This document shows, piece after piece, positions 1 through 64,000 of a DNA stretch of 64,000 bases. A program made the position numbers and the translations under genes. Position 1 is the stretch's first letter. Each line of letters opens with the position of its first letter. Below the pieces are notes generated by a model. It saw only the letters and a program-made list of their open reading frames with translations. It ran no database searches and was not told the origin of the DNA. The DNA is taken from positions 23,480 through 87,479 of IMG/VR virus record IMGVR_UViG_3300002038_000006. The stretch is one strand, 5' to 3'. This DNA comes from a virus.

Positions 1-191
1 GTAAAGTACTCATCACCTTGTACAAGATTCTGTAATGTCCAACGACCCATCCAATAAAGACCGGTGAACAACTCAGGATTGTTAATCTGCACAGAGCGTG
101 GCAAATTAATTGGATGACCGTAGTCAGGCTCTTGTTGGAGCCCGAACTGTTGGTTCATTATCTGAGTATAATTTTGATTCTGATTGAACAT
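1..191 (-). CDS. Hypothetical protein, N/Q-rich N-terminus (truncated by window edge)
   Basis: Read by hand: AAAAGGA RBS then ATG at 191, MFNQNQNYTQIMNQQFGLQQEPDYGHP..., open to position 1. Confidence 0.6.
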   Translation of the reverse strand, partial: MFNQNQNYTQIMNQQFGLQQEPDYGHPINLPRSVQINNPELFTGLYWMGRWTLQNLVQGDEYF

Positions 192-237
192 ACTGTTATC
201 CTTTTATTTATCAGAAGTAAGTTTCATTGTTTGTTAA

Positions 238-1893
238 TTAGTCACGCATGACTACTTTTTCCATTTCGCGTAATACTGGTTCATGGCGAACTGGAATTTG
301 AACGATATCAGTTGCATCCATTTCAATGAATGGGTTAATACAATCACGTCCGGTCGGGTTGGACTTAGGTTGATTGAGATAACTTGCGACTGCCATTTGA
401 CTAGAATGTAATACTAGCTGCGGGTCGTACTCTGTTGTGTCAGACGAGTAACCATCGTTAGCTTTAGTTTGCTGAACAATATTACTTGTAATCTTCATGA
501 ACATATTGTCACCAGAGATTTGATGGGTAGCAGTTTCACCATGCTTCTCACCATTAATCTTGAAGATTGCATCGAACTTAAGAGTCTTAGACAACGTCTC
601 GTTTATAGATTCGAATGTCAGTACACGCTTGTCGGGTGCTAGCTTATACATTGTCATGAATATGCTGTACGTAACATCAAACAGGATGTAACGTAGAATA
701 ATCAAATTCTTGTTGAACATACTGGAGATACCTAGTAAGGCTGTTGAATCATCTACATTACCACGACGTGAACGCATTAAAGCACCCATGTTAGATATAA
801 TGTAGTGGAACAATTCCCAAACATCAGATACGTTAATATCTGCACGCTTGAACTTTTGTACTGAAAGGTCATCAACATACTCCGCAAGCGAAGCCATGTG
901 TACATCCATTTCATTTGCAAGTTTACCTTCACTGCGTTGGTTCTTAATAATACGACCTAACGCAAGACGCCACATACGCGGGTCATTCATTTCATCGATT
1001 ACAACTTCCTGAGGAAGATGGTCAGCAACGTAAAAGAATGAAGCAACATAGTCACGTACTACTTCACTAAAGTCAGACTTGCGAATAACTAAGCGTATTG
1101 TACAACCTTCATACATCTGCACTCGACGTGCAGCTTTCGGTCTCGTACCCATCAGAGAATGCAGGGATGAGAAGATATACCATTTGTCCTCCGGATACAT
1201 TTGATTGTTTAATTCTGGTCCACCTACAATAATATCAATTCCACAGAATCGACGTATTGTTTCAAGGAAACCAAACTGAGCGAACATGTAATGAATAATA
1301 GATACTTCACACTTCACAGCGTTAGGACCTTTAGCTTTATCATCACCATTATTATATATGCGTGAAGTTACTACGGCTCCATTGTTTTGCAGTGTACCGT
1401 TAACCATGAAGTTATGACTAGCACGTTCAAAGTTTAACTTAGCGCGGGTAAGCGGAATGAACAAACCATTCTGCTCAATTGAAATAGCTTTGTCTGCGAT
1501 TACAGGACTCACGAAATATCGAGTACCTTTAACGCGAATACAGCCACCGGGGCCAACAGCTGGTAGGAACATAAACTTTGGGGGTAATGTTCTTGGACCA
1601 GTTCCATCGTCGTATGAGAATAAGAACTTAACTAGATAGACATCAGACTTAGATAACTCAATCTGGTGTTTACCATAGCGCTTACGCGTAAGTTCATTAT
1701 ACTCTTCCCGTGGAGTACAACGGACAACATCTTCAAATACCAAACCCTTTGGAAAGGACTTAGAAGCACACTTCATTACACCTTTGACATATGTCATGGC
1801 TTCTTTGAGGTGCTCTACAGCTAGTCCTCTACAGACTCTCTCATTAAACTGAGGGAGCTTTTGATGTATCTCATCGAAAAGAAAGTTATCCAC
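238..1893 (-). CDS. Non-virion RNA polymerase beta subunit, N-terminal part (phiKZ gp123-like)
   Basis: GGCIRVKGTRYFVSPV resembles RNAP beta GTFIINGxERVIVSQ; position downstream of major capsid gene matches phiKZ gp120-gp123 synteny. Confidence 0.8.
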   Translation of the reverse strand: MDNFLFDEIHQKLPQFNERVCRGLAVEHLKEAMTYVKGVMKCASKSFPKGLVFEDVVRCTPREEYNELTRKRYGKHQIELSKSDVYLVKFLFSYDDGTGPRTLPPKFMFLPAVGPGGCIRVKGTRYFVSPVIADKAISIEQNGLFIPLTRAKLNFERASHNFMVNGTLQNNGAVVTSRIYNNGDDKAKGPNAVKCEVSIIHYMFAQFGFLETIRRFCGIDIIVGGPELNNQMYPEDKWYIFSSLHSLMGTRPKAARRVQMYEGCTIRLVIRKSDFSEVVRDYVASFFYVADHLPQEVVIDEMNDPRMWRLALGRIIKNQRSEGKLANEMDVHMASLAEYVDDLSVQKFKRADINVSDVWELFHYIISNMGALMRSRRGNVDDSTALLGISSMFNKNLIILRYILFDVTYSIFMTMYKLAPDKRVLTFESINETLSKTLKFDAIFKINGEKHGETATHQISGDNMFMKITSNIVQQTKANDGYSSDTTEYDPQLVLHSSQMAVASYLNQPKSNPTGRDCINPFIEMDATDIVQIPVRHEPVLREMEKVVMRD

Positions 1894-1985
1894 CTTTATC
1901 TCCTGTTATTAAAATATTTATGGTTGGGGATTTTTTTTACATGAACTACCGCTCTATGATATAAGAATGTAATGTAAATTTTAAC

Positions 1986-3230
1986 CTAGGTTAATGCTTT
2001 CCAGATACCTACTCCAATAGTTACAGCGCTCGCAACATACTTGAGCCAAGAACTAGTATCCTCTCTCGCATCACTTCTAGCAGCACCAGCCTCTTTAATA
2101 GTGGCTAGCTTCAAATCTAATTCCTTCTTCTCCTTTGCAGTGTCAAGAGACTGCATTTTAACTTTTTGTTCTAATGCCTCCTTCTCGTGCAAAAGCTTCA
2201 TTTTCTCATCGCCATATTTATCGTGTAATTCAGTGAGTGCTTTCCGCTCATTCTCTAGTGCATCCATCTCCATTTGACCGATGATGTTTTGACTAGTAGC
2301 AGAGTCTGCCTCAATTGATGTCTTAAAGATAGGTATCTCGTGCCAGAATTTAGTAACGCCTAATTCTGAATCCTTTACAGGTACGGGAACAACCATCTTA
2401 TCTCCATCGCGAATAAACCGATAAACTCCTGTTGGTAATTGATAATTTCTTACCACTGGTAGAGTTCGTGTACGCTCACATATTCTAACGTAATAGTTAG
2501 GTGGACGTTCTCCCTCATTCCAGTTCACAAATGCTCCAAACGTTATACCTTTACCATAACTCCGTCCCTCAATTTTAGCGATTGCATCTGGATGGTAAGG
2601 TGCGTCTAGATAATTTGTTATCTTAGTGATAAACAGATTTAACTCAGACAAGTATAATGTATCCTCTTGTCCAAACTCCCCTGCATATATCACTGACTCC
2701 CAATCACACATCTTCAGGTTATGTATCCCACCCGATTGTCTCCAACCTTCACTGATTGCTTTATCCACTAACCTATCGGTAAGTACGGACTCTATGCGCT
2801 CTGGTGAAGATTTGCTATTAACACTTACTCCAGCTGAAGCAGTTATTCTACAAGCAATTTCGAAAGTACCCGTTATGTTAGACGGGTCGTAAGGTATCCT
2901 CCAATATAATCCTCTCGAATCAAAGATGACAACATCGAAACCTAAACCGTTAAAGTATTTGGTGTGTTCCTCTAAAGAACAAGGTCTACTGCCAATACTA
3001 GTGGAGAAGTAATTCCTACTAGCTACTTCATCTGGCTGTAATACTTTAATCTGTCCTGCCATAGAGGCATTCTCAGTTACAGTGCTACATTCCATATTCT
3101 GGCTTAAGTTCTGTGGTACAAGTTCTGTTGACTGTGGTGCGTCAGATATAACGCGTGGAGTCACTACATTACTAAAAGACTGCTTCCACAATTTACGTGG
3201 TCCACTCAGTATAGTGGCAGTGCGGTCCAT
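1986..3230 (-). CDS. Conserved hypothetical protein with C-terminal coiled coil and hydrophobic tail
   Basis: 414-aa ORF, AGGGGG RBS, E/K-rich heptads near C-terminus, ends YVASAVTIGVGIWKALT; early-type promoter upstream. Confidence 0.6.
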   Translation of the reverse strand: MDRTATILSGPRKLWKQSFSNVVTPRVISDAPQSTELVPQNLSQNMECSTVTENASMAGQIKVLQPDEVASRNYFSTSIGSRPCSLEEHTKYFNGLGFDVVIFDSRGLYWRIPYDPSNITGTFEIACRITASAGVSVNSKSSPERIESVLTDRLVDKAISEGWRQSGGIHNLKMCDWESVIYAGEFGQEDTLYLSELNLFITKITNYLDAPYHPDAIAKIEGRSYGKGITFGAFVNWNEGERPPNYYVRICERTRTLPVVRNYQLPTGVYRFIRDGDKMVVPVPVKDSELGVTKFWHEIPIFKTSIEADSATSQNIIGQMEMDALENERKALTELHDKYGDEKMKLLHEKEALEQKVKMQSLDTAKEKKELDLKLATIKEAGAARSDAREDTSSWLKYVASAVTIGVGIWKALT

Positions 3231-3271
3231 AAGCCCCCCTTACATTAAAACCATTAGTCATATTCCCTAGA

Positions 3272-3297
3272 ATAATATAGGTTTATAAATAGTTTAA
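3272..3297 (-). promoter_or_regulatory. Early-type (vRNAP) promoter
   Basis: TTAAACTATTTATAAACCTATATTAT, identical to 54736-54761; resembles phiKZ early TATATTAC. Confidence 0.65.
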
Positions 3298-3302
3298 CTA
3301 GG

Positions 3303-3332
3303 ACGGCATAAAGTAGGGGCAGTTGCCCCTAC
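3303..3332 (-). terminator. Hairpin + TTTATGCCG element
   Basis: GTAGGGGC/GCCCCTAC stem followed by TTTATGCCGT on minus strand. Confidence 0.65.
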
Positions 3333-3344
3333 AATAGTTTAATG

Positions 3345-4016
3345 TTAGATAGCTCTACGGATAGAACTTCTAATTTGTCCGGCCAATACCGCTAAGCCGT
3401 TGAGACCGATGAAGTGATTATTATAGATAGCTTTCTTAAGCTTTCCTTTTTCGTCTACAGACGCGTCCAGTATAGCCTTGGCGTTCTTCACTGCCTTACT
3501 AAACATATCTTTATAGTCTTCGAACTTCTTGATTTCACCCTTAACAATCTTAAGGGCTTTGTCTGGAGTGATTAGCTCAGACACCATATCCTTAGTACTA
3601 ATAGGTAGGTCTAAGTCATCTTCAATGGATTTCATTAAACCCTTTTCCATCTTATCGTCTATGAGCATCACTGAAGAGATGTTGACGCCACGCCACGCCA
3701 TAGTGGATGAAAGTGCTTCCATGGGGACATCCAATCCTTTAAGTTCGTGGGAATGTATGTTGCTATCCACGTATTTATGGATTGCCTTTTCCATCTTATC
3801 CATGCCGGACTTGATGCGGTCGATGTCCCAACCAGTCCATCCGCCAATTTTCAATACGTCCCTTAGATGTTTATAGGTAACGTGGTCTTTAACAGCCCCA
3901 CCTATTTGCCTACCAATACCTTCCATACCTACATCATCGTCTTCGAAATCTTCCAACGCATGGTTAACATCGGAACACCAGTCTATGTGGTCTTGTACGA
4001 AATTTCTCACTTGCAT
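3345..4016 (-). CDS. Putative processed head protein
   Basis: Acidic N-terminus with A/G-x-E sites (ALE, GME) typical of phiKZ gp175 protease substrates; directly downstream of MCP. Confidence 0.45.
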   Translation of the reverse strand: MQVRNFVQDHIDWCSDVNHALEDFEDDDVGMEGIGRQIGGAVKDHVTYKHLRDVLKIGGWTGWDIDRIKSGMDKMEKAIHKYVDSNIHSHELKGLDVPMEALSSTMAWRGVNISSVMLIDDKMEKGLMKSIEDDLDLPISTKDMVSELITPDKALKIVKGEIKKFEDYKDMFSKAVKNAKAILDASVDEKGKLKKAIYNNHFIGLNGLAVLAGQIRSSIRRAI

Positions 4017-4034
4017 TTCCTTACTTGTTTATAG

Positions 4035-4066
4035 ATGGCATAAACAAGGGAACCGAAGTTCCCTTG
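4035..4066 (-). terminator. MCP terminator, hairpin + TTTATGCC
   Basis: CAAGGGAAC-TTCG-GTTCCCTTG-TTTATGCCA. Confidence 0.7.
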
Positions 4067-4091
4067 TCCACGACTAACTTAGTTTAGCTAA

Positions 4092-6212
4092 TTAAACTTT
4101 GCTAGATAACACTTTATCAAGGTTAGTAACCGTGATGCGTGCCATTACTGGTAACAAGCCGATGTGGCGGTTACGAGTTTGTACAGTTGTAACGTTAGCA
4201 GTAGAACCACCACGCGATACTTGTGCACTAGATACCATTTCAGGAATCCAACCGTGAGCACCGAAGCTCAACGGGTCAGCTTCACCAGCTACGTTTTCAC
4301 GAGCGAAAGTCAAGAAGATTTCACCTGTCATACGAGCATCTGGAGAAGTAACTACTTTGTGGTCCATGCCGATTGAAGCAGTACGCTCGTCACCAGAAAC
4401 CATGATGTGACGTTGTAATACTGAATCAGTAGCGATAACTAAACGAGGCTTAGTTTCACGACCATTAGTAATTATCTCTAACGCCGTTTGGTAGTTAGAA
4501 TCTTGAGCCATTGGGTAAACCAATGAACGGATTGCGTTGATAATCGTATCAGCAACGTCAGCAGCTTTTTCATGCGACTTAGTTGAGTTGATTACAGCAG
4601 CCATGTCGATTGTTAACTCTTTGTAGTAAGGGCTAACTAAGTGACGACCTGCACCTTCAATTTCAGGAACTGGCATGTCACCTTCAACAGCTTCGGCGTA
4701 TCGCTTAAGCATGTCTGCACGAGATAACAACTTACTAACTGCATCGTTTGCATTACGCGTACGAGAGATTGCAGTGATTGTTTTCAAGTCAGTTGCTTTA
4801 CGCTTGTCAGTTTCGTTAACTGGCGCTTTAGCAGTGATTGGAGCATTGAAACCGATTGAGTAACGTTCAACTTTACCAGTGTAGCTACCTAAGATACCAC
4901 GGTGACGCAAGTTAGCGTTTGAGTGGTAAGACTCAAGAGTGTAACCAACTAATTCGAAAGTTAAGTTATCAACGATGCCTTTACCAGCACCTGAAGCGAT
5001 AGAAACTTTTTGACCATCAGCAGCGTACAAAGAGTTTGCAACTGGAGTTGGGTTGTAAAGATTCAATTCACCAGTTTCAAGGTCTAATGTACCAGACATT
5101 TGAAGAGTGATGTTTAACTTCTGACCATTCAAAGAAGCAAGGCCTTCAGCAGCAGCGCCAGCGATGTCTTGACGGTCGTCCATTAGAACAACAGTTTCGT
5201 TAGAGAACTGGATGCTCATTTCACGGTCTGATTTACCTTCAGGCGACTTGAAGAAGCTTGAACGTGGTAAACCGTTTACGCTGATAGCGATAACAGAAGT
5301 TTTGCTTGCAGCAGCATCAGTTACTTGAACGTAGATTGTATCAAGGCCAGCGTTGCTGTCGATTGAATCTTCGTCAGTAAGTTCTTGGCCGTTGTTTAAC
5401 GGAGAACCTGAGCTAAGCGCTAATAGGTCTAATGCCATACCAGGCTTAAGAGGAGCAGTGGTTACGTCAACACCATCAACAACGATTGTTTGCGGAGCAA
5501 CCACAGCAGCGTCAGTGAAGAACTTAGCGTTTGAACCATTACCAAGTACTACCGGGTAGATACGAGTAGTTTCTGATTCTAAGATAGTGTGGTCAACCAC
5601 AGCATCTAAAACTTTACGCTTGTTGAAATCAGTAACGTCACCAGTAGTAGCACGGCGAACTTCACGATGAACAACAGTTTGTTCGATGTTTACGTCTAAA
5701 CCGCCAACATCAGCAGTAAGAACGATAGTTGGGAAAAGAGTTTCACCAAATTCGTCTTGTTGAGCTGATTCTAAGTTGAACGCTAAAGAGTAAGACTTGT
5801 AGTTACCGATTTGGTTTTGGTCGAAAGCTTCCATTGCTGGAACGCCGTCTGCATCACCAATAACTGTAACGCCTTCAGCAGATACTGTTGGTTGAGCAGC
5901 TTTTTCGTGGTAAGCTAGAGGGTCGCCTAAACCCATTGCGATGATAGTCGCAGCTTCCATACCAACTGAATCTTTAGCAACTTCGATTTCAGCCGACTCT
6001 AGTGAATCAACAAGTGCACTTTGAACATCACCAAAGTTTTGCTCGTGACGACCAGCAGCTTCTGGACTGATAGACTCGATGCCTACAGTTACAGCTTCAA
6101 CGTTACCCGGGTTAATGAACTCATCGCCTCTAGAGGCAATGTCTTGACTTAATTGAGTTGCGATAGCTGCAACGCCAACTTTATTCTGAGATGAAAGATT
6201 ATAACGAGACAT
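4092..6212 (-). CDS. Major capsid protein (phiKZ gp120-like)
   Basis: 706 aa; propeptide with SLE/GME/AME sites, AMEAFDQ, QQDEFGETLFPTIV, LRHRG motifs; biased high-expression codons; adjacent to DnaB-like gene. Confidence 0.9.
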   Translation of the reverse strand: MSRYNLSSQNKVGVAAIATQLSQDIASRGDEFINPGNVEAVTVGIESISPEAAGRHEQNFGDVQSALVDSLESAEIEVAKDSVGMEAATIIAMGLGDPLAYHEKAAQPTVSAEGVTVIGDADGVPAMEAFDQNQIGNYKSYSLAFNLESAQQDEFGETLFPTIVLTADVGGLDVNIEQTVVHREVRRATTGDVTDFNKRKVLDAVVDHTILESETTRIYPVVLGNGSNAKFFTDAAVVAPQTIVVDGVDVTTAPLKPGMALDLLALSSGSPLNNGQELTDEDSIDSNAGLDTIYVQVTDAAASKTSVIAISVNGLPRSSFFKSPEGKSDREMSIQFSNETVVLMDDRQDIAGAAAEGLASLNGQKLNITLQMSGTLDLETGELNLYNPTPVANSLYAADGQKVSIASGAGKGIVDNLTFELVGYTLESYHSNANLRHRGILGSYTGKVERYSIGFNAPITAKAPVNETDKRKATDLKTITAISRTRNANDAVSKLLSRADMLKRYAEAVEGDMPVPEIEGAGRHLVSPYYKELTIDMAAVINSTKSHEKAADVADTIINAIRSLVYPMAQDSNYQTALEIITNGRETKPRLVIATDSVLQRHIMVSGDERTASIGMDHKVVTSPDARMTGEIFLTFARENVAGEADPLSFGAHGWIPEMVSSAQVSRGGSTANVTTVQTRNRHIGLLPVMARITVTNLDKVLSSKV

Positions 6213-6297
6213 ATCTTCATTCTTCCTTATAAATACGTATTTTTAAAGAAACTCCGGTAAGGAGTGACAACCACACATACTATAGTTAAAACTTTAG

Positions 6298-6834
6298 TTA
6301 AACTTTCTTAACGAAGCGTTTAAACGTTTTTAACTTAGCGACTTTTTCAAACCCTATCTGTTTCTGTAAAACATCAAGGAAGTGTTTTAACGAATCAACT
6401 GTATAGTCTTCGTTAGTAGGTTTAACAATAACGGCACAAACCTCAGGTTTAAGCATTACCGTTTCATAACTATGTAAGTTACAATCCCCATTATTAAGAG
6501 CGTCTTGATTTAAAACGTCTCCATATATAAGTAGGTCTTTAGCCTTAGCATTTGACTCAAGGTTATGTTCGGCTTCCAGCATTTCAAGTTCGTTAGGACC
6601 GAAGCAATGAAGTAGCTCCTCTATCAAGTTGTCATACTGGAAATCAGTACGTATCAAACTATAGTCTTGTTGACTACGGGTTTCGGTATTGTCGTGGTTC
6701 GCTTTTAGTATAAAAAATAAATCTTCCTTAGTTAGTATAGAAGACAATCGTTTAATATCTAAAACCACGGTTAAAGGTAAGTTGTTAGCATCGAGCTTTC
6801 GTCTCAGCCAAGCAGGTATAATCAATACTTGCAT
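6298..6834 (-). CDS. Hypothetical/virion protein at phiKZ gp119 position
   Basis: 178-aa ORF with AAGGA RBS between MCP and helicase; assignment by synteny only. Confidence 0.5.
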   Translation of the reverse strand: MQVLIIPAWLRRKLDANNLPLTVVLDIKRLSSILTKEDLFFILKANHDNTETRSQQDYSLIRTDFQYDNLIEELLHCFGPNELEMLEAEHNLESNAKAKDLLIYGDVLNQDALNNGDCNLHSYETVMLKPEVCAVIVKPTNEDYTVDSLKHFLDVLQKQIGFEKVAKLKTFKRFVKKV

Positions 6835-6889
6835 CTTAATATCCTTAATCGTCTGTTAATGAATAAATATTTTAGTAAGAGAATAGCCA

Positions 6890-8422
6890 ATGGACCATAA
6901 ACTAGTTTTAGTCGACCTGATTACTCTATTATACCGCGAAGCTGAGTATGAGGGTGCAGGTGTCGACAACACATCTTTAGTCCGCAGTGTGGCGGATAAG
7001 ATTAAAGTGTCTGAATCAATCTCTGAAGTAACGTCAGGTAGAGATTCTGTCGTAGCTTTAAAAGCCACCGTGTTCTGGATGTTAGAACAGGGCACAGCTA
7101 CAGCATTCAATCGCGATGACTTGCTTCAAAGAATTAGAGTAAATGTAGCAGATGAAACGTATTTAGTGGACGCTCTGGAAAACAGTACTCTAGAGTTGAC
7201 CTCACAAGATGAAGTTATAGACTCTATACAAAGGGCAGAAACAAAACTTCGTGTTGAACTGAATAAAGAACAAGTAAAAGAATTAATTAAACAAGCCTAC
7301 ATGGATAGTCACTTTAACGATGGTGCTATTGACTGGCCAAACTTCCCTGAGAAAATATCTTCTCAAATGGAACCGTTTGCTGAATCAATGTCAGGTCGTC
7401 AAGTACATGATGAGATGGTATCTGAGATTGACTTAGAAAACCTTAGCTCTGTCGCTGAGGCCCTGTCAAAGGCTCGTAGTACAAACTCCTCTGAAGGCGT
7501 AATGAGATTAGGCTGGCAAGGCTTTAACGCAATGCTGGGACAGGTAGGAGGCTTCAGACGTGGTGATGAAGTTTGTATCGGTGCACTACAGCATAATTTC
7601 AAATCTGGTATGCTATTACACCTACCTCGTCAAGTAGCAATGTACAATACACCGTTCATGTTTGACAAAACTAAGAAACCTTTAATATTACATATCTCTC
7701 TTGAGAATGCCGCAGAAGACAACATGATGATTCTGTATAAGTGGCTTAAGGAGAATGAAACGTTTGAGGACTTCGATACTCGTGACCCTAACCTTGATTT
7801 AGCGGAAGCTGCCAAGTACGTTCATGAGAAGTTAACTGTTAACGGTTATCATTTTAAATTCCTACGTTTTGACCCGTCTAGTTTTACGTTTGCTAAGTTC
7901 TGTTCTTTGCTTCGTGACTATGAACGTGAATACGAGATTCACTTGTGTGCTGTTGATTACCTAAACATGATGTCTAAAGAAGGCTGTATGGGTGGTACTG
8001 ATTCTGCATTGATTCGTGACTTGTTCCGTCGTATGCGTAACTACACTAACCCACGTGGTATTACTTTACTTACTGCTCACCAATTGTCATCGGACGCTAA
8101 ACAGTTAGTGCGTCAAGGTTGTGAGAACTTTGTTAAGGAAGTTGCTAACAAAGGTTATTGGGCTGACTCTAAACAAATTGACCAAGAGTTAGACTTAGAA
8201 ATTATCATCAACTTAGAACGTCCCGGAGACGGTTCTACTTTCCTTACTGCGCATCGTGGTAAACACCGTATGCCTTTCATTACACCAGAGAAAGACTTAT
8301 ATACTGTTTACAAGTTTGCGGAAGTGGGAGCTATTCCAGACGACATAAACACTGAGAGTGCTGCTCTCAAGAAAGTCGGTATGGGACCAATAGGTGAGGG
8401 AGACTTCCTTTGGGATTCCTAG
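6890..8422 (+). CDS. dnaB: DnaB-like replicative helicase (phiKZ gp118-like)
   Basis: Divergent Walker A GALQHNFKS, ISLEN, Walker B CAVDYL, TAHQLS, HRGKHR. Confidence 0.85.
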   Translation: MDHKLVLVDLITLLYREAEYEGAGVDNTSLVRSVADKIKVSESISEVTSGRDSVVALKATVFWMLEQGTATAFNRDDLLQRIRVNVADETYLVDALENSTLELTSQDEVIDSIQRAETKLRVELNKEQVKELIKQAYMDSHFNDGAIDWPNFPEKISSQMEPFAESMSGRQVHDEMVSEIDLENLSSVAEALSKARSTNSSEGVMRLGWQGFNAMLGQVGGFRRGDEVCIGALQHNFKSGMLLHLPRQVAMYNTPFMFDKTKKPLILHISLENAAEDNMMILYKWLKENETFEDFDTRDPNLDLAEAAKYVHEKLTVNGYHFKFLRFDPSSFTFAKFCSLLRDYEREYEIHLCAVDYLNMMSKEGCMGGTDSALIRDLFRRMRNYTNPRGITLLTAHQLSSDAKQLVRQGCENFVKEVANKGYWADSKQIDQELDLEIIINLERPGDGSTFLTAHRGKHRMPFITPEKDLYTVYKFAEVGAIPDDINTESAALKKVGMGPIGEGDFLWDS

Positions 8423-8440
8423 GGCAAAAAAAAAGGATGT

Positions 8441-9220
8441 TCATCGTCCTTCTTTCTCTAATAACTCCATTAGTAGTTTAGTATTGGCCTTGTTATTATA
8501 GGCGAATACAAAACCATGCAATGGGGTTAAGTCTTTATCTTTCACTCGTCGTACTATGGTCTTGTGGTTAGTAAGTCCCAATTCTCTAGCTGCTTCTCTT
8601 GCGCTATTGATTATGGATACCTTCCTACCAACTGGGTCGAGTACCGCTATATCCATACCTAACTTACTAGGTAAACCATTAGCTGGTACACATAGAGCAT
8701 CTTTTATAGATATGCCAGATGTTAATCTAGACCTTAGGGTTTGTAGATTTATACCTCTTAGTTTGGACCATTCGGCCACGGTTAACGTGAGACCGTCATG
8801 TGTTAGTTTAAGTGGTTCCACACTGGTTAGGGTAAAAGCTTCCTCCGATGACATACCTGAGTTAAGTCGATATAAAGTTTTACCGTAGTGTATTTTAAGT
8901 TCTTTACACCAGAGGGCTAGGCTCTGCTCTCGGTTCAGGTACTTAACTAGTCTATTGGTCCTACAATTATTGGCTTGTTCTTCCGGTGTAGCCCAACGAC
9001 AATTCCATGGTGCATACGGACCATCTGTATCTATACGGTCTATAGAATGTTTACTAGTTGGTCTATGGTCCATGTCGGAGATAAAGTCATAGAACGAGTT
9101 GGTCCATCGTTCACAAACAGTTATACCACGACCACCGTAGTTGGAGAAGTCGGGGTTGTTTTTATTAACACATCTCTGTTTTAGATTCTTCCATATTCCG
9201 TATTCTGGTATCTTATTCAT
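8441..9220 (-). mobile_element. Free-standing HNH homing endonuclease with C-terminal HTH/NUMOD-like domains
   Basis: NYGGRGITVCERW, SIDRIDTDGPYAPWNCRWATPEEQANN; own promoter at about 9245-9268. Confidence 0.85.
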
Positions 9221-9244
9221 AAATATTTTCCTTGTGGGGAATGT

Positions 9245-9268
9245 TCACTAATATGATATATGTTTGAA
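9245..9268 (-). promoter_or_regulatory. Early-type promoter variant for HNH gene
   Basis: TTTCAAACATATATCATATTAGTGA matches motif family loosely. Confidence 0.45.
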
Positions 9269-9400
9269 ACTTGGTAGACCAATAGGTGGCGATGAACTGT
9301 GGGAAATGTAACCCGCTTTAACAACTAGTGCCTGTAGTAACCCTATGGGCTTGGTTATTCTATGACTAATTATTAGTCGGTTAATTTGGAGAGTATAAAT

Positions 9401-9919
9401 ATGAGCGATGCAGCAGAAGAATGTTTGCCAGTAGTAAGAATCAAATGTCTTGATTGTAAGAAAACTAAGGCTGAAGATAAGTTCCGTATCCGTGGCGGTA
9501 AACGTCGTGAAGTATGTTTGTCATGTGAAGCCAAAGGTGCACGTGAAGTACAGACTCGTAAACTTCGTAAAGAACACGGTGATTCAGTAGTCCCCCTTGA
9601 AGGCAATATTAAACACTGTCGTGCATGTGATGGTGTTTATGAAATCAATAGTTTCCGTGGTGACACGTCTAAAGATGGTCACTTCAGCAAGTGTGTTGAA
9701 TGTGAAACTGAAAAGAAACCATTGATGACTAAAGCAGAGCTACACCAGTTCCGTTTAGACAACGGAACTATTGTTGAAGAGAAAGTGGAAGAGATTTCCG
9801 ATAAGGTAACTGACGCTGTCAACACTGGTAAAGATGCTGTCGAAGACATCGTAGAAGCTGTTGAAGAAGCTAAAGGTTTCTGGAATGGCGTTCGTAAGTG
9901 GTGGAGAAACTTGTTATAA
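9401..9919 (+). CDS. Hypothetical protein with four CxxC motifs and amphipathic C-terminus
   Basis: GGAG RBS before ATG 9401; CLDC/CLSC/CRAC/CVEC; ends GFWNGVRKWWRNLL. Confidence 0.65.
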   Translation: MSDAAEECLPVVRIKCLDCKKTKAEDKFRIRGGKRREVCLSCEAKGAREVQTRKLRKEHGDSVVPLEGNIKHCRACDGVYEINSFRGDTSKDGHFSKCVECETEKKPLMTKAELHQFRLDNGTIVEEKVEEISDKVTDAVNTGKDAVEDIVEAVEEAKGFWNGVRKWWRNLL

Positions 9920-10086
9920 TGACGTTGACAGACCTTAAGGAAAGAGTCCTTTTATTTATTCTAGGTCTCTTCCTGCTATTTGTTTTTTATGGCAGAATAT
10001 TCGGTAGCAGTTCCAAAAGAAGTCCTTTTGGCGCTATCGTCTTACTATGGTCTAGTTGGCTTAGTGCTTGCACTAGGTTGGGATAA
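9919..10086 (+). CDS. Small membrane protein
   Basis: TAATG stop/start overlap with previous gene; hydrophobic VLLFILGLFLLFVFY and FGAIVLLWSSWL. Confidence 0.5.
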   Translation: MTLTDLKERVLLFILGLFLLFVFYGRIFGSSSKRSPFGAIVLLWSSWLSACTRLG

Positions 10087-10103
10087 GATATTTGTAGACA
10101 CGG

Positions 10104-10157
10104 ATAGACGGCATAGAGAGGAGGGGGGTTGTTAGCCCTCCTCTCTATGCCGTCTAT
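10104..10157. terminator. Bidirectional terminator, 22-bp perfect inverted repeat
   Basis: ATAGACGGCATAGAGAGGAGGG / CCCTCCTCTCTATGCCGTCTAT between convergent genes. Confidence 0.75.
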
Positions 10158-10209
10158 TAGGCTAACTTCTTAGACATTCGTATAGTCATTGGTTTGTAGC
10201 CGCTTTTTT

Positions 10210-10623
10210 CTAGGTATCTGATAGAGCTGGAATTATCTGAGTAAACTGGACATTCAATCCAGTGTTTTCCATTTTCTCCAACTCACTAGTTAGGATGTTT
10301 GCAAAGTTTCTACCTCTACATTCTTCCGCTATGGTTATACCAAATCTATATATTGTAGACCCAGCTAGAGTAACGTTCTTTCTACGTTGATAGATTATCA
10401 TTCCCACTATGACGCCATCCAACAACATAGCCATAATCTTTTTACCAGCCATCAGACTTCTAACTACGTACTGTTCAGCTCTCTCATGTGAGGCGTTATC
10501 GAATACAGTGTCAAATTGTTTATGGTAAACCATGTGTGAGTAATGTAACTCTATAAGTCTGGTTAATTCAGGTACTGGGACATGTTCAACTGCCCCTATT
10601 ACCTTAAAGGATATCTGTTCCAT
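10210..10623 (-). CDS. GNAT-family acetyltransferase-like protein
   Basis: beta-strand VIVGMIIY and acetyl-CoA motif-A-like FGITIAEECRGRNFA. Confidence 0.55.
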   Translation of the reverse strand: MEQISFKVIGAVEHVPVPELTRLIELHYSHMVYHKQFDTVFDNASHERAEQYVVRSLMAGKKIMAMLLDGVIVGMIIYQRRKNVTLAGSTIYRFGITIAEECRGRNFANILTSELEKMENTGLNVQFTQIIPALSDT

Positions 10624-10645
10624 AATTACACCTAATATGAATAAA

Positions 10646-10678
10646 GATAGGGTCGAGAGACCCTATCGATTATGCCGG
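10646..10678 (-). terminator. Hairpin with CGGCATAA overlapping upstream stop codon
   Basis: GATAGGGTC/GACCCTATC stem; motif supplies TAA of 10670 gene. Confidence 0.6.
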
Positions 10679-12058
10679 TTCTTCTAAATCACGTTTAATC
10701 CAGATGACTAAGGAACTGTTACAACGAACACGTTGGTCAGTAAAAACTTGAGTCTCTGTAGAGTAAGCATGAGCACAGGATATTAAAATACCCTCTAACC
10801 CTTTCACTCCATCCTTACCTGAATAAAGAACTTTAGTTGGAACACCCGGACGTAATACATCAGGGTCTGAGTTTTCCCACATTACATTAACCACTGAGCC
10901 TCTACGAACATTAAGTTCTGATAGTTGTGCAAAGTGATTTGAACTTATGCGCTGTTTAGAATAAGGAACGTAGTTAAGTTGGTCTTCTCTAGCCTCGACG
11001 ATATATTCGCGAAGATTAGCAGCCCTACTTATCTCAGTTACTCCAGCCTCAGTCTTAGCGTAAGTATCTATAAGCTTATTAGCGTCCTGATACCTAACAC
11101 CATTACCTAAGTTCTGTAAATATGCTTCAGTGTTATCTAGATGCTGTACGTTACCCGTAGCGACTACCTTAACGTGTTTCTCCTCGACAGAGAAAGAGTT
11201 GTCGGTAGCTGGTACCACATTAGTGTCTATGACAGCTATGGTAAGCGTACGTTCAGATGATTCGTAACGACTAGTATTGTGTAGTCCCCATAAATACCAT
11301 TCGCCCCTTTCGATGTAACTGCCCAAAGAAGTTTCATACAACCCGTACTTCTTCTGACAATAATCAGGGAAGTCCATCAGTCTAGTTCCCACAGGAACCA
11401 ATAACTGTTTAGGGTCTTTAGTATTATCTGTATCAACGACATCAACACCAGCTAATTCATGCTGTTGTTTTTGTTGTACTAATTCAAGGTTAACATCTTT
11501 TTCCCAAGGTTCGGTACGGAGCTTAGCTCTACAACAAGCCTTAAGGATGTTTTCCCACGTTCCTGCAAATATGCCGGAGATGAATTTTGTACGAATATTA
11601 TCGAGTAATGGTTCAACCAACTGTAACGTCACAGGAATCCGTTTAGAACGGTCACCTTTAAGTTCGTCGTTAGTAATCTCACTACTTGCCTTTAGAGCTA
11701 GACTGGTTTGGTCTACGAGGACTGCCCTGTATAGTTCTTTAGTTGCAAACTTAGTTCCATCAATAGTATCTCTAGTTCGGAGTACAATCGGTTTTCTAAG
11801 TATCTCAACTCTAAGATAGGATTTATATGGATATAGTTTCTTAACGTAACTACCCAATCCCATCTCGAAGTTAAGCATGGTCTTATCGGAGAAATCATTC
11901 GCATAATCTCTCTCGATAGTCATTGACTGAACATTGTCCAATACTAACTCACCATCAGGGGTAAAGACGGTAACCGTCCACATGAACTCAGGATGTGTAG
12001 GAGCTACCTCTGCAATCTTAACTATGTCTTCGTAGAGAGTTGAATCTCTTACTTCCAA
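10670..12058 (-). CDS. Virion structural protein (phiKZ gp101-like, neck/tail region)
   Basis: TTG start with GGAG RBS; ERDYANDFSD and VNVMWENSDPDVLRPG motifs recalled from phiKZ-like virion proteins; synteny. Confidence 0.55.
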   Translation of the reverse strand: MEVRDSTLYEDIVKIAEVAPTHPEFMWTVTVFTPDGELVLDNVQSMTIERDYANDFSDKTMLNFEMGLGSYVKKLYPYKSYLRVEILRKPIVLRTRDTIDGTKFATKELYRAVLVDQTSLALKASSEITNDELKGDRSKRIPVTLQLVEPLLDNIRTKFISGIFAGTWENILKACCRAKLRTEPWEKDVNLELVQQKQQHELAGVDVVDTDNTKDPKQLLVPVGTRLMDFPDYCQKKYGLYETSLGSYIERGEWYLWGLHNTSRYESSERTLTIAVIDTNVVPATDNSFSVEEKHVKVVATGNVQHLDNTEAYLQNLGNGVRYQDANKLIDTYAKTEAGVTEISRAANLREYIVEAREDQLNYVPYSKQRISSNHFAQLSELNVRRGSVVNVMWENSDPDVLRPGVPTKVLYSGKDGVKGLEGILISCAHAYSTETQVFTDQRVRCNSSLVIWIKRDLEEPA

Positions 12059-12600
12059 TTTCTACTCCCTGTAAGTTGTCTAACGTCAATCTTGGTTGTA
12101 AGAGAAACGTGAGCTTCAGGAGCTGTCTTCTCTTTAGTCCTAGACTTACGTAAACGTGAACTAAGGTGAGACATTAGTCGACTTGAATCATCAGTACCAG
12201 CAACAAAGTGATGTCTAACACGAGGGAAGATATACGATGCGAACTTATCGAAAGTTTGCAAGTCTTCAATCGGAGCCATCTTACCGAACATACCGTTTGA
12301 TTGATATTCGATAGCTTCCTTAATGTGTTCCGTTATATGGGTGTACATCTCGAAAGCTTTCTCGTCGTCATCAACTTCTACCTTGAATCCCTGACCATGA
12401 ATAGTAGCTAACTCAGCAACGGTACGTAAAGCACCAACTAAGTGTTTAGCGTTACTTACATCGCGTCCCTCATCCCCAGAGACAAATGTACCGAAGTTAT
12501 CCAGTACGGCAGGAGATAGCACAACCATCTCCGGTATTCTACATTGGTATTTCCAATGGAAGAGTTTATAAGCCGGTGTTTGTGAGGCATCGCGTTGCAT
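12049..12600 (-). CDS. Conserved hypothetical protein (phiKZ gp100 position)
   Basis: GGAG RBS; within conserved gp98-gp101-like block. Confidence 0.55.
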   Translation of the reverse strand: MQRDASQTPAYKLFHWKYQCRIPEMVVLSPAVLDNFGTFVSGDEGRDVSNAKHLVGALRTVAELATIHGQGFKVEVDDDEKAFEMYTHITEHIKEAIEYQSNGMFGKMAPIEDLQTFDKFASYIFPRVRHHFVAGTDDSSRLMSHLSSRLRKSRTKEKTAPEAHVSLTTKIDVRQLTGSRNWK

Positions 12601-12601
12601 T

Positions 12602-13849
12602 TTAATTCTCCAGAGATAAAAGAAGTACCATTATAATTGGTATTTGGTAGAACTGACTTAAGTCGTCCCACTCATGAGCTTCTTTAGCTATTCTAATAAT
12701 TTCAGTGGTGTCAAGTGACTTACCGTCAAACCACATCATTAAATAGCGTTCAAGTTTAGACATTCCATCGGGTAGGTTATTATAGTACCAACCAGATAAA
12801 GCGTAATGTCCTTCAAGTGTAGATGGATGATAATCTACATCAGCAGGTGTTTCAGGAACAGGGTCTACCGGTAGCTTACCAATCATAGGTCTACGGACTA
12901 ATTCCATAGTACTCCATGCGATACCACCCATAGCAGGTAGCTGACTTAAGTTAGACGGTGGAATCTCTTCCATGTACTCAATCAAATCAGTGAACCAAAG
13001 ATTACCTTCTAACATGGTAGTCCATATTGTTGGGTTATCAAAGAATTCAATGCCGTTAGCATTTAGTCCACGAGGAGTCTTCTGCCACGGTACATCCAAC
13101 TTACTAATAAAGTCCACTAGGAAGTGGTCATACATTCTACTGTATTCAGATGCAGGGTAAACAAGTGTCTTAAACTCGTTATCCCAGAAGCGACGTGTAT
13201 AAGCTCCTGTAAGGCGCTCTAAGAGCTCTTTAACGCTCTCGCGTTCAATCGCCTCTTCAGTAGTAATAAAAGCTTCAGAACCTTTCCTTAGACCTTCCTT
13301 ATCGAAATGTACGCTCTCTACAACCTTACCAAGTAAGTCATCCATCTTTTCCTGAGTTGAATAGGCCTCAAGTTTATAACTAACCTCATAACCAGATTCG
13401 TTATAGATAGATAGACGCTGTGCGGTACTAACACTAAAGATAGCTGAACGACCATCACCTACATCGGCTACAAACATATCACCTGAGTTGGCAATGATAC
13501 TTGGATAAAGGTGTGACGTACCAGTTACTTCGAATAACTTAGTTTCAGGGTCTTGGTCTTGACTAAGTTCACTCTGTACTTTCAGTTCAAAGTTTTTAAT
13601 CTCTTTGTACTGTTGATATACTTCACTTTGTTCTTGGTCTTGACTAGAGCCTACTTGGTCCTGTCCTAAAACTTGACTGTACCAATTAACAGTCCAACTA
13701 GAACCGCTGATATAAGTAAGTAAAGACGAGTGGTCTATCTCCTTAGTATCGATGACATTATCCTGATACGCCTTAGGTACTTCCCTAGGACGTAGGGGTT
13801 CTTCTACTGGTTTCGGTTCTTCAACCGGTTCATCAGTTACAAAAGACAT
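12602..13849 (-). CDS. Virion structural protein (phiKZ gp99-like)
   Basis: SLLTYISGSSWTVNWYSQVLG and PNxGD-like IANSGDMFVADVGDGR; synteny. Confidence 0.6.
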   Translation of the reverse strand: MSFVTDEPVEEPKPVEEPLRPREVPKAYQDNVIDTKEIDHSSLLTYISGSSWTVNWYSQVLGQDQVGSSQDQEQSEVYQQYKEIKNFELKVQSELSQDQDPETKLFEVTGTSHLYPSIIANSGDMFVADVGDGRSAIFSVSTAQRLSIYNESGYEVSYKLEAYSTQEKMDDLLGKVVESVHFDKEGLRKGSEAFITTEEAIERESVKELLERLTGAYTRRFWDNEFKTLVYPASEYSRMYDHFLVDFISKLDVPWQKTPRGLNANGIEFFDNPTIWTTMLEGNLWFTDLIEYMEEIPPSNLSQLPAMGGIAWSTMELVRRPMIGKLPVDPVPETPADVDYHPSTLEGHYALSGWYYNNLPDGMSKLERYLMMWFDGKSLDTTEIIRIAKEAHEWDDLSQFYQIPIIMVLLLSLEN

Positions 13850-13850
13850 T

Positions 13851-15371
13851 TTATTTCTCCGAACTTCTGGCGGTCACTGCAAAGTTACCAACCGTTAGAG
13901 TATTACTTTCAACTCTGTTGCTGAAATGTTTCTCAGTATTCTTTAAAGTAGTTTTAACAACATTCCAACGAGGTAAGCTAATAGCCCCGTCATCAAGTAT
14001 ATTAATACTATCCACATCATAACTCGAATCAACAACGCGAATAACCTGCTTAGCTGTTTCACCATCTTCGATTAATTCCAAGATGGCCTGTTCCGTTAAC
14101 ATAGACAAGTCTGTAGTACAACCTATCCAAAGATGATATTGTTTACGTGGGTCTAAGTCCTGTGTCGCATTGACATACAGGTTCTCATCCACATACAACA
14201 TATCTTCATGTAGCGGTAACCCGTCCTGATAAAGAACTATGTGGAACGGATTCTTGTAACAACTATTAAGGGTATAATGATACTTAGCCATGTAGGCTCT
14301 TAGTATTGGTTCTATGGTGGCAACGCCTAACCCATCTAGATTACCCAACACTCTAGTATCAGAATTAACCATACACATGATTCTAATGAGAGATGAGTAA
14401 TGGGTACGGACCCTTTGAGGTAACCACTCGTCCCATACAGGGATACTTATCCCGCCAATAGATTGTCCCGGAACAATAGGTCCACTCTGTAATCGCATAT
14501 AACGACTCTTAGTGTGGCTTGCATGATTTGGGTCAACTAATTCATTAAAGTTCTCACCACGCAATCTCAGAGACTGTGGTACTAACTGATTGTGAACCAT
14601 TAACGGATAACCCATAGCGAACGCTGTAGGTTTCTGATATTCAAACGTGTAAGTAAATGAAGACTGCCACTGTTGAGTATTTTGTTCAGCAGTTGGTGGT
14701 TTCTCGAAACTATACCAACCATTGAAGCCAGTTTGTTTCTCAGACACAGAGAAGTTACTTTTAGAACCCGCTTGGTTAGTCTTTACACCCACTAGTTCAG
14801 AGAAGTTATTCTTAAGCCATATACTAAAGCTTTCACCGTAGCCAGACTTAGCTTCACGTAGTTTCCACAACTCCGCTAAGATATGCATTATTTCAGCAGG
14901 TAGAGGATAATGATACTCAGCAGTATGCATTTGGTGTTGTCTACCGTTACCTACTCTACGACGTATGCCGTGAATCCAGTTATGGGCAGCGTTCTCGGAC
15001 TTGAAATACATTTCGATGGTCAAAGTAATTCGAACGTTATGGTAGATAGGTCTTATCCACACTTCCAACTCTGGGTCAATAAATGTTTCGTTGAAATCCG
15101 AATCAGGGACAGTACGATTTAACATACCGTCATCCATGAACTCTTCTTCCATACTAACTTTAATTCTTTCCCCTTGACTAAACTTAGCCTCGTCTGGGGC
15201 AGACTTAATACCAGTGTTGAGACTTCTAGCCTGACCATCTCCTTTATTAAGGTAGACGTCAGTATCTAGACTTAGGCCAGTTCGTTGAAGTAAGTCTCTA
15301 GCAACGGCAAAGATTACCGGTCTAGTTATTGCCTCAACTGTCTCGGGCAATTCTTGAGAGATGATAGGCAT
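13851..15371 (-). CDS. Virion structural protein (phiKZ gp98-like)
   Basis: ITRPVIFAV, YHYPLP, FTYTFEYQKP, YPLMVHNQLVP, WDEWLP motifs; synteny. Confidence 0.6.
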   Translation of the reverse strand: MPIISQELPETVEAITRPVIFAVARDLLQRTGLSLDTDVYLNKGDGQARSLNTGIKSAPDEAKFSQGERIKVSMEEEFMDDGMLNRTVPDSDFNETFIDPELEVWIRPIYHNVRITLTIEMYFKSENAAHNWIHGIRRRVGNGRQHQMHTAEYHYPLPAEIMHILAELWKLREAKSGYGESFSIWLKNNFSELVGVKTNQAGSKSNFSVSEKQTGFNGWYSFEKPPTAEQNTQQWQSSFTYTFEYQKPTAFAMGYPLMVHNQLVPQSLRLRGENFNELVDPNHASHTKSRYMRLQSGPIVPGQSIGGISIPVWDEWLPQRVRTHYSSLIRIMCMVNSDTRVLGNLDGLGVATIEPILRAYMAKYHYTLNSCYKNPFHIVLYQDGLPLHEDMLYVDENLYVNATQDLDPRKQYHLWIGCTTDLSMLTEQAILELIEDGETAKQVIRVVDSSYDVDSINILDDGAISLPRWNVVKTTLKNTEKHFSNRVESNTLTVGNFAVTARSSEK

Positions 15372-15467
15372 CTGTCGACTCCCTTATAAAATTGATGATT
15401 ACATAAAATTACTAAAACAAAAAAAATAAAGGGGCACGAGGCCCCGATATTCCAAAACCAACCGAAG

Positions 15468-15647
15468 TTAGTTTTGAGTGTGTGCACCAGCGTTACACAT
15501 CGCTTTACATTCTCGATACTGTTCATAAAGGCTATCAATCTCAGTTTGAGGCTTGCCTTCTTTCTTAGCATCTAACCATGCTTGGCGATATTGTGACTGA
15601 CGTACTTTCATCTGACCTTGGGTCATTTTGTCCATTGGCATTTCCAT
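15468..15647 (-). CDS. Small hypothetical protein, 59 aa (absent from ORF track)
   Basis: GGAG RBS, MEMPMDKMTQGQMKVRQSQYRQAWLDAKKEGKPQ...HTQN*, followed by hairpin plus T-tract. Confidence 0.65.
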   Translation of the reverse strand: MEMPMDKMTQGQMKVRQSQYRQAWLDAKKEGKPQTEIDSLYEQYRECKAMCNAGAHTQN

Positions 15648-15703
15648 GGGAATCTCCGAAAAGCTATTTGTTAATTAACAGTAGAGAAGCTATCTCCATA
15701 CAA

Positions 15704-16477
15704 TTACTCTTCGGAACCTATCCATTTGTCAGTGGTTACAGAATAGCCTTTGGCAACTTCAAAGATGTCACCACCAACCTTACTCCAGTGTAGCCAGAAG
15801 TCTCGGCGCATGGCTAGATTTATACGAGAAGCCTTAACGATTCCACGCATACCTTTCGCTAGAATAGGTAGATTGTCTTCGTCAAACATCTTACCGCACT
15901 CACCAGCAATCATGTAGTCAATGGTTCTAACTTCATATTCTATTTCACGTACGGTCATTGCTGCAAGTCTATCCATTTCTTCTTTACTGTATTCGGCAAG
16001 TACAGTTAACATAGGACGACCATCGGCTTTAGTGAGGATGTTATCCCACTGCTCAATTAGTTTGCCCATCAACTGTTTGTTCTTTACAGTAATGCGACCT
16101 GCGTTATGTTCCAGTTCAGCTTCAGAGAACATTAGATTAAACTTATACCAGATGCTCCAATAGTTTGTTTCTAAGTCCATAGGAACTTTACGCTCCCCTT
16201 TCTTGCTGTACAAGGTAGTCATCTTGTAACCAACTTCATGTGGTTCGTCAAAGCTACCAACGCTATGGTAATAACCTGCACGGTTGTCTGTAATAGCCCA
16301 ACCCTCACGGAACACGGAATTGTCTCCATCATTTCCAAACGAACGTACTTTCTTAAATAGATAGACGTACTTCTTTTTCTTCATCATATCACGAGCAACG
16401 TATAGTGCTTCTCTGATACATATCTGTCCCCATGGGGAACTCTGGAACTCTTCTACGATATGTAGTTCGTGTTTCAT
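15704..16477 (-). CDS. Hypothetical protein
   Basis: 257-aa ORF with AAGGA RBS; no motif recognised. Confidence 0.6.
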   Translation of the reverse strand: MKHELHIVEEFQSSPWGQICIREALYVARDMMKKKKYVYLFKKVRSFGNDGDNSVFREGWAITDNRAGYYHSVGSFDEPHEVGYKMTTLYSKKGERKVPMDLETNYWSIWYKFNLMFSEAELEHNAGRITVKNKQLMGKLIEQWDNILTKADGRPMLTVLAEYSKEEMDRLAAMTVREIEYEVRTIDYMIAGECGKMFDEDNLPILAKGMRGIVKASRINLAMRRDFWLHWSKVGGDIFEVAKGYSVTTDKWIGSEE

Positions 16478-16525
16478 AATCCTATTCCTTTTAATTCGGA
16501 TTGATTAGTTCAATAGGATAAAAGG

Positions 16526-17170
16526 TTAATGTATTTTATCTTTATTGGAAAGTTTTAAGGCATCTCTACCTTCGTTAGTGTGTGGTATTATAAAGTACCC
16601 ACGGTATTCTCTATATTGCTTTTTCTTAAACCTTAGGTTCACCGCCGTATGACTAAGACCTAGCTCTTTACACATATGTCTAATGCTTGAATAAATCATT
16701 AGCTTACTACTGGCGATGTCATAAGTTCCCACTTCCGTGGATTTAGTTACGTTCTTGTCTACAGACAGAACCATATCTACTTCCCAACCCTTATCGAGTC
16801 TAGTAAAAATAGTTTGTCTAGACAAGTCCAGATACTCAGCCCATTGTGTTACACTCAGCGTTTTACCATCGTGAGTTATTAAAGTATTATCTCCTCTATT
16901 CCTCACCTGTTCTTTCTTAGTAGCCCAACGACAATTACTAGGTTCATAGTTACCATCATTATCGATACGGTCCACGGTGTGTTCTGTACTTGGCCTAGGA
17001 CCCATGTCTTTAATGTATGTGTCAAATGAGTCTATCCATTCATCACAAACCTTTATACCTCTACCGCCATAGTTTGGGTAAGCCGGATTATTTACGTTAT
17101 AGCATCGAGCTTTCATCCCCAACCATCTATGGTATCCCGGTCTGTTCCTAGTCCTGTTTACGTATTTCAT
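16526..17170 (-). mobile_element. Free-standing HNH homing endonuclease
   Basis: NYGGRGIKVCDEW, TVDRIDNDGNYEPSNCRWATKKEQ, C-terminal HTH; own promoter about 17205-17230. Confidence 0.85.
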
Positions 17171-17203
17171 TATCCATGCCTCTTTAAGCTTAGTGGATAT
17201 ACT

Positions 17204-17228
17204 ACATTGATAATATATATCTGTAAAT
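17204..17228 (-). promoter_or_regulatory. Early-type promoter for HNH gene
   Basis: ACAGATATATATTATCAATGT. Confidence 0.6.
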
Positions 17229-17236
17229 TTATTGAG

Positions 17237-17267
17237 ACGTCATAAGGGAGGGGCTTTCGCCCCTCCC
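17237..17267 (-). terminator. Hairpin + TTATGACG variant
   Basis: GGGAGGGGC-GAAA-GCCCCTCCC-TTATGACGT. Confidence 0.7.
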
Positions 17268-17346
17268 TCACGATAGCCGACTACGACAGTTTAACAATGT
17301 GTGGTTGTCAAATTTGTGTGTGGTCAACTGTGTGTCAACTATCTAC

Positions 17347-18696
17347 TTATTTGTAGTTAGAAAGCGACTTATTACAAAGAGACACTGCTGCACGAACTGC
17401 TGCTAATGCGTTCTTAGTAATTGAGGCATATTCCATACCAGTCCAGTCAGTAAATGACTTAGTGAAACCTTGTGCAGCTTTCGGATATGGGCGAACAGCG
17501 TTTGGAACGTCGTCGAACTTACCGAATACTTTACTTAGTGCTTCACCACCATCGTTTACATCTTTAACTAAGTCTTTAACTTTGCCGATGTTCTTACCAC
17601 GTTCCCAACCTTCGATTACATCGATGATTTCGATACAAACGTCAGCGATAGATTGGATATCTTTAATAGACATCGTTTCCATTTCGTGGTCATCGATAGC
17701 GTCTTTAGACTTTTCGAAAGTAGACATGATACGAACAATGCGTGAGCTTGCTGCATCAGCTTTACCTAGAACAGTTGCGTCATCTGCTTCAACACGTTCT
17801 TGAACGAACAAGCTCATGTTAGCGCCTATGGCAACAGAACTGATAGTTGCACTTTCAGGGAAACGACGGTCTTTAGTCTTCAATTCTTTAGCGTCGAAAG
17901 CTCTACGAATCTTAGACGAGTCATCACCCCAACCGAACATTTCAGCTACTGCTGATGAATGTTGTTCTTCAGTCCAGTCTTTAGCAGGCTTGTAACCTTT
18001 AAAACCTTTCTTAAGAGTTTCACCACGCTCGATGATACACTTAGTGTAAACTTCGAACATACCAGTTGCAACAGTTAATTCAGTCTTAAGAACTTCTTCA
18101 ATCGCAGAACCGTTAGAAGGTGCAACGTTGTTAACAACAAGTGGGTTAGCTAAAGAACCAACTTCAGTTTTGCTTTCTTCGATAGATTTGTCTGCCATCT
18201 TGTCAGCACGGTCTTTCAATGCAACCATTGCCTTACGAAGGCGAGGAAGAGCACCAAAAACGTTGTGGAAGAAATCATCAACACGTTTCCAGATTTTCTT
18301 AACGAATTCTTTAATCGCTTTCCAGATATCTTTAGCGATTGTTTTAATGCCTTCAACAGATACTGTAGTACCAGCTGAATCTTCAAGACCCGGAGTCATG
18401 ATAGCACCGCTGTGACCAGAACCAGCCATAGCGATATCGCCAGCAACGTCAATTAAACCTAATTCGTTAGGGTTAGCTTGTTCGATACCAGTAGCAACCA
18501 ATGCTAGGTTTTCTAAACCAGTAGCTAGGTCAACGTAACGGTCTGCTTCGATAGACAATACTTCAATGTCACCAAATGCTTCAACCGATGCAACCAATGC
18601 ATTTGCTTGGTCGTCTTCGCTCAACACTGGCTTTTCAACTAGAGCAGGAATGCTCTCGTTGCCAATTTGAGTTAAAGGGTTAATAAAATTACGCAT
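17347..18696 (-). CDS. Processed head/inner-body protein (phiKZ gp93-97 / SPN3US gp53-54 paralog family)
   Basis: Propeptide with SVE/SIE/GLE sites, then SVEGIKTIAKDIWKAIKEFVKKIW; start moved to ATG after AAGGA. Confidence 0.75.
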   Translation of the reverse strand: MRNFINPLTQIGNESIPALVEKPVLSEDDQANALVASVEAFGDIEVLSIEADRYVDLATGLENLALVATGIEQANPNELGLIDVAGDIAMAGSGHSGAIMTPGLEDSAGTTVSVEGIKTIAKDIWKAIKEFVKKIWKRVDDFFHNVFGALPRLRKAMVALKDRADKMADKSIEESKTEVGSLANPLVVNNVAPSNGSAIEEVLKTELTVATGMFEVYTKCIIERGETLKKGFKGYKPAKDWTEEQHSSAVAEMFGWGDDSSKIRRAFDAKELKTKDRRFPESATISSVAIGANMSLFVQERVEADDATVLGKADAASSRIVRIMSTFEKSKDAIDDHEMETMSIKDIQSIADVCIEIIDVIEGWERGKNIGKVKDLVKDVNDGGEALSKVFGKFDDVPNAVRPYPKAAQGFTKSFTDWTGMEYASITKNALAAVRAAVSLCNKSLSNYK

Positions 18697-18725
18697 GTAA
18701 CTTTCCTTGAATGAATTCAAACTAC

Positions 18726-18747
18726 TAGGGAGACCGAAGTCTCCCTA
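18726..18747 (-). terminator. Hairpin between head-protein genes
   Basis: TAGGGAGAC-TTCG-GTCTCCCTA. Confidence 0.6.
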
Positions 18748-18772
18748 AACTATTCGCTAGTTAGCGATAAGC

Positions 18773-20080
18773 TTAGCTGTATTGAGCTAAAGACTTTTCA
18801 CAAACTTCTAACGCACTACGACCAGAAGAGATTGCAGCTGAAGTGAAACCATTAGTTGGTTGTGAAGTAGTACGGTTCAATGCTGAGTACATAGCACTAC
18901 ATACTTTATTTGCTTCTTTACCAGCTGAACCTAGGCTTAGCTTGTCTAGTGCTTTACCTAACTTACCAGCAGCTACGTCTGCTTTTTCAGTTGCTTTGGC
19001 GTGTTTAAAGAAATCGGCTTCGAAAGAAATGATTTCTTCAGCTAAGCTAACGACATCTTCAGCGATGTCTTTAACTTTACCGGGCTCGATTGCAGTGAAT
19101 TCAATATCGTCAGCTACTTTAGGTGCTTTTTCTTCGAAATCGAATACGATGTTTAACTTATCGAAAGCAGATTTAAGTTCAACCATGTTAGTTGGTTTTT
19201 CACCAGCACCTTCTATCTTGAACTTACGACCGCCTAAGAATACGGCACCGCCTCCAGGTTGTGGAGTTTCGGCAACGTCCTTACCTAGGAATTTGCCACC
19301 GCTGAAGAACTTAGAAGAATCAGAACCTTCAAGGTCTTCTTTAGGCGCACTAGCAACAGCATCCATCATTTCAGCTGCTCCACCAGCCATGTTAGCAACG
19401 CCTTTGGCATGTTTACCGTAAATTTCTTTAGCACCGGCAACGTAAGTTTTAACGCCTTCGGCCAATTTAGAGATGTCGAATTTACCGTTTTCGTCAACAA
19501 GGTTCTTAGCACTGCCACCAAGTTTGATGTCTTCAGCACCTTCGTTCTTTTCGCCTTTCTTATCTACTGCTTTCTTAGCAATAGCTTCGGCACGGCTTTT
19601 CAATTTAGCAGCACCAGAGAAAACTTTCTTGAACCACTGATAGATTTTTTCACGAGCTTCTTTGAACTTCTTAACTAAGAAATCCCAAAGTTGCTTAGCT
19701 TTTTCTTTAATAGCTTCAACAGAAACTTGAGTAGCTTCTAATTGAGTTGTGGTACCACCGAAAGATTCGATAGATACCATTGCGTCGTTAGCGCTTAAAC
19801 CAACACGGCCTAAGTGAGATTCAACAGCTACTTCTAAGATACCAGCAGATTGACGGTCTAAACCACCATCAGCGATAGAAGCGCCAGCTTGGTCAGCAAT
19901 GCTTTCTAAAGAAGCGATAACGTTACCAAGGTCAGCGTGCATAGCTGAGTCAGCTTCAAGGTTTACTGCTTCAACAGCAACGTCAGCTACAATAGCTTCA
20001 AGACCTTCAGAGCTACCGATTTCAACGTTAGCGTATTTTGATTGGGCAATTTGATTGCCGATGTTTTGTAAATTTCTCAT
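18773..20080 (-). CDS. Processed head/inner-body protein (same paralog family)
   Basis: SLESIAD...GGLDRQSA...SIESFGG, SVEAIKEKAKQLWDFLVKKF. Confidence 0.75.
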   Translation of the reverse strand: MRNLQNIGNQIAQSKYANVEIGSSEGLEAIVADVAVEAVNLEADSAMHADLGNVIASLESIADQAGASIADGGLDRQSAGILEVAVESHLGRVGLSANDAMVSIESFGGTTTQLEATQVSVEAIKEKAKQLWDFLVKKFKEAREKIYQWFKKVFSGAAKLKSRAEAIAKKAVDKKGEKNEGAEDIKLGGSAKNLVDENGKFDISKLAEGVKTYVAGAKEIYGKHAKGVANMAGGAAEMMDAVASAPKEDLEGSDSSKFFSGGKFLGKDVAETPQPGGGAVFLGGRKFKIEGAGEKPTNMVELKSAFDKLNIVFDFEEKAPKVADDIEFTAIEPGKVKDIAEDVVSLAEEIISFEADFFKHAKATEKADVAAGKLGKALDKLSLGSAGKEANKVCSAMYSALNRTTSQPTNGFTSAAISSGRSALEVCEKSLAQYS

Positions 20081-20092
20081 TTTACAGATTTC

Positions 20093-20632
20093 CTATTTGT
20101 TGCAACAAAGTTGGGTATGTTTACCGAATAAAACGACTAGCGTACATAACATATCGTTCACACCGTTGGGTTGTGAAACCCATTGAGTGTATACGGACTC
20201 ACACGGTTGTGAAGTTCGTTTAATACGTGGTCGATTACCCGGGGGTAAATATTTGAGAGGATGGAAAACAACTTTCTCATCTTCTCCGTGGAATTCCACC
20301 AGTTGACGTCGAGCATTAATACTCATCGCTCTATTACCAGTCTCAATGAAAGAGACAGTATCCTGTAGGAAATCATAACTATAGTCAGATTCACTAACAA
20401 GACAGCGTCGTTCATATATGGAAGATAAATGTGCGATTGGATTATCGCCAAGAATTAACTTAGCGGTGTGTACCAATCTACCGATGAAATCCATAGAAAC
20501 ATATTTTGACGACGACGTCACGTACTCTGAGTACAATGCTTCTACTTCAGGAAGAGCGAGCACTCGTAATTTAGCGCCCACTTTAGGTGAACCAAAGCAG
20601 AAGCCAAAAGGACTTATAGCTGCTTTAGACAT
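20093..20632 (-). CDS. Conserved hypothetical/virion protein (gp91-92 position)
   Basis: ATG overlaps stop of upstream gene; W..QPNGVNDMLCTL motif. Confidence 0.55.
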   Translation of the reverse strand: MSKAAISPFGFCFGSPKVGAKLRVLALPEVEALYSEYVTSSSKYVSMDFIGRLVHTAKLILGDNPIAHLSSIYERRCLVSESDYSYDFLQDTVSFIETGNRAMSINARRQLVEFHGEDEKVVFHPLKYLPPGNRPRIKRTSQPCESVYTQWVSQPNGVNDMLCTLVVLFGKHTQLCCNK

Positions 20633-21506
20633 CCGACATTTCCTCAGTTTGGAATTGAAGTTTTTGAACACGAGATTCATAACGCTCTATTGTCTCTTCG
20701 AGACGAGCATCTTTCTTCCCTTCACGTTGGTTCTTAAGATGAACCAATTTGAATTCCAATAACTCTTTTTCTTCTTCAGCCTGACGTAAACGATGGACCT
20801 GATATTTAGTCCAAGCCATACGAATGTGGTAGATAGGATGCAATTTAGCACTAATAAAACCAAACCCATGTGGGTCGATAGCTTTAGAGCCAACCGATTC
20901 TTTAACTACCGCAATAGCTTCAGGTTTAACCTGCATGTCAGGAATAGCTTCGAAATCTTTCTTAAGAGTCTTTTCTTTCTTAAGGTTTGCTTTGACACAA
21001 ATAAGGAAATCGTTAAAACGCTTTTCTACCCAACGGAAGTCACGCGACAATGCTTTATCGACATTGCCCTTACTACCCATTGCTTCAAGGCCATAGATGA
21101 CCAATAGAAGACGTCGTGCATAGATAGACATGAAGCTCATCGATTCGATGTATTGGTTAATGTTGACTTTTAAATAAGTCATACCGTCACGAACAACATC
21201 GTTCGAGTAATGCTTCTCTACCAACTCTATTACAGTAGCAACGTTAGACGTGCTCTGCTCTAGTGCTGCCTTTGCAAGCAATACTAGGTTTTTGGCTCGA
21301 TGGTCTACTCTACGGTCGGCAATTTTCTGTAAGTCCAGAATATCACGAGACTTAAAAGTGTAGTTCTTATCGAAGAACTCAGCTGCGGCAATAAAAGGAG
21401 GAATTGATTTTGAATCCAACTCTTCCTTTAAGTTACGCAAGTCTTCTTTAATCTGCACTTTTTCCATAGAGGGTAACATTGAGCGAAGGTAATTTTCGAC
21501 TTTCAT
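20625..21506 (-). CDS. Virion (inner body) protein, phiKZ gp90-like
   Basis: YLRSMLPSMEK, NPIYH-like LHPIYHIRM, C-terminal coiled coil; synteny. Confidence 0.6.
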   Translation of the reverse strand: MKVENYLRSMLPSMEKVQIKEDLRNLKEELDSKSIPPFIAAAEFFDKNYTFKSRDILDLQKIADRRVDHRAKNLVLLAKAALEQSTSNVATVIELVEKHYSNDVVRDGMTYLKVNINQYIESMSFMSIYARRLLLVIYGLEAMGSKGNVDKALSRDFRWVEKRFNDFLICVKANLKKEKTLKKDFEAIPDMQVKPEAIAVVKESVGSKAIDPHGFGFISAKLHPIYHIRMAWTKYQVHRLRQAEEEKELLEFKLVHLKNQREGKKDARLEETIERYESRVQKLQFQTEEMSDV

Positions 21507-21517
21507 GTTTACTCCAA

Positions 21518-22600
21518 TTAGAATTGTGGGGAATTACCAAGTTGGTAAGCTTTAAGAATCTCACCAACATCCGGTCCAGTACCCTTGTTCACAGACTTGA
21601 GTTCTTTTACGGTTAGTTGAGTTGGTTCTTCAATGCCACGATGGTAGATAGTAAGTTGTTCCCACTCTGTATCAACGACCATCATAATCATTGTAAGAGT
21701 AGATGAGAACATACGCTCACGGTCTTTAAAGCGCTTCAGCTTGCCACCTAAATCTTTTTCGATTTGACGACGAGTTGAATCGCTAATAATGACCATGGCA
21801 GATGCATTGTTCACCGAAGGCTCACCAGAGAAGATACCACTAATACGATTCTTTGTCCGGCGATTGGCTAGCGTTGCAATCGTACCATCTTTGTCTTGTA
21901 TCATTGATTTCTTCTCAGCGGCAATAAGGTCACTACAGAGAACAATATCTCGCCATAACGAAAGTTCTTTAGCGTCCCATTGGATGTAACGCATTCGAGC
22001 AGAAGTGTCTTTCGCTTTTCCGGCCATAAGCTTAACAAGTGCTTCTTGACCAGTGCTCTTAACACGTAGTCGTACAGAAACATCAATGTCTGCCTCATGA
22101 CCATTTTCTTTAATTTGAACTTTTAATAGTTTACCTACCGAAAGGTTAGATGCATCGCTAAGTTTAGCGTGAGCACCAGAGTCAGTACGTGAACTTGATT
22201 CGTCGCCTTTATCGCGACGTGAGCGGCGTGCTTCAGTTGAAACTGTCGGAAGCCCCACTTCATATGATTCCATAGATAAAAATGAGCCAAAAGAACCGGC
22301 TGCGTTTTTAGTCGGAGAGCGTTCAGTGCTAAGCTTATCGAGTAGCTTAGCTACATCAATATTACCTACGTTTGAAGATATACTTACAGCTTGTAGATAG
22401 TAGCCCGAGAAGATGCTTACTAATGATTGTAAAGCATCCGTGATATATGTCTGTTGACGCAAAGTGGAATCTAGAAGTACTATCGGCTCCACACGAGTAT
22501 CTTTAGTGTACTCGATAAGTGATTCTGAGGTAGCACTACGCATCAGGTCGGTTACACGCCCTACTACACTTAGGGTAGTGTCTACACTTTCCTTATACAT
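21518..22600 (-). CDS. Virion (inner body) protein, phiKZ gp89-like
   Basis: SLIEYTKDTRVEPIVLLD, FSGYYLQA, LSVGKLL, KAYQLGNSP; start corrected to ATG 22600. Confidence 0.65.
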   Translation of the reverse strand: MYKESVDTTLSVVGRVTDLMRSATSESLIEYTKDTRVEPIVLLDSTLRQQTYITDALQSLVSIFSGYYLQAVSISSNVGNIDVAKLLDKLSTERSPTKNAAGSFGSFLSMESYEVGLPTVSTEARRSRRDKGDESSSRTDSGAHAKLSDASNLSVGKLLKVQIKENGHEADIDVSVRLRVKSTGQEALVKLMAGKAKDTSARMRYIQWDAKELSLWRDIVLCSDLIAAEKKSMIQDKDGTIATLANRRTKNRISGIFSGEPSVNNASAMVIISDSTRRQIEKDLGGKLKRFKDRERMFSSTLTMIMMVVDTEWEQLTIYHRGIEEPTQLTVKELKSVNKGTGPDVGEILKAYQLGNSPQF

Positions 22601-22629
22601 GTTTTCTTTCCCCTTAGGAGTTAAGTTAA

Positions 22630-23811
22630 ATGTCTGACAACAAAAATAACAACATTGGTTATAACCCTCAACCGGTAGGTGATACTGGTTTACAGGACTC
22701 ACAATACGGTGACAGTTATATTAACCAATCAGTTGTAAGAGATGCTGTTGCTAAAGCTGGGAGTTCCAGAGGGGAACTCTCCAAGGCGGCCACTAATGCG
22801 TTTTACGGATTCAACCATCGAAACGTAGGCGTTCAGGTAAAGCCGAATAGCGATAACCACGGGTTAACGTTTTTTACCCGCCCTAGACTAAATTTGTCAT
22901 ATGATAATATAGCAGGGGTACGTACTTTTGCACCTTTGCTAACCGACGACCAGTTTACGATGGCCAGAGCCATTCGTTGTATCCTAGACCCAGTGTCTCA
23001 TAAAGGTATAGAAAATACAGGATTAAGAGAGAGTCCAACGGCTAAGAACGTCTCTGGTAAAATCAGTTCACCAATCATTGACCCATTAAATCCTTTCATC
23101 CCAATCATGTCTAACCTGTTAGTTAGTATCTCTGGTTGGCCTGATTCAGTAATGGATACTCACACCTCACCAAACGGTATAGGTAACGAGTCTTGGAGCA
23201 TGATTGATTCATTACCTCTTGACCATAGTACCAATGACATCACCGTTAACTTACGGAATATGTCAGGTGACCCAATATCATTACTAATGCATGTTTGGAC
23301 ACAGTACGCCTCAAGGGTAGCTGAGGGTAGTATGTTACCTTGGCCAGAAGCAATTGCTGAAAATGAAAAAGATTACGATACTAGAATTTATCGCCTAGTA
23401 TTAGATAACCGCCGTAAATACATTACTAAGTTTGCTGCCTGTGGTTATGGTGCTCCGTATGTAAATCCGCTAGGTGCTGATTTCAACTACGATGCCGCCT
23501 CACCAATGATTCAAGATAACCAAGAGAAGTCTATTCCATTTAAGTGCAGTGGTTTCATTTACAATGACCCTATCCTTATTATAGAATTTAATTCTCTAGT
23601 TGCTGAGTACAATACAGCTATGGCTGATGGAACTCGTGAACAACAGATGGTTAAGCTAAAAGATGAGGAGAAAGATTATTTTAATTACCAATCCTATCCT
23701 CGTATTGCCGAAGACGGTAGTATGGAATTAGAATGGTGGGTTAACAAACAAGATTACCAAGACGCTGCTGATGAATTAGCAGAGTTCAACCCTAACCAGT
23801 ATATTAGATAG
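22630..23811 (+). CDS. Virion tail/baseplate protein (phiKZ gp88-like)
   Basis: GLTFFTRPRLNLSYDNI, DYDTRIYRLVLD, YNDPILI, YPRI motifs; divergent pair with gp87-like gene. Confidence 0.6.
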   Translation: MSDNKNNNIGYNPQPVGDTGLQDSQYGDSYINQSVVRDAVAKAGSSRGELSKAATNAFYGFNHRNVGVQVKPNSDNHGLTFFTRPRLNLSYDNIAGVRTFAPLLTDDQFTMARAIRCILDPVSHKGIENTGLRESPTAKNVSGKISSPIIDPLNPFIPIMSNLLVSISGWPDSVMDTHTSPNGIGNESWSMIDSLPLDHSTNDITVNLRNMSGDPISLLMHVWTQYASRVAEGSMLPWPEAIAENEKDYDTRIYRLVLDNRRKYITKFAACGYGAPYVNPLGADFNYDAASPMIQDNQEKSIPFKCSGFIYNDPILIIEFNSLVAEYNTAMADGTREQQMVKLKDEEKDYFNYQSYPRIAEDGSMELEWWVNKQDYQDAADELAEFNPNQYIR

Positions 23812-23822
23812 AGGACTTCCAA

Positions 23823-26726
23823 ATGGAGAATATCCAAACTAGTGAACTACTAGGGGACTTAGAGAAGTTCCGAAAGAACCCTAATGCGATACAGCGTTCC
23901 GTATATGGATTGCTGGATAAAGCTTCTGCTGGTCGTATTAACGTAATTGACCCAAGTAACCCATTCTCTCTTTTACTAGAGAGCTCAGCAGTAATGAGTG
24001 CAGATGGTTTATCTGAAGCTGAAGCATTGACTCGTCGTGTCTATCCTAAGTTGGTAGCAAACGAAGATGAGTTGTATGGCCATATCTCAGATATGGAATA
24101 TGTTGGTGTATGGGGTGCTCCTAGTGGCAGTAACTTCATCTTCATGTTTAATGTCGATGAACTAAGAACATTGTCTAAAGAGGTAGAGGGTTCTACTAAC
24201 CGTAAACTCGTTATCCCTAGAGAGACACGTGTTAATGTAGCCAATGCAGATTTTAGTTTCGCTTACCCAATCGAGATTATCTTTGCAGCATCTGGTTCAA
24301 TCAGTGTTCTGTACGACACCACTGAAGAGTCTCCATTCATGGCTCTTGAAACAAATGTAATTGATTACAAGACAATGACCCATAGTGGCAGTAATGTAAT
24401 CATGTTTGAAGTGGCTGGTATGCAGTATTCAGTAGAGTCGTCTGTAGCAGCCCTATCGAGCACCAGTGGCTTCACTACTACATTATCTATACCAAACCAC
24501 CTTTACTACTGTCGTGTGTACCACAAACAGCTTGGTGGCGAATGGGAAGAGATGGTAACAACTCACTCTGGTCGTGTTTACGATAACGATATTCCTACAG
24601 CTACTCTTAAATACACAGATTCAGCTCTACGTGTTAAAGTTCCAGAAATCTATTTCAATAAAGGGTTGATGGGTGTAGAGATTCGTGTTGATGTTTACAC
24701 TACTAAAGGTGATGTACAATTAGCCCTTGGTGAATATCCATCTGGTTCTGTTAATGTTAAATGGAACGATTTGAATAAGGCAGACGATGGTCGTTACTCA
24801 GCTCCCCTATCACAATTGACTAATGTAGTTATTGTTGGTACTGGAGTAACTACTGGTGGTAACGATGGTTTAACGTTCGAAGAGTTACAAAACAGAACTG
24901 TTCGTAATTCAACTTACAAACCTGCACCTGTTACGGAGTACGACTTAAACAATGTATTGGAAGACCGTGGTTACGACATCCTCAGTGTTACTGATAATGT
25001 TACTGACCGTAAGTTCCTTGCTTCTCGTGCAATGCCTGCTCCAACTACTGGATTGAGTTCAAGTCCTATCGGTACAACCGTAGAGTCATTAAGAACCTAC
25101 GCAGAACTACTCTCTACTTTAGAAACTGTTAACTTCAGTAATAGAGTTTGGAGTATCATGCCAGATACACTATACAAACGTGATGGTGTTGGGATGACTT
25201 TCGTAAGTGACATCGAACGTAAGGCTATTGAAGAATCTTCAGGTGATGAGTTAATTAGCTTACTTGACCAAGAAGAATATTTCTTCAGTCCGTTCCTTAC
25301 TGTTCTTGATACTAACGATTCAATGTTCGAGTACAACAACTACTACATTGACAATCCATTGATTAACAATCGTTACTTTGGTGCGGCAAATAGTAAAGTG
25401 GATTTTAAGGCTACTATAGACTCGATGGCTGTGTATCGTACTCCAAACGGATACGAACTCTCGGTGACTGTTACAGGGGCTGTGGGACATGAAGAACTAC
25501 ATGCTTCTAAGATTGGTTTGCAATTAGCATTCCGTCCGGGTGGTCAGTTACAAAGAACTTACATCGAAGGTACTAACTACGACAGAGATGTTGAAGGTAA
25601 ACTACTATTCCGTTTCCCTCTAGATACAAAGTTCGAAGTTCTTAAAGAACATCAACTACAGATGGAAAACTTCAATATGGTCAATGGTGATACGCTAATG
25701 TATCCGGTTACTCCTGACACAGAGTTTGATTTCATTCACTACGTTACTAATGTAGGACTTGACATCGACAAACGTGATGACCTGCATGATTTACTGGGTG
25801 TACCATTTGCTCCAGCGGATGCAATTGTACTTACCCATGAAACTGCCAACATTCGTCTGTTTGAAAGCTTGGATGGTTTAACCAATCGTTCACGTGTTAG
25901 TATTAACGAACCGACCTATGAAGTATGGGACAGAGATGTACCTTCTACTTACTCGGCTGACGTTTATCAACGAGATAGCGATACTGGATTTTTAACCTTA
26001 GTTGAAAACGATGGGGGTTTCGAACCTATCCTACTTCACTCTGAAGGTGACCCAGTAATAATCGACGATGAACCGCAGTATGATTTCCGTCAAGGGGATT
26101 ATAAACTAGATGAGAAAGGACAGCGTATTGTCGTTGGTAGTAACGGGGAAGTTTACTTCTTCGAACAAGTATTACTCGATGGTCGTTACCGTTATGCTAC
26201 AGAATCAGGAACAGCAGCTTACGTTACTACTGTTGCAACTACTGTGGTGGACTGGGTTAAGAATGATATAGAAACCATTGCTGGTAAACTATTAGCAAGG
26301 ACTGACCTGTTGTTCGCTCCTAAGACCTCTAGTGGAACATTAACTGCGTATTCAGTAGTTGGTGAGCCTAAACAAATCAATGCTGCTATTAGTGCACGTG
26401 TTGACTTATACGTTAACTACAATGCTTACTCTAACTCAGCCATTCGTGCTAGTATCATTAATTCTGTTAAGACAACAGTCATTGATGAATTGAGTAAAGA
26501 TAAAATATCTACTGGTTCTATTCATGACCAATTACGTTCAGTGGTTGGTGACGATGTAGTGACAATCAAGGTACATTCATTTAACGGTGATAGTACATTG
26601 GATGCATTCATTGTTGATAATGAATCTGTAGGTTGTAGTTTAGCTAAGTTACTTCAGCGCCAACCCGATGGTTCAATTGCTTTAGTAGATGACTTAGAGA
26701 TTAATTTCATAAGACATCAAAACTAA
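23823..26726 (+). CDS. Large baseplate wedge-like protein (phiKZ gp87-like)
   Basis: 967 aa; DPSNPFSLLLE; TTGGNDGLTFEEL resembles T4 gp6/baseplate-J GGxDxES. Confidence 0.65.
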   Translation: MENIQTSELLGDLEKFRKNPNAIQRSVYGLLDKASAGRINVIDPSNPFSLLLESSAVMSADGLSEAEALTRRVYPKLVANEDELYGHISDMEYVGVWGAPSGSNFIFMFNVDELRTLSKEVEGSTNRKLVIPRETRVNVANADFSFAYPIEIIFAASGSISVLYDTTEESPFMALETNVIDYKTMTHSGSNVIMFEVAGMQYSVESSVAALSSTSGFTTTLSIPNHLYYCRVYHKQLGGEWEEMVTTHSGRVYDNDIPTATLKYTDSALRVKVPEIYFNKGLMGVEIRVDVYTTKGDVQLALGEYPSGSVNVKWNDLNKADDGRYSAPLSQLTNVVIVGTGVTTGGNDGLTFEELQNRTVRNSTYKPAPVTEYDLNNVLEDRGYDILSVTDNVTDRKFLASRAMPAPTTGLSSSPIGTTVESLRTYAELLSTLETVNFSNRVWSIMPDTLYKRDGVGMTFVSDIERKAIEESSGDELISLLDQEEYFFSPFLTVLDTNDSMFEYNNYYIDNPLINNRYFGAANSKVDFKATIDSMAVYRTPNGYELSVTVTGAVGHEELHASKIGLQLAFRPGGQLQRTYIEGTNYDRDVEGKLLFRFPLDTKFEVLKEHQLQMENFNMVNGDTLMYPVTPDTEFDFIHYVTNVGLDIDKRDDLHDLLGVPFAPADAIVLTHETANIRLFESLDGLTNRSRVSINEPTYEVWDRDVPSTYSADVYQRDSDTGFLTLVENDGGFEPILLHSEGDPVIIDDEPQYDFRQGDYKLDEKGQRIVVGSNGEVYFFEQVLLDGRYRYATESGTAAYVTTVATTVVDWVKNDIETIAGKLLARTDLLFAPKTSSGTLTAYSVVGEPKQINAAISARVDLYVNYNAYSNSAIRASIINSVKTTVIDELSKDKISTGSIHDQLRSVVGDDVVTIKVHSFNGDSTLDAFIVDNESVGCSLAKLLQRQPDGSIALVDDLEINFIRHQN

Positions 26727-26727
26727 G

Positions 26728-26770
26728 ACGGCATAAAGGAGAGGCTCCGACCTCTCCTGATTTATGCTGT
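26728..26770. terminator. Bidirectional hairpin with motif on both sides
   Basis: ACGGCATAAA-GGAGAGG...CCTCTCC..TTTATGCTGT between convergent genes. Confidence 0.7.
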
Positions 26771-26774
26771 TCAA

Positions 26775-28001
26775 CTATTTATTAGCTTTATCGATTGCTT
26801 GTAGGGCAGCGAATATCTTATCGAATTCCGCAATACCTTTAAACATAGCACGCTTGCCTTTAATAGAAACCATTAACAGTATACGAATGAAGTAACTAGC
26901 AGTACGCATTGTTTGCAGTTGAAGATTAACAGCTTCTTTAACTTTAGCGACATCGTCGGCCGTCAAACCAAGCTCTTGTAAATCTCTACTTACAAGTTTA
27001 CGTATTTGATTCTCAAGAGATTCAAACTTGCTAGAATATGTATCAGTTAACTTAAACAGTTCTACATCACTCTTTTCAAAGTTAAGACCTGCTTCCAATT
27101 CAGCCGCTGTAGTCTTTAGATTACTAAATTTGTTACCGCAGAACTTACGAACCAAACGAAGGTCAGTGTCTAGGGCTTCAAACTCTCTAATCTTATTTTC
27201 AAGACTAACGAATAAAGTGTGTACTTTACTGATACTACTAACATCACCTTTACTAAGACCTAACTGTTTAAATTGTTCGTTAAGGAACTTACCACCATCA
27301 TCTTTAATTGCGATACTCGCAGATGAGGTAATGGTAGAAAGATTATGATGGGCAAAGTAAAACTTATCACCACCTTCCACCTTACTGTACGCAGTCATGA
27401 ACTCTTTAGTAGAATTCAGTATTGTTTCGTACATGGCAATAATGAAGTCGTTGATATCGTTATATAGTTCAGGGCGTGGGTTACTGATTACTCTGTATTC
27501 CCATTCGTTGAATCTGTTATCTTTCACAGTCTTAGCGATAGCTTCTTCAACTACCTTAGGACCTGCCTCGTCAACTGCTTCAATTGTTTCCTTACTACTT
27601 AACTTCTCCACAGACTTCTCAGCCTTAGCAACCGCGCCTTCACTCTTCTTAGCACCGAATAACCATTCAAAAGGTTTAACGAATAGTTTTAACACTCCGC
27701 CAACCAATTTAAAGATTAATTCAAATACCTTAGTAATAGCATTGCCAACGCCTTCCCAAAAACCTTCAATGGCTACATTGATATTGGTCTTGGTAGGAAA
27801 CTGTGTAAACAAAGTAGGCATAGCAGATTCAAGAGACGGAGCATTCTTTAGAATAACCGTCCCCTGTTCTCTGTCCACAGTACCATTGGACTCAATCGAA
27901 ACGAAAGTGTCCATTAGGTCTGATTGGGAATCGACTAATACGGCAGCTTCTTGAGATACTTGAACATATATTTCTTCTAAGTCGTCAAGAAACGTTTCCA
28001 T
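26775..28001 (-). CDS. Processed head protein (gp86-like, family domain shared with gp93-97-like proteins)
   Basis: SIE/SLE/AIE sites followed by amphipathic GFWEGVGNAITKVFELIFKL. Confidence 0.6.
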   Translation of the reverse strand: METFLDDLEEIYVQVSQEAAVLVDSQSDLMDTFVSIESNGTVDREQGTVILKNAPSLESAMPTLFTQFPTKTNINVAIEGFWEGVGNAITKVFELIFKLVGGVLKLFVKPFEWLFGAKKSEGAVAKAEKSVEKLSSKETIEAVDEAGPKVVEEAIAKTVKDNRFNEWEYRVISNPRPELYNDINDFIIAMYETILNSTKEFMTAYSKVEGGDKFYFAHHNLSTITSSASIAIKDDGGKFLNEQFKQLGLSKGDVSSISKVHTLFVSLENKIREFEALDTDLRLVRKFCGNKFSNLKTTAAELEAGLNFEKSDVELFKLTDTYSSKFESLENQIRKLVSRDLQELGLTADDVAKVKEAVNLQLQTMRTASYFIRILLMVSIKGKRAMFKGIAEFDKIFAALQAIDKANK

Positions 28002-28002
28002 A

Positions 28003-28401
28003 TTATCGTGCTCCTAATACCTGATAGATAAAGTTGATGTCGTGCTCACAGTCAGCGAATTCAGCTTTCATTGCAGACACTGCATAAATCATTGGGAAGT
28101 GTGTTAGCTCGTAACGGTTCTTCCAGTGATTGTAAACTTCAGCTTGTACCGCATCGATGTTAATAACGATTTGCTCGTTAATAGTACCAATCATTTCGTT
28201 AACGTCAGCCGCCGCAGTTTCAACATAGTGAATCTTAGGGCTACCTTCAATTGCAGAAGATGGAATTGGTAAACGGCCCGCAAGCAATGCAGCAGCGAAT
28301 TTTGTTTGAATGTCTTCACGCTTCTCTAAAGGAACCTGTGAGTTATCAAAAGCCATACGCAACAAACGCATCTTGGCTACTAAATCTTTAATTGTATCCA
28401 T
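28003..28401 (-). CDS. Small virion protein (gp85 position)
   Basis: GGAG RBS; VYNHWKNRYEL motif; synteny. Confidence 0.55.
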   Translation of the reverse strand: MDTIKDLVAKMRLLRMAFDNSQVPLEKREDIQTKFAAALLAGRLPIPSSAIEGSPKIHYVETAAADVNEMIGTINEQIVINIDAVQAEVYNHWKNRYELTHFPMIYAVSAMKAEFADCEHDINFIYQVLGAR

Positions 28402-28403
28402 TG

Positions 28404-29661
28404 TTAGCTAGCTCCTAGGTTGCTAAACTTAGCCGCAGATGCAAACAAGTCATTATTTAATAACTTCTCGATAGTCTGCTGTGCTTCTTTATGTTTTAAT
28501 TCTTTACGGGTTGTAGGTGAAAGTACTTTCCACACTAACTGCAAAGAACCATTACGTTGAGTCATGGTTTCCATAACAGCTTCAATCGCTGCTAGGTCAT
28601 CCAGTAAAGACTGCTTGGTTTCTTTATCAAGCTTTTTATTCTTAAGTTGTTCAACCAAATCACGTTTGACTCGCTCAGCGCGGTCACGTGGTAAATCATA
28701 AGTAGATTCATGTGGGTTGTTAGCAACAATCAAAATAGCTATCAAAGCTGTGGCTGGGCCACCTACTGCTACGGCAGCAAAGAAACTTAAAGTCTTAATC
28801 ATTTCAAGACTATAGAAAGTAGCCGCATTACGGTATACTGGGTTTCTTTGGTAACGTTGGATTTTATCCAGAGCTGTAACTAAAGATAATCCACCGCCAT
28901 GACGAGTAGCGAATTGGTCGGATAGGAATTCAAAGCCTGTGCCGTCGTACATACTAGCACCAGTTTCAGAAACAGACTTCTGAATCTCAGCTTGTAATAG
29001 TACGGTAGCAACACCTTCTTTACTTTGCATGTTAATGATGCGTTCTTTCTCTTCGAATGTAACACCACGTAACTTAGCATACTGGTCTATAATCTCAACC
29101 TTGTTCGCTTTATAAAGCACCGACAGTGGCATTAACAGCATGGTTTAGACTAACAGTAAGTCCAAGCATTTCAAAGTAAGAGAAGATGTGTCCAACTTCA
29201 TGTAGAAGTACGGAAGCAATCTCTTCATCAGACATCTTGTTAGTGGTGAATAGATTCTCACCAAGGAAGATAGAGCAAGGTACTTTACGGAAATCACCGT
29301 GAACCTTACCGTCTTCTAGGTCAACCCAACCTTTAACAGTGTCTTGCCCTTTTGCAATTATAGATAGAGCGTCCTCGTCTCCATAATTAACATTTTTAAA
29401 CTTGCCCATCAAAGGATGGTTTTTATCAAGTTGTGGAACGTATACGTGAGCGTCCCATGGAATTTCAGTAGTATTAAGGGAAACGTTGATATGCGTCTTC
29501 TTTTCAATCAGGTCCGCGATACCTGACTTAGCTAATGTAGAACGATTAATCTTCCCTTTACGGAATTCATTAATCAAACCTGCCAAGCTCAAAAACAACA
29601 CATCGTTACGTTGTACCTTAATAGCCTCAATGCCGAGGCCGGTGGTACGCAGATTATTCAT
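28404..29661 (-). CDS. Virion protein with HExxH metallopeptidase motif (phiKZ gp84-like), split by a +1 frame break at about 29110-29118
   Basis: 5' ORF 29110-29661 has LLHEVGH; 3' ORF 28404-29141 has EFLSDQFA and YDLPRDRAER and lacks an RBS. Confidence 0.65.
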
Positions 29662-29735
29662 CTGAAGTAACTCCTTGCAAGGTTAGTGTTTGTGCAATTG
29701 CATAACATAGGAATGCTTTTATATTACCACGTCAT

Positions 29736-29766
29736 ATTAACCCTGTCCTTGAAGGACAGGGTTAAT
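29736..29766. repeat. 14-bp perfect inverted repeat in divergent intergenic region
   Basis: ATTAACCCTGTCCT-TGA-AGGACAGGGTTAAT. Confidence 0.8.
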
Positions 29767-30005
29767 TAAAAGAAAAGAGACTAAGAGATTAAAGACAAGG
29801 GATAAGGATTATAAAACCTCGTTCCTCGCTTTTATATTTTTTATATAATCCTCCCCTCCCCTACAACAAGATTTGAATCAGTAATTTTTATTTCTAACGA
29901 AAGTTCAGTTGAGTTCTAGAATCACTAAAATGTTGCAGTCAAAAAATACTGAGGGACATTTTAATATAGACTAGCATAACTAAAAATTTTATTCGAGGAT
30001 AAACA

Positions 30006-31778
30006 ATGAGCAACTTACCAAAAGGTGTTAAAGGATACGAGTGTAAGCACGCTATGTATACTGAGGCCACCGATAAGTCTAAAGACGATTTAGTATTAGT
30101 TAAACGCAACGTCTTTATGGAAGACGGCTCTATCGTTCCTGAAGTTAACTTTGTTGAAAACTATGAGCGTGAGTTCTGGGTAGTTAATGAAGCGCACCGT
30201 ACCTACGAAGAAAAGAAAGCGTGGGAAGATGAATTCAAGTGTCGTAAGTACAAGACACGTCAGAGTTACCTAACTGATAAAGTAACTCGTGCATTAGGAC
30301 GTAACCCAAGTGGTTGGGTAAGTAAATCAATCTTGTTCCGTAACCAATACGTTTACGGTGCAGACATTACAACTAGCGCATTAATCAAACGTGCGTACAT
30401 GGAAAGATTTGAAGAATGTACTTCTGAGTCAACCATGGGTGTAATGGATATTGAGACCGACGTTGTAACAGGCGACGGTAGTGAAATCATCTCAGCTTCA
30501 TTCACTTACAAAGATAACATCTATCTAGCATACACTGAAAAGTTTGTAGGTAAGGTAAATGATTACAAGCGTAAGTTGCAAGAGAAGTACGAGTTCTACA
30601 TTGGTGGGATTGCAGACGACCTAGCCGAACAAATGAAAGACCCTAAGGTTGGTAAGAAGCGTAGACAAATCTTAGAGCGTGCAGAGAAAACACTCCGTGC
30701 TCGTTCTCAAGTAGAAATCCATACTGAATTAGTATCTAGTCCAGCACAGGTTACTAACTTCGTATTCCAAGCAGCACATAAACACAAACCAGACTTCATT
30801 GCCTTCTGGAACATGAACTTCGATTTACCAAAAATGATTGCCTCTTTAGAAGCAGCAGGTATTGACCCGAAACATGTGTTCTGTGAACCTACTCTCCCTG
30901 AACGTTACAAGCGATTCAATTACAGAGCAGGACAGGCTATTAAACAGATAGCTGGCGGTAGAACAATGTCAAAGCACCCTGCCGATTTATGGCACGTTGT
31001 AGACGCTCCTGCTTCGTTCTACTTGATTGATGCGATGTGTGTATTTAAGCAGATTCGTGTAACTGAGGGTAACCGTAATAGCTATGGTCTAGATGCTATC
31101 CTTACAGACGAGTTAAACCTAGGTAAGTTAAAGTTCTCAGAAGCCGACCATCTAACTGGTTTAGACTGGCACGTATTCATGCAGACCAACTACAAACTAG
31201 AATACCTCATCTATAACATCTTTGACTGTATGTCAATTGAAATACTTGACGACAAAAATAAAGATATGGCGTTAACGGTTCCGACCCTGTGTCAGCATTC
31301 TGATTACGCTAAGTTCCCAAGTACACCAAGACGTCTGTGTGATGACATGCACTTCTACTTGAAACAACACAAGAAAGTTATATCTACTACTTCCGACGAT
31401 ATGTCAGAAGAGATGGATAAGCACGTGGTTGGCTCTAGAGACTGGATTGTTACATTACCTAGTCACTTGGTTGCAGAGAACGGTTTACAACTATTAGAAG
31501 AAGCCCCACACGTTCACTCAATGCTCCGTGTACACGTTGCCGATTTAGATGTTGCCTCAAGTTATCCTAACACAGGTTCGTTCATGAACATGAGTATGGA
31601 AACTACAGCACGTGAGTTGGTTGGTGTAGATGGTGTTGATGAGTACGACAAACGTATGTCAGGATTAAACCTAACAGCAGCACGTACAAATGCAGTGGAA
31701 TGTTCTGGTACATTCTTTAACTTCCCTACTATGGATTCATTACTTACCGAATTCCGTAGAAAGAAAGATGCGGCATAA
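30006..31778 (+). CDS. Family-B DNA polymerase fragment: 3'-5' exonuclease plus motif A (phiKZ gp82-like)
   Basis: ExoI MDIETD, ExoII WNMNFD, ExoIII YNIFDC, pol motif A DLDVASSYPN; no motif B/C. Confidence 0.85.
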   Translation: MSNLPKGVKGYECKHAMYTEATDKSKDDLVLVKRNVFMEDGSIVPEVNFVENYEREFWVVNEAHRTYEEKKAWEDEFKCRKYKTRQSYLTDKVTRALGRNPSGWVSKSILFRNQYVYGADITTSALIKRAYMERFEECTSESTMGVMDIETDVVTGDGSEIISASFTYKDNIYLAYTEKFVGKVNDYKRKLQEKYEFYIGGIADDLAEQMKDPKVGKKRRQILERAEKTLRARSQVEIHTELVSSPAQVTNFVFQAAHKHKPDFIAFWNMNFDLPKMIASLEAAGIDPKHVFCEPTLPERYKRFNYRAGQAIKQIAGGRTMSKHPADLWHVVDAPASFYLIDAMCVFKQIRVTEGNRNSYGLDAILTDELNLGKLKFSEADHLTGLDWHVFMQTNYKLEYLIYNIFDCMSIEILDDKNKDMALTVPTLCQHSDYAKFPSTPRRLCDDMHFYLKQHKKVISTTSDDMSEEMDKHVVGSRDWIVTLPSHLVAENGLQLLEEAPHVHSMLRVHVADLDVASSYPNTGSFMNMSMETTARELVGVDGVDEYDKRMSGLNLTAARTNAVECSGTFFNFPTMDSLLTEFRRKKDAA

Positions 31779-31820
31779 AGCAAAAAAAAATAGGAGAGCG
31801 CAATGCTCTCCTTTATGCCG
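31771..31820. terminator. Bidirectional hairpin with motif on both sides
   Basis: CGGCATAAA...AGGAGAGC/GCTCTCCT-TTATGCCG. Confidence 0.7.
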
Positions 31821-31823
31821 GTA

Positions 31824-32297
31824 TTACCAGCCACCACCACCCTTAGAATTAAGCATATCCCTCACTTCAGTAAGCTTTTCAGGAGTTACATCGCATTGTA
31901 TTCTGAAGTCAGATATCAGCAGGGTAACACTTTCTATGTCGCCCCCACCATTGGATGCTTCCAGTAATACTCTTAACTTATTAAATAAAGATATCAACTC
32001 CTGTCTATTAAGGACATTAATACTATCCATATCGGATGCTCTAAGCGCCCTTATCTTTTTAGTCGACATCCCCAACTTAAGCCCATACGTTTTAACCATC
32101 TCTTTTACTTCACGTAAAGAAGCCCTGCCGAACCCGGGTAAACGTAAAAGGTCAACTTCAGTTGACAGGAGCACATCTTCAAGAGTAACTAATTTCCCGA
32201 AAAGGCAACTATTGCTTACCTTAGTAGACAATAAGTCTTCCAACTTTGTTGCAACAGTTACTTCTTTAGGTAACGATACTTTATATATTTTCTGCAT
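31824..32297 (-). CDS. Stand-alone RNAP alpha-CTD-like domain protein
   Basis: STEVDLLRLPGFGRASLREVKEMVKTYGLKLGM aligns ungapped to alpha-CTD [33 protein letters not shown]. Confidence 0.8.
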   Translation of the reverse strand: MQKIYKVSLPKEVTVATKLEDLLSTKVSNSCLFGKLVTLEDVLLSTEVDLLRLPGFGRASLREVKEMVKTYGLKLGMSTKKIRALRASDMDSINVLNRQELISLFNKLRVLLEASNGGGDIESVTLLISDFRIQCDVTPEKLTEVRDMLNSKGGGGW

Positions 32298-32357
32298 TAT
32301 CTTTTTCCTTTTATTTAAACGACATAGGTAGGGACTTTCGCCCCATCCTATTATTTA

Positions 32358-32714
32358 TTAACCAACGATGTTAATCTTTCCAGACAGAACACGATAATGA
32401 CGACCCTTTTCATTAATAGTACATTGATAGTAGTTACCGTTATGGTAGCTAAGAACAGATGCTTGTTTAACTAAGGTCTTAGGTAATTCTTTAAGTGCAG
32501 CTTGCGCTACAAAAGAATCGCGTGGTAGTTGCTCAGGACTTAACTTAAATACGCCTTCACTGTTTGGGGCAGATACATAAGCTTCGCCATCGATTATTGC
32601 ACGAACATCTAATGTATTACCTTTCTTGGTAGTAGCTACCAGTTGTCCACGTTCTTCCTTCAATTGCTTGAGGATTGATTCCTCGTTGATTAGTATTAAT
32701 GCTTCAGTTGACAT
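32358..32714 (-). CDS. Hypothetical protein
   Basis: 118 aa, GGAG RBS. Confidence 0.6.
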   Translation of the reverse strand: MSTEALILINEESILKQLKEERGQLVATTKKGNTLDVRAIIDGEAYVSAPNSEGVFKLSPEQLPRDSFVAQAALKELPKTLVKQASVLSYHNGNYYQCTINEKGRHYRVLSGKINIVG

Positions 32715-32728
32715 TCTTCTCTCCAGAA

Positions 32729-33691
32729 TTAAATTACCAGTAGTTGACCTACCTTGATTAGATGAGGTTCAGCTAGACCGTTCTTCTTAGCCAGTTCCTG
32801 CATAGGCATTTCCAATCGGCGTGCTATTGAATATAACGTATCACCATTGGTAACAAGATACATGTTACTACCTACGTGTAAGAACTTACCATATTTAAGG
32901 TTGGTGGTATATTTACCCTCACCCAGCTTAGTAATCTTAAGTCCGTTGACAGACATGAATATCTTAGGATGCATATCGTGTTTAGCAGCGATACCTTTAA
33001 TAGTATCTCCCGGCTGTACGTAATACTTGGTTCCCTCATAGAATCCCATAATGTCTGCAACATATTCTCTAGTCTCACGGAAGTTAGGAGGAAGGTAACC
33101 GTTACCAACCTTTCGTATCCTTGCAGGACCAGCATTGTAAGCAGCTAATGAAATCTTTAATGTGTACTCTGTGAATTCACTCAAAGGAGTATTAAAGAAA
33201 CGACGATGTAAATGGTCTAGATATCTAGCAGCCGCATCAGCAGACTCGTAGTTATCCATGACGTTCATAACACCTAACATAGCAGCTGTACGGTCACGTA
33301 TTTGAAACATACCCTTAGCGCCCACTACAGACTCTTGTGTATTGTCCTGATGAGATTCCTTAAGACTCATCCCTTGTAATATCTTTCCCGGTAAACCATG
33401 CGGGAATCCAATAACATCTAATTCTTCTAACGTAGGTATGTCGTTAGGGTATCGATTAAATGTCCTTGCCGTTATAGGTAATATCTCCACTACCTCAGGC
33501 TCTATAACTTCCACCACTTCTACTTCTTCCTCTACTACAGGAACAGGTACAGGCAGTGGTGCTGGTAACTCAGTAGGTGTTACTTTAACAGTTTCTGATT
33601 TGTGGAAATAATCAAAAACCATCCATGTCGTCATAATTACGATTATCATGGTAGTAACAAATGAGTACCTTGTTAAGTTCTTCTTTAGCAT
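32729..33691 (-). CDS. Membrane-anchored lytic transglycosylase (SLT) with two LysM domains
   Basis: N-terminal TM, P/E/V linker, catalytic LKES, GAKGMFQI, AAYNAGP, ETREYV; LysM YYVQPGDTIKGIA and YLVTNGDTLYSIA. Confidence 0.9.
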   Translation of the reverse strand: MLKKNLTRYSFVTTMIIVIMTTWMVFDYFHKSETVKVTPTELPAPLPVPVPVVEEEVEVVEVIEPEVVEILPITARTFNRYPNDIPTLEELDVIGFPHGLPGKILQGMSLKESHQDNTQESVVGAKGMFQIRDRTAAMLGVMNVMDNYESADAAARYLDHLHRRFFNTPLSEFTEYTLKISLAAYNAGPARIRKVGNGYLPPNFRETREYVADIMGFYEGTKYYVQPGDTIKGIAAKHDMHPKIFMSVNGLKITKLGEGKYTTNLKYGKFLHVGSNMYLVTNGDTLYSIARRLEMPMQELAKKNGLAEPHLIKVGQLLVI

Positions 33692-33704
33692 TGTCTTGTC
33701 TCCC

Positions 33705-33959
33705 TTATGCTAGAGTGTAAAGTACGTTTAACTCAGATGCCATTTCTTTGACTTCGTTGTTACGGTACTGTTTTAAATGATTGATTACTTGATTGATTTT
33801 ATTCTTCAACTCAGTACGAGTTTTAGATTCAGCAATCCATTTTACAAACTGTAATAGTTTGGCGGCAGTAGCCGACTTAAGTACATTGTCCTCCACAGTA
33901 CTCTCAATAATAAGGGTACGGTGTAAAGCTTGAATGCGCTCTTTAAATATTTTTGACAT
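33705..33959 (-). CDS. Hypothetical protein
   Basis: 84 aa, AAGGA RBS, first gene after early-type promoter. Confidence 0.6.
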   Translation of the reverse strand: MSKIFKERIQALHRTLIIESTVEDNVLKSATAAKLLQFVKWIAESKTRTELKNKINQVINHLKQYRNNEVKEMASELNVLYTLA

Positions 33960-34020
33960 TACGATTTCCTTTTATTTAATCGTTAAAGTTAATAGGGTAG
34001 TGACGCATAATGGTTACTTC

Positions 34021-34042
34021 ACTATAGTAATATGTATCTATC
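34021..34042 (-). promoter_or_regulatory. Early-type promoter for 33959-31824 cassette
   Basis: TAGATACATATTACTATAGT. Confidence 0.6.
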
Positions 34043-34146
34043 GTTTCTTGGGAACGACAAAAAAAAGGGAAGCGCGAGGCTTCCCTTTCCGTCCAAATGG
34101 ACAATGGTTGTGGGCTCCAGAGAGATACGACCCACATACAAAAGAC

Positions 34147-34575
34147 CTATAAAGGCTTCTGTAGTTTGCGTACACCTAAAGAGGTTATCCCGTTAAGGCG
34201 ATTCACCCAACCAGTAGTGACCACATCGATAGTGTTGTCATCCATGGCCATAGAGCTAGATGAGAAGATTTCGTGTGATTCTTTAAGACTTTCTACATTG
34301 CGTGTTGTGGTAACGTAGATAAGGAATACACCTGTATCTATTTCCAATTCAGCAACGCAGACATTATCCTTTTGAATATTCTCAAGAACAATTGATTCAA
34401 GTGTCCCCTTGATAAAGTCTTCCAACTTATCGTAATCGATATCTTTGTTGTTTCCTTCCAATTCCTTGACGAAGTTAGTCCAGCTTCCTTTGACTTTAAT
34501 AGTTTCAACTGGAGCGAACTCGTGTGACGATGCGTTCTCATGTTTCAGAACCTTTCTCAGTTTTACTGGGTACAT
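34147..34575 (-). CDS. Hypothetical protein
   Basis: 142 aa, AAGGA RBS, early-type promoter upstream, terminator downstream. Confidence 0.6.
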   Translation of the reverse strand: MYPVKLRKVLKHENASSHEFAPVETIKVKGSWTNFVKELEGNNKDIDYDKLEDFIKGTLESIVLENIQKDNVCVAELEIDTGVFLIYVTTTRNVESLKESHEIFSSSSMAMDDNTIDVVTTGWVNRLNGITSLGVRKLQKPL

Positions 34576-34611
34576 GTTACAATCCTTTTAGTAAGTAAGT
34601 TTAGTATAGTA

Positions 34612-34637
34612 TTACACTAAGATAATATGTATCTGTT
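34612..34637 (-). promoter_or_regulatory. Early-type promoter
   Basis: ACAGATACATATTATCTTAGTGTA. Confidence 0.65.
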
Positions 34638-34659
34638 ATTAATTTATTTAGAGGCTGAC

Positions 34660-34806
34660 ATGAAGAAGACATTAAAGGGTTTACTGGCGTTAGCCGTTGC
34701 TTTACTTATAACCATCTGTGGTAGCGCTATGCTTGCCGATGACCAAAGACCTAAGAACATGATAGATAAATGGTCAGATGGTGAACCACACCTTAGACAT
34801 GTATGA
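34660..34806 (+). CDS. 48-aa signal-peptide/membrane microprotein (absent from ORF track)
   Basis: AGAGG RBS; MKKTLKGLLALAVALLITICGSAMLADDQRPK...; bidirectional terminator directly follows. Confidence 0.65.
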   Translation: MKKTLKGLLALAVALLITICGSAMLADDQRPKNMIDKWSDGEPHLRHV

Positions 34807-34852
34807 CAGCATAAGCAGGAGCCCAATAGGACTCCTGCTTTAGTTATGCCGT
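34806..34852. terminator. Bidirectional hairpin with motif on both sides
   Basis: CAGCATAA-GCAGGAG...CTCCTGC..TTATGCCGT. Confidence 0.65.
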
Positions 34853-34862
34853 TAATTCAATA

Positions 34863-35558
34863 TTAACGATAGAAGCCACGAATCTTCTGTTCAACATCAG
34901 CACCAAAGTCTTTGGCGAATGTTTCAAAAGAAATAGCTTTCAATGCAGCTGCACGACCTTCAGGGTCAGCAGTAGAAGACATCAATACTAAGATGTTTTC
35001 AAAGCGAGCACGTGACGCAGCAGCAATACGCATTTCGGTGAAACCACGGAAGAGTAGGTTGTCAGCGAATGTGGTTTTGTACTCAGTCATGATTTCCAAA
35101 GCTTCGTTATAAGCTTTATGGAACTCAGCACCTTCAAGGTTGTTGATGATAGCTGTAACTGCTTGGTACAATTCCATCTGCTTACGTAAGATAGCCATTT
35201 TATCGTTAGGCTTGTTTGGAGCCATAGCTATAGCGTACGCTAAGATAGTTTGACAGTTAGGGTTAAGTTCGCCTTCAACTTCAGGCTCTTCTTCATCTTT
35301 CTTGCCAGCACCCGGCTGTTCAACTATAATTTGATTGGCAACGTTGTCACCGGCGTTAGCATCTTCTTCAGATACTTTAGGACCTTCGTTACTACCAGAA
35401 CCTTCAGAACCAGTTTCTACTTTAGGAGCAACCTGCTCTTTGTTAGTTTCAACTGTCTGTTGGTCATCTTCAACTTTAGTATTTTCAGGCTTAGGGTTTT
35501 GTTCTTTTTGCTTGTCTTGCGTATTAGCAGACTGATTACCTTGGTTCTTTTTAGACAT
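34863..35558 (-). CDS. Hypothetical protein with disordered acidic N-terminus
   Basis: GGAG RBS before ATG 35558; Q/E/K-rich N-half, FRGF motif in C-half. Confidence 0.6.
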   Translation of the reverse strand: MSKKNQGNQSANTQDKQKEQNPKPENTKVEDDQQTVETNKEQVAPKVETGSEGSGSNEGPKVSEEDANAGDNVANQIIVEQPGAGKKDEEEPEVEGELNPNCQTILAYAIAMAPNKPNDKMAILRKQMELYQAVTAIINNLEGAEFHKAYNEALEIMTEYKTTFADNLLFRGFTEMRIAAASRARFENILVLMSSTADPEGRAAALKAISFETFAKDFGADVEQKIRGFYR

Positions 35559-35572
35559 TACCGTCTCCAAAA

Positions 35573-36019
35573 TTAGTTTTCATTCTCTAGGTTATCCACA
35601 ACCTCACCTAAGGCTGCGCTCTTTTCTTTAGCCACTTCAAGACCAGCAGTTAAAATCATCTCTGCTATATCTCTAGGTAAGTCCAAGAACTCAGTTACGG
35701 ATAGTCCAAATGTTTTAGCGATATTACGCTTACCAAACTTACGAATGGCATCATACAGTAAGCTGTCACTACCAGTAGATTCAGCGGGATGCATCTTGAC
35801 ATAATCTAGCCCAGATACTCCCTCCTTATCATAGTCAGCGATACCATATGCTGTATCGTAAGCCTCTACTTGCAAAGTCTTTGCGAGCAAAGTGCTGATA
35901 CCATCTTGGCTTTCGAACAGGAGTGCCAATTCTTTACCATATTCAACACCCTGCTCTAGACCAAAACGAACATCTATTACAGAGGACGGTCTACCGTCGA
36001 CTGAATTCTTTGCCCGCAT
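35573..36019 (-). CDS. Conserved hypothetical protein, possibly -1 frameshift extension of upstream gene
   Basis: EAYDTAYGI, MHPAE, FGLSVTEFLDLP; no RBS at ATG; preceded in-frame by T TTT TTT. Confidence 0.6.
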   Translation of the reverse strand: MRAKNSVDGRPSSVIDVRFGLEQGVEYGKELALLFESQDGISTLLAKTLQVEAYDTAYGIADYDKEGVSGLDYVKMHPAESTGSDSLLYDAIRKFGKRNIAKTFGLSVTEFLDLPRDIAEMILTAGLEVAKEKSAALGEVVDNLENEN

Positions 36020-37437
36020 AGGGTAAAAAAAGTTGTGGTCATGTCCAGAGGGATAAACTCAGGAACTTTATCGCCACGTACGATTTCACCCGGTACGCCT
36101 TTTTCTTCAGATTCTTTAATACTATCACCGTAGCGTAAACCACAGCTAGGACAATCGGTATTAGGATAACCAATGATTGCGATAGTAGAAGATTCGATGT
36201 ACTCACCAATATTGTTCATGATAGATGTACGGATAATTTCATCGGCTGAAAAATCTGAAAGAATAGAATCGATAGTATCTCTATCTGAAATCAATTCAGG
36301 TTCTTCGTCAGTACCAATGTCCAGTGCGCTAATCCAATGAGCAAACTGACGTAGTGTCGCAAGACGACCTTGGTCAGTAATATACTGGTCACGTTCGCCA
36401 CCTTTAAGTGGAACACGGAATGCTTGGTCAACCATGTTAACTGTAGAGTCAACCCAGTTAAAACCGACCTGTTCATATTCCGCTATAGATGGAACCGCAA
36501 GCGACATCTTCATGCCTTCAGCACCGTCTATGGTAACTGACTTAGTATTGAAACTAAAGCCAGCCTGATACTTTTCTAAATCTTCAGCAGAGTGAGTTGC
36601 ATTGCGTTTAGACATATGCTTCATTTGCTCTTCTGATAACTTAGAAGTATCCACTACACGCAATCGTGCAATGTTCACAGTACCTTCAGAGATATGATTA
36701 CACTTAGTGATTTGTGCTACACAAGGTTCACGAAGTTCATACCCGTCAGGATACATGGTACAGACCATACCCCAGATTAAACTAGGTAAGTCAGTACACA
36801 AAATGATTTTCTTTAACTCTTCAGCATTCTTCGTACCAAAAGAGGTATCGTAGATGTGCGCTAAGATAAAGTTAACTAAATAACTCTGGATGTAAATACT
36901 AGTGTTAGAGAAAGCCATGCCGTTAGTAATACGACCAAGAGTAATCTTCTCTTGACCAATACGACGGTTCAATTCAAGGATAGCTGCGTTGCTTGGAGCC
37001 TTGATAGTTACATAGCCACCAGTATGCCACAACGGCACAGGTACAATGGAACCTAACCCCATACGAGCCTTAACTTTCATTACCGCTGCTTCGCCAGAAG
37101 TAATACCACCTGAATCCTTAGGCTTGAGACGAGAAACCGTAATAGGCTTATCTTCAAACGTAGGACGGTTAGTCCATTCAGATTCATCGTCGGCAAGTCT
37201 TCCTTGGAATAACTTACCAGACATTAAGTGTTCTACGCCTTGAGCAATCGTGGCTAACCACAACGCACTCTCAGCGGGAGCACCTGTTTGCAAGTTAGGT
37301 AACTTGCGTACGTCAGCTTCGATTGTTTCTTCATTAGCACCGAGAAGAACTAAGGCTTCCGCAATGGAAACCTCTTTATCGCTTTTCTCAGTACGTAAAG
37401 ATTTAATCGGAGCTTTTGAGTCAATGGTTAACGACAT
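35977..37437 (-). CDS. Conserved phiKZ-like protein with Cys motifs; possible T4 gp26/gp51-like assembly chaperone
   Basis: VPLWHTG, DLPSLIWGMVCTMYPDGY..PC....CNH, CPSCG; T4 similarity is a weak impression. Confidence 0.5.
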   Translation of the reverse strand: MSLTIDSKAPIKSLRTEKSDKEVSIAEALVLLGANEETIEADVRKLPNLQTGAPAESALWLATIAQGVEHLMSGKLFQGRLADDESEWTNRPTFEDKPITVSRLKPKDSGGITSGEAAVMKVKARMGLGSIVPVPLWHTGGYVTIKAPSNAAILELNRRIGQEKITLGRITNGMAFSNTSIYIQSYLVNFILAHIYDTSFGTKNAEELKKIILCTDLPSLIWGMVCTMYPDGYELREPCVAQITKCNHISEGTVNIARLRVVDTSKLSEEQMKHMSKRNATHSAEDLEKYQAGFSFNTKSVTIDGAEGMKMSLAVPSIAEYEQVGFNWVDSTVNMVDQAFRVPLKGGERDQYITDQGRLATLRQFAHWISALDIGTDEEPELISDRDTIDSILSDFSADEIIRTSIMNNIGEYIESSTIAIIGYPNTDCPSCGLRYGDSIKESEEKGVPGEIVRGDKVPEFIPLDMTTTFFTLCGQRIQSTVDRPL

Positions 37438-37439
37438 CT

Positions 37440-37889
37440 TTACTCCTCGATGTTACCAGCACATAGTTCTGTGATTTGTTCCAATGTTGGACCAGTCACG
37501 TTTACAAAACGGTCTTGCCATTGCTGATAGCGAGATGCAACATTAACCGTTATGTTCATTACGTCAATATCATCGGTCTTTTTAGTAATGCCGTTGATTT
37601 CAGCAGTACATTCTTTATCGATGTTATTAAGTTCAATTTGGAGAGCGTTAAGGTCACGCGCTAAAGTGTTGGCTAACTTACCAACAGCTTCTTCGTCTAA
37701 AGTAACCTCAGGACTTTCGTGAGCAGCTTTAATTAGTTCTTTTACGTTAGCTGTACTTCGGATTAAACCAATGCATGTCATTTTAACATCATTAGCTTCT
37801 TTGATGAAAGTGTCGCGCTTTGACGGTTGGACAGGTGCTCTACCTGCTACTACTTTACCGTTTTTGCGTCTGTTGCTAGATTCGGGCAT
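37440..37889 (-). CDS. Hypothetical helical protein
   Basis: 149 aa, GGAG RBS. Confidence 0.6.
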   Translation of the reverse strand: MPESSNRRKNGKVVAGRAPVQPSKRDTFIKEANDVKMTCIGLIRSTANVKELIKAAHESPEVTLDEEAVGKLANTLARDLNALQIELNNIDKECTAEINGITKKTDDIDVMNITVNVASRYQQWQDRFVNVTGPTLEQITELCAGNIEE

Positions 37890-37980
37890 TAATTGCTCCT
37901 TTAATATGAATTCAATGAAATTACTTTCTACACATAACTAAACGAATGTGAGTAAAAAATACCCTAAAGAGGAATTAGCC

Positions 37981-38817
37981 ATGCACTTAGGTGAACTACT
38001 TAGAAATAACTACGACATTGACAGAGTCAGTGTGACTATGAAAGCCTTAGAGTTATTCATGGCTTTAGACTATCTACAAGCAGAAGCTGACTTAGATAGA
38101 CTAATTGAAAACTGGGGTAACCTTACAGATACCTCAAGTCTCCTCAGTGAGATAGATACTCGCATTGCCGAACACTTGCTATATATAGTAGAGGAGTACG
38201 GCATAACGTTAAACGAAGACTACAACCCATCGATGTACGAACTGTACACGCTTGTAAACGCCATTGAGTCTTTAGTCAACTACGAACAGCCAGAAGAACT
38301 ACTGGACGTAATAGAAGCACAAGAAGACGATGTCGAGCGGATGGTTGAAGTCATGTCGTTGGTAGTTAAAGATATGGATAGTGGAAATATCTACGACTAC
38401 TATAATATAGTGGCAATTATCTCTGAAGATTTCTGGAAGAAGCTAATCCTTGTACTTGATGGTACTAAAGAAGAGATAGTGGACTTCGATGCAAAAGAAC
38501 CAATCCTTACACCTAGTACTCCAAGTGAAGTATGGCAGTGGATTGCAATGACAGGTAGAGCTAACTATAACTTAGACGCTGCGTTTAATTTACATAGCGA
38601 CCTCTTTGATGATATCATTGGTGAGAAACCAAATCGCATATCTATTAAAGACATCTGTTTAGAATTGAAAACCCTTGTTCATTATTCTAGCAGTGATGAT
38701 AAGTCGGACGATGTAGTGTACCGTCTGTTAGAATTAATTGACCCTAGCCCTGATACGTTATTAATAGCACAATCATTCTTACCGTACATAGACCTAGGTA
38801 TTACCGAAAAGGTTTAG
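37981..38817 (+). CDS. Acidic hypothetical/virion protein upstream of vRNAP beta'
   Basis: GAGGA RBS before ATG 37981; co-oriented with vRNAP gene. Confidence 0.55.
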   Translation: MHLGELLRNNYDIDRVSVTMKALELFMALDYLQAEADLDRLIENWGNLTDTSSLLSEIDTRIAEHLLYIVEEYGITLNEDYNPSMYELYTLVNAIESLVNYEQPEELLDVIEAQEDDVERMVEVMSLVVKDMDSGNIYDYYNIVAIISEDFWKKLILVLDGTKEEIVDFDAKEPILTPSTPSEVWQWIAMTGRANYNLDAAFNLHSDLFDDIIGEKPNRISIKDICLELKTLVHYSSSDDKSDDVVYRLLELIDPSPDTLLIAQSFLPYIDLGITEKV

Positions 38818-38820
38818 ACC

Positions 38821-40077
38821 ATGAACAAATTAGAATTTTTAAAATTCCTTGCCCGTAATAAGTTATACGCTAAGAAGAAAGTATTGATTTCTTGCTTTGC
38901 TATTATTACACCAGAGGAACGTGGAACTAGTGAACCATTTGTTGGTCAGATAGTTACCCACGATGGTAAGGTTAGTGTTCTTGATGAAGAACTAGAATCC
39001 CAAATCCTAGATGGGTGGGTAGATGGTAAACCATACCTAGATGTAAACGAAGTGGTTGAATTAGAAGCTGGCGATATTCCAAATATCAAAGGTAAGACTA
39101 AAACTACTTACGGTATCGCTCTTGTTAACATGTTGATGCTTACACATGCATTCGATGACAAGATTGATTACATTAATGGTACTATAGGCTACGGTGTACT
39201 TGAATCACACATCCTTAAAGCGTTACATGGTAAAGAAGTATCTGTACCAGAGCTTAGGGTGTTTCTCAAGGCCGCATCTTGGGCAACTGGGATAATGCCA
39301 TTGTTTATTGCTCCTACGTCCCCTAAGTCCATACAGGGCTCCCCAGTGGCTAAGTCTCTACGTAAGAAACTAGTAGAAGAACGCAAAGACAGATTGGATG
39401 ACCCAACTGCTCTAGCCGAAATAGATACTGCTCTATCTAAGCTAGATAAAGAATACATCGAAGGTGATGTTACTGAAGCTTTCTATAAGTCAGGTAAGGC
39501 ACACAACGTTACTCGTAAACGTATGTATTCTATCTTTGGTGGTGAAGCAGATTTAGAAGACCCGTCTAAGATGAACCTTGTAACTAACTCACTTGAAGAA
39601 GAGTGGGATATTGCACAGATGCCATCTATGGTTAATGCTCTACGCATGGGTTCTTATAAGCGTGGTGCAGAGACTGCACTAGGTGGAGCTGACTTTAAAG
39701 ATTTGTCTCGAATGTTCCAGAACATCAAGATTACTGAAGATGATTGTAAATCTAAAGTAGGTAAGCAGATACTATTCACTAAAGAGAACTACAAGCGTCT
39801 AGCAGGCCGTGTAACGGTTAAAGGTAAAGTAGTCAGTGAATCAGATGCCAAAGGTAATATCGGTAAGAGAGTGCTTCTTAGAAGTCCTCAGGCTTGTCTT
39901 ACTAAAGGCTCTAACTTCTGTAAAACTTGCGTAGGTGAAGCAGTAGCAATCAACCCTAATTCGGTTGGTATGTTAGCAGCAAACCTTGGTGCATCATTCT
40001 TAAGTATCATGATGGCAGCGATGCATGGTCGTGCTTTGAAACTTGTAGAAGTGGATTTAAACGAAGTGATGTCTTAG
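38821..40077 (+). CDS. Virion RNA polymerase beta' C-terminal subunit (phiKZ gp80-like)
   Basis: ITEDDC, LRSPQAC...FCKTCVG (beta' Zn site), VGMLAA..G....MAAMHG trigger-loop-like. Confidence 0.85.
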   Translation: MNKLEFLKFLARNKLYAKKKVLISCFAIITPEERGTSEPFVGQIVTHDGKVSVLDEELESQILDGWVDGKPYLDVNEVVELEAGDIPNIKGKTKTTYGIALVNMLMLTHAFDDKIDYINGTIGYGVLESHILKALHGKEVSVPELRVFLKAASWATGIMPLFIAPTSPKSIQGSPVAKSLRKKLVEERKDRLDDPTALAEIDTALSKLDKEYIEGDVTEAFYKSGKAHNVTRKRMYSIFGGEADLEDPSKMNLVTNSLEEEWDIAQMPSMVNALRMGSYKRGAETALGGADFKDLSRMFQNIKITEDDCKSKVGKQILFTKENYKRLAGRVTVKGKVVSESDAKGNIGKRVLLRSPQACLTKGSNFCKTCVGEAVAINPNSVGMLAANLGASFLSIMMAAMHGRALKLVEVDLNEVMS

Positions 40078-40090
40078 TCTTAAACATACT

Positions 40091-40118
40091 GGAGAGCTTC
40101 GGCTCTCCTTTATGCCGT
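40091..40118 (+). terminator. Hairpin + TTTATGCCG after vRNAP gene
   Basis: GGAGAGC-TTCG-GCTCTCC-TTTATGCCGT. Confidence 0.7.
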
Positions 40119-40175
40119 ATTGTTATGATAGCCTACCGTAGTATAATGGCTAATAACATGTAAGGGAGACTAACC

Positions 40176-40565
40176 ATGGAATTAGAAACTGCATTAAAGA
40201 TGGCTTATCGTGCTGGGTTGAATAATAACAATAATAGTTGCAGGACAAATGAAGATGTTGTAGTTACCGATATAATGGACAAGGTAACACTTCGACGCTT
40301 TACAATAGGAGATTGGATTTTCGATGTAAAGTTAGTTAGAGCGCTAAAAGTGAATGTGTATGGTGAACCTTATACGATGGCCGCCAACATAACCCTTAAT
40401 GGTGAGAGTTCGTACATTGACACCTTAGTTGGTAGAAGTGACACACCAATGACTAGGAATGATATCCGTTCGTTATCTAAGGCAGCTAAGAAATTAGAGG
40501 CTGGAAAATTACAATACGATAGAATGAATAGTAGCGGTAAGAGAAGCGAAGAGCTAGCTCTTTAA
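40176..40565 (+). CDS. Hypothetical protein
   Basis: GGGAG RBS; IGDWIFDVKLVRA..VNVYGEPY; flanked by two hairpin elements. Confidence 0.6.
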   Translation: MELETALKMAYRAGLNNNNNSCRTNEDVVVTDIMDKVTLRRFTIGDWIFDVKLVRALKVNVYGEPYTMAANITLNGESSYIDTLVGRSDTPMTRNDIRSLSKAAKKLEAGKLQYDRMNSSGKRSEELAL

Positions 40566-40576
40566 TATTTTCAACC

Positions 40577-40617
40577 AAAAAAAAAGAAGAGGAGCGCAAG
40601 CTCCTCTCTTTATGCCG
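40577..40617. terminator. Bidirectional terminator
   Basis: A-tract, AGAGGAGC-GCAA-GCTCCTCT, TTTATGCCG. Confidence 0.7.
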
Positions 40618-40618
40618 A

Positions 40619-41353
40619 CTAATGTTCATCTAAGGAAGTCATAGCTTCATCGTACCTATGCTTAGGCATGACTCTATATTTACCAACCAAGTCATCGGAC
40701 TCTCTAAATAGATGTTCCGCCAGTTCTTCTCTAGTAATAGGGAACTCAGTTCCCCGCATCGATAGCACATGGGGTATGTCTAGATATATCTGAGCATTTC
40801 CAGTGTACGTATCAATTAGTACTGGTTCTATATTGAGACGTCTTTGAACATTTATTCTATCTACCATATACATATCTGGTTTACGATTAATATCGAATAC
40901 GCAAATCATGCTAGGGTAGGTGGAACTATCCTTACGTTCTACACCGTGTGTGGTAAATGTTAATCTACCGTGTATAAATCTAATCTGTCCTTTAACTAGG
41001 TCACTTATGAAAATCTTGGTTGAAGTATCCACTGGTATAAACAATACTACCACCGCACCCTTCCTAGATTCCTCCCATGCCTTCTTAATGAACTTACGTT
41101 TTATACTAGTACCGTTAGGTGGAGCACAAAAGACAACCTCATTGCTCCAGTCTTTAGTAAGTGCATCATCTTCCATAGTGTAGTACTTCTTACACTTAGC
41201 GTTATCGTCACTAGCCGCAGCATCTAGAGTAAAGCCAAACTCACTATCTAGTTGGTTATACATCCCGTCCAGAGTCCCGTTACTATCCGGGGTACTTGGA
41301 TTAAGGTAAGTCTTACCAGCCAAGTTGTTAATTATTCTATCCTTCAGCGCCAC
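40619..41353 (-). CDS. Phage Dam-family N6-adenine methyltransferase-like protein, catalytic motif degenerate
   Basis: FGFTLDAAASDDNAKC, DALTKDW, VVLFIPVDTST, IRFIHGRLTF; FCAPPNG instead of WCNPPY. Confidence 0.75.
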   Translation of the reverse strand: MALKDRIINNLAGKTYLNPSTPDSNGTLDGMYNQLDSEFGFTLDAAASDDNAKCKKYYTMEDDALTKDWSNEVVFCAPPNGTSIKRKFIKKAWEESRKGAVVVLFIPVDTSTKIFISDLVKGQIRFIHGRLTFTTHGVERKDSSTYPSMICVFDINRKPDMYMVDRINVQRRLNIEPVLIDTYTGNAQIYLDIPHVLSMRGTEFPITREELAEHLFRESDDLVGKYRVMPKHRYDEAMTSLDEH

Positions 41354-41436
41354 TAGCGAATGTCTCCAAAATATGTCTTTTCATTTTCTTTTTTTCCTGT
41401 TATTTAAAAGTTAATTAAAACATTGAATTCTCCAAT

Positions 41437-41460
41437 GCACTAGAATAATATGTGTCTAGC
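41437..41460 (-). promoter_or_regulatory. Early-type promoter for Dam-like gene
   Basis: CTAGACACATATTATTCTAGTGC. Confidence 0.6.
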
Positions 41461-41551
41461 AAATATTCGAAACGGCAAAAAAAATAACGGGGGGACTAGC
41501 CCCCATTTCTTAATACCAGCATTTTACGCTTGGTCCAGTAATCCAACATCA

Positions 41552-42589
41552 TCAACCAATTTCAATAGACAGGATTGTGCTTCTGCCATTGAATATAAAC
41601 CTAGATGCGAAATCAGATAACCTCACACACTCAGCTGTAGTAATGGTGTACTTGCCCGGAGTAGAGAATAGAAGTATCGAACGTTCTTTCTGAATATCAG
41701 TTAGACGTTGTAATAATAATTCTTTCCTTTGTTCCAGTGGCATCCTACCCAGCGTGTATGCTAAAGCTTTTCCGACTATAACCCCTTCCATGGTCAGTGA
41801 TGGATATGTCTGAACTTGTGGTTCTTCATCCGACATTTCCGACTCATCAAACAGGATACCCTGACGTAACTTAACTTTAGCAAACACTTCAGTTAATGTA
41901 CCCATGCTAGTATGCTTGAGTAGGATATCTTTCTGTTGTTCTGACATGTTCTTAAGCTTCCCGACGGATAGCTTACAGTTCAGGTGCAGTAATTCTTTAA
42001 GAGAACCGGAATCAAATGGCATGTCTTCGCTATAGTTGCTTAACTTACCTTCCGACCAATGTCTTAAAGACGCTTCTAGTTCAGATTCGTATATAACTCC
42101 ATCGTCACTTACTCCCGCTAATAACATTAGCGAAGCAACGTCTCTTGCATCCGTTTCACGCAAACCTAATGCGTTAAGTTCAGAAGAGTTGAATTCAACG
42201 ATTAAACCCTTAGATAAGGCATCGACGATTTCATCTGGTGTTCTACACGGGTCTGATTTCAGGTTTAGAACGTTTAGTAAAGAACCTAATTGTTTACGTT
42301 CAATTACTTCATCCACTAGGCGAATAAGTGTTTCCCTGTCAAGATGTCTAACTTCAGACACCAATCCACGTAATACAAATACTGCTACTAGCGTATCTTC
42401 ACTTCCGATTAATTCTCTAACCGTTGAAAGACAGTTACAGGTCTGTTGGACCCAACGTTCAGTCACCTGCGGTTCCATCTGATACCGTGACCATATTGTT
42501 AACAGAACTGCTGCCAGTTCGTTTTCTTTGATGGATGAGTGTTCAACAATTGGGACTTTTCTAATAAGTCCTGTTTCAACTGTATACAT
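41552..42589 (-). CDS. Hypothetical protein
   Basis: AGGAG RBS before ATG 42589. Confidence 0.55.
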   Translation of the reverse strand: MYTVETGLIRKVPIVEHSSIKENELAAVLLTIWSRYQMEPQVTERWVQQTCNCLSTVRELIGSEDTLVAVFVLRGLVSEVRHLDRETLIRLVDEVIERKQLGSLLNVLNLKSDPCRTPDEIVDALSKGLIVEFNSSELNALGLRETDARDVASLMLLAGVSDDGVIYESELEASLRHWSEGKLSNYSEDMPFDSGSLKELLHLNCKLSVGKLKNMSEQQKDILLKHTSMGTLTEVFAKVKLRQGILFDESEMSDEEPQVQTYPSLTMEGVIVGKALAYTLGRMPLEQRKELLLQRLTDIQKERSILLFSTPGKYTITTAECVRLSDFASRFIFNGRSTILSIEIG

Positions 42590-42653
42590 TGTATAACTCC
42601 TAAAATAGGTGATATCACAATGAGTTGTTAGTTGCACTACTCTTTGGTACTAC

Positions 42654-43409
42654 TTAGTTTACAATAAACTCACCACGTATTTGTATACAAGAGTTTAAGT
42701 TGGCATTAATTGCATCAACTCTGGATTTAAAGTATTTCGGTAAAGATATGAATGCCAAAATGTCTAACATTACAAGCGGAGCACTTGCTGGCATTATTCC
42801 CGAATCTTTCATCATGGCTAACAACTCTCCTTTTCCTTTCAACACATGATTATCCTCCTCTATTTGGTTTATAAACTTCTCAGCTAAGGCTACTCTATAC
42901 GCTAACGTAAAAGTATCCTGCATTTTGATAACACTGCACATCTGGGCATAATCATTCACCCACTGATGTTGACCCTCAAAGACAACCTTGTTACCAGCCT
43001 TGAGTTGTGTCAAATAGTATCCCATAGATTTTACTATAACTTCTGCTTGGAAGTCATTGCAACCCTGTAACTCACGGACATCGACCAATAGTTCGTGTCT
43101 ATATACGTCAACTAATGCAGAGTAGGTACGAAACTTACTAGGCATAGTGAAGTATGGTGATAAATACAAGTTTGATGGTATGTCGGAGATATGACAGTAC
43201 TTCGTATAGTCAATCCCGATACTAGTTTGAGCGACAACTTCTTGGTTCTTATCTACCGCAACTAATTGCGGTCGTGTAACATGGTTGTCTTTTGCTTCAG
43301 TTCCTAACGATGCACCGTCCCTAAGTTCAGCGCACTTAGCTGCGATTCCCATCGCAGCATTCCCTAGAAATTCTAAAGACCAGTTTTTAACGGACTTTAG
43401 CTTAGTCAC
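42654..43409 (-). CDS. Hypothetical protein
   Basis: GGGAG RBS, GTG start overlapping helicase stop. Confidence 0.55.
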   Translation of the reverse strand: MTKLKSVKNWSLEFLGNAAMGIAAKCAELRDGASLGTEAKDNHVTRPQLVAVDKNQEVVAQTSIGIDYTKYCHISDIPSNLYLSPYFTMPSKFRTYSALVDVYRHELLVDVRELQGCNDFQAEVIVKSMGYYLTQLKAGNKVVFEGQHQWVNDYAQMCSVIKMQDTFTLAYRVALAEKFINQIEEDNHVLKGKGELLAMMKDSGIMPASAPLVMLDILAFISLPKYFKSRVDAINANLNSCIQIRGEFIVN

Positions 43410-44935
43410 TTTGAGGGTCTCCCTATTATAAAGGCGGAATTCATTTCACCTATCGACTTAACACGTGGACGGAGAAGCTTTTTCTTCTTCTCATGATATT
43501 CCATATGCTTTGGCAAGTTGCGTGCTAGGATATACATGAAATCCGGTTCAATATCAGGCCAATCCTTTAACTTCCTCAACCTGCCCACAATCTGGATATT
43601 AGCCTGACTGGAACTGATATTGGTTGTCATTAAACTATAACGTAAGCCGGGGATGTCCACACCAGTACCCGCAGAGAGGGCAGTTGATGCTGAGATATCA
43701 GATTCCATAAGAACCTCATAATCATCTTCGGATATATAACGGGATACGTCTAGCGTAGGATTACGCATAGCTAAATGGTCAGCTATTTTACCACACATTT
43801 CTTTAGTCGCTGCGAATACTAAACATTTCTGTCCTTCCTCTCTACGACTAACATACATGTCATACACCAGTGCATCTATCATGCCTAGGTATTGTGCTAG
43901 ATAAAGTGGGCGTTTAATAATGCTCTCTTCAAATAGCGTATGACTGTACATCTTCTGTTGGTTGATGTGTCTAATCTTTTCAGGTTCCCATAGTTCGTAC
44001 ATCAATGCTTTAACACGAATGTACTTATCGAAATCACCCGGCATGAAGCGCATACGCTCTGGCCATTGTATCTGCAACATTTTATTGCGGAATGGTGAAT
44101 CGGTAGTAATGGTAGCTGACAAGAAGATAGTCTTGGGTATATGCGCATACAAGTCCATCTTAAAGATTTGGTGTTGGTTTTCGTGGGCTTCATCTACAAC
44201 TCGCAGACCTACCCCTAGGACTTTCCACAGTTCCCAAGGTTTAATAGGATAGCCTCTCAACTTACCCATTTCGTAGTCTTTATAAAAACGCGCAAGTGTT
44301 GTAGTTGACGCAATGATAGCCTTGTAGTCAAACTCTCCAGCTATTGCAAGGTTTATCGCACTTAACAAAGCTTTACTGCCTCGTATAACGCAAATCTCCT
44401 TTTTAGTTAACTGTAGACATTCTGCAAGGTCACCAACCCACTTCTCGATATACTTACCACCCATTTGAAAACAAGTGAGTACACCAAGTGTTTCAGCAGC
44501 TTTTTGGCTACAGAAAGTTTTACCACCACCAGTAGCAAGAGTAACAACCTTTGATTCGCCCGGGTCTTCCATATACTGGATAACTCGTGGTTGGTCGTCT
44601 CTCGGAACCCATGACTCAGGAATCTTGTAATCTACCTCGGTTGGCGTATACATACGTTTGACCGTAATATCTACCAAGCTAAGTGGAATACCAGCATTCT
44701 TTAACATGTCGATGAATTCATCGTACTGGTTAATGTGGAAGCGATAGTAACTTCTATCGTCAGGCGCAGCGGCGTAAACCTTCTTTGCCTCTTTGTGGAA
44801 CTTACCTCTCGCGTAATAACCCGCCCACTCAACGAGCGGACGGAGAAAGTTACTGATGAGAGGTCTCATACGTGGCGATATCTTAGTCACCGCAAAATGG
44901 TGACTGTAAACATCTATGTTGCAATATGAACTCAC
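43406..44935 (-). CDS. SF2 helicase (phiKZ gp75-like)
   Basis: LATGGGKT, VVDEAH, LSAT, GTGVDIPGL, QIVGRLR. Confidence 0.9.
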   Translation of the reverse strand: MSSYCNIDVYSHHFAVTKISPRMRPLISNFLRPLVEWAGYYARGKFHKEAKKVYAAAPDDRSYYRFHINQYDEFIDMLKNAGIPLSLVDITVKRMYTPTEVDYKIPESWVPRDDQPRVIQYMEDPGESKVVTLATGGGKTFCSQKAAETLGVLTCFQMGGKYIEKWVGDLAECLQLTKKEICVIRGSKALLSAINLAIAGEFDYKAIIASTTTLARFYKDYEMGKLRGYPIKPWELWKVLGVGLRVVDEAHENQHQIFKMDLYAHIPKTIFLSATITTDSPFRNKMLQIQWPERMRFMPGDFDKYIRVKALMYELWEPEKIRHINQQKMYSHTLFEESIIKRPLYLAQYLGMIDALVYDMYVSRREEGQKCLVFAATKEMCGKIADHLAMRNPTLDVSRYISEDDYEVLMESDISASTALSAGTGVDIPGLRYSLMTTNISSSQANIQIVGRLRKLKDWPDIEPDFMYILARNLPKHMEYHEKKKKLLRPRVKSIGEMNSAFIIGRPSK

Positions 44936-44960
44936 TTTAACCTCTCCCGTATTTAGCCAA

Positions 44961-46934
44961 TTACCCCGCTAGAATATTATCGAAGTTGTGGTCAGGTACG
45001 TTAGTCTCGGTAAATGAAGATGCTCTAAGTATAACATCACCATGACGTTCAAATGCCATCGCCGCAGACATACTACGGTTAAACATATTTTCACGATGGA
45101 TGTTAAAGGTTTCTTCTTCTTGCCCAACAGGTGGACAATTACTATTCGCACGAACAGATGAAGTAACCATAGAGGATAGTAACAATACTTCTAGATGTAA
45201 TACATTTACATTAGCTCTGCTATTTACTATATCGTAAAGTTTACGCAATGCTTCTGCTGATGTCTTACAACCATACACACCGTTTCTACTCTTCTTCTCA
45301 ATAAACTCAGAAATGCTTTGCATGTACTCAAGCATGTTCATGTGTCTTTGAGGCATTACCAAGAATGGCTTACTAAACGTCCAATGACTAAGGTCAATAA
45401 CGTAGTCGCCATAGTTATCTACTTCCCAACCGTACTTCTTCAAGTACTCTAGAAAATCATAAGTAAAGCTAGCAAGACGTGGACCTACTGATGTAGGGAT
45501 GATGTTATCCACTTCTTCCGGTACGTTTTTACTGTTAGGCATAGTTCGTCTAATAACGATTTCAGCCATTGCAGCAAGTGTTGTAGTCGGAAGTATTTTA
45601 ACATCAGTAACATTACTATTATTGATGTCTTCCAGATACTTAACGTACTGTTCTGGAATTACTAACTTAGGCTTCTGGTCTCTAAGCGTCATGTGGAACT
45701 GAATCTTCGACTGGTCACCACCATTCAACTTAATGAACTCAGCGTCTCTAGCTTCTATATTCAAATGTTCCGCAACTGAAGAACCATCTTCATGTTTAGT
45801 AGACATTACCTTTTGCGTTACGAATGAACACAATGCTATTGCACAGATATGACCTAAACGAGTTGCTTGGCGGTAATACATATCGCTAGGAATCGAATTA
45901 CTCAATGACCCAGCACATGTTTCACACACGTTATATTCATGACGATGATTACATGCCATCGGAGAACGTAAACGAATTAACTTACCCTCCAAATGTTTAG
46001 ACTCAGGAGTAATTTCTTCGAGTGTACCATTATCCAATACATGCATCTTACCATTGAGATTGCCAAGTGATTTCTTGGTTACCATAAACTCTACAGTTTC
46101 GGTAGTACCACAATCACCCGGAACCAAAGCTTTCACGTATTGATTCTGTAAAGAAATCTTACGACCGAAATACTCAGTCTTACGTAAAGGTTCAGTTGTT
46201 GCCTTCAATGCCTTAGTACCTGAACGACTTTCTTGTGCCGAATCAGCTAACACTTTCAAACCTTCAATGAAACCACGTAGTAATGGCTTACGGAAGATGT
46301 TTGAATCGTAATCGGTAATGAACCCACGAATAAATGCTTGTAACACTTGTCCGATAGAAATCAATGAAGCACGACACGCATTTGTAATCGCATTTGCATT
46401 TAGGGTAGGACACGTCATTACCACATCAGTGATTTGACGATAAGCCTGTTCAATACCAGCGGTACTCGGACGAACTTCTGCAATCGCTTCAGCAACTACA
46501 GGATGCTCGAATATTTCCAAGTAATCCATTACGGATATTGTTGTTACGTATTCTTCTAACTCTTCACCGGTGAATACGAAAACATTGTTAAAGATAATCA
46601 TTGCCATACGGTTGAGTAAATCCATATCGCGTGATATACCTTTGTCGAAACATTCCCACAGGGGACGTGAGATTAGTTTCTTGTGTATGCTATTACCAAA
46701 TGTAACGTTACCAATATGGTGATGTGGTAGTAACGGTAGGTCTGGGAAAGCACGGTGATAATCCCAGTAGATAGTAGATACAATAGTCTTACGACCATTT
46801 AGAGTTAATACAGTACCATCATCGAACTCAATTTGCATTGTTAATACATTATCGTATCGTTCGATTAATTCTTCAGGGCTGAGAGACAATAAGTCTCTCG
46901 CCTTTATTACGCCATCAAGATGAACTGGTTGCAT
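44961..46934 (-). CDS. Non-virion RNAP beta' C-terminal subunit (phiKZ gp74-like)
   Basis: SAQESRSGTKAL, GDCGT, LRSPMAC....VCETCAG, VMSTKH, RSMSAAMAFE. Confidence 0.88.
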   Translation of the reverse strand: MQPVHLDGVIKARDLLSLSPEELIERYDNVLTMQIEFDDGTVLTLNGRKTIVSTIYWDYHRAFPDLPLLPHHHIGNVTFGNSIHKKLISRPLWECFDKGISRDMDLLNRMAMIIFNNVFVFTGEELEEYVTTISVMDYLEIFEHPVVAEAIAEVRPSTAGIEQAYRQITDVVMTCPTLNANAITNACRASLISIGQVLQAFIRGFITDYDSNIFRKPLLRGFIEGLKVLADSAQESRSGTKALKATTEPLRKTEYFGRKISLQNQYVKALVPGDCGTTETVEFMVTKKSLGNLNGKMHVLDNGTLEEITPESKHLEGKLIRLRSPMACNHRHEYNVCETCAGSLSNSIPSDMYYRQATRLGHICAIALCSFVTQKVMSTKHEDGSSVAEHLNIEARDAEFIKLNGGDQSKIQFHMTLRDQKPKLVIPEQYVKYLEDINNSNVTDVKILPTTTLAAMAEIVIRRTMPNSKNVPEEVDNIIPTSVGPRLASFTYDFLEYLKKYGWEVDNYGDYVIDLSHWTFSKPFLVMPQRHMNMLEYMQSISEFIEKKSRNGVYGCKTSAEALRKLYDIVNSRANVNVLHLEVLLLSSMVTSSVRANSNCPPVGQEEETFNIHRENMFNRSMSAAMAFERHGDVILRASSFTETNVPDHNFDNILAG

Positions 46935-46964
46935 TTTTGAATAGTTCCTTTTAGTTTATTCAGG

Positions 46965-49139
46965 TTATTTGTTAGGGTTATGTTTACTGTGTCGGAATTC
47001 CACACCACCACACATTAACAAATGCTTCATTAATTGTAATGGACGTGAATTGCCACGAGGTATCTTCTTACGGTTAACTACACAATCGATGTCAGTTGGT
47101 TTATCCGCCGTCATGATTGAATGGTTAATTTCTTCTGATGAATATAACGAGTTAGTTCTATCCAATAGTTCCGCAACTGTATCTGGGTCCATGACCGCAG
47201 ACATTAATCGTACCTCAGACTCACCTGCAAAACGCACAGGAGATTCACGATATGGATTCAAGTATTTATCCGCCCTACCTAACTGAACAACGATACCGTG
47301 ATGTTGACGCTTAGCAATAGATGTAGTAGACCAATCTTCACCAGTCTTATCCAATAACATCATGTACTTCGTATCAATCGCAACAGGTTTCTTGGTAGTA
47401 ATCATCTTACCACTATTACCACGATAGGTAACAGGACCAACAATGCTAGGACAATTTGCTTCAATGTCTTTCACTTGTTGGATACCAACGTTAGGACTGT
47501 TTGGAGGTAACATTAATGTTAATGCTTCTTGGTCCGACAACTTAGGATTCATAATAGCCTTGACGTGATTGTCCTGCTTTGATTTATCCGTAAGATGTTT
47601 TAAACAATACCAATACATGTAAGGTGATGCTGCTTTATAATAGGCCATGGCAATTTGAAAACCATCTTCTAAATTAGCTGCACTACGAACACGTCTAACA
47701 CATTGTGTGCTTGCTTGGTTTGTCCATTGTTCAAATATCTGACCAACATTAGAACGTTTGATTACCGATAGTGGGTCTTTGATTACATCCGCTACAATAC
47801 CACATTGAGTTGTTGGCATATCAGCATCAGGTCGAATTCCTACAATTACACCTTTAGTACCGTGAGTATCCGTAATCTTATATCCGATTGTTGGAATCTT
47901 ACGATAGGCGTAGGTAATCTCAATATTGAAATCATCCAGTGGAGCTTTGTTCTTAGTGCGGACAACTCGTTCTTTAGAAGAGTCATTGAAGTTCGCTAGA
48001 GCCTCTACAACCCAAGCATGGAACTCTGGAGTAATATCAAGATTGTTGTGACGTAAACGATTGTTCTGATTATACAGCTCAATGATTTTCTTATAGAAGA
48101 TATCTTTGCTCTGTACATACTTAAGCATTTCACCATCCATTCCAGTAGGAGTAGTACGGTATCTTACATTGTGGTCAGTAAGTACTTCAACATCTACAAT
48201 AGTTGCACCCGGTTGTGCATAAATAGTTTTGTCAAATTCAATGTCAACTCTATCCGCTAACAGATTACGTGGATGTAAATCTGAGATGGTTAAATTTTCA
48301 TCAATGGTACGAAAGGCCATAACTAAGCCATCTTCGCGAATCTTCTCACCCGGACCCGGAAAAGGTTTGTATTGATTTTCATCGCCATAAAGATTCAGTG
48401 GGAATAACGCTTTACCACAAGAAGCCTGACGAGTACCTAACATCGTTGTTGCTAGTTTACGTTGGTAACTTTCACTAATTTCAAAACCATCCTCAATAAT
48501 ACCGGGAACAGTCATGTACGCTACATTAGTTTCGATTCCGTACTTGTAGTTGCCTGTTTCATCAACACAAGGTGAATCAGCAAGGATTGTACCTTTACCA
48601 ATTGTTTGTCCTTTATTCAACTTAGCAATTGCTTGTGGGTTCTGTTTGAACTTCCACCCAAGACTTGTATGTTGAAAGAAGTACTTCTCTAGTAAGATAC
48701 TACCAATTTCTTTTGTTTCGAAATCTTCGTATATAACTAATGTAGACGGGTTTTCTTTGATAGCACCTTGTGATACTTGTTTAGCGTATTTAGGGAATAC
48801 ACCAAGAATGGTTGCGTTAACTGGAATACGTTGGTTAAATGTATATTTACCAAACTCACGTTCAGTACCAGTAAGGTTACGTCGAACTGTCGCACCCTCA
48901 GTAACTAAACGTTGTTTAAGATGTGACGCTTGCATTTGTTGTCGTGATGCAGAGTTAACTGCTATCCATGGATTCAAGTTAGTAGGTGCCCCAACTAATT
49001 CGATATCTAATTCATTGATTAAACTAGCCTTACCCTCTTTATTGAGAGTCACGAATAGTTCAGATGTCGTATCCATGTAGACCGGTTCACCTTTCATATC
49101 CGTGATATGCAGGAATCGTTCAGTATCAATCATTATCAT
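46965..49139 (-). CDS. Non-virion RNAP beta C-terminal subunit (phiKZ gp71-73-like), uninterrupted
   Basis: NSASRQQMQASH, IEDGFEIS, GYKITDTHGTKG, YMMLLDK, VRFAGESEVR. Confidence 0.9.
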   Translation of the reverse strand: MIMIDTERFLHITDMKGEPVYMDTTSELFVTLNKEGKASLINELDIELVGAPTNLNPWIAVNSASRQQMQASHLKQRLVTEGATVRRNLTGTEREFGKYTFNQRIPVNATILGVFPKYAKQVSQGAIKENPSTLVIYEDFETKEIGSILLEKYFFQHTSLGWKFKQNPQAIAKLNKGQTIGKGTILADSPCVDETGNYKYGIETNVAYMTVPGIIEDGFEISESYQRKLATTMLGTRQASCGKALFPLNLYGDENQYKPFPGPGEKIREDGLVMAFRTIDENLTISDLHPRNLLADRVDIEFDKTIYAQPGATIVDVEVLTDHNVRYRTTPTGMDGEMLKYVQSKDIFYKKIIELYNQNNRLRHNNLDITPEFHAWVVEALANFNDSSKERVVRTKNKAPLDDFNIEITYAYRKIPTIGYKITDTHGTKGVIVGIRPDADMPTTQCGIVADVIKDPLSVIKRSNVGQIFEQWTNQASTQCVRRVRSAANLEDGFQIAMAYYKAASPYMYWYCLKHLTDKSKQDNHVKAIMNPKLSDQEALTLMLPPNSPNVGIQQVKDIEANCPSIVGPVTYRGNSGKMITTKKPVAIDTKYMMLLDKTGEDWSTTSIAKRQHHGIVVQLGRADKYLNPYRESPVRFAGESEVRLMSAVMDPDTVAELLDRTNSLYSSEEINHSIMTADKPTDIDCVVNRKKIPRGNSRPLQLMKHLLMCGGVEFRHSKHNPNK

Positions 49140-49167
49140 CTTTCCCTTTTATTTATTAAGATTGGAT

Positions 49168-49192
49168 TACACTTTGATAATATATGTTTCAA
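49168..49192 (-). promoter_or_regulatory. Early-type promoter for nvRNAP beta-C operon
   Basis: TTGAAACATATATTATCAAAGTGTA. Confidence 0.65.
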
Positions 49193-49255
49193 ATTATTTA
49201 ATCGAGTAGGAATCTCTTTGTATGTTTTAGTTTGAGAAGCTTCGGAGACCAACTC

Positions 49256-57645: not shown

Positions 57646-58779
57646 TTACAATACTCCTTCAAGAAGATTAAACATCTCCTCTTTCTTAGACACATCAATT
57701 GTATCAAGACGACTATCGAGTAAACGTACAACTGAGTCTTTAGTAATGTCCACGGTTTGATACTTGGTAACTAGTTCTACCTTTGAATCATTAACCATGT
57801 CCTCTGCTGCTTCACGATTCACTGTCCACTTGACATGTTCCCACATCATTTCTAGTTCACGTTTAGCTGCTGCTACTTCTGACCCTGCCCTTGCAATAAT
57901 TCTGACATGCGAATTAATAGGTAACTTCTCTACGCGGTCTTTTAAAACATCCATCGTATCTGAGAGAGTCATATCCAAACAATTGATTGTGATAAACTTA
58001 GTTGCTAGGTCATTCTCCACAAACATTAATTCATCTTTACCAGTACCGTTAACATTTATCTTAATACGATAATGTCCTTTAGCGCCTTCTTCCCCGTGAC
58101 ACAATCTATCGAACGAGCCGTTGACTGTTACACGCTTATGTTGACGTTGGGTATGGTGATGACCAATGTTTACGTAATGTTCTGTTATACCAAGGTAACG
58201 TTCAGAAAGATGATGACTAATATTAATGTGTGCAGGAATTTGAAACTCAAACATCCCATGCATAATACTAAAATCTACTTTCTCTAAACCTCGGTCATGT
58301 AACAGACCTTGAACCTGCTTCCAAGTATCATTAGGGTCGTGTTCCCACTCATCTGGTACATAGAGTACATTTATATCTAAAGACTCTATATATTCGATTG
58401 AGAGATTCTCAACCCACTTGAAATCACATTTGGATTCTACTAATTCATGTATCTGTGTAAACATGCAACCTTGCTTCCAGTCATGGGAGGGAGTGCCTTC
58501 CAACAACCTTAATACAATATTGTGTTCCTCACATAGACGAATCAAATACCTTACGAATATTTGTATCTCGCCTACACCACCGAATGATAGATACAAGTTA
58601 CGGTCAAAGAAATCACCAGCAATAAAGATAACATCTAATTCAGAAGTTTCTTTGTCATTAGGGAAAGCTTTATATAGACCGTCAACTATGTTCACAGTAG
58701 GTACTCTAGGGTGACCTAAGTGAATGTCAGAAATGGTAGCAACGTTTAATTCGCCTTGCTTACCTCTCTTGGAAATCAT
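57646..58779 (-). CDS. Mre11/SbcD-like metallophosphoesterase nuclease
   Basis: SDIHLGH, AGDFFDR, GTPSHD, MHGMF, IGHHH, GSFDRL. Confidence 0.88.
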   Translation of the reverse strand: MISKRGKQGELNVATISDIHLGHPRVPTVNIVDGLYKAFPNDKETSELDVIFIAGDFFDRNLYLSFGGVGEIQIFVRYLIRLCEEHNIVLRLLEGTPSHDWKQGCMFTQIHELVESKCDFKWVENLSIEYIESLDINVLYVPDEWEHDPNDTWKQVQGLLHDRGLEKVDFSIMHGMFEFQIPAHINISHHLSERYLGITEHYVNIGHHHTQRQHKRVTVNGSFDRLCHGEEGAKGHYRIKINVNGTGKDELMFVENDLATKFITINCLDMTLSDTMDVLKDRVEKLPINSHVRIIARAGSEVAAAKRELEMMWEHVKWTVNREAAEDMVNDSKVELVTKYQTVDITKDSVVRLLDSRLDTIDVSKKEEMFNLLEGVL

Positions 58780-58782
58780 CTA

Positions 58783-59334
58783 CTACATTTCCTCAAAATC
58801 ATCTTCGCCTAACTCCATCTCAGGTTTAGCAGGCTCTAAATCAGTTTTTGGTTCGAGTCCAGCTATTAATGGATAGCCGTAATACTTAAGTATCTCATTC
58901 CACTGACGAACCTCTTCTACACTAACGCCTTCTTTAACAACCTTACCGCCAAGATTATCAACTAAGAACTTAACGCCCAAACTTGGATGTCTGTCTTGAT
59001 GTTGTCTAGCTTCGTTGCTTATCGTACCCGCGCTGTTACGTGGGTCGGCATTAATGAGAGTAGGGTGACGTTTGATTAATGGTGGTACTACGAATAGTAC
59101 ACGTTTATCTTTAACTACGTTTACTGACTCATACGCACTGCCCGCTACATCTAACCACGGGGATAAGTCTACATCTTTCTCGGTAGATACGAACATAGGT
59201 AAGTATTTACGACGGAATTCTGTTTCAGGTATTGCCCTGACAATATCATCTGTCATTTCACCAATAGATACCATTGCATCTACTAGGTCTTGTGGCATTG
59301 TGATGTCATTTACTTCATATTCTTTATCCGACAT
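58783..59334 (-). CDS. Conserved hypothetical protein
   Basis: IPETEFRRKYLPMF, W..VAGS, LFVVPPL, W..IL.YYG. Confidence 0.6.
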   Translation of the reverse strand: MSDKEYEVNDITMPQDLVDAMVSIGEMTDDIVRAIPETEFRRKYLPMFVSTEKDVDLSPWLDVAGSAYESVNVVKDKRVLFVVPPLIKRHPTLINADPRNSAGTISNEARQHQDRHPSLGVKFLVDNLGGKVVKEGVSVEEVRQWNEILKYYGYPLIAGLEPKTDLEPAKPEMELGEDDFEEM

Positions 59335-59740
59335 TTAACAACTCCCCGTTATTTAATTGGTTAACAACGCGTTGAATGGTGGAATTACGAACCGCTAATA
59401 GATATTGTAAATCAGCAGTCTTACCATCGTTAGTAATGATACCAGTAACAACTATCTCCAACTGTGCACCATCTTCTTTAATGGTTACATCGATATCAAC
59501 CGTATCGAATTGTTTCTTGAGATATTCATCAAGAACTTTCTGCATTACCGATTGTAGTTCAACTAGACTATTACTGTACTTAGAAATAATCCATTGAATA
59601 CTAGTGACCTTACCAGCAAATGTAACCGACTGGGAATTATCGCTAGTAAAGGCATACGACATAATAGCATCCAATCGCTCAGCCGTATCTTCATTATGCA
59701 ACCAACCTTTAGCTGCTAACTTAGGTACTGTACGTGCCAT
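59324..59740 (-). CDS. Conserved protein, possibly T4 gp25-like baseplate/sheath initiator
   Basis: VPKL...GW, SDNSQS..F.G.VTS; GGAG RBS before ATG 59740; gp25 similarity tentative. Confidence 0.5.
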   Translation of the reverse strand: MARTVPKLAAKGWLHNEDTAERLDAIMSYAFTSDNSQSVTFAGKVTSIQWIISKYSNSLVELQSVMQKVLDEYLKKQFDTVDIDVTIKEDGAQLEIVVTGIITNDGKTADLQYLLAVRNSTIQRVVNQLNNGELLNVG

Positions 59741-59794
59741 TTTTTGAAACTCCATTACAAAAAAGAAAGGATGGTTAATCCCCTCTTCTATTTT

Positions 59795-60403
59795 TTACAG
59801 CCTATCGTTTAAACGAGAAGTAGTATCTTCTCTACGACGCTTCATCAACGTACGTTGAGTCTGCCATGCTGATTCAATATCGACCTGTTGTACAAATGTC
59901 AATTCGTCTTCTTCATTTACATGAGATTCAAAATAACTTGTACATTCACCATTACCTTCATCGTCTTCGATGTAGATACCGTCAGTAACTCTACGGTAGT
60001 CATAATGGTCTTCGGCAATACGTGTAGGTTCCCAATCTTCATATGTTTCAGAGTAACCGTCACATAATTGGTCATTACGCATTTTACGAACTACTGGGTC
60101 AGCCATAAGCCAACGCTGCATAGTAATCTGCGCTTGCTGTAAACCGCCTAACGTTCCTATAGACTTAATATCATCGGTATCCCACATATGTCGGAACTTA
60201 CGAGCTAAGGCTTCGGTACGTCGGAATGCTTCATCACTTGTGGCACGTTCAACCATCTCGCGTTTATCTTCGAGAAAGCTACGTCCCATTTCGGTTAGAT
60301 TTTCCCAACCCTGAGAGAACTGCTGCTTTACATAATCAACAGTTCCTTGATGAGGCATACCATAGACAGCAGCGTCGAATACATCCAAACTTTCTATTTC
60401 CAC
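59795..60403 (-). CDS. Conserved phiKZ-like core hypothetical protein
   Basis: MQRWLMADP..R, CDGYSETY, HYDYRRVTDG. Confidence 0.65.
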   Translation of the reverse strand: MEIESLDVFDAAVYGMPHQGTVDYVKQQFSQGWENLTEMGRSFLEDKREMVERATSDEAFRRTEALARKFRHMWDTDDIKSIGTLGGLQQAQITMQRWLMADPVVRKMRNDQLCDGYSETYEDWEPTRIAEDHYDYRRVTDGIYIEDDEGNGECTSYFESHVNEEDELTFVQQVDIESAWQTQRTLMKRRREDTTSRLNDRL

Positions 60404-61282
60404 CTATATGTCCCCTTTTATTAAACTCCTGACGTACTTAGAATTATCGTCGGTGAGGGGTAAGATAACACAATCGTGATATAGTTTCTTACTGCCCGTC
60501 TTAATTCTCCTAGCTATGCCAGATAGATGTAAACCAGTTAATCTTGAAGTTTCACGTATAGAAGAATATAAAGTAATTTCTTTAGTGACCGTATTACCTA
60601 CGATTACCTCTGTATATTTACTCATATCACCGCTATATAAAACTTCCTCTATAGTCATACCAGACTTTATTCGTTTGCATATGGTATCTGGAGTAACTCC
60701 AATCTCTCTACTCCATTCACATATGGTTAATTTTCTACCATCGTGTTCGAGTATGGTATTGTTGTTTTTGTTATTGGCCTGCTCTATGTGAGTAGCCCAA
60801 CGACAATTAGATGGTTCATAATTACCATCGTTGTCAATCCTATCCATAGTGCACCCGTCAGGTCTTTCCCCCATATCGAGTACAAAATCTTCAAAGGAAT
60901 TAACCCAACGTTCACAAACCTTTATACCCCTACCGCCATAGTCAGGGTAATTGTTAGCCTTAGGGTTGTAACATCTAGTAACCATACCTTTATATGTTGG
61001 ATATAATGGGTGTTTACTTCTACCGTGTCGTGTAACCAACTCCAAGTTATAACACCCACAAGATACAATTTTACCGTAACGTAGATTATCGCCCAATACC
61101 GATTTTAAAGTACCGCAGGAACATCTACAAAGCCAGTACGGTCTTTTCCTATCTCCAAACCTACCGGCGAAACATACGACCGCATACCTACCGTACGTTT
61201 CCCCAGTTATATCTATAAGGGAACTAGGTAAGGTAGCGTCTGGTAAATATAACTCGGGATTCTCGAGCGTATCTATTTCCAT
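60404..61282 (-). mobile_element. Free-standing HNH homing endonuclease with N-terminal Cys domain
   Basis: WLCRCSCG...SCGC, DYGGRGIKVCERW, MDRIDNDGNYEPSNCRWAT, C-terminal HTH. Confidence 0.88.
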
Positions 61283-61344
61283 ACTAGTTTCCTTTTATTT
61301 ATTTAGCCTACCTATAAAGATAGGCACTAGTGTAATTTTACCCT

Positions 61345-62502
61345 TTATTCCACAACATCTTCAGTGAGTTCTTCGAAGAACATGTCTAATTCTTTAAGAC
61401 GTAATTCGGTGTCATCGTTAAGGTGTTGCATGAAAGTAAGGTTGAAGTGTTGGAACGGTACGAATATAATTCCACGATGTGAACGTACTATATCGTCACC
61501 CCATTCACCTTCAATTCCTTCAGGTATGTCATCTGGATGATATATGCCTATTCTAGCTTTCATTCGTTCTTTCACGAACTGCATTGTATTAGCGTCAGGC
61601 TGATACTCAGAGTTTGCTTCAGGCGAAATACTACAGGCAGGATTATAGCGGTCTATGTTCTCATTGTAACAGATATCATAAATCGCTAGTTCATCTTTAG
61701 TCATTGAACGTGGTGGCATGTGTAAGAAGAATGGATTATTAGGTAACTGGTCGCGGGCAGAATAGAAGTTAGCCATTGCTTCTTCTAAAACGTCCTTAGC
61801 TATATCAGTTTCCAAGTTAGGGTAATCCGAATCCAAAGCAATCGGGTCGAGGTATTGGTTTACACCATCGGTAACCTCATCCGCTGCCTTTATAAGGAAC
61901 TCTTCTAAGATAGCCCCGTTAACTTTAATGAACTCCATTACATTTTCATCCAGTGCATGTATGTCTACATCCTCGAACTCTGCAATTTGTTCTTCTAACG
62001 GGATACCTTCTTCATGTGCCCACACAATCTGTACATAACGCCATGGGAGCATTTGTCCATGATGTTTCTCTATCTCACACTCTTCACGAATGATGAATGT
62101 AGAATAGTTTACAGCTCGTGATACTTCGTCCAACAGAGGATTTCGATATGCTTCTTTGTCCTCTGGTTCTGCTACCACAGTGTGTCCTTGCTTGTCAACA
62201 TCGAATAACACATCTTTATCTAATTCATCACTAACTGAAAGACATTGACAACTTGGGTCGCCTACCATATTTTCAAATAGTGATGGAGTTACGTTAGTTG
62301 AGTGGTCACCCAACGGTAATTTAATTCTTACATCTAACAATCCCTGAGACAGTCTATTGTGCGTATGCATTTCTAACGCACTACTGCCTTCAGCTTCCAC
62401 AGTATGTATTATTGTTTTACGTTGCAACAGTGCGGCTAAACCGATGATGTTTATGTCATCGGCTGTCGGGTTAACCGGTACGTTGATGTTTAATGTTTTC
62501 AT
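61345..62502 (-). CDS. Acidic hypothetical protein
   Basis: 385 aa, AAGGG RBS. Confidence 0.6.
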   Translation of the reverse strand: MKTLNINVPVNPTADDINIIGLAALLQRKTIIHTVEAEGSSALEMHTHNRLSQGLLDVRIKLPLGDHSTNVTPSLFENMVGDPSCQCLSVSDELDKDVLFDVDKQGHTVVAEPEDKEAYRNPLLDEVSRAVNYSTFIIREECEIEKHHGQMLPWRYVQIVWAHEEGIPLEEQIAEFEDVDIHALDENVMEFIKVNGAILEEFLIKAADEVTDGVNQYLDPIALDSDYPNLETDIAKDVLEEAMANFYSARDQLPNNPFFLHMPPRSMTKDELAIYDICYNENIDRYNPACSISPEANSEYQPDANTMQFVKERMKARIGIYHPDDIPEGIEGEWGDDIVRSHRGIIFVPFQHFNLTFMQHLNDDTELRLKELDMFFEELTEDVVE

Positions 62503-62531
62503 TGTTACTTCCCTTTTATTTAAAGTAATTG

Positions 62532-63095
62532 TTAATCGCGTAAACGGTTGCTTAACTCGTACTGAACTTTCTCAGCAGTATGTTCACCAACCATTGGTTT
62601 ATTACATCTGAATGAGTCACTCAACAATCCTCTAAGTAAAAAGGTATCGTCTATGTTTCTCGATTCATCTTCGGTCACCTTACCTCGACCACTAAGTATG
62701 TAAGGATAGTCTGATAGGAAATCTAACAGGATGCCTCTATTAACGAACTTGGTTTGTTCTCGCCAATGTATGACATCATGTAGGAATAATGTAGGAGATT
62801 CAAATACTGTGGGACGTTTGTTTCCGCCCTCGCAATATAATCCAACCCAACTATCTTCCTCGTCCATAACTCTGTCTAATCCACACTTAGTACGCATTAC
62901 GTAAGGTAACAGGTAGCGCTGTACTTCTGTAGAGTCCCATCGATTGATAGTAGCTATAGTCAAGAATCTTTCTGCCGCATTCTTGAGTACATCATCTAAT
63001 ACAAATATTTCTTTAAGATACGCTGCATCAGCAGCAATCGCTTCAAGTAAAGTCCCTTTAAAGACCTTGTAAAATTGTTCTATACCATCGCTCAT
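62532..63095 (-). CDS. Hypothetical protein
   Basis: 187 aa, GGAG RBS. Confidence 0.6.
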   Translation of the reverse strand: MSDGIEQFYKVFKGTLLEAIAADAAYLKEIFVLDDVLKNAAERFLTIATINRWDSTEVQRYLLPYVMRTKCGLDRVMDEEDSWVGLYCEGGNKRPTVFESPTLFLHDVIHWREQTKFVNRGILLDFLSDYPYILSGRGKVTEDESRNIDDTFLLRGLLSDSFRCNKPMVGEHTAEKVQYELSNRLRD

Positions 63096-63107
63096 GGAAT
63101 ATCTCCT

Positions 63108-63827
63108 CTAAGTCAATAAGCGTTCCACCCAATATTCAGTTGTTTCAATACATGATTCCGTATCTTCACGTATCTGTTTAAGTACGTCGTAATCGAAATC
63201 TTCTTTACGTATCAAGAATGTGCCACTAGAATAATACCAGCGTTCACCCGGATACTGCCTTAGTTCTTCTTCAGCTTCTTCACAGACACCACGCATGTCA
63301 ATAACTTTGATGTTGGCTCGGATATAATCCTGAGCGTACTTAAGTTTATTTTCACACAACATACCTGACCGAAGAGTTGCTCTCAGAGCTACTGATGTTG
63401 CCAAACCATGTGCAGCGCCATCGTAGTGGTCATTATAAACAACGGGAGTGTTAATCAGTTCCCGATATTCTTTGTACCACAAATTCACAGATTGTATCGC
63501 AAGATAGAGACCATCTTTAATTTCAGTAATAACCATAGTGTTACTGATGTTGATGTCTATGTATAACGTCAATCTTACTCCATCGAAATAAAACTTCCAC
63601 CATCCATGTTCATGCAGCTCTCCATCGCGCATGAATTTGATAATGATTGTTTCTTCGAATAACGGACTAAGGCCATATAACCACAGTCTTATGTTCTCCA
63701 TACTCTCATACACCTTTGGGTGTGGATGATTCGAATATAGAGGACTTAGTTTATTGTACTTGGGTTTTATATGTAACCCTTGTATCTTAGTGCTGAACGA
63801 GCCAACACCTTTACTACTTAATGACAT
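63108..63827 (-). CDS. Hypothetical protein
   Basis: 239-aa ORF co-oriented with neighbours. Confidence 0.55.
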   Translation of the reverse strand: MSLSSKGVGSFSTKIQGLHIKPKYNKLSPLYSNHPHPKVYESMENIRLWLYGLSPLFEETIIIKFMRDGELHEHGWWKFYFDGVRLTLYIDINISNTMVITEIKDGLYLAIQSVNLWYKEYRELINTPVVYNDHYDGAAHGLATSVALRATLRSGMLCENKLKYAQDYIRANIKVIDMRGVCEEAEEELRQYPGERWYYSSGTFLIRKEDFDYDVLKQIREDTESCIETTEYWVERLLT

Positions 63828-63906
63828 TTCTAGGGGTTTCCTATTACTTAGTTATACTCTGGAGAGAGTGGGTAGTTTAAACCACCCATTTTATTATAGT
63901 GTTGTT

Positions 63907-63999
63907 CTATTTAGCCACCACACGACTTGTCTCCACAATAAATCTGTTCTGGTAGAGAGTGAATAACTCTTTCGCCATTAAGAAATGTGGTTTATCCTT
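63907..63999 (-). CDS. 3' end of a CDS entering from beyond the window
   Basis: 30 open codons then TAG, followed by hairpin at about 63866-63890. Confidence 0.35.
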   Translation of the reverse strand, partial: KDKPHFLMAKELFTLYQNRFIVETSRVVAK

Positions 64000-64000
64000 A

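Follow-up and report, generated by a model that had tools for sequence, protein, structure and literature searches.

Phage proteins are known to act on the alpha subunit of the host RNA polymerase, Alt and ModA of T4 ADP-ribosylating alpha at R265. Rac of phiKMV cleaves alpha (PMC7552054). Domains like the alpha C-terminal domain (alpha-CTD) also occur outside the polymerase, PglW of BREX type 2 being reported to carry one (PMC12839542), and a genome note lists an alpha-CTD ORF in an Erythrobacter phage (PMC9127768); a literature search retrieved no functional study of a phage alpha-CTD protein. The RNA polymerases of phiKZ-type phages have no alpha, and phiKZ infection is rifampicin resistant (PMC7598289, PMC12809450). 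Here we analyzed a window of 64,000 nucleotides (the whole stretch studied) from the genome of a phage of this type, in which one gene encodes a 157-aa protein with a single alpha-CTD-like domain.

Compared with the CTD of bacterial RpoA (residues ~250 to 329; PF03118; 1LB2, 3K4G, and 9ZUM), this domain shows 32 to 38% identity over ~62 residues and a model rmsd of ~1 Å, with the helix-hairpin-helix (HhH) hairpin PxFGxxS, the TExxLL helix, and the GLxLGM end all kept. The phage protein differs in that it has no alpha N-terminal domain, carries Lys for Arg265, Ala for K298, and Gly for N294, lacks E261, ends in a 78-residue orphan helical tail, and belongs to a phage that does not need the host polymerase. 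It shares with the stand-alone alpha-CTD proteins of other phages, which are annotated by homology only, the combination of one alpha-CTD-like domain with a lineage-specific extension, but none of them is related to it over the whole protein, and the Lys at position 265 sets it apart; among the phage alpha-CTDs found in this analysis, it alone sits in a chimallivirus. The non-RpoA modules (tandem, TPR, sigma-70 region 4, PglW) likewise place the domain outside the polymerase, some of them in defense islands or integrative elements, but they keep Arg265 (93%) and carry other domains, whereas the phage protein has no such partners. With T4 Alt and ModA and with phiKMV Rac it would share the presumed target process, the disabling of alpha-dependent host transcription, but these are enzymes that modify or cleave alpha, while the phage protein is a look-alike of the target without an enzymatic domain. 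As free phage alpha-CTDs are already known from automatic annotation, what is particular here is the phage's independence of the host RNA polymerase, the cassette slot, and Lys265.

Identity of the 157-aa protein and of its phage

Sequence comparison and structure modeling confirmed that the 157-aa ORF product is a true but divergent stand-alone homologue of the RNA polymerase alpha-CTD, as the preliminary description had proposed, with support from Pfam, from phmmer against PDB sequences, and from the predicted fold (Table 1). A match to PF03118 (RNA_pol_A_CTD), for which that description had called, was obtained over residues 17 to 69 with 25.1 bits, barely above the curated cutoff of 23.8 bits, and when all six frames of the 218,099-bp genome were searched with this profile, the alpha-CTD gene was the only site (24.8 bits). 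All five NCBIfam matches were to RpoA models, at their C-terminal 65 to 70 positions only. Nearly all phmmer matches in the PDB were alpha-CTDs, aligned over residues 18 to 79, with Caulobacter 9zum_A (E 2.8e-8) and E. coli (E 1.4e-6) at the top; proteobacterial CTDs scored 28 to 37 bits, and those of Firmicutes and actinobacteria (Bacillus and Mycobacterium) and of Thermus 16 to 20 bits. When residues 26 to 77 were aligned without gaps to alpha 265 to 316 of Salmonella RpoA, the CTD of which agrees with the E. coli chain, we found exactly the 18 identities in 52 positions that had been counted earlier by eye; in a shuffle control (n = 200), the best gapless score averaged 11.7 and reached at most 15.

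TABLE 1. Features of the alpha-CTD locus (window positions)
Feature	Position	Strand	Basis
CDS of the 157-aa alpha-CTD protein, stop codon included	31824..32297	-	ORF list and translation
Alpha-CTD-like helix-hairpin-helix domain, residues 17-79	32061..32249	-	PF03118, PDB phmmer, AF2, Foldseek, VIA
Orphan C-terminal region, residues 80-157: four predicted helices and GGGGW tail	31827..32060	-	Homologue searches and AF2
Upstream genes of the alpha-CTD transcription unit: 84-aa, membrane-anchored SLT-LysM transglycosylase (320 aa), 118-aa	32358..33959	-	ORFs; SLT and LysM Pfam
Bidirectional terminator hairpin, common to the alpha-CTD gene and the convergent DNA polymerase gene	31792..31812	.	8-bp stem, T-run
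Extended ribosome-binding motif TAAATAAAAGG, 9 nt before ATG	32307..32317	-	35 genome copies
GC hairpin followed by TATGTCGT, in the 60-nt spacer between the 118-aa and alpha-CTD genes	32319..32351	-	Fold -17 kcal/mol, z -1.8
Early-type promoter-like motif ATACATATTACTATAGTG, upstream of the 84-aa gene	34020..34037	-	Genome-wide motif set

No alpha N-terminal domain (PF01000, PF01193) was found in the 157-aa protein, for which Pfam gave PF03118 alone, starting at residue 17; the protein is thus no alpha subunit. PHROGs held no family for it, a homologue search with the whole protein returned only the protein itself, with no orthologue anywhere, and a pattern scan of IMG/VR found no relatives.

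Modeling of the single sequence with AlphaFold gave a pLDDT of 37 and an unusable model. With an alignment of 70 homologous domain segments, the overall pLDDT was 83.4, with residues 11 to 80 at 90 to 98, and the HhH alpha-CTD fold on which the preliminary description depended was predicted. Foldseek superposed the N-terminal domain on the E. coli and Caulobacter alpha-CTDs with an rmsd of 0.8 to 1.1 Å over 64 to 67 columns (TM by target, ≤0.90), and VIA, an independent all-against-all aligner, gave Z values of 11.5 against the B. subtilis CTD (1z3e_B) and 10.9 against that of E. coli, SAM and other generic HhH folds lying well under these values (Z 5 to 7). All clusters recovered by a shape search of the ESM Atlas were alpha-CTD bearing. 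Since the alignment given to AlphaFold was itself made of alpha-CTD homologues, the fold backs the homology but is not independent of it. Complex prediction for a homodimer gave a score of 0.02, against a mark of 0.42, which speaks neither for nor against a dimer.

The tail had been described as helical and unrelated to alpha, and this was borne out, since four helices were predicted (residues 79 to 94, 98 to 116, 121 to 135, and 139 to 153; pLDDT 66 to 83 in a region without alignment depth) and relatives were absent from all searches. Residues 80 to 157 had no domain match among the 149 best homologous proteins, no homologue beyond the protein itself in a region-restricted search, and no paralogue in the genome; feature and structure searches of the ESM Atlas with the tail returned nothing, and its structural matches in VIA were non-specifically helical (Z 5.0). 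Two proteins of the genome end in GGW after a Gly-rich stretch, namely, the alpha-CTD protein (GGGGW) and a 423-aa protein (...NRQGGW; window 50321-51592, minus strand) that is conserved in chimalliviruses as phrog_3520 and whose homology to phage proteins stops at about residue 300. These two ends may represent a common C-terminal docking tip.

The genome (218 kb) encodes chimallin, PhuZ, and split nvRNAP subunits. Searches with phiKZ proteins in phmmer identified homologues of chimallin (genome 91244-93142; E 4e-31), PhuZ (E 4e-37), and nvRNAP gp55 (E 2e-70), and the phage is therefore a nucleus-forming chimallivirus. The split beta-type RNAP subunits are encoded by ORFs at 44961-49139, 13 kb from the alpha-CTD gene, and the 724-aa one among them matches phiKZ gp71-73, an nvRNAP subunit. 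Together with the chimallin, PhuZ, and gp55 homologues, these subunits support the earlier assignment to a phiKZ-type phage with alpha-less polymerases. The DNA polymerase gene beside the alpha-CTD gene (30006-31778; phrog_3011) encodes a protein 37 to 41% identical to those of Xoo-sp14, RP12, 201phi2-1, PhiPA3, and ~300 other phiKZ-like phages. Neither PF03496 nor PF01129, both families of ADP-ribosyltransferases, was found in the genome. A search of sequencing runs for the locus matched a single DNA run, from an algae metagenome that probably is the sample of origin, and no RNA run.

Contact surfaces compared with those of RpoA

Residues were numbered after the E. coli chains and mapped by MAFFT alignment. 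We take the UP-element '265 determinant', defined by alanine scanning in E. coli, to consist of R265, N268, C269, G296, K298, S299, and E302. Among the DNA-contact positions, N268, G296, S299, and E302 are kept in the phage protein (N29, G57, S60, and E63), C269 corresponds to S30, and R265, N294, and K298 are altered to K26, G55, and A59; the substitutions named in the preliminary description (R265K, N294G, and K298A, with N268, G296, and S299 kept) are thus right under the MAFFT register. In the HMMER alignment to E. coli, residues 19 to 37 are shifted by one, which places V27 at position 265, so that R265 is absent in both registers (K26 in MAFFT, V27 in HMMER); position 269 would hold a cysteine under an alternative register. 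Among 69 non-RpoA alpha-CTD-like homologues, position 265 is Arg in 93% and Lys in none (0/69); Ala at 298 occurs in 3% and Gly at 294 in 17% of the non-RpoA homologues.

The '287 determinant' residues T285, E286, V287, E288, L289, and L290 map to T46, E47, V48, D49, L50, and L51, and at its end G315 and M316 map to G76 and M77, R317 to S78, and L318 to T79. The retention of T285, E286, V287, L289, and G315 had been taken as a sign of activator contact; the residues are indeed kept, but their retention is no evidence of such contact, since T285, E286, L289, L290, and G315 are 76 to 94% conserved in 70 non-RpoA alpha-CTD-like domains as well. V287, found in 7% of such domains, is the sole specific match. 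The fold-defining residues of the alpha-CTD are also kept in the phage protein, and by this comparison of sequences the retention of the '287 determinant' probably reflects the fold rather than activator binding, and is not diagnostic. In the '261 determinant', which concerns sigma-70 region 4, D259 is kept as D21, while E261 is deleted in the MAFFT alignment (L23 directly follows L22) and is Leu in the HMMER register; with E261 missing, this surface would be incomplete.

The same residues bear on whether the protein is a DNA-binding or regulatory HhH protein, which would bind the minor groove or AT-rich stretches of phage or host DNA without mimicking the polymerase. The HhH fold with the equivalents of N268, G296, S299, and E302 is kept, the N-terminal part of the protein is basic (pI 9.2), and relatives are fused to sigma-70 region 4 or form tandem arrays, all of which is in line with such a role. 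The equivalent of the critical Arg265, however, is a Lys, which none of the 69 homologues has, Ala and Gly replace K298 and N294, and the gene is absent from close relatives (see below), so that it is not a core regulator. We regard this reading as possible but doubtful.

Operon, expression signals, and a slot that varies among relatives

The alpha-CTD gene is the last of four same-strand genes, following those for the 84-aa protein, the SLT-LysM transglycosylase, and the 118-aa protein. Its ATG is preceded by an extended ribosome-binding site (RBS) typical of the genome, and 12 nt separate the end of the CDS from the terminator stem. The RBS, TAAATAAAAGG(A), is the commonest 11- to 12-mer of the genome, with 35 copies at ≤1 mismatch, nearly all of them on the minus strand and 6 to 12 nt before a start codon (e.g., window 33968-33978 and 49145-49155). 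The terminator is flanked by an A-run and a T-run.

Two further elements could drive transcription. Of the 34 exact TATGYCGT sites in the genome, most immediately follow a GC hairpin on its 3' side at the end of a gene, and the resulting hairpin-TATG(C/T)CGT element, which has no U-tract, is also found at window 31771-31820 and in several places directly before an RBS. The TATG contained in it is the start-site consensus of phiKZ nvRNAP late promoters (PMC12809450), and the element may both terminate and restart transcription. The motif A(C/T)A(C/T)ATATTAYnnTAGTG has ~13 intergenic copies in the genome, including one before the nvRNAP beta (gp71-73) homologue, located 40 to 80 nt upstream of start codons and often right after terminators; sites in the window include 34615-34632, 41438-41455, 49170-49187, and 53129-53146, and the neighboring 142-aa gene has the motif upstream as well. 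It fits the description of the jumbo-phage vRNAP early promoter (PMC7598289) and, by this analogy, is likely to be one. The clean intergenic set was obtained with the longer motif including TAGTG only and not with the AT-rich 11-mer GATACATATTA, which by itself was not significantly enriched in the window (6 matches, equaled in 3 of 100 shuffles). The frequent 18-mer TACTAGTAAATCAACTAC was rejected as a promoter, being a Thr/Ser-rich coding repeat; Thr/Ser-rich coding repeats of ACTAGTAAATCAACTACTACT-type units lie outside the window at either end of the record (genome 90-980 and 217184-218071) and extend across the terminal repeat. The early expression assumed in the preliminary description is not secure, since the early-type motif stands upstream of the operon, but the hairpin and TATGTCGT with its late TATG directly precede the gene. 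To judge from these motifs, the gene may be transcribed by readthrough from the early-type promoter, from a new start at its own TATG, or in both ways.

We compared the locus with four IMG/VR contigs found via their DNA polymerase (56 to 87% identity), L004 to L007. In L004, L006, and L005, all neighbors of the alpha-CTD gene, including the three upstream genes, are present in the same order; in the more distant L007, the upstream genes are absent and the whole five-gene island is missing. The slot itself is occupied by unrelated ORFs without a Pfam match, of 131 aa in L004 and L006 and of 135 aa in L005, i.e., by two distinct contents. Its layout is kept in L004 and L005 and consists of a hairpin, TATGCCGT or TATACCGT, TAAATAAAAGGA, eight bases, the start codon, and the common terminator, which is conserved in both; their hairpin stems differ in sequence from that at the alpha-CTD gene. 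DNA homology between the window and L005 stops at 31820 and restarts at 32739. None of the four records, of which two have terminal repeats and are complete, gave a significant match to PF03118. Likewise, tblastn with the alpha-CTD protein and an E. coli-type CTD against 50,697 GenBank phage records matched no phiKZ-like phage (~300 such genomes), the matches being host contamination plus Ruegeria V16, Bacillus Goe8, and uncultured gut phages. Since the slot holds unrelated genes in relatives, and since PF03118 was not found in these, nor an alpha-CTD in the phiKZ-like phages of GenBank, the alpha-CTD gene is a lineage-specific accessory cassette in a swap-prone slot. Conserved expression signals around interchangeable genes make this slot a useful place to seek accessory or anti-host genes in marine jumbo phages.

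Further features were observed around the slot. The slot genes of L004 (8832-9227, minus strand) and L005 (8886-9293, minus strand) have a W(K/T)RFKL(V/A)W..K.D.FY motif in common, near the N terminus in one and near the C terminus in the other. In the window, phrog_2767 is distributed over two overlapping minus-strand ORFs, 28404-29141 (profile positions 202 to 441, C-terminal) and 29110-29661 (positions 11 to 196, N-terminal), so that the gene is split or frameshifted, and the halves are separate adjacent matches also in L004 and L005. A 59-aa plus-strand ORF (window 34627-34806) with a signal-peptide- or lipoprotein-like N terminus (MKKTLKGLLALAVALLITICGS) sits between two units on the minus strand; L005 has a counterpart at 11590-11772.

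The distribution of the gene bears directly on a second role suggested in the preliminary description, that of a trans-acting alpha-CTD for the alpha-less phage polymerase. Such a protein might, e.g., tether the polymerase to upstream DNA or to a factor. The phage polymerases do lack alpha (PMC7598289), the nvRNAP genes lie 13 kb away, and the orphan tail could be a docking module. However, no copy was found in the close relatives, two of them complete and two partial, or in the ~300 phiKZ-like genomes of GenBank, so that a core role with the alpha-less polymerase is unlikely; moreover, the nvRNAP of phiKZ is a self-sufficient five-subunit enzyme that recognizes TATG via a beta-like subunit (PMC12809450). 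We consider this role highly improbable. A recently captured, decaying, or functionless passenger gene would be in line with a singleton for which searches found no orthologue, with a Pfam score barely over the cutoff, and with the loss of key functional residues, but the reading frame is intact, the genome-typical RBS is perfect, the G+C content (39.2%) is that of the genome, the core fold residues are kept, and the domain is modeled with confidence, which makes a passenger very unlikely.

The wider alpha-CTD family and a candidate competitor of the host domain

HMMER was run exhaustively against 1.84 billion representatives and returned 663 matches at E ≤1e-3, all via residues ~17 to 85. None of the best 150 of these was RpoA-like; they comprised tandem alpha-CTD proteins (2 to 12 copies), alpha-CTD-TPR proteins, and proteins joining alpha-CTD to sigma-70 region 4, indicating that the domain belongs to a widely reused module. 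The best per-domain scores of non-RpoA proteins were 46.6 bits (P0103), 45.8 bits (P0113), and 41.4 bits (P0076), that of the best solved RpoA CTD being 37. Because the best per-domain matches are non-RpoA proteins, the phage domain may derive from this wider pool of modules rather than from host rpoA, a choice for which ~60 residues are available.

Some of these homologues have a defense-related context. P0103 is a 203-aa protein within an integrase/Prim-Pol element, P0113 combines alpha-CTD with an MzaA-like sigma region 4, and P0076 and P0039 are encoded in phosphorothioation islands of the SspABCD/DndBCD type, with a DEAD helicase, an AAA_23 ATPase, and a dnd_assoc_4 protein as neighbors. 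P0103, P0113, P0039, and P0049 match the alpha-CTD-like stretch of the PADLOC PglW model. The phage protein itself had no match in PADLOC, including the PglW and MzaA models, at E ≤0.01, and Pfam found no kinase or sigma-70 region 4 partner domain in it. Proteins with alpha-CTD and sigma-70 region 4, either fused (823 aa) or split (183 and 466 aa), were observed at L011 (2843-15149), at L012, and on the P0039 contig, where SspABCD/DndBCD-like phosphorothioation genes adjoin them together with a DEAD/ResIII helicase, AAA_23, and dnd_assoc_4. These loci may represent an undescribed restriction or sensor module.

An anti-defense decoy would mimic or compete with the alpha-CTD-like modules of PglW or of alpha-CTD-sigma4 proteins, or sequester a host factor or toxin directed at alpha-CTD; it would suit a gene in a hypervariable accessory slot, two of whose five closest homologues examined lie in Ssp/Dnd-type islands with helicase, AAA_23, and dnd_assoc_4 genes, and PglW has an alpha-CTD-like domain (PMC12839542). 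The missing PADLOC match and the sample of only five homologue contexts argue against it. In addition, we know of no anti-defense protein that works as an alpha-CTD decoy, and chimalliviruses already shield their DNA in a nucleus. We therefore consider a decoy unlikely.

The explanation that we prefer, to which we give a probability of roughly one in three, is that the protein is a trans-acting competitor for the partners of the host alpha-CTD, and the decoy proposed in the preliminary description thus stays plausible. What we infer beyond homology, fold, context, and residue pattern is as follows. In the infected cell, the protein would act in trans, competing with the alpha-CTD of the host polymerase and occupying the partners that dock on it, i.e., class I/II activators or NusA-type factors, and possibly also AT-rich UP-like DNA, with the tail providing avidity or a second contact. 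Host promoters would thereby be uncoupled from activation, and phage transcription would be left unharmed. Lys265, K298A, and the missing E261 point to a look-alike that is non-productive and not to a functional module for promoter recruitment. With a DNA determinant that appears weakened and without the sigma-contact residue, such a competitor would engage protein partners for the most part. To poison host transcription that depends on alpha-CTD would be cheap for this phage because phage polymerases of its type have no alpha and phiKZ infection is rifampicin resistant. The accessory status of the gene and the better scores against proteobacterial than against other CTDs also count in favor of competition. 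Three points speak against it: the 'kept' surfaces are conserved across all alpha-CTD-like domains and hence are not specific, the best per-domain matches are non-RpoA proteins, and titration needs a high copy number.

A broader formulation is that the gene is an exchangeable counter-defense or host-takeover cassette, which would block PglW or alpha-CTD-sigma4 defense sensors or titrate alpha-CTD partners, thus shutting off activator-dependent host, stress, or defense transcription. Such a strategy would be open to the phage because its own polymerases do not use alpha; we nevertheless rate the formulation as improbable. Whichever partners a competitor would engage, a chimallivirus offers a clean test of a free alpha-CTD, a kind of protein that recurs in phages and mobile elements: because the phage is independent of the host RNA polymerase, an effect on alpha-CTD-dependent transcription or on alpha-CTD-bearing defense proteins would point to manipulation of the host and not to expression of phage genes.

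What the first reader, a model, noticed from the sequence alone, without database searches (positions are those of the whole stretch)
35573..37437. Candidate programmed -1 ribosomal frameshift joining two conserved genes (G/GT chaperone-like)
Seen: near the end of the 486-aa ORF the mRNA reads ACT TTT TTT ACC, a T-TTT-TTT heptamer at 36025-36031. The -1 frame continues TAC CCT ATG CGG straight into the 148-aa ORF, whose ATG lacks an RBS. A GACGG-TAGA-CCGTC hairpin lies about 25 nt downstream. Known: tailed phages use -1 frameshifts in tail-assembly chaperones (lambda G/GT), and T4 gp26/gp51 are paired hub-assembly factors. Inference: a short and a long (about 620-aa) isoform of a jumbo-phage assembly chaperone; I know of no description of this in Chimalliviridae.
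Basis: partly seen in the sequence, partly recalled or inferred. Interest (0 to 1): 0.68.

Follow-up and report, generated by a model that had tools for sequence, protein, structure and literature searches.

The report
Jumbo-phage tail chaperone frameshift
A run of seven T's near the end of a core gene of phiKZ-like giant phages very probably makes some ribosomes slip back one base, so one gene yields a short and a long protein that look like the tail-building chaperone pair of other tailed phages, a pair not so far identified in this family in any record or paper I could search.

Summary
Observation confirmed. The 486-aa ORF is the orthologue of phiKZ gp77 (Chimalliviridae core gene cg18, 'hypothetical'). 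In 193 of 193 scorable loci the downstream ORF lies in the -1 frame and overlaps it. In 120 representatives (<70% identity) the first Phe codon of the site is always TTT (other conserved Phe columns 30% and 49%), preceded by T (111) or G (9). The window's ATG is not conserved, and a conserved motif of the second ORF usually has no ATG upstream. A programmed -1 shift giving 486- and 621-aa products is about 95% likely (ribosomal 85%, transcriptional 10%). The hairpin is not conserved. The predicted protein has two domains whose only whole-domain PDB matches are tail assembly chaperones (weak scores), resembles T4 gp26-type proteins, and its SPN3US orthologues are absent from virions: chaperone role about 75%. 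Unlike lambda G/GT it lies about 100 kb from the tape-measure gene, so it works like G/GT but is not filed as a member. No expression data were available. The scan reported the same frameshift on three other genomes; one denied the chaperone reading, which my fold results contradict.

The parts
35977..37437 (-). ORF1, 486 aa (53.6 kDa), zero-frame product; orthologue of phiKZ gp77 / Goslar gp81 / SPN3US gp39; putative short chaperone form (TAC-N-like)
   Evidence: PHROG 4585 E 9e-107
37443..37448 (-). Shine-Dalgarno GAGGAG of ORF1
36730..37104 (-). Domain A (residues 112-236), chaperone-like fold
36175..36609 (-). Domain B (residues 277-421), second chaperone-like fold with a helical insertion
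36142..36153 (-). CPxC motif (429-432), as near the C-terminus of T4 gp26; probable metal-binding knuckle
   Evidence: nearly invariant in alignment A1; T4 gp26
36025..36031 (-). Slippery heptamer U_UUU_UUU (Phe470-Phe471)
35573..36031 (-). -1 frame arm (152 codons from the site); gives a 621-aa, 68.3-kDa long form (TAC-NC-like). The annotated 148-aa ORF (36019-35573) is its 3' part
   Evidence: PHROG 12109 E 5e-17
36020..36024 (-). ACCCT after the site, conserved; best explained by dual coding (Thr-Leu in frame 0, Tyr-Pro in frame -1)
   Evidence: C at the frame-0 wobble position in 99/120; Pro at -1 codon 4 in 99/120
35960..35965 (-). Conserved Phe-Gly motif of the -1 arm, just past the ORF1 stop and upstream of any ATG in most relatives
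35985..35998 (-).
35669..35758 (-). C-terminal conserved block of the -1 arm (…FGLS.EFL.LP…), reminiscent of short TAC-C domains; resemblance not established
   Evidence: consensus; Atlas lead 0.84; hhalign to T4 gp51 negative

Best explanation
One gene, two products. Ribosomes translating the gp77-family gene reach U_UUU_UUY with tRNA-Phe in both P and A sites; most finish in frame 0 about 13-46 codons later (486 aa here), a minority slip back one base and read a further 150-190 codons (621 aa here). Shown: the sequence, its conservation, the lack of an independent start. Inferred: that slippage occurs and is ribosomal. Function, inferred by analogy with lambda G/GT and T4 gp26/gp51: the abundant short form coats the tape-measure protein, the rare long form adds a domain that recruits tail-tube protein, and both leave before the tail is finished. 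Probability split: a programmed -1 product 0.95; ribosomal 0.85; tail-assembly-chaperone role 0.75. The confidence given is for the ribosomal frameshift together with the chaperone role.
For: Frame -1 and overlap in 193/193 loci, 27/27 in a hand-checked set of window, closest relative and 25 isolates from across the family, with 85 different spacing combinations among 120 representatives. First codon TTT 120/120; control Phe columns 30% and 49%, background 38%; in 48 high-GC phages background 17%, site 48/48. Base before the site T 111, G 9, never A or C. -1 frame open 150-194 codons after the site in 120/120 but at most 20 codons upstream in 98/120; the +1 frame has a median of 12. Window ATG shared by only 2/120; close relatives read Leu there; 4 have no ATG at all. 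Conserved FG motif: 82/97 have no ATG and 58/97 no ATG/GTG/TTG upstream in the open frame. Fold; T4-like baseplate-hub models E 5e-6 to 1e-3; 15 of 20 named Atlas hits in clusters carrying PF12322 (top 0.91; 24% of that cluster's members). SPN3US gp39 and gp40 absent from 86 virion proteins while gp37, 38, 41, 42 are present (PMC5694885 Table S1).
Confidence: 0.68

Rival explanations
1. The -1 ribosomal frameshift is real, but the two forms do something other than chaperone the tape-measure protein and tail tube, for example assemble the baseplate hub or another virion part, having kept the fold.
For: Not next to the tape-measure gene; sits beside a virion RNA-polymerase subunit and DNA-polymerase gene; the protein is more than twice the length of T4 gp26; structural scores weak; T4 gp26/gp51 were long annotated as hub-assembly factors.
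Against: All three solved chaperones named in PMC9603447 (2OB9, 3KLU, 3FGX) are recovered as whole-domain matches; the fold, a C-terminal -1 extension and absence from virions coincide; Chimalliviridae virion genes are scattered anyway (SPN3US tape measure is gp239, tube gp255).
Confidence: 0.17
2. The long form arises by transcriptional slippage: the phage RNA polymerase adds one U in the T run, and normal translation of that mRNA enters the -1 frame, giving almost the same protein.
For: The signal is a homopolymer run; 43/120 have 8-9 T; no ribosomal stimulator found; the polymerase is phage-encoded and its slippage threshold unknown.
Against: 77/120 runs are 7 T or shorter, only 1 reaches 9, the length at which bacterial polymerase slips efficiently (PMC5009743); 35/120 have TTC as second codon, which shortens the run but suits tRNA-Phe re-pairing; the run is fixed in codon phase.
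Confidence: 0.1
3. ORF2 is a separate gene with its own start or translational coupling; the T run only reflects a conserved Phe-Phe.
For: The window and two other lineages have an ATG four codons after the site; gene callers annotate ORF2 separately; some internal initiation cannot be excluded.
Against: Amino-acid conservation cannot fix TTT over TTC in 120/120, fix the frame in 193/193, or explain conserved -1 residues upstream of every start codon; annotated starts scatter from codon 4 to beyond 150.
Confidence: 0.04
4. Assembly artefact: a homopolymer indel split one gene.
For: Homopolymer runs are error-prone in some sequencing methods.
Against: The same split occurs in every isolate genome and metagenome examined; no in-frame fusion among 193 loci; the zero-frame tail is itself conserved.
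Confidence: 0.01

Closest known systems
T4-like phage tail assembly chaperones gp26/gp51 (Pfam PF12322; Vladimirov, Gautam and Davidson 2022, pmid 34826709, known to me only through PMC12846349 and PMC10885494 and memory)
   Same: Predicted structure matches T4-like baseplate-hub proteins (E 5e-6 to 1e-3); same order of features: domain, Cys knuckle, domain, CPxC, then Phe-Phe near the C-terminus; poly-T slippery sites are reported in T4-like relatives.
   Different: T4 itself uses two separate genes; gp26 is 208 aa against 480-660 aa here; the C-terminal domain is about 45 aa in gp51 against 150-190 aa here; no significant sequence-profile link; T4 genes lie three genes from tape-measure gene 29.
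Lambda gpG/gpGT and P2 gpE/E+E' tail-chaperone frameshifts (PMC5009743)
   Same: [quoted passage not shown]
   Different: Not upstream of the tape-measure gene; two chaperone-like domains in one chain; lambda slips on G_GGA_AAG (from memory).
Pakpunavirus/Vandenendeviridae chaperone frameshift at GTTTTT (PMC12846349)
   Same: Same class of U-rich site, inferred by the same comparative argument; downstream ORF mis-annotated as a separate hypothetical gene.
   Different: There the locus is directly upstream of the tape-measure gene; different phage family.

Membership tests
Lambda G/GT-type tail assembly chaperone locus | Second ORF overlaps the first in the -1 frame and lacks its own conserved start | tested here: met
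   193/193 loci; starts scattered or absent
Lambda G/GT-type tail assembly chaperone locus | Conserved slippery sequence in the overlap | tested here: met
   [T/G]_TTT_TTN in 119/120 representatives; codon controls
Lambda G/GT-type tail assembly chaperone locus | Short form has the fold of solved chaperones (2OB9, 3KLU, 3FGX) | tested here: inconclusive
Lambda G/GT-type tail assembly chaperone locus | Located immediately upstream of the tape-measure gene | tested here: not met
   Tape-measure-like gene at genome 167654-174074, locus at 59052-60916; SPN3US gp39/40 against gp239
Lambda G/GT-type tail assembly chaperone locus | Both products absent from mature virions | tested here: met
   Published SPN3US virion list lacks gp39 and gp40; one phage only; absence in mass spectrometry is not proof
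Lambda G/GT-type tail assembly chaperone locus | Short form binds tape measure, long form binds tube; both needed for tails; fixed ratio | not testable with these tools
   needs experiments
T4 gp26/gp51 family (PF12322) | Sequence match to the family profile | tested here: not met
   No PF12322 hit in 47 members; PHROG 150 'baseplate hub' in 2 of 47, best E 0.009; hhalign E 0.03-0.45
T4 gp26/gp51 family (PF12322) | Structural similarity to T4-like baseplate-hub/gp26 proteins | tested here: met
   BFVD E 4.9e-6, 9.5e-6, 1.7e-4; TM by target 0.44-0.59, model against model; Atlas features
T4 gp26/gp51 family (PF12322) | C-terminal extension homologous to the gp51 C-terminal domain | tested here: inconclusive
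   hhalign negative with a shallow gp51 alignment; Atlas nearest named clusters are 'tail assembly chaperone GT' 0.84 and Phage_TAC_11 0.80, lead level only
Chimalliviridae core gene cg18 (phiKZ gp77) | Orthology and synteny with gp77-gp80 | tested here: met
   tblastn to 265 phage records; PhiPA3 074 = phiKZ gp077; core table; neighbours match gp79 and the RNAP subunit

The most novel reading that the evidence does not exclude
All nucleus-forming jumbo phages make their tail-assembly chaperone pair from one core gene by a stimulator-free U-run frameshift, from a locus detached from the tail genes, with an enlarged two-domain chaperone; this would name a 'hypothetical' core gene, add an unrecognised core domain (missing from the core list because of inconsistent annotation), and show that the G/GT ratio device survives without linkage to its client genes. 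A lesser part of this probability is that the phage's own RNA polymerase makes the shift.
Probability: 0.65. Interest if true: 0.62.

Novelty: new variant of a known kind. Interest (0 to 1): 0.55.

Why it matters
Chimalliviridae (phiKZ, Goslar, PCH45, SPN3US) are intensively studied, yet gp77/cg18 is listed as hypothetical (PMC10299810) and I found no report of a tail chaperone pair or recoding event in the family. The finding corrects the annotation of hundreds of genomes (the downstream ORF is truncated or, in phiKZ-like SL2, reduced to 45 codons), supplies a testable function for a core gene, and warns that knock-down, tagging and proteomic studies of gp77 deal with two proteins. The mechanism itself is a familiar one, which caps the interest.

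Tried and rejected
Hairpin as stimulator: stem not kept in the closest relatives; folding z-scores 5-55 nt downstream average -0.48 against -0.19 to -0.53 in control windows. A longer stem starting 7 nt after the site folds in this genome (z -2.5) but is not shown to be general. Internal Shine-Dalgarno upstream of the site: only a slight dip at the Leu-Asp codons, fewer than 10 of 120 below -4 kcal/mol. Pfam, PHROG and PDB sequence searches gave no named family. hhalign to T4 gp26 and gp51 and between domains A and B: not significant. Whole-model PDB searches were diluted. The Atlas model of ORF2 is too poor to use (pLDDT 0.44); ORF2 was not folded here. Vladimirov 2022 and the SPN3US infection proteome were not held, so I could not check whether the former already covers phiKZ-like phages. 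Literature searches for this frameshift found nothing; the library lacks most subscription papers. The PCH45 Tn-seq preprint does not name these genes in its text.

Full report
Observation. On the minus strand ORF1 (37437-35977, 486 aa) reads ACT TTT TTT ACC 18 codons before its stop; the seven T's lie at 36031-36025. The -1 frame is open from 36058 to the stop at 35573 and reads Phe-Phe-Tyr-Pro-Met-Arg from the site. ORF1 has a GAGGAG ribosome-binding site; the ATG at 36019 has none. The hairpin is at 35998-35985. In the whole 218-kb genome, 87 slippery heptamers fall in frame inside ORFs and only this one opens a long -1 extension. A slip gives 621 aa (68.3 kDa) beside 486 aa (53.6 kDa).

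Identity. ORF1 matches 265 phage records, with phiKZ-like jumbo phages in every row listed. It is the orthologue of PhiPA3 074, annotated as similar to phiKZ gp077, 201phi2-1 gp136 and EL gp047; ORF2 corresponds to PhiPA3 073 and 201phi2-1 gp135. Prichard et al. list it as core gene cg18, hypothetical (PMC10299810). A few GenBank records call it a putative baseplate hub assembly protein after T4 gp26. None of the records fetched joins the two ORFs.

Frame and site across the family. In the window, its closest viral relative and 25 isolates spanning the family, ORF2 was always in the -1 frame, always overlapped ORF1, and the overlap held the only in-frame TTT-TTN of the gene. An automated pass over 196 loci left 193 scorable, all -1. 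These are related sequences, so I reduced them to 120 at under 70% and 52 at under 40% identity; the pattern held at each level, and 85 different combinations of distances to the two stops show many independent indels that all kept the frame. The first Phe codon is TTT in every case, whereas the two other conserved Phe columns use TTT in 30% and 49% and the background is 38%; in 48 high-GC phages the background is 17% and the site 48/48. The base before it is T in 111 and G in 9, never A or C; the second codon is TTT in 82 and TTC in 35. This is what re-pairing of two tRNA-Phe needs and what protein conservation alone cannot produce. One marine clade keeps only CTT TTT ATT: still in the -1 frame, but compatible only with slippage of one tRNA.

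No independent start. The window's ATG is shared by 2 of 120 representatives; relatives at 62-76% identity have a Leu codon there; first ATGs scatter from codon 4 to 159 and four lineages have none. A Phe-Gly motif conserved in the -1 arm lies past the ORF1 stop in 95 of 97 cases, with no ATG upstream in 82 and no ATG, GTG or TTG in 58. Frame-0 wobble positions just after the site are conserved where they are first positions of -1 codons (Pro, Arg), and the -1 frame closes within 20 codons upstream of the site in 98 of 120. Coding constraint on the -1 frame therefore begins at the T run.

Stimulators. The site probably works largely alone and at modest efficiency, as suits a minor long form (lambda makes G and GT at 30:1; PMC5009743). 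This is inference.

Ribosome or polymerase. An added U in the mRNA would give nearly the same protein. Runs are 5-7 T in 77 of 120 and reach 9 once, against about 9 for efficient slippage by bacterial polymerase, and TTC is freely tolerated in the second codon. I put transcription at 10%, since the phage polymerase is untested.

Comparison and novelty. It works like lambda G/GT and most resembles the T4-type chaperones, but fails the synteny criterion and the PF12322 sequence test, so I call it a variant and do not file it as a member. Ten literature searches found no description in Chimalliviridae; Vladimirov 2022 could not be read and might mention them. The scan noted the same frameshift on three other genomes; those notes are not independent support. 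One concluded that the gene is not a tail chaperone; the domain-level fold results here argue otherwise.

Verdict. Programmed -1 product 0.95; ribosomal 0.85; chaperone role 0.75. New variant of a known kind; interest 0.55.

Noticed in passing
G000:C1:167654-174074 (L198:7655-14075), outside the window: The tape-measure-like gene (PHROG 3201) is split into a 346-codon and an 1808-codon open frame overlapping by about 44 nt in a +1 relation; the profile's first 354 positions are missing from the long part. Probably an assembly indel, possibly a real split or recoding.
   Followed up: partly
L076, L078-L081, L084, L085, L172, L174-L176: A marine clade keeps the -1 overlap with a degenerate site, CTT TTT ATT; a natural test of whether single-tRNA slippage on U_UUU suffices.
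   Followed up: partly
L018:2772-2909 (phiKZ-like phage SL2): ORF2 is annotated as a 45-codon gene although the -1 frame is open for 167 codons from the site; in L030 no gene is called at all.
   Followed up: yes
window 32729-33691 (-): 320-aa ORF that by eye resembles a lytic transglycosylase followed by two LysM-like repeats, with an N-terminal membrane anchor; not searched.
   Followed up: no
window 40619-41353 (-): 244-aa ORF that by eye resembles a phage DNA adenine methyltransferase; unusual for a nucleus-forming phage; not searched.
   Followed up: no
window 31824-32297 (-): 157-aa ORF with a stretch resembling the RNA polymerase alpha C-terminal domain (by eye); not searched.
   Followed up: no
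window 34863-35570 (-): 235-aa gene directly after ORF2 (2-nt gap), acidic low-complexity N-terminus, PHROG 18957 unknown function; kept in this position in close relatives.
   Followed up: no
PDB 5IR0: Vibrio PICI-like element ORF19, of unknown function, aligns over the whole of domain A alongside the known chaperones and may itself have the chaperone fold.
   Followed up: no
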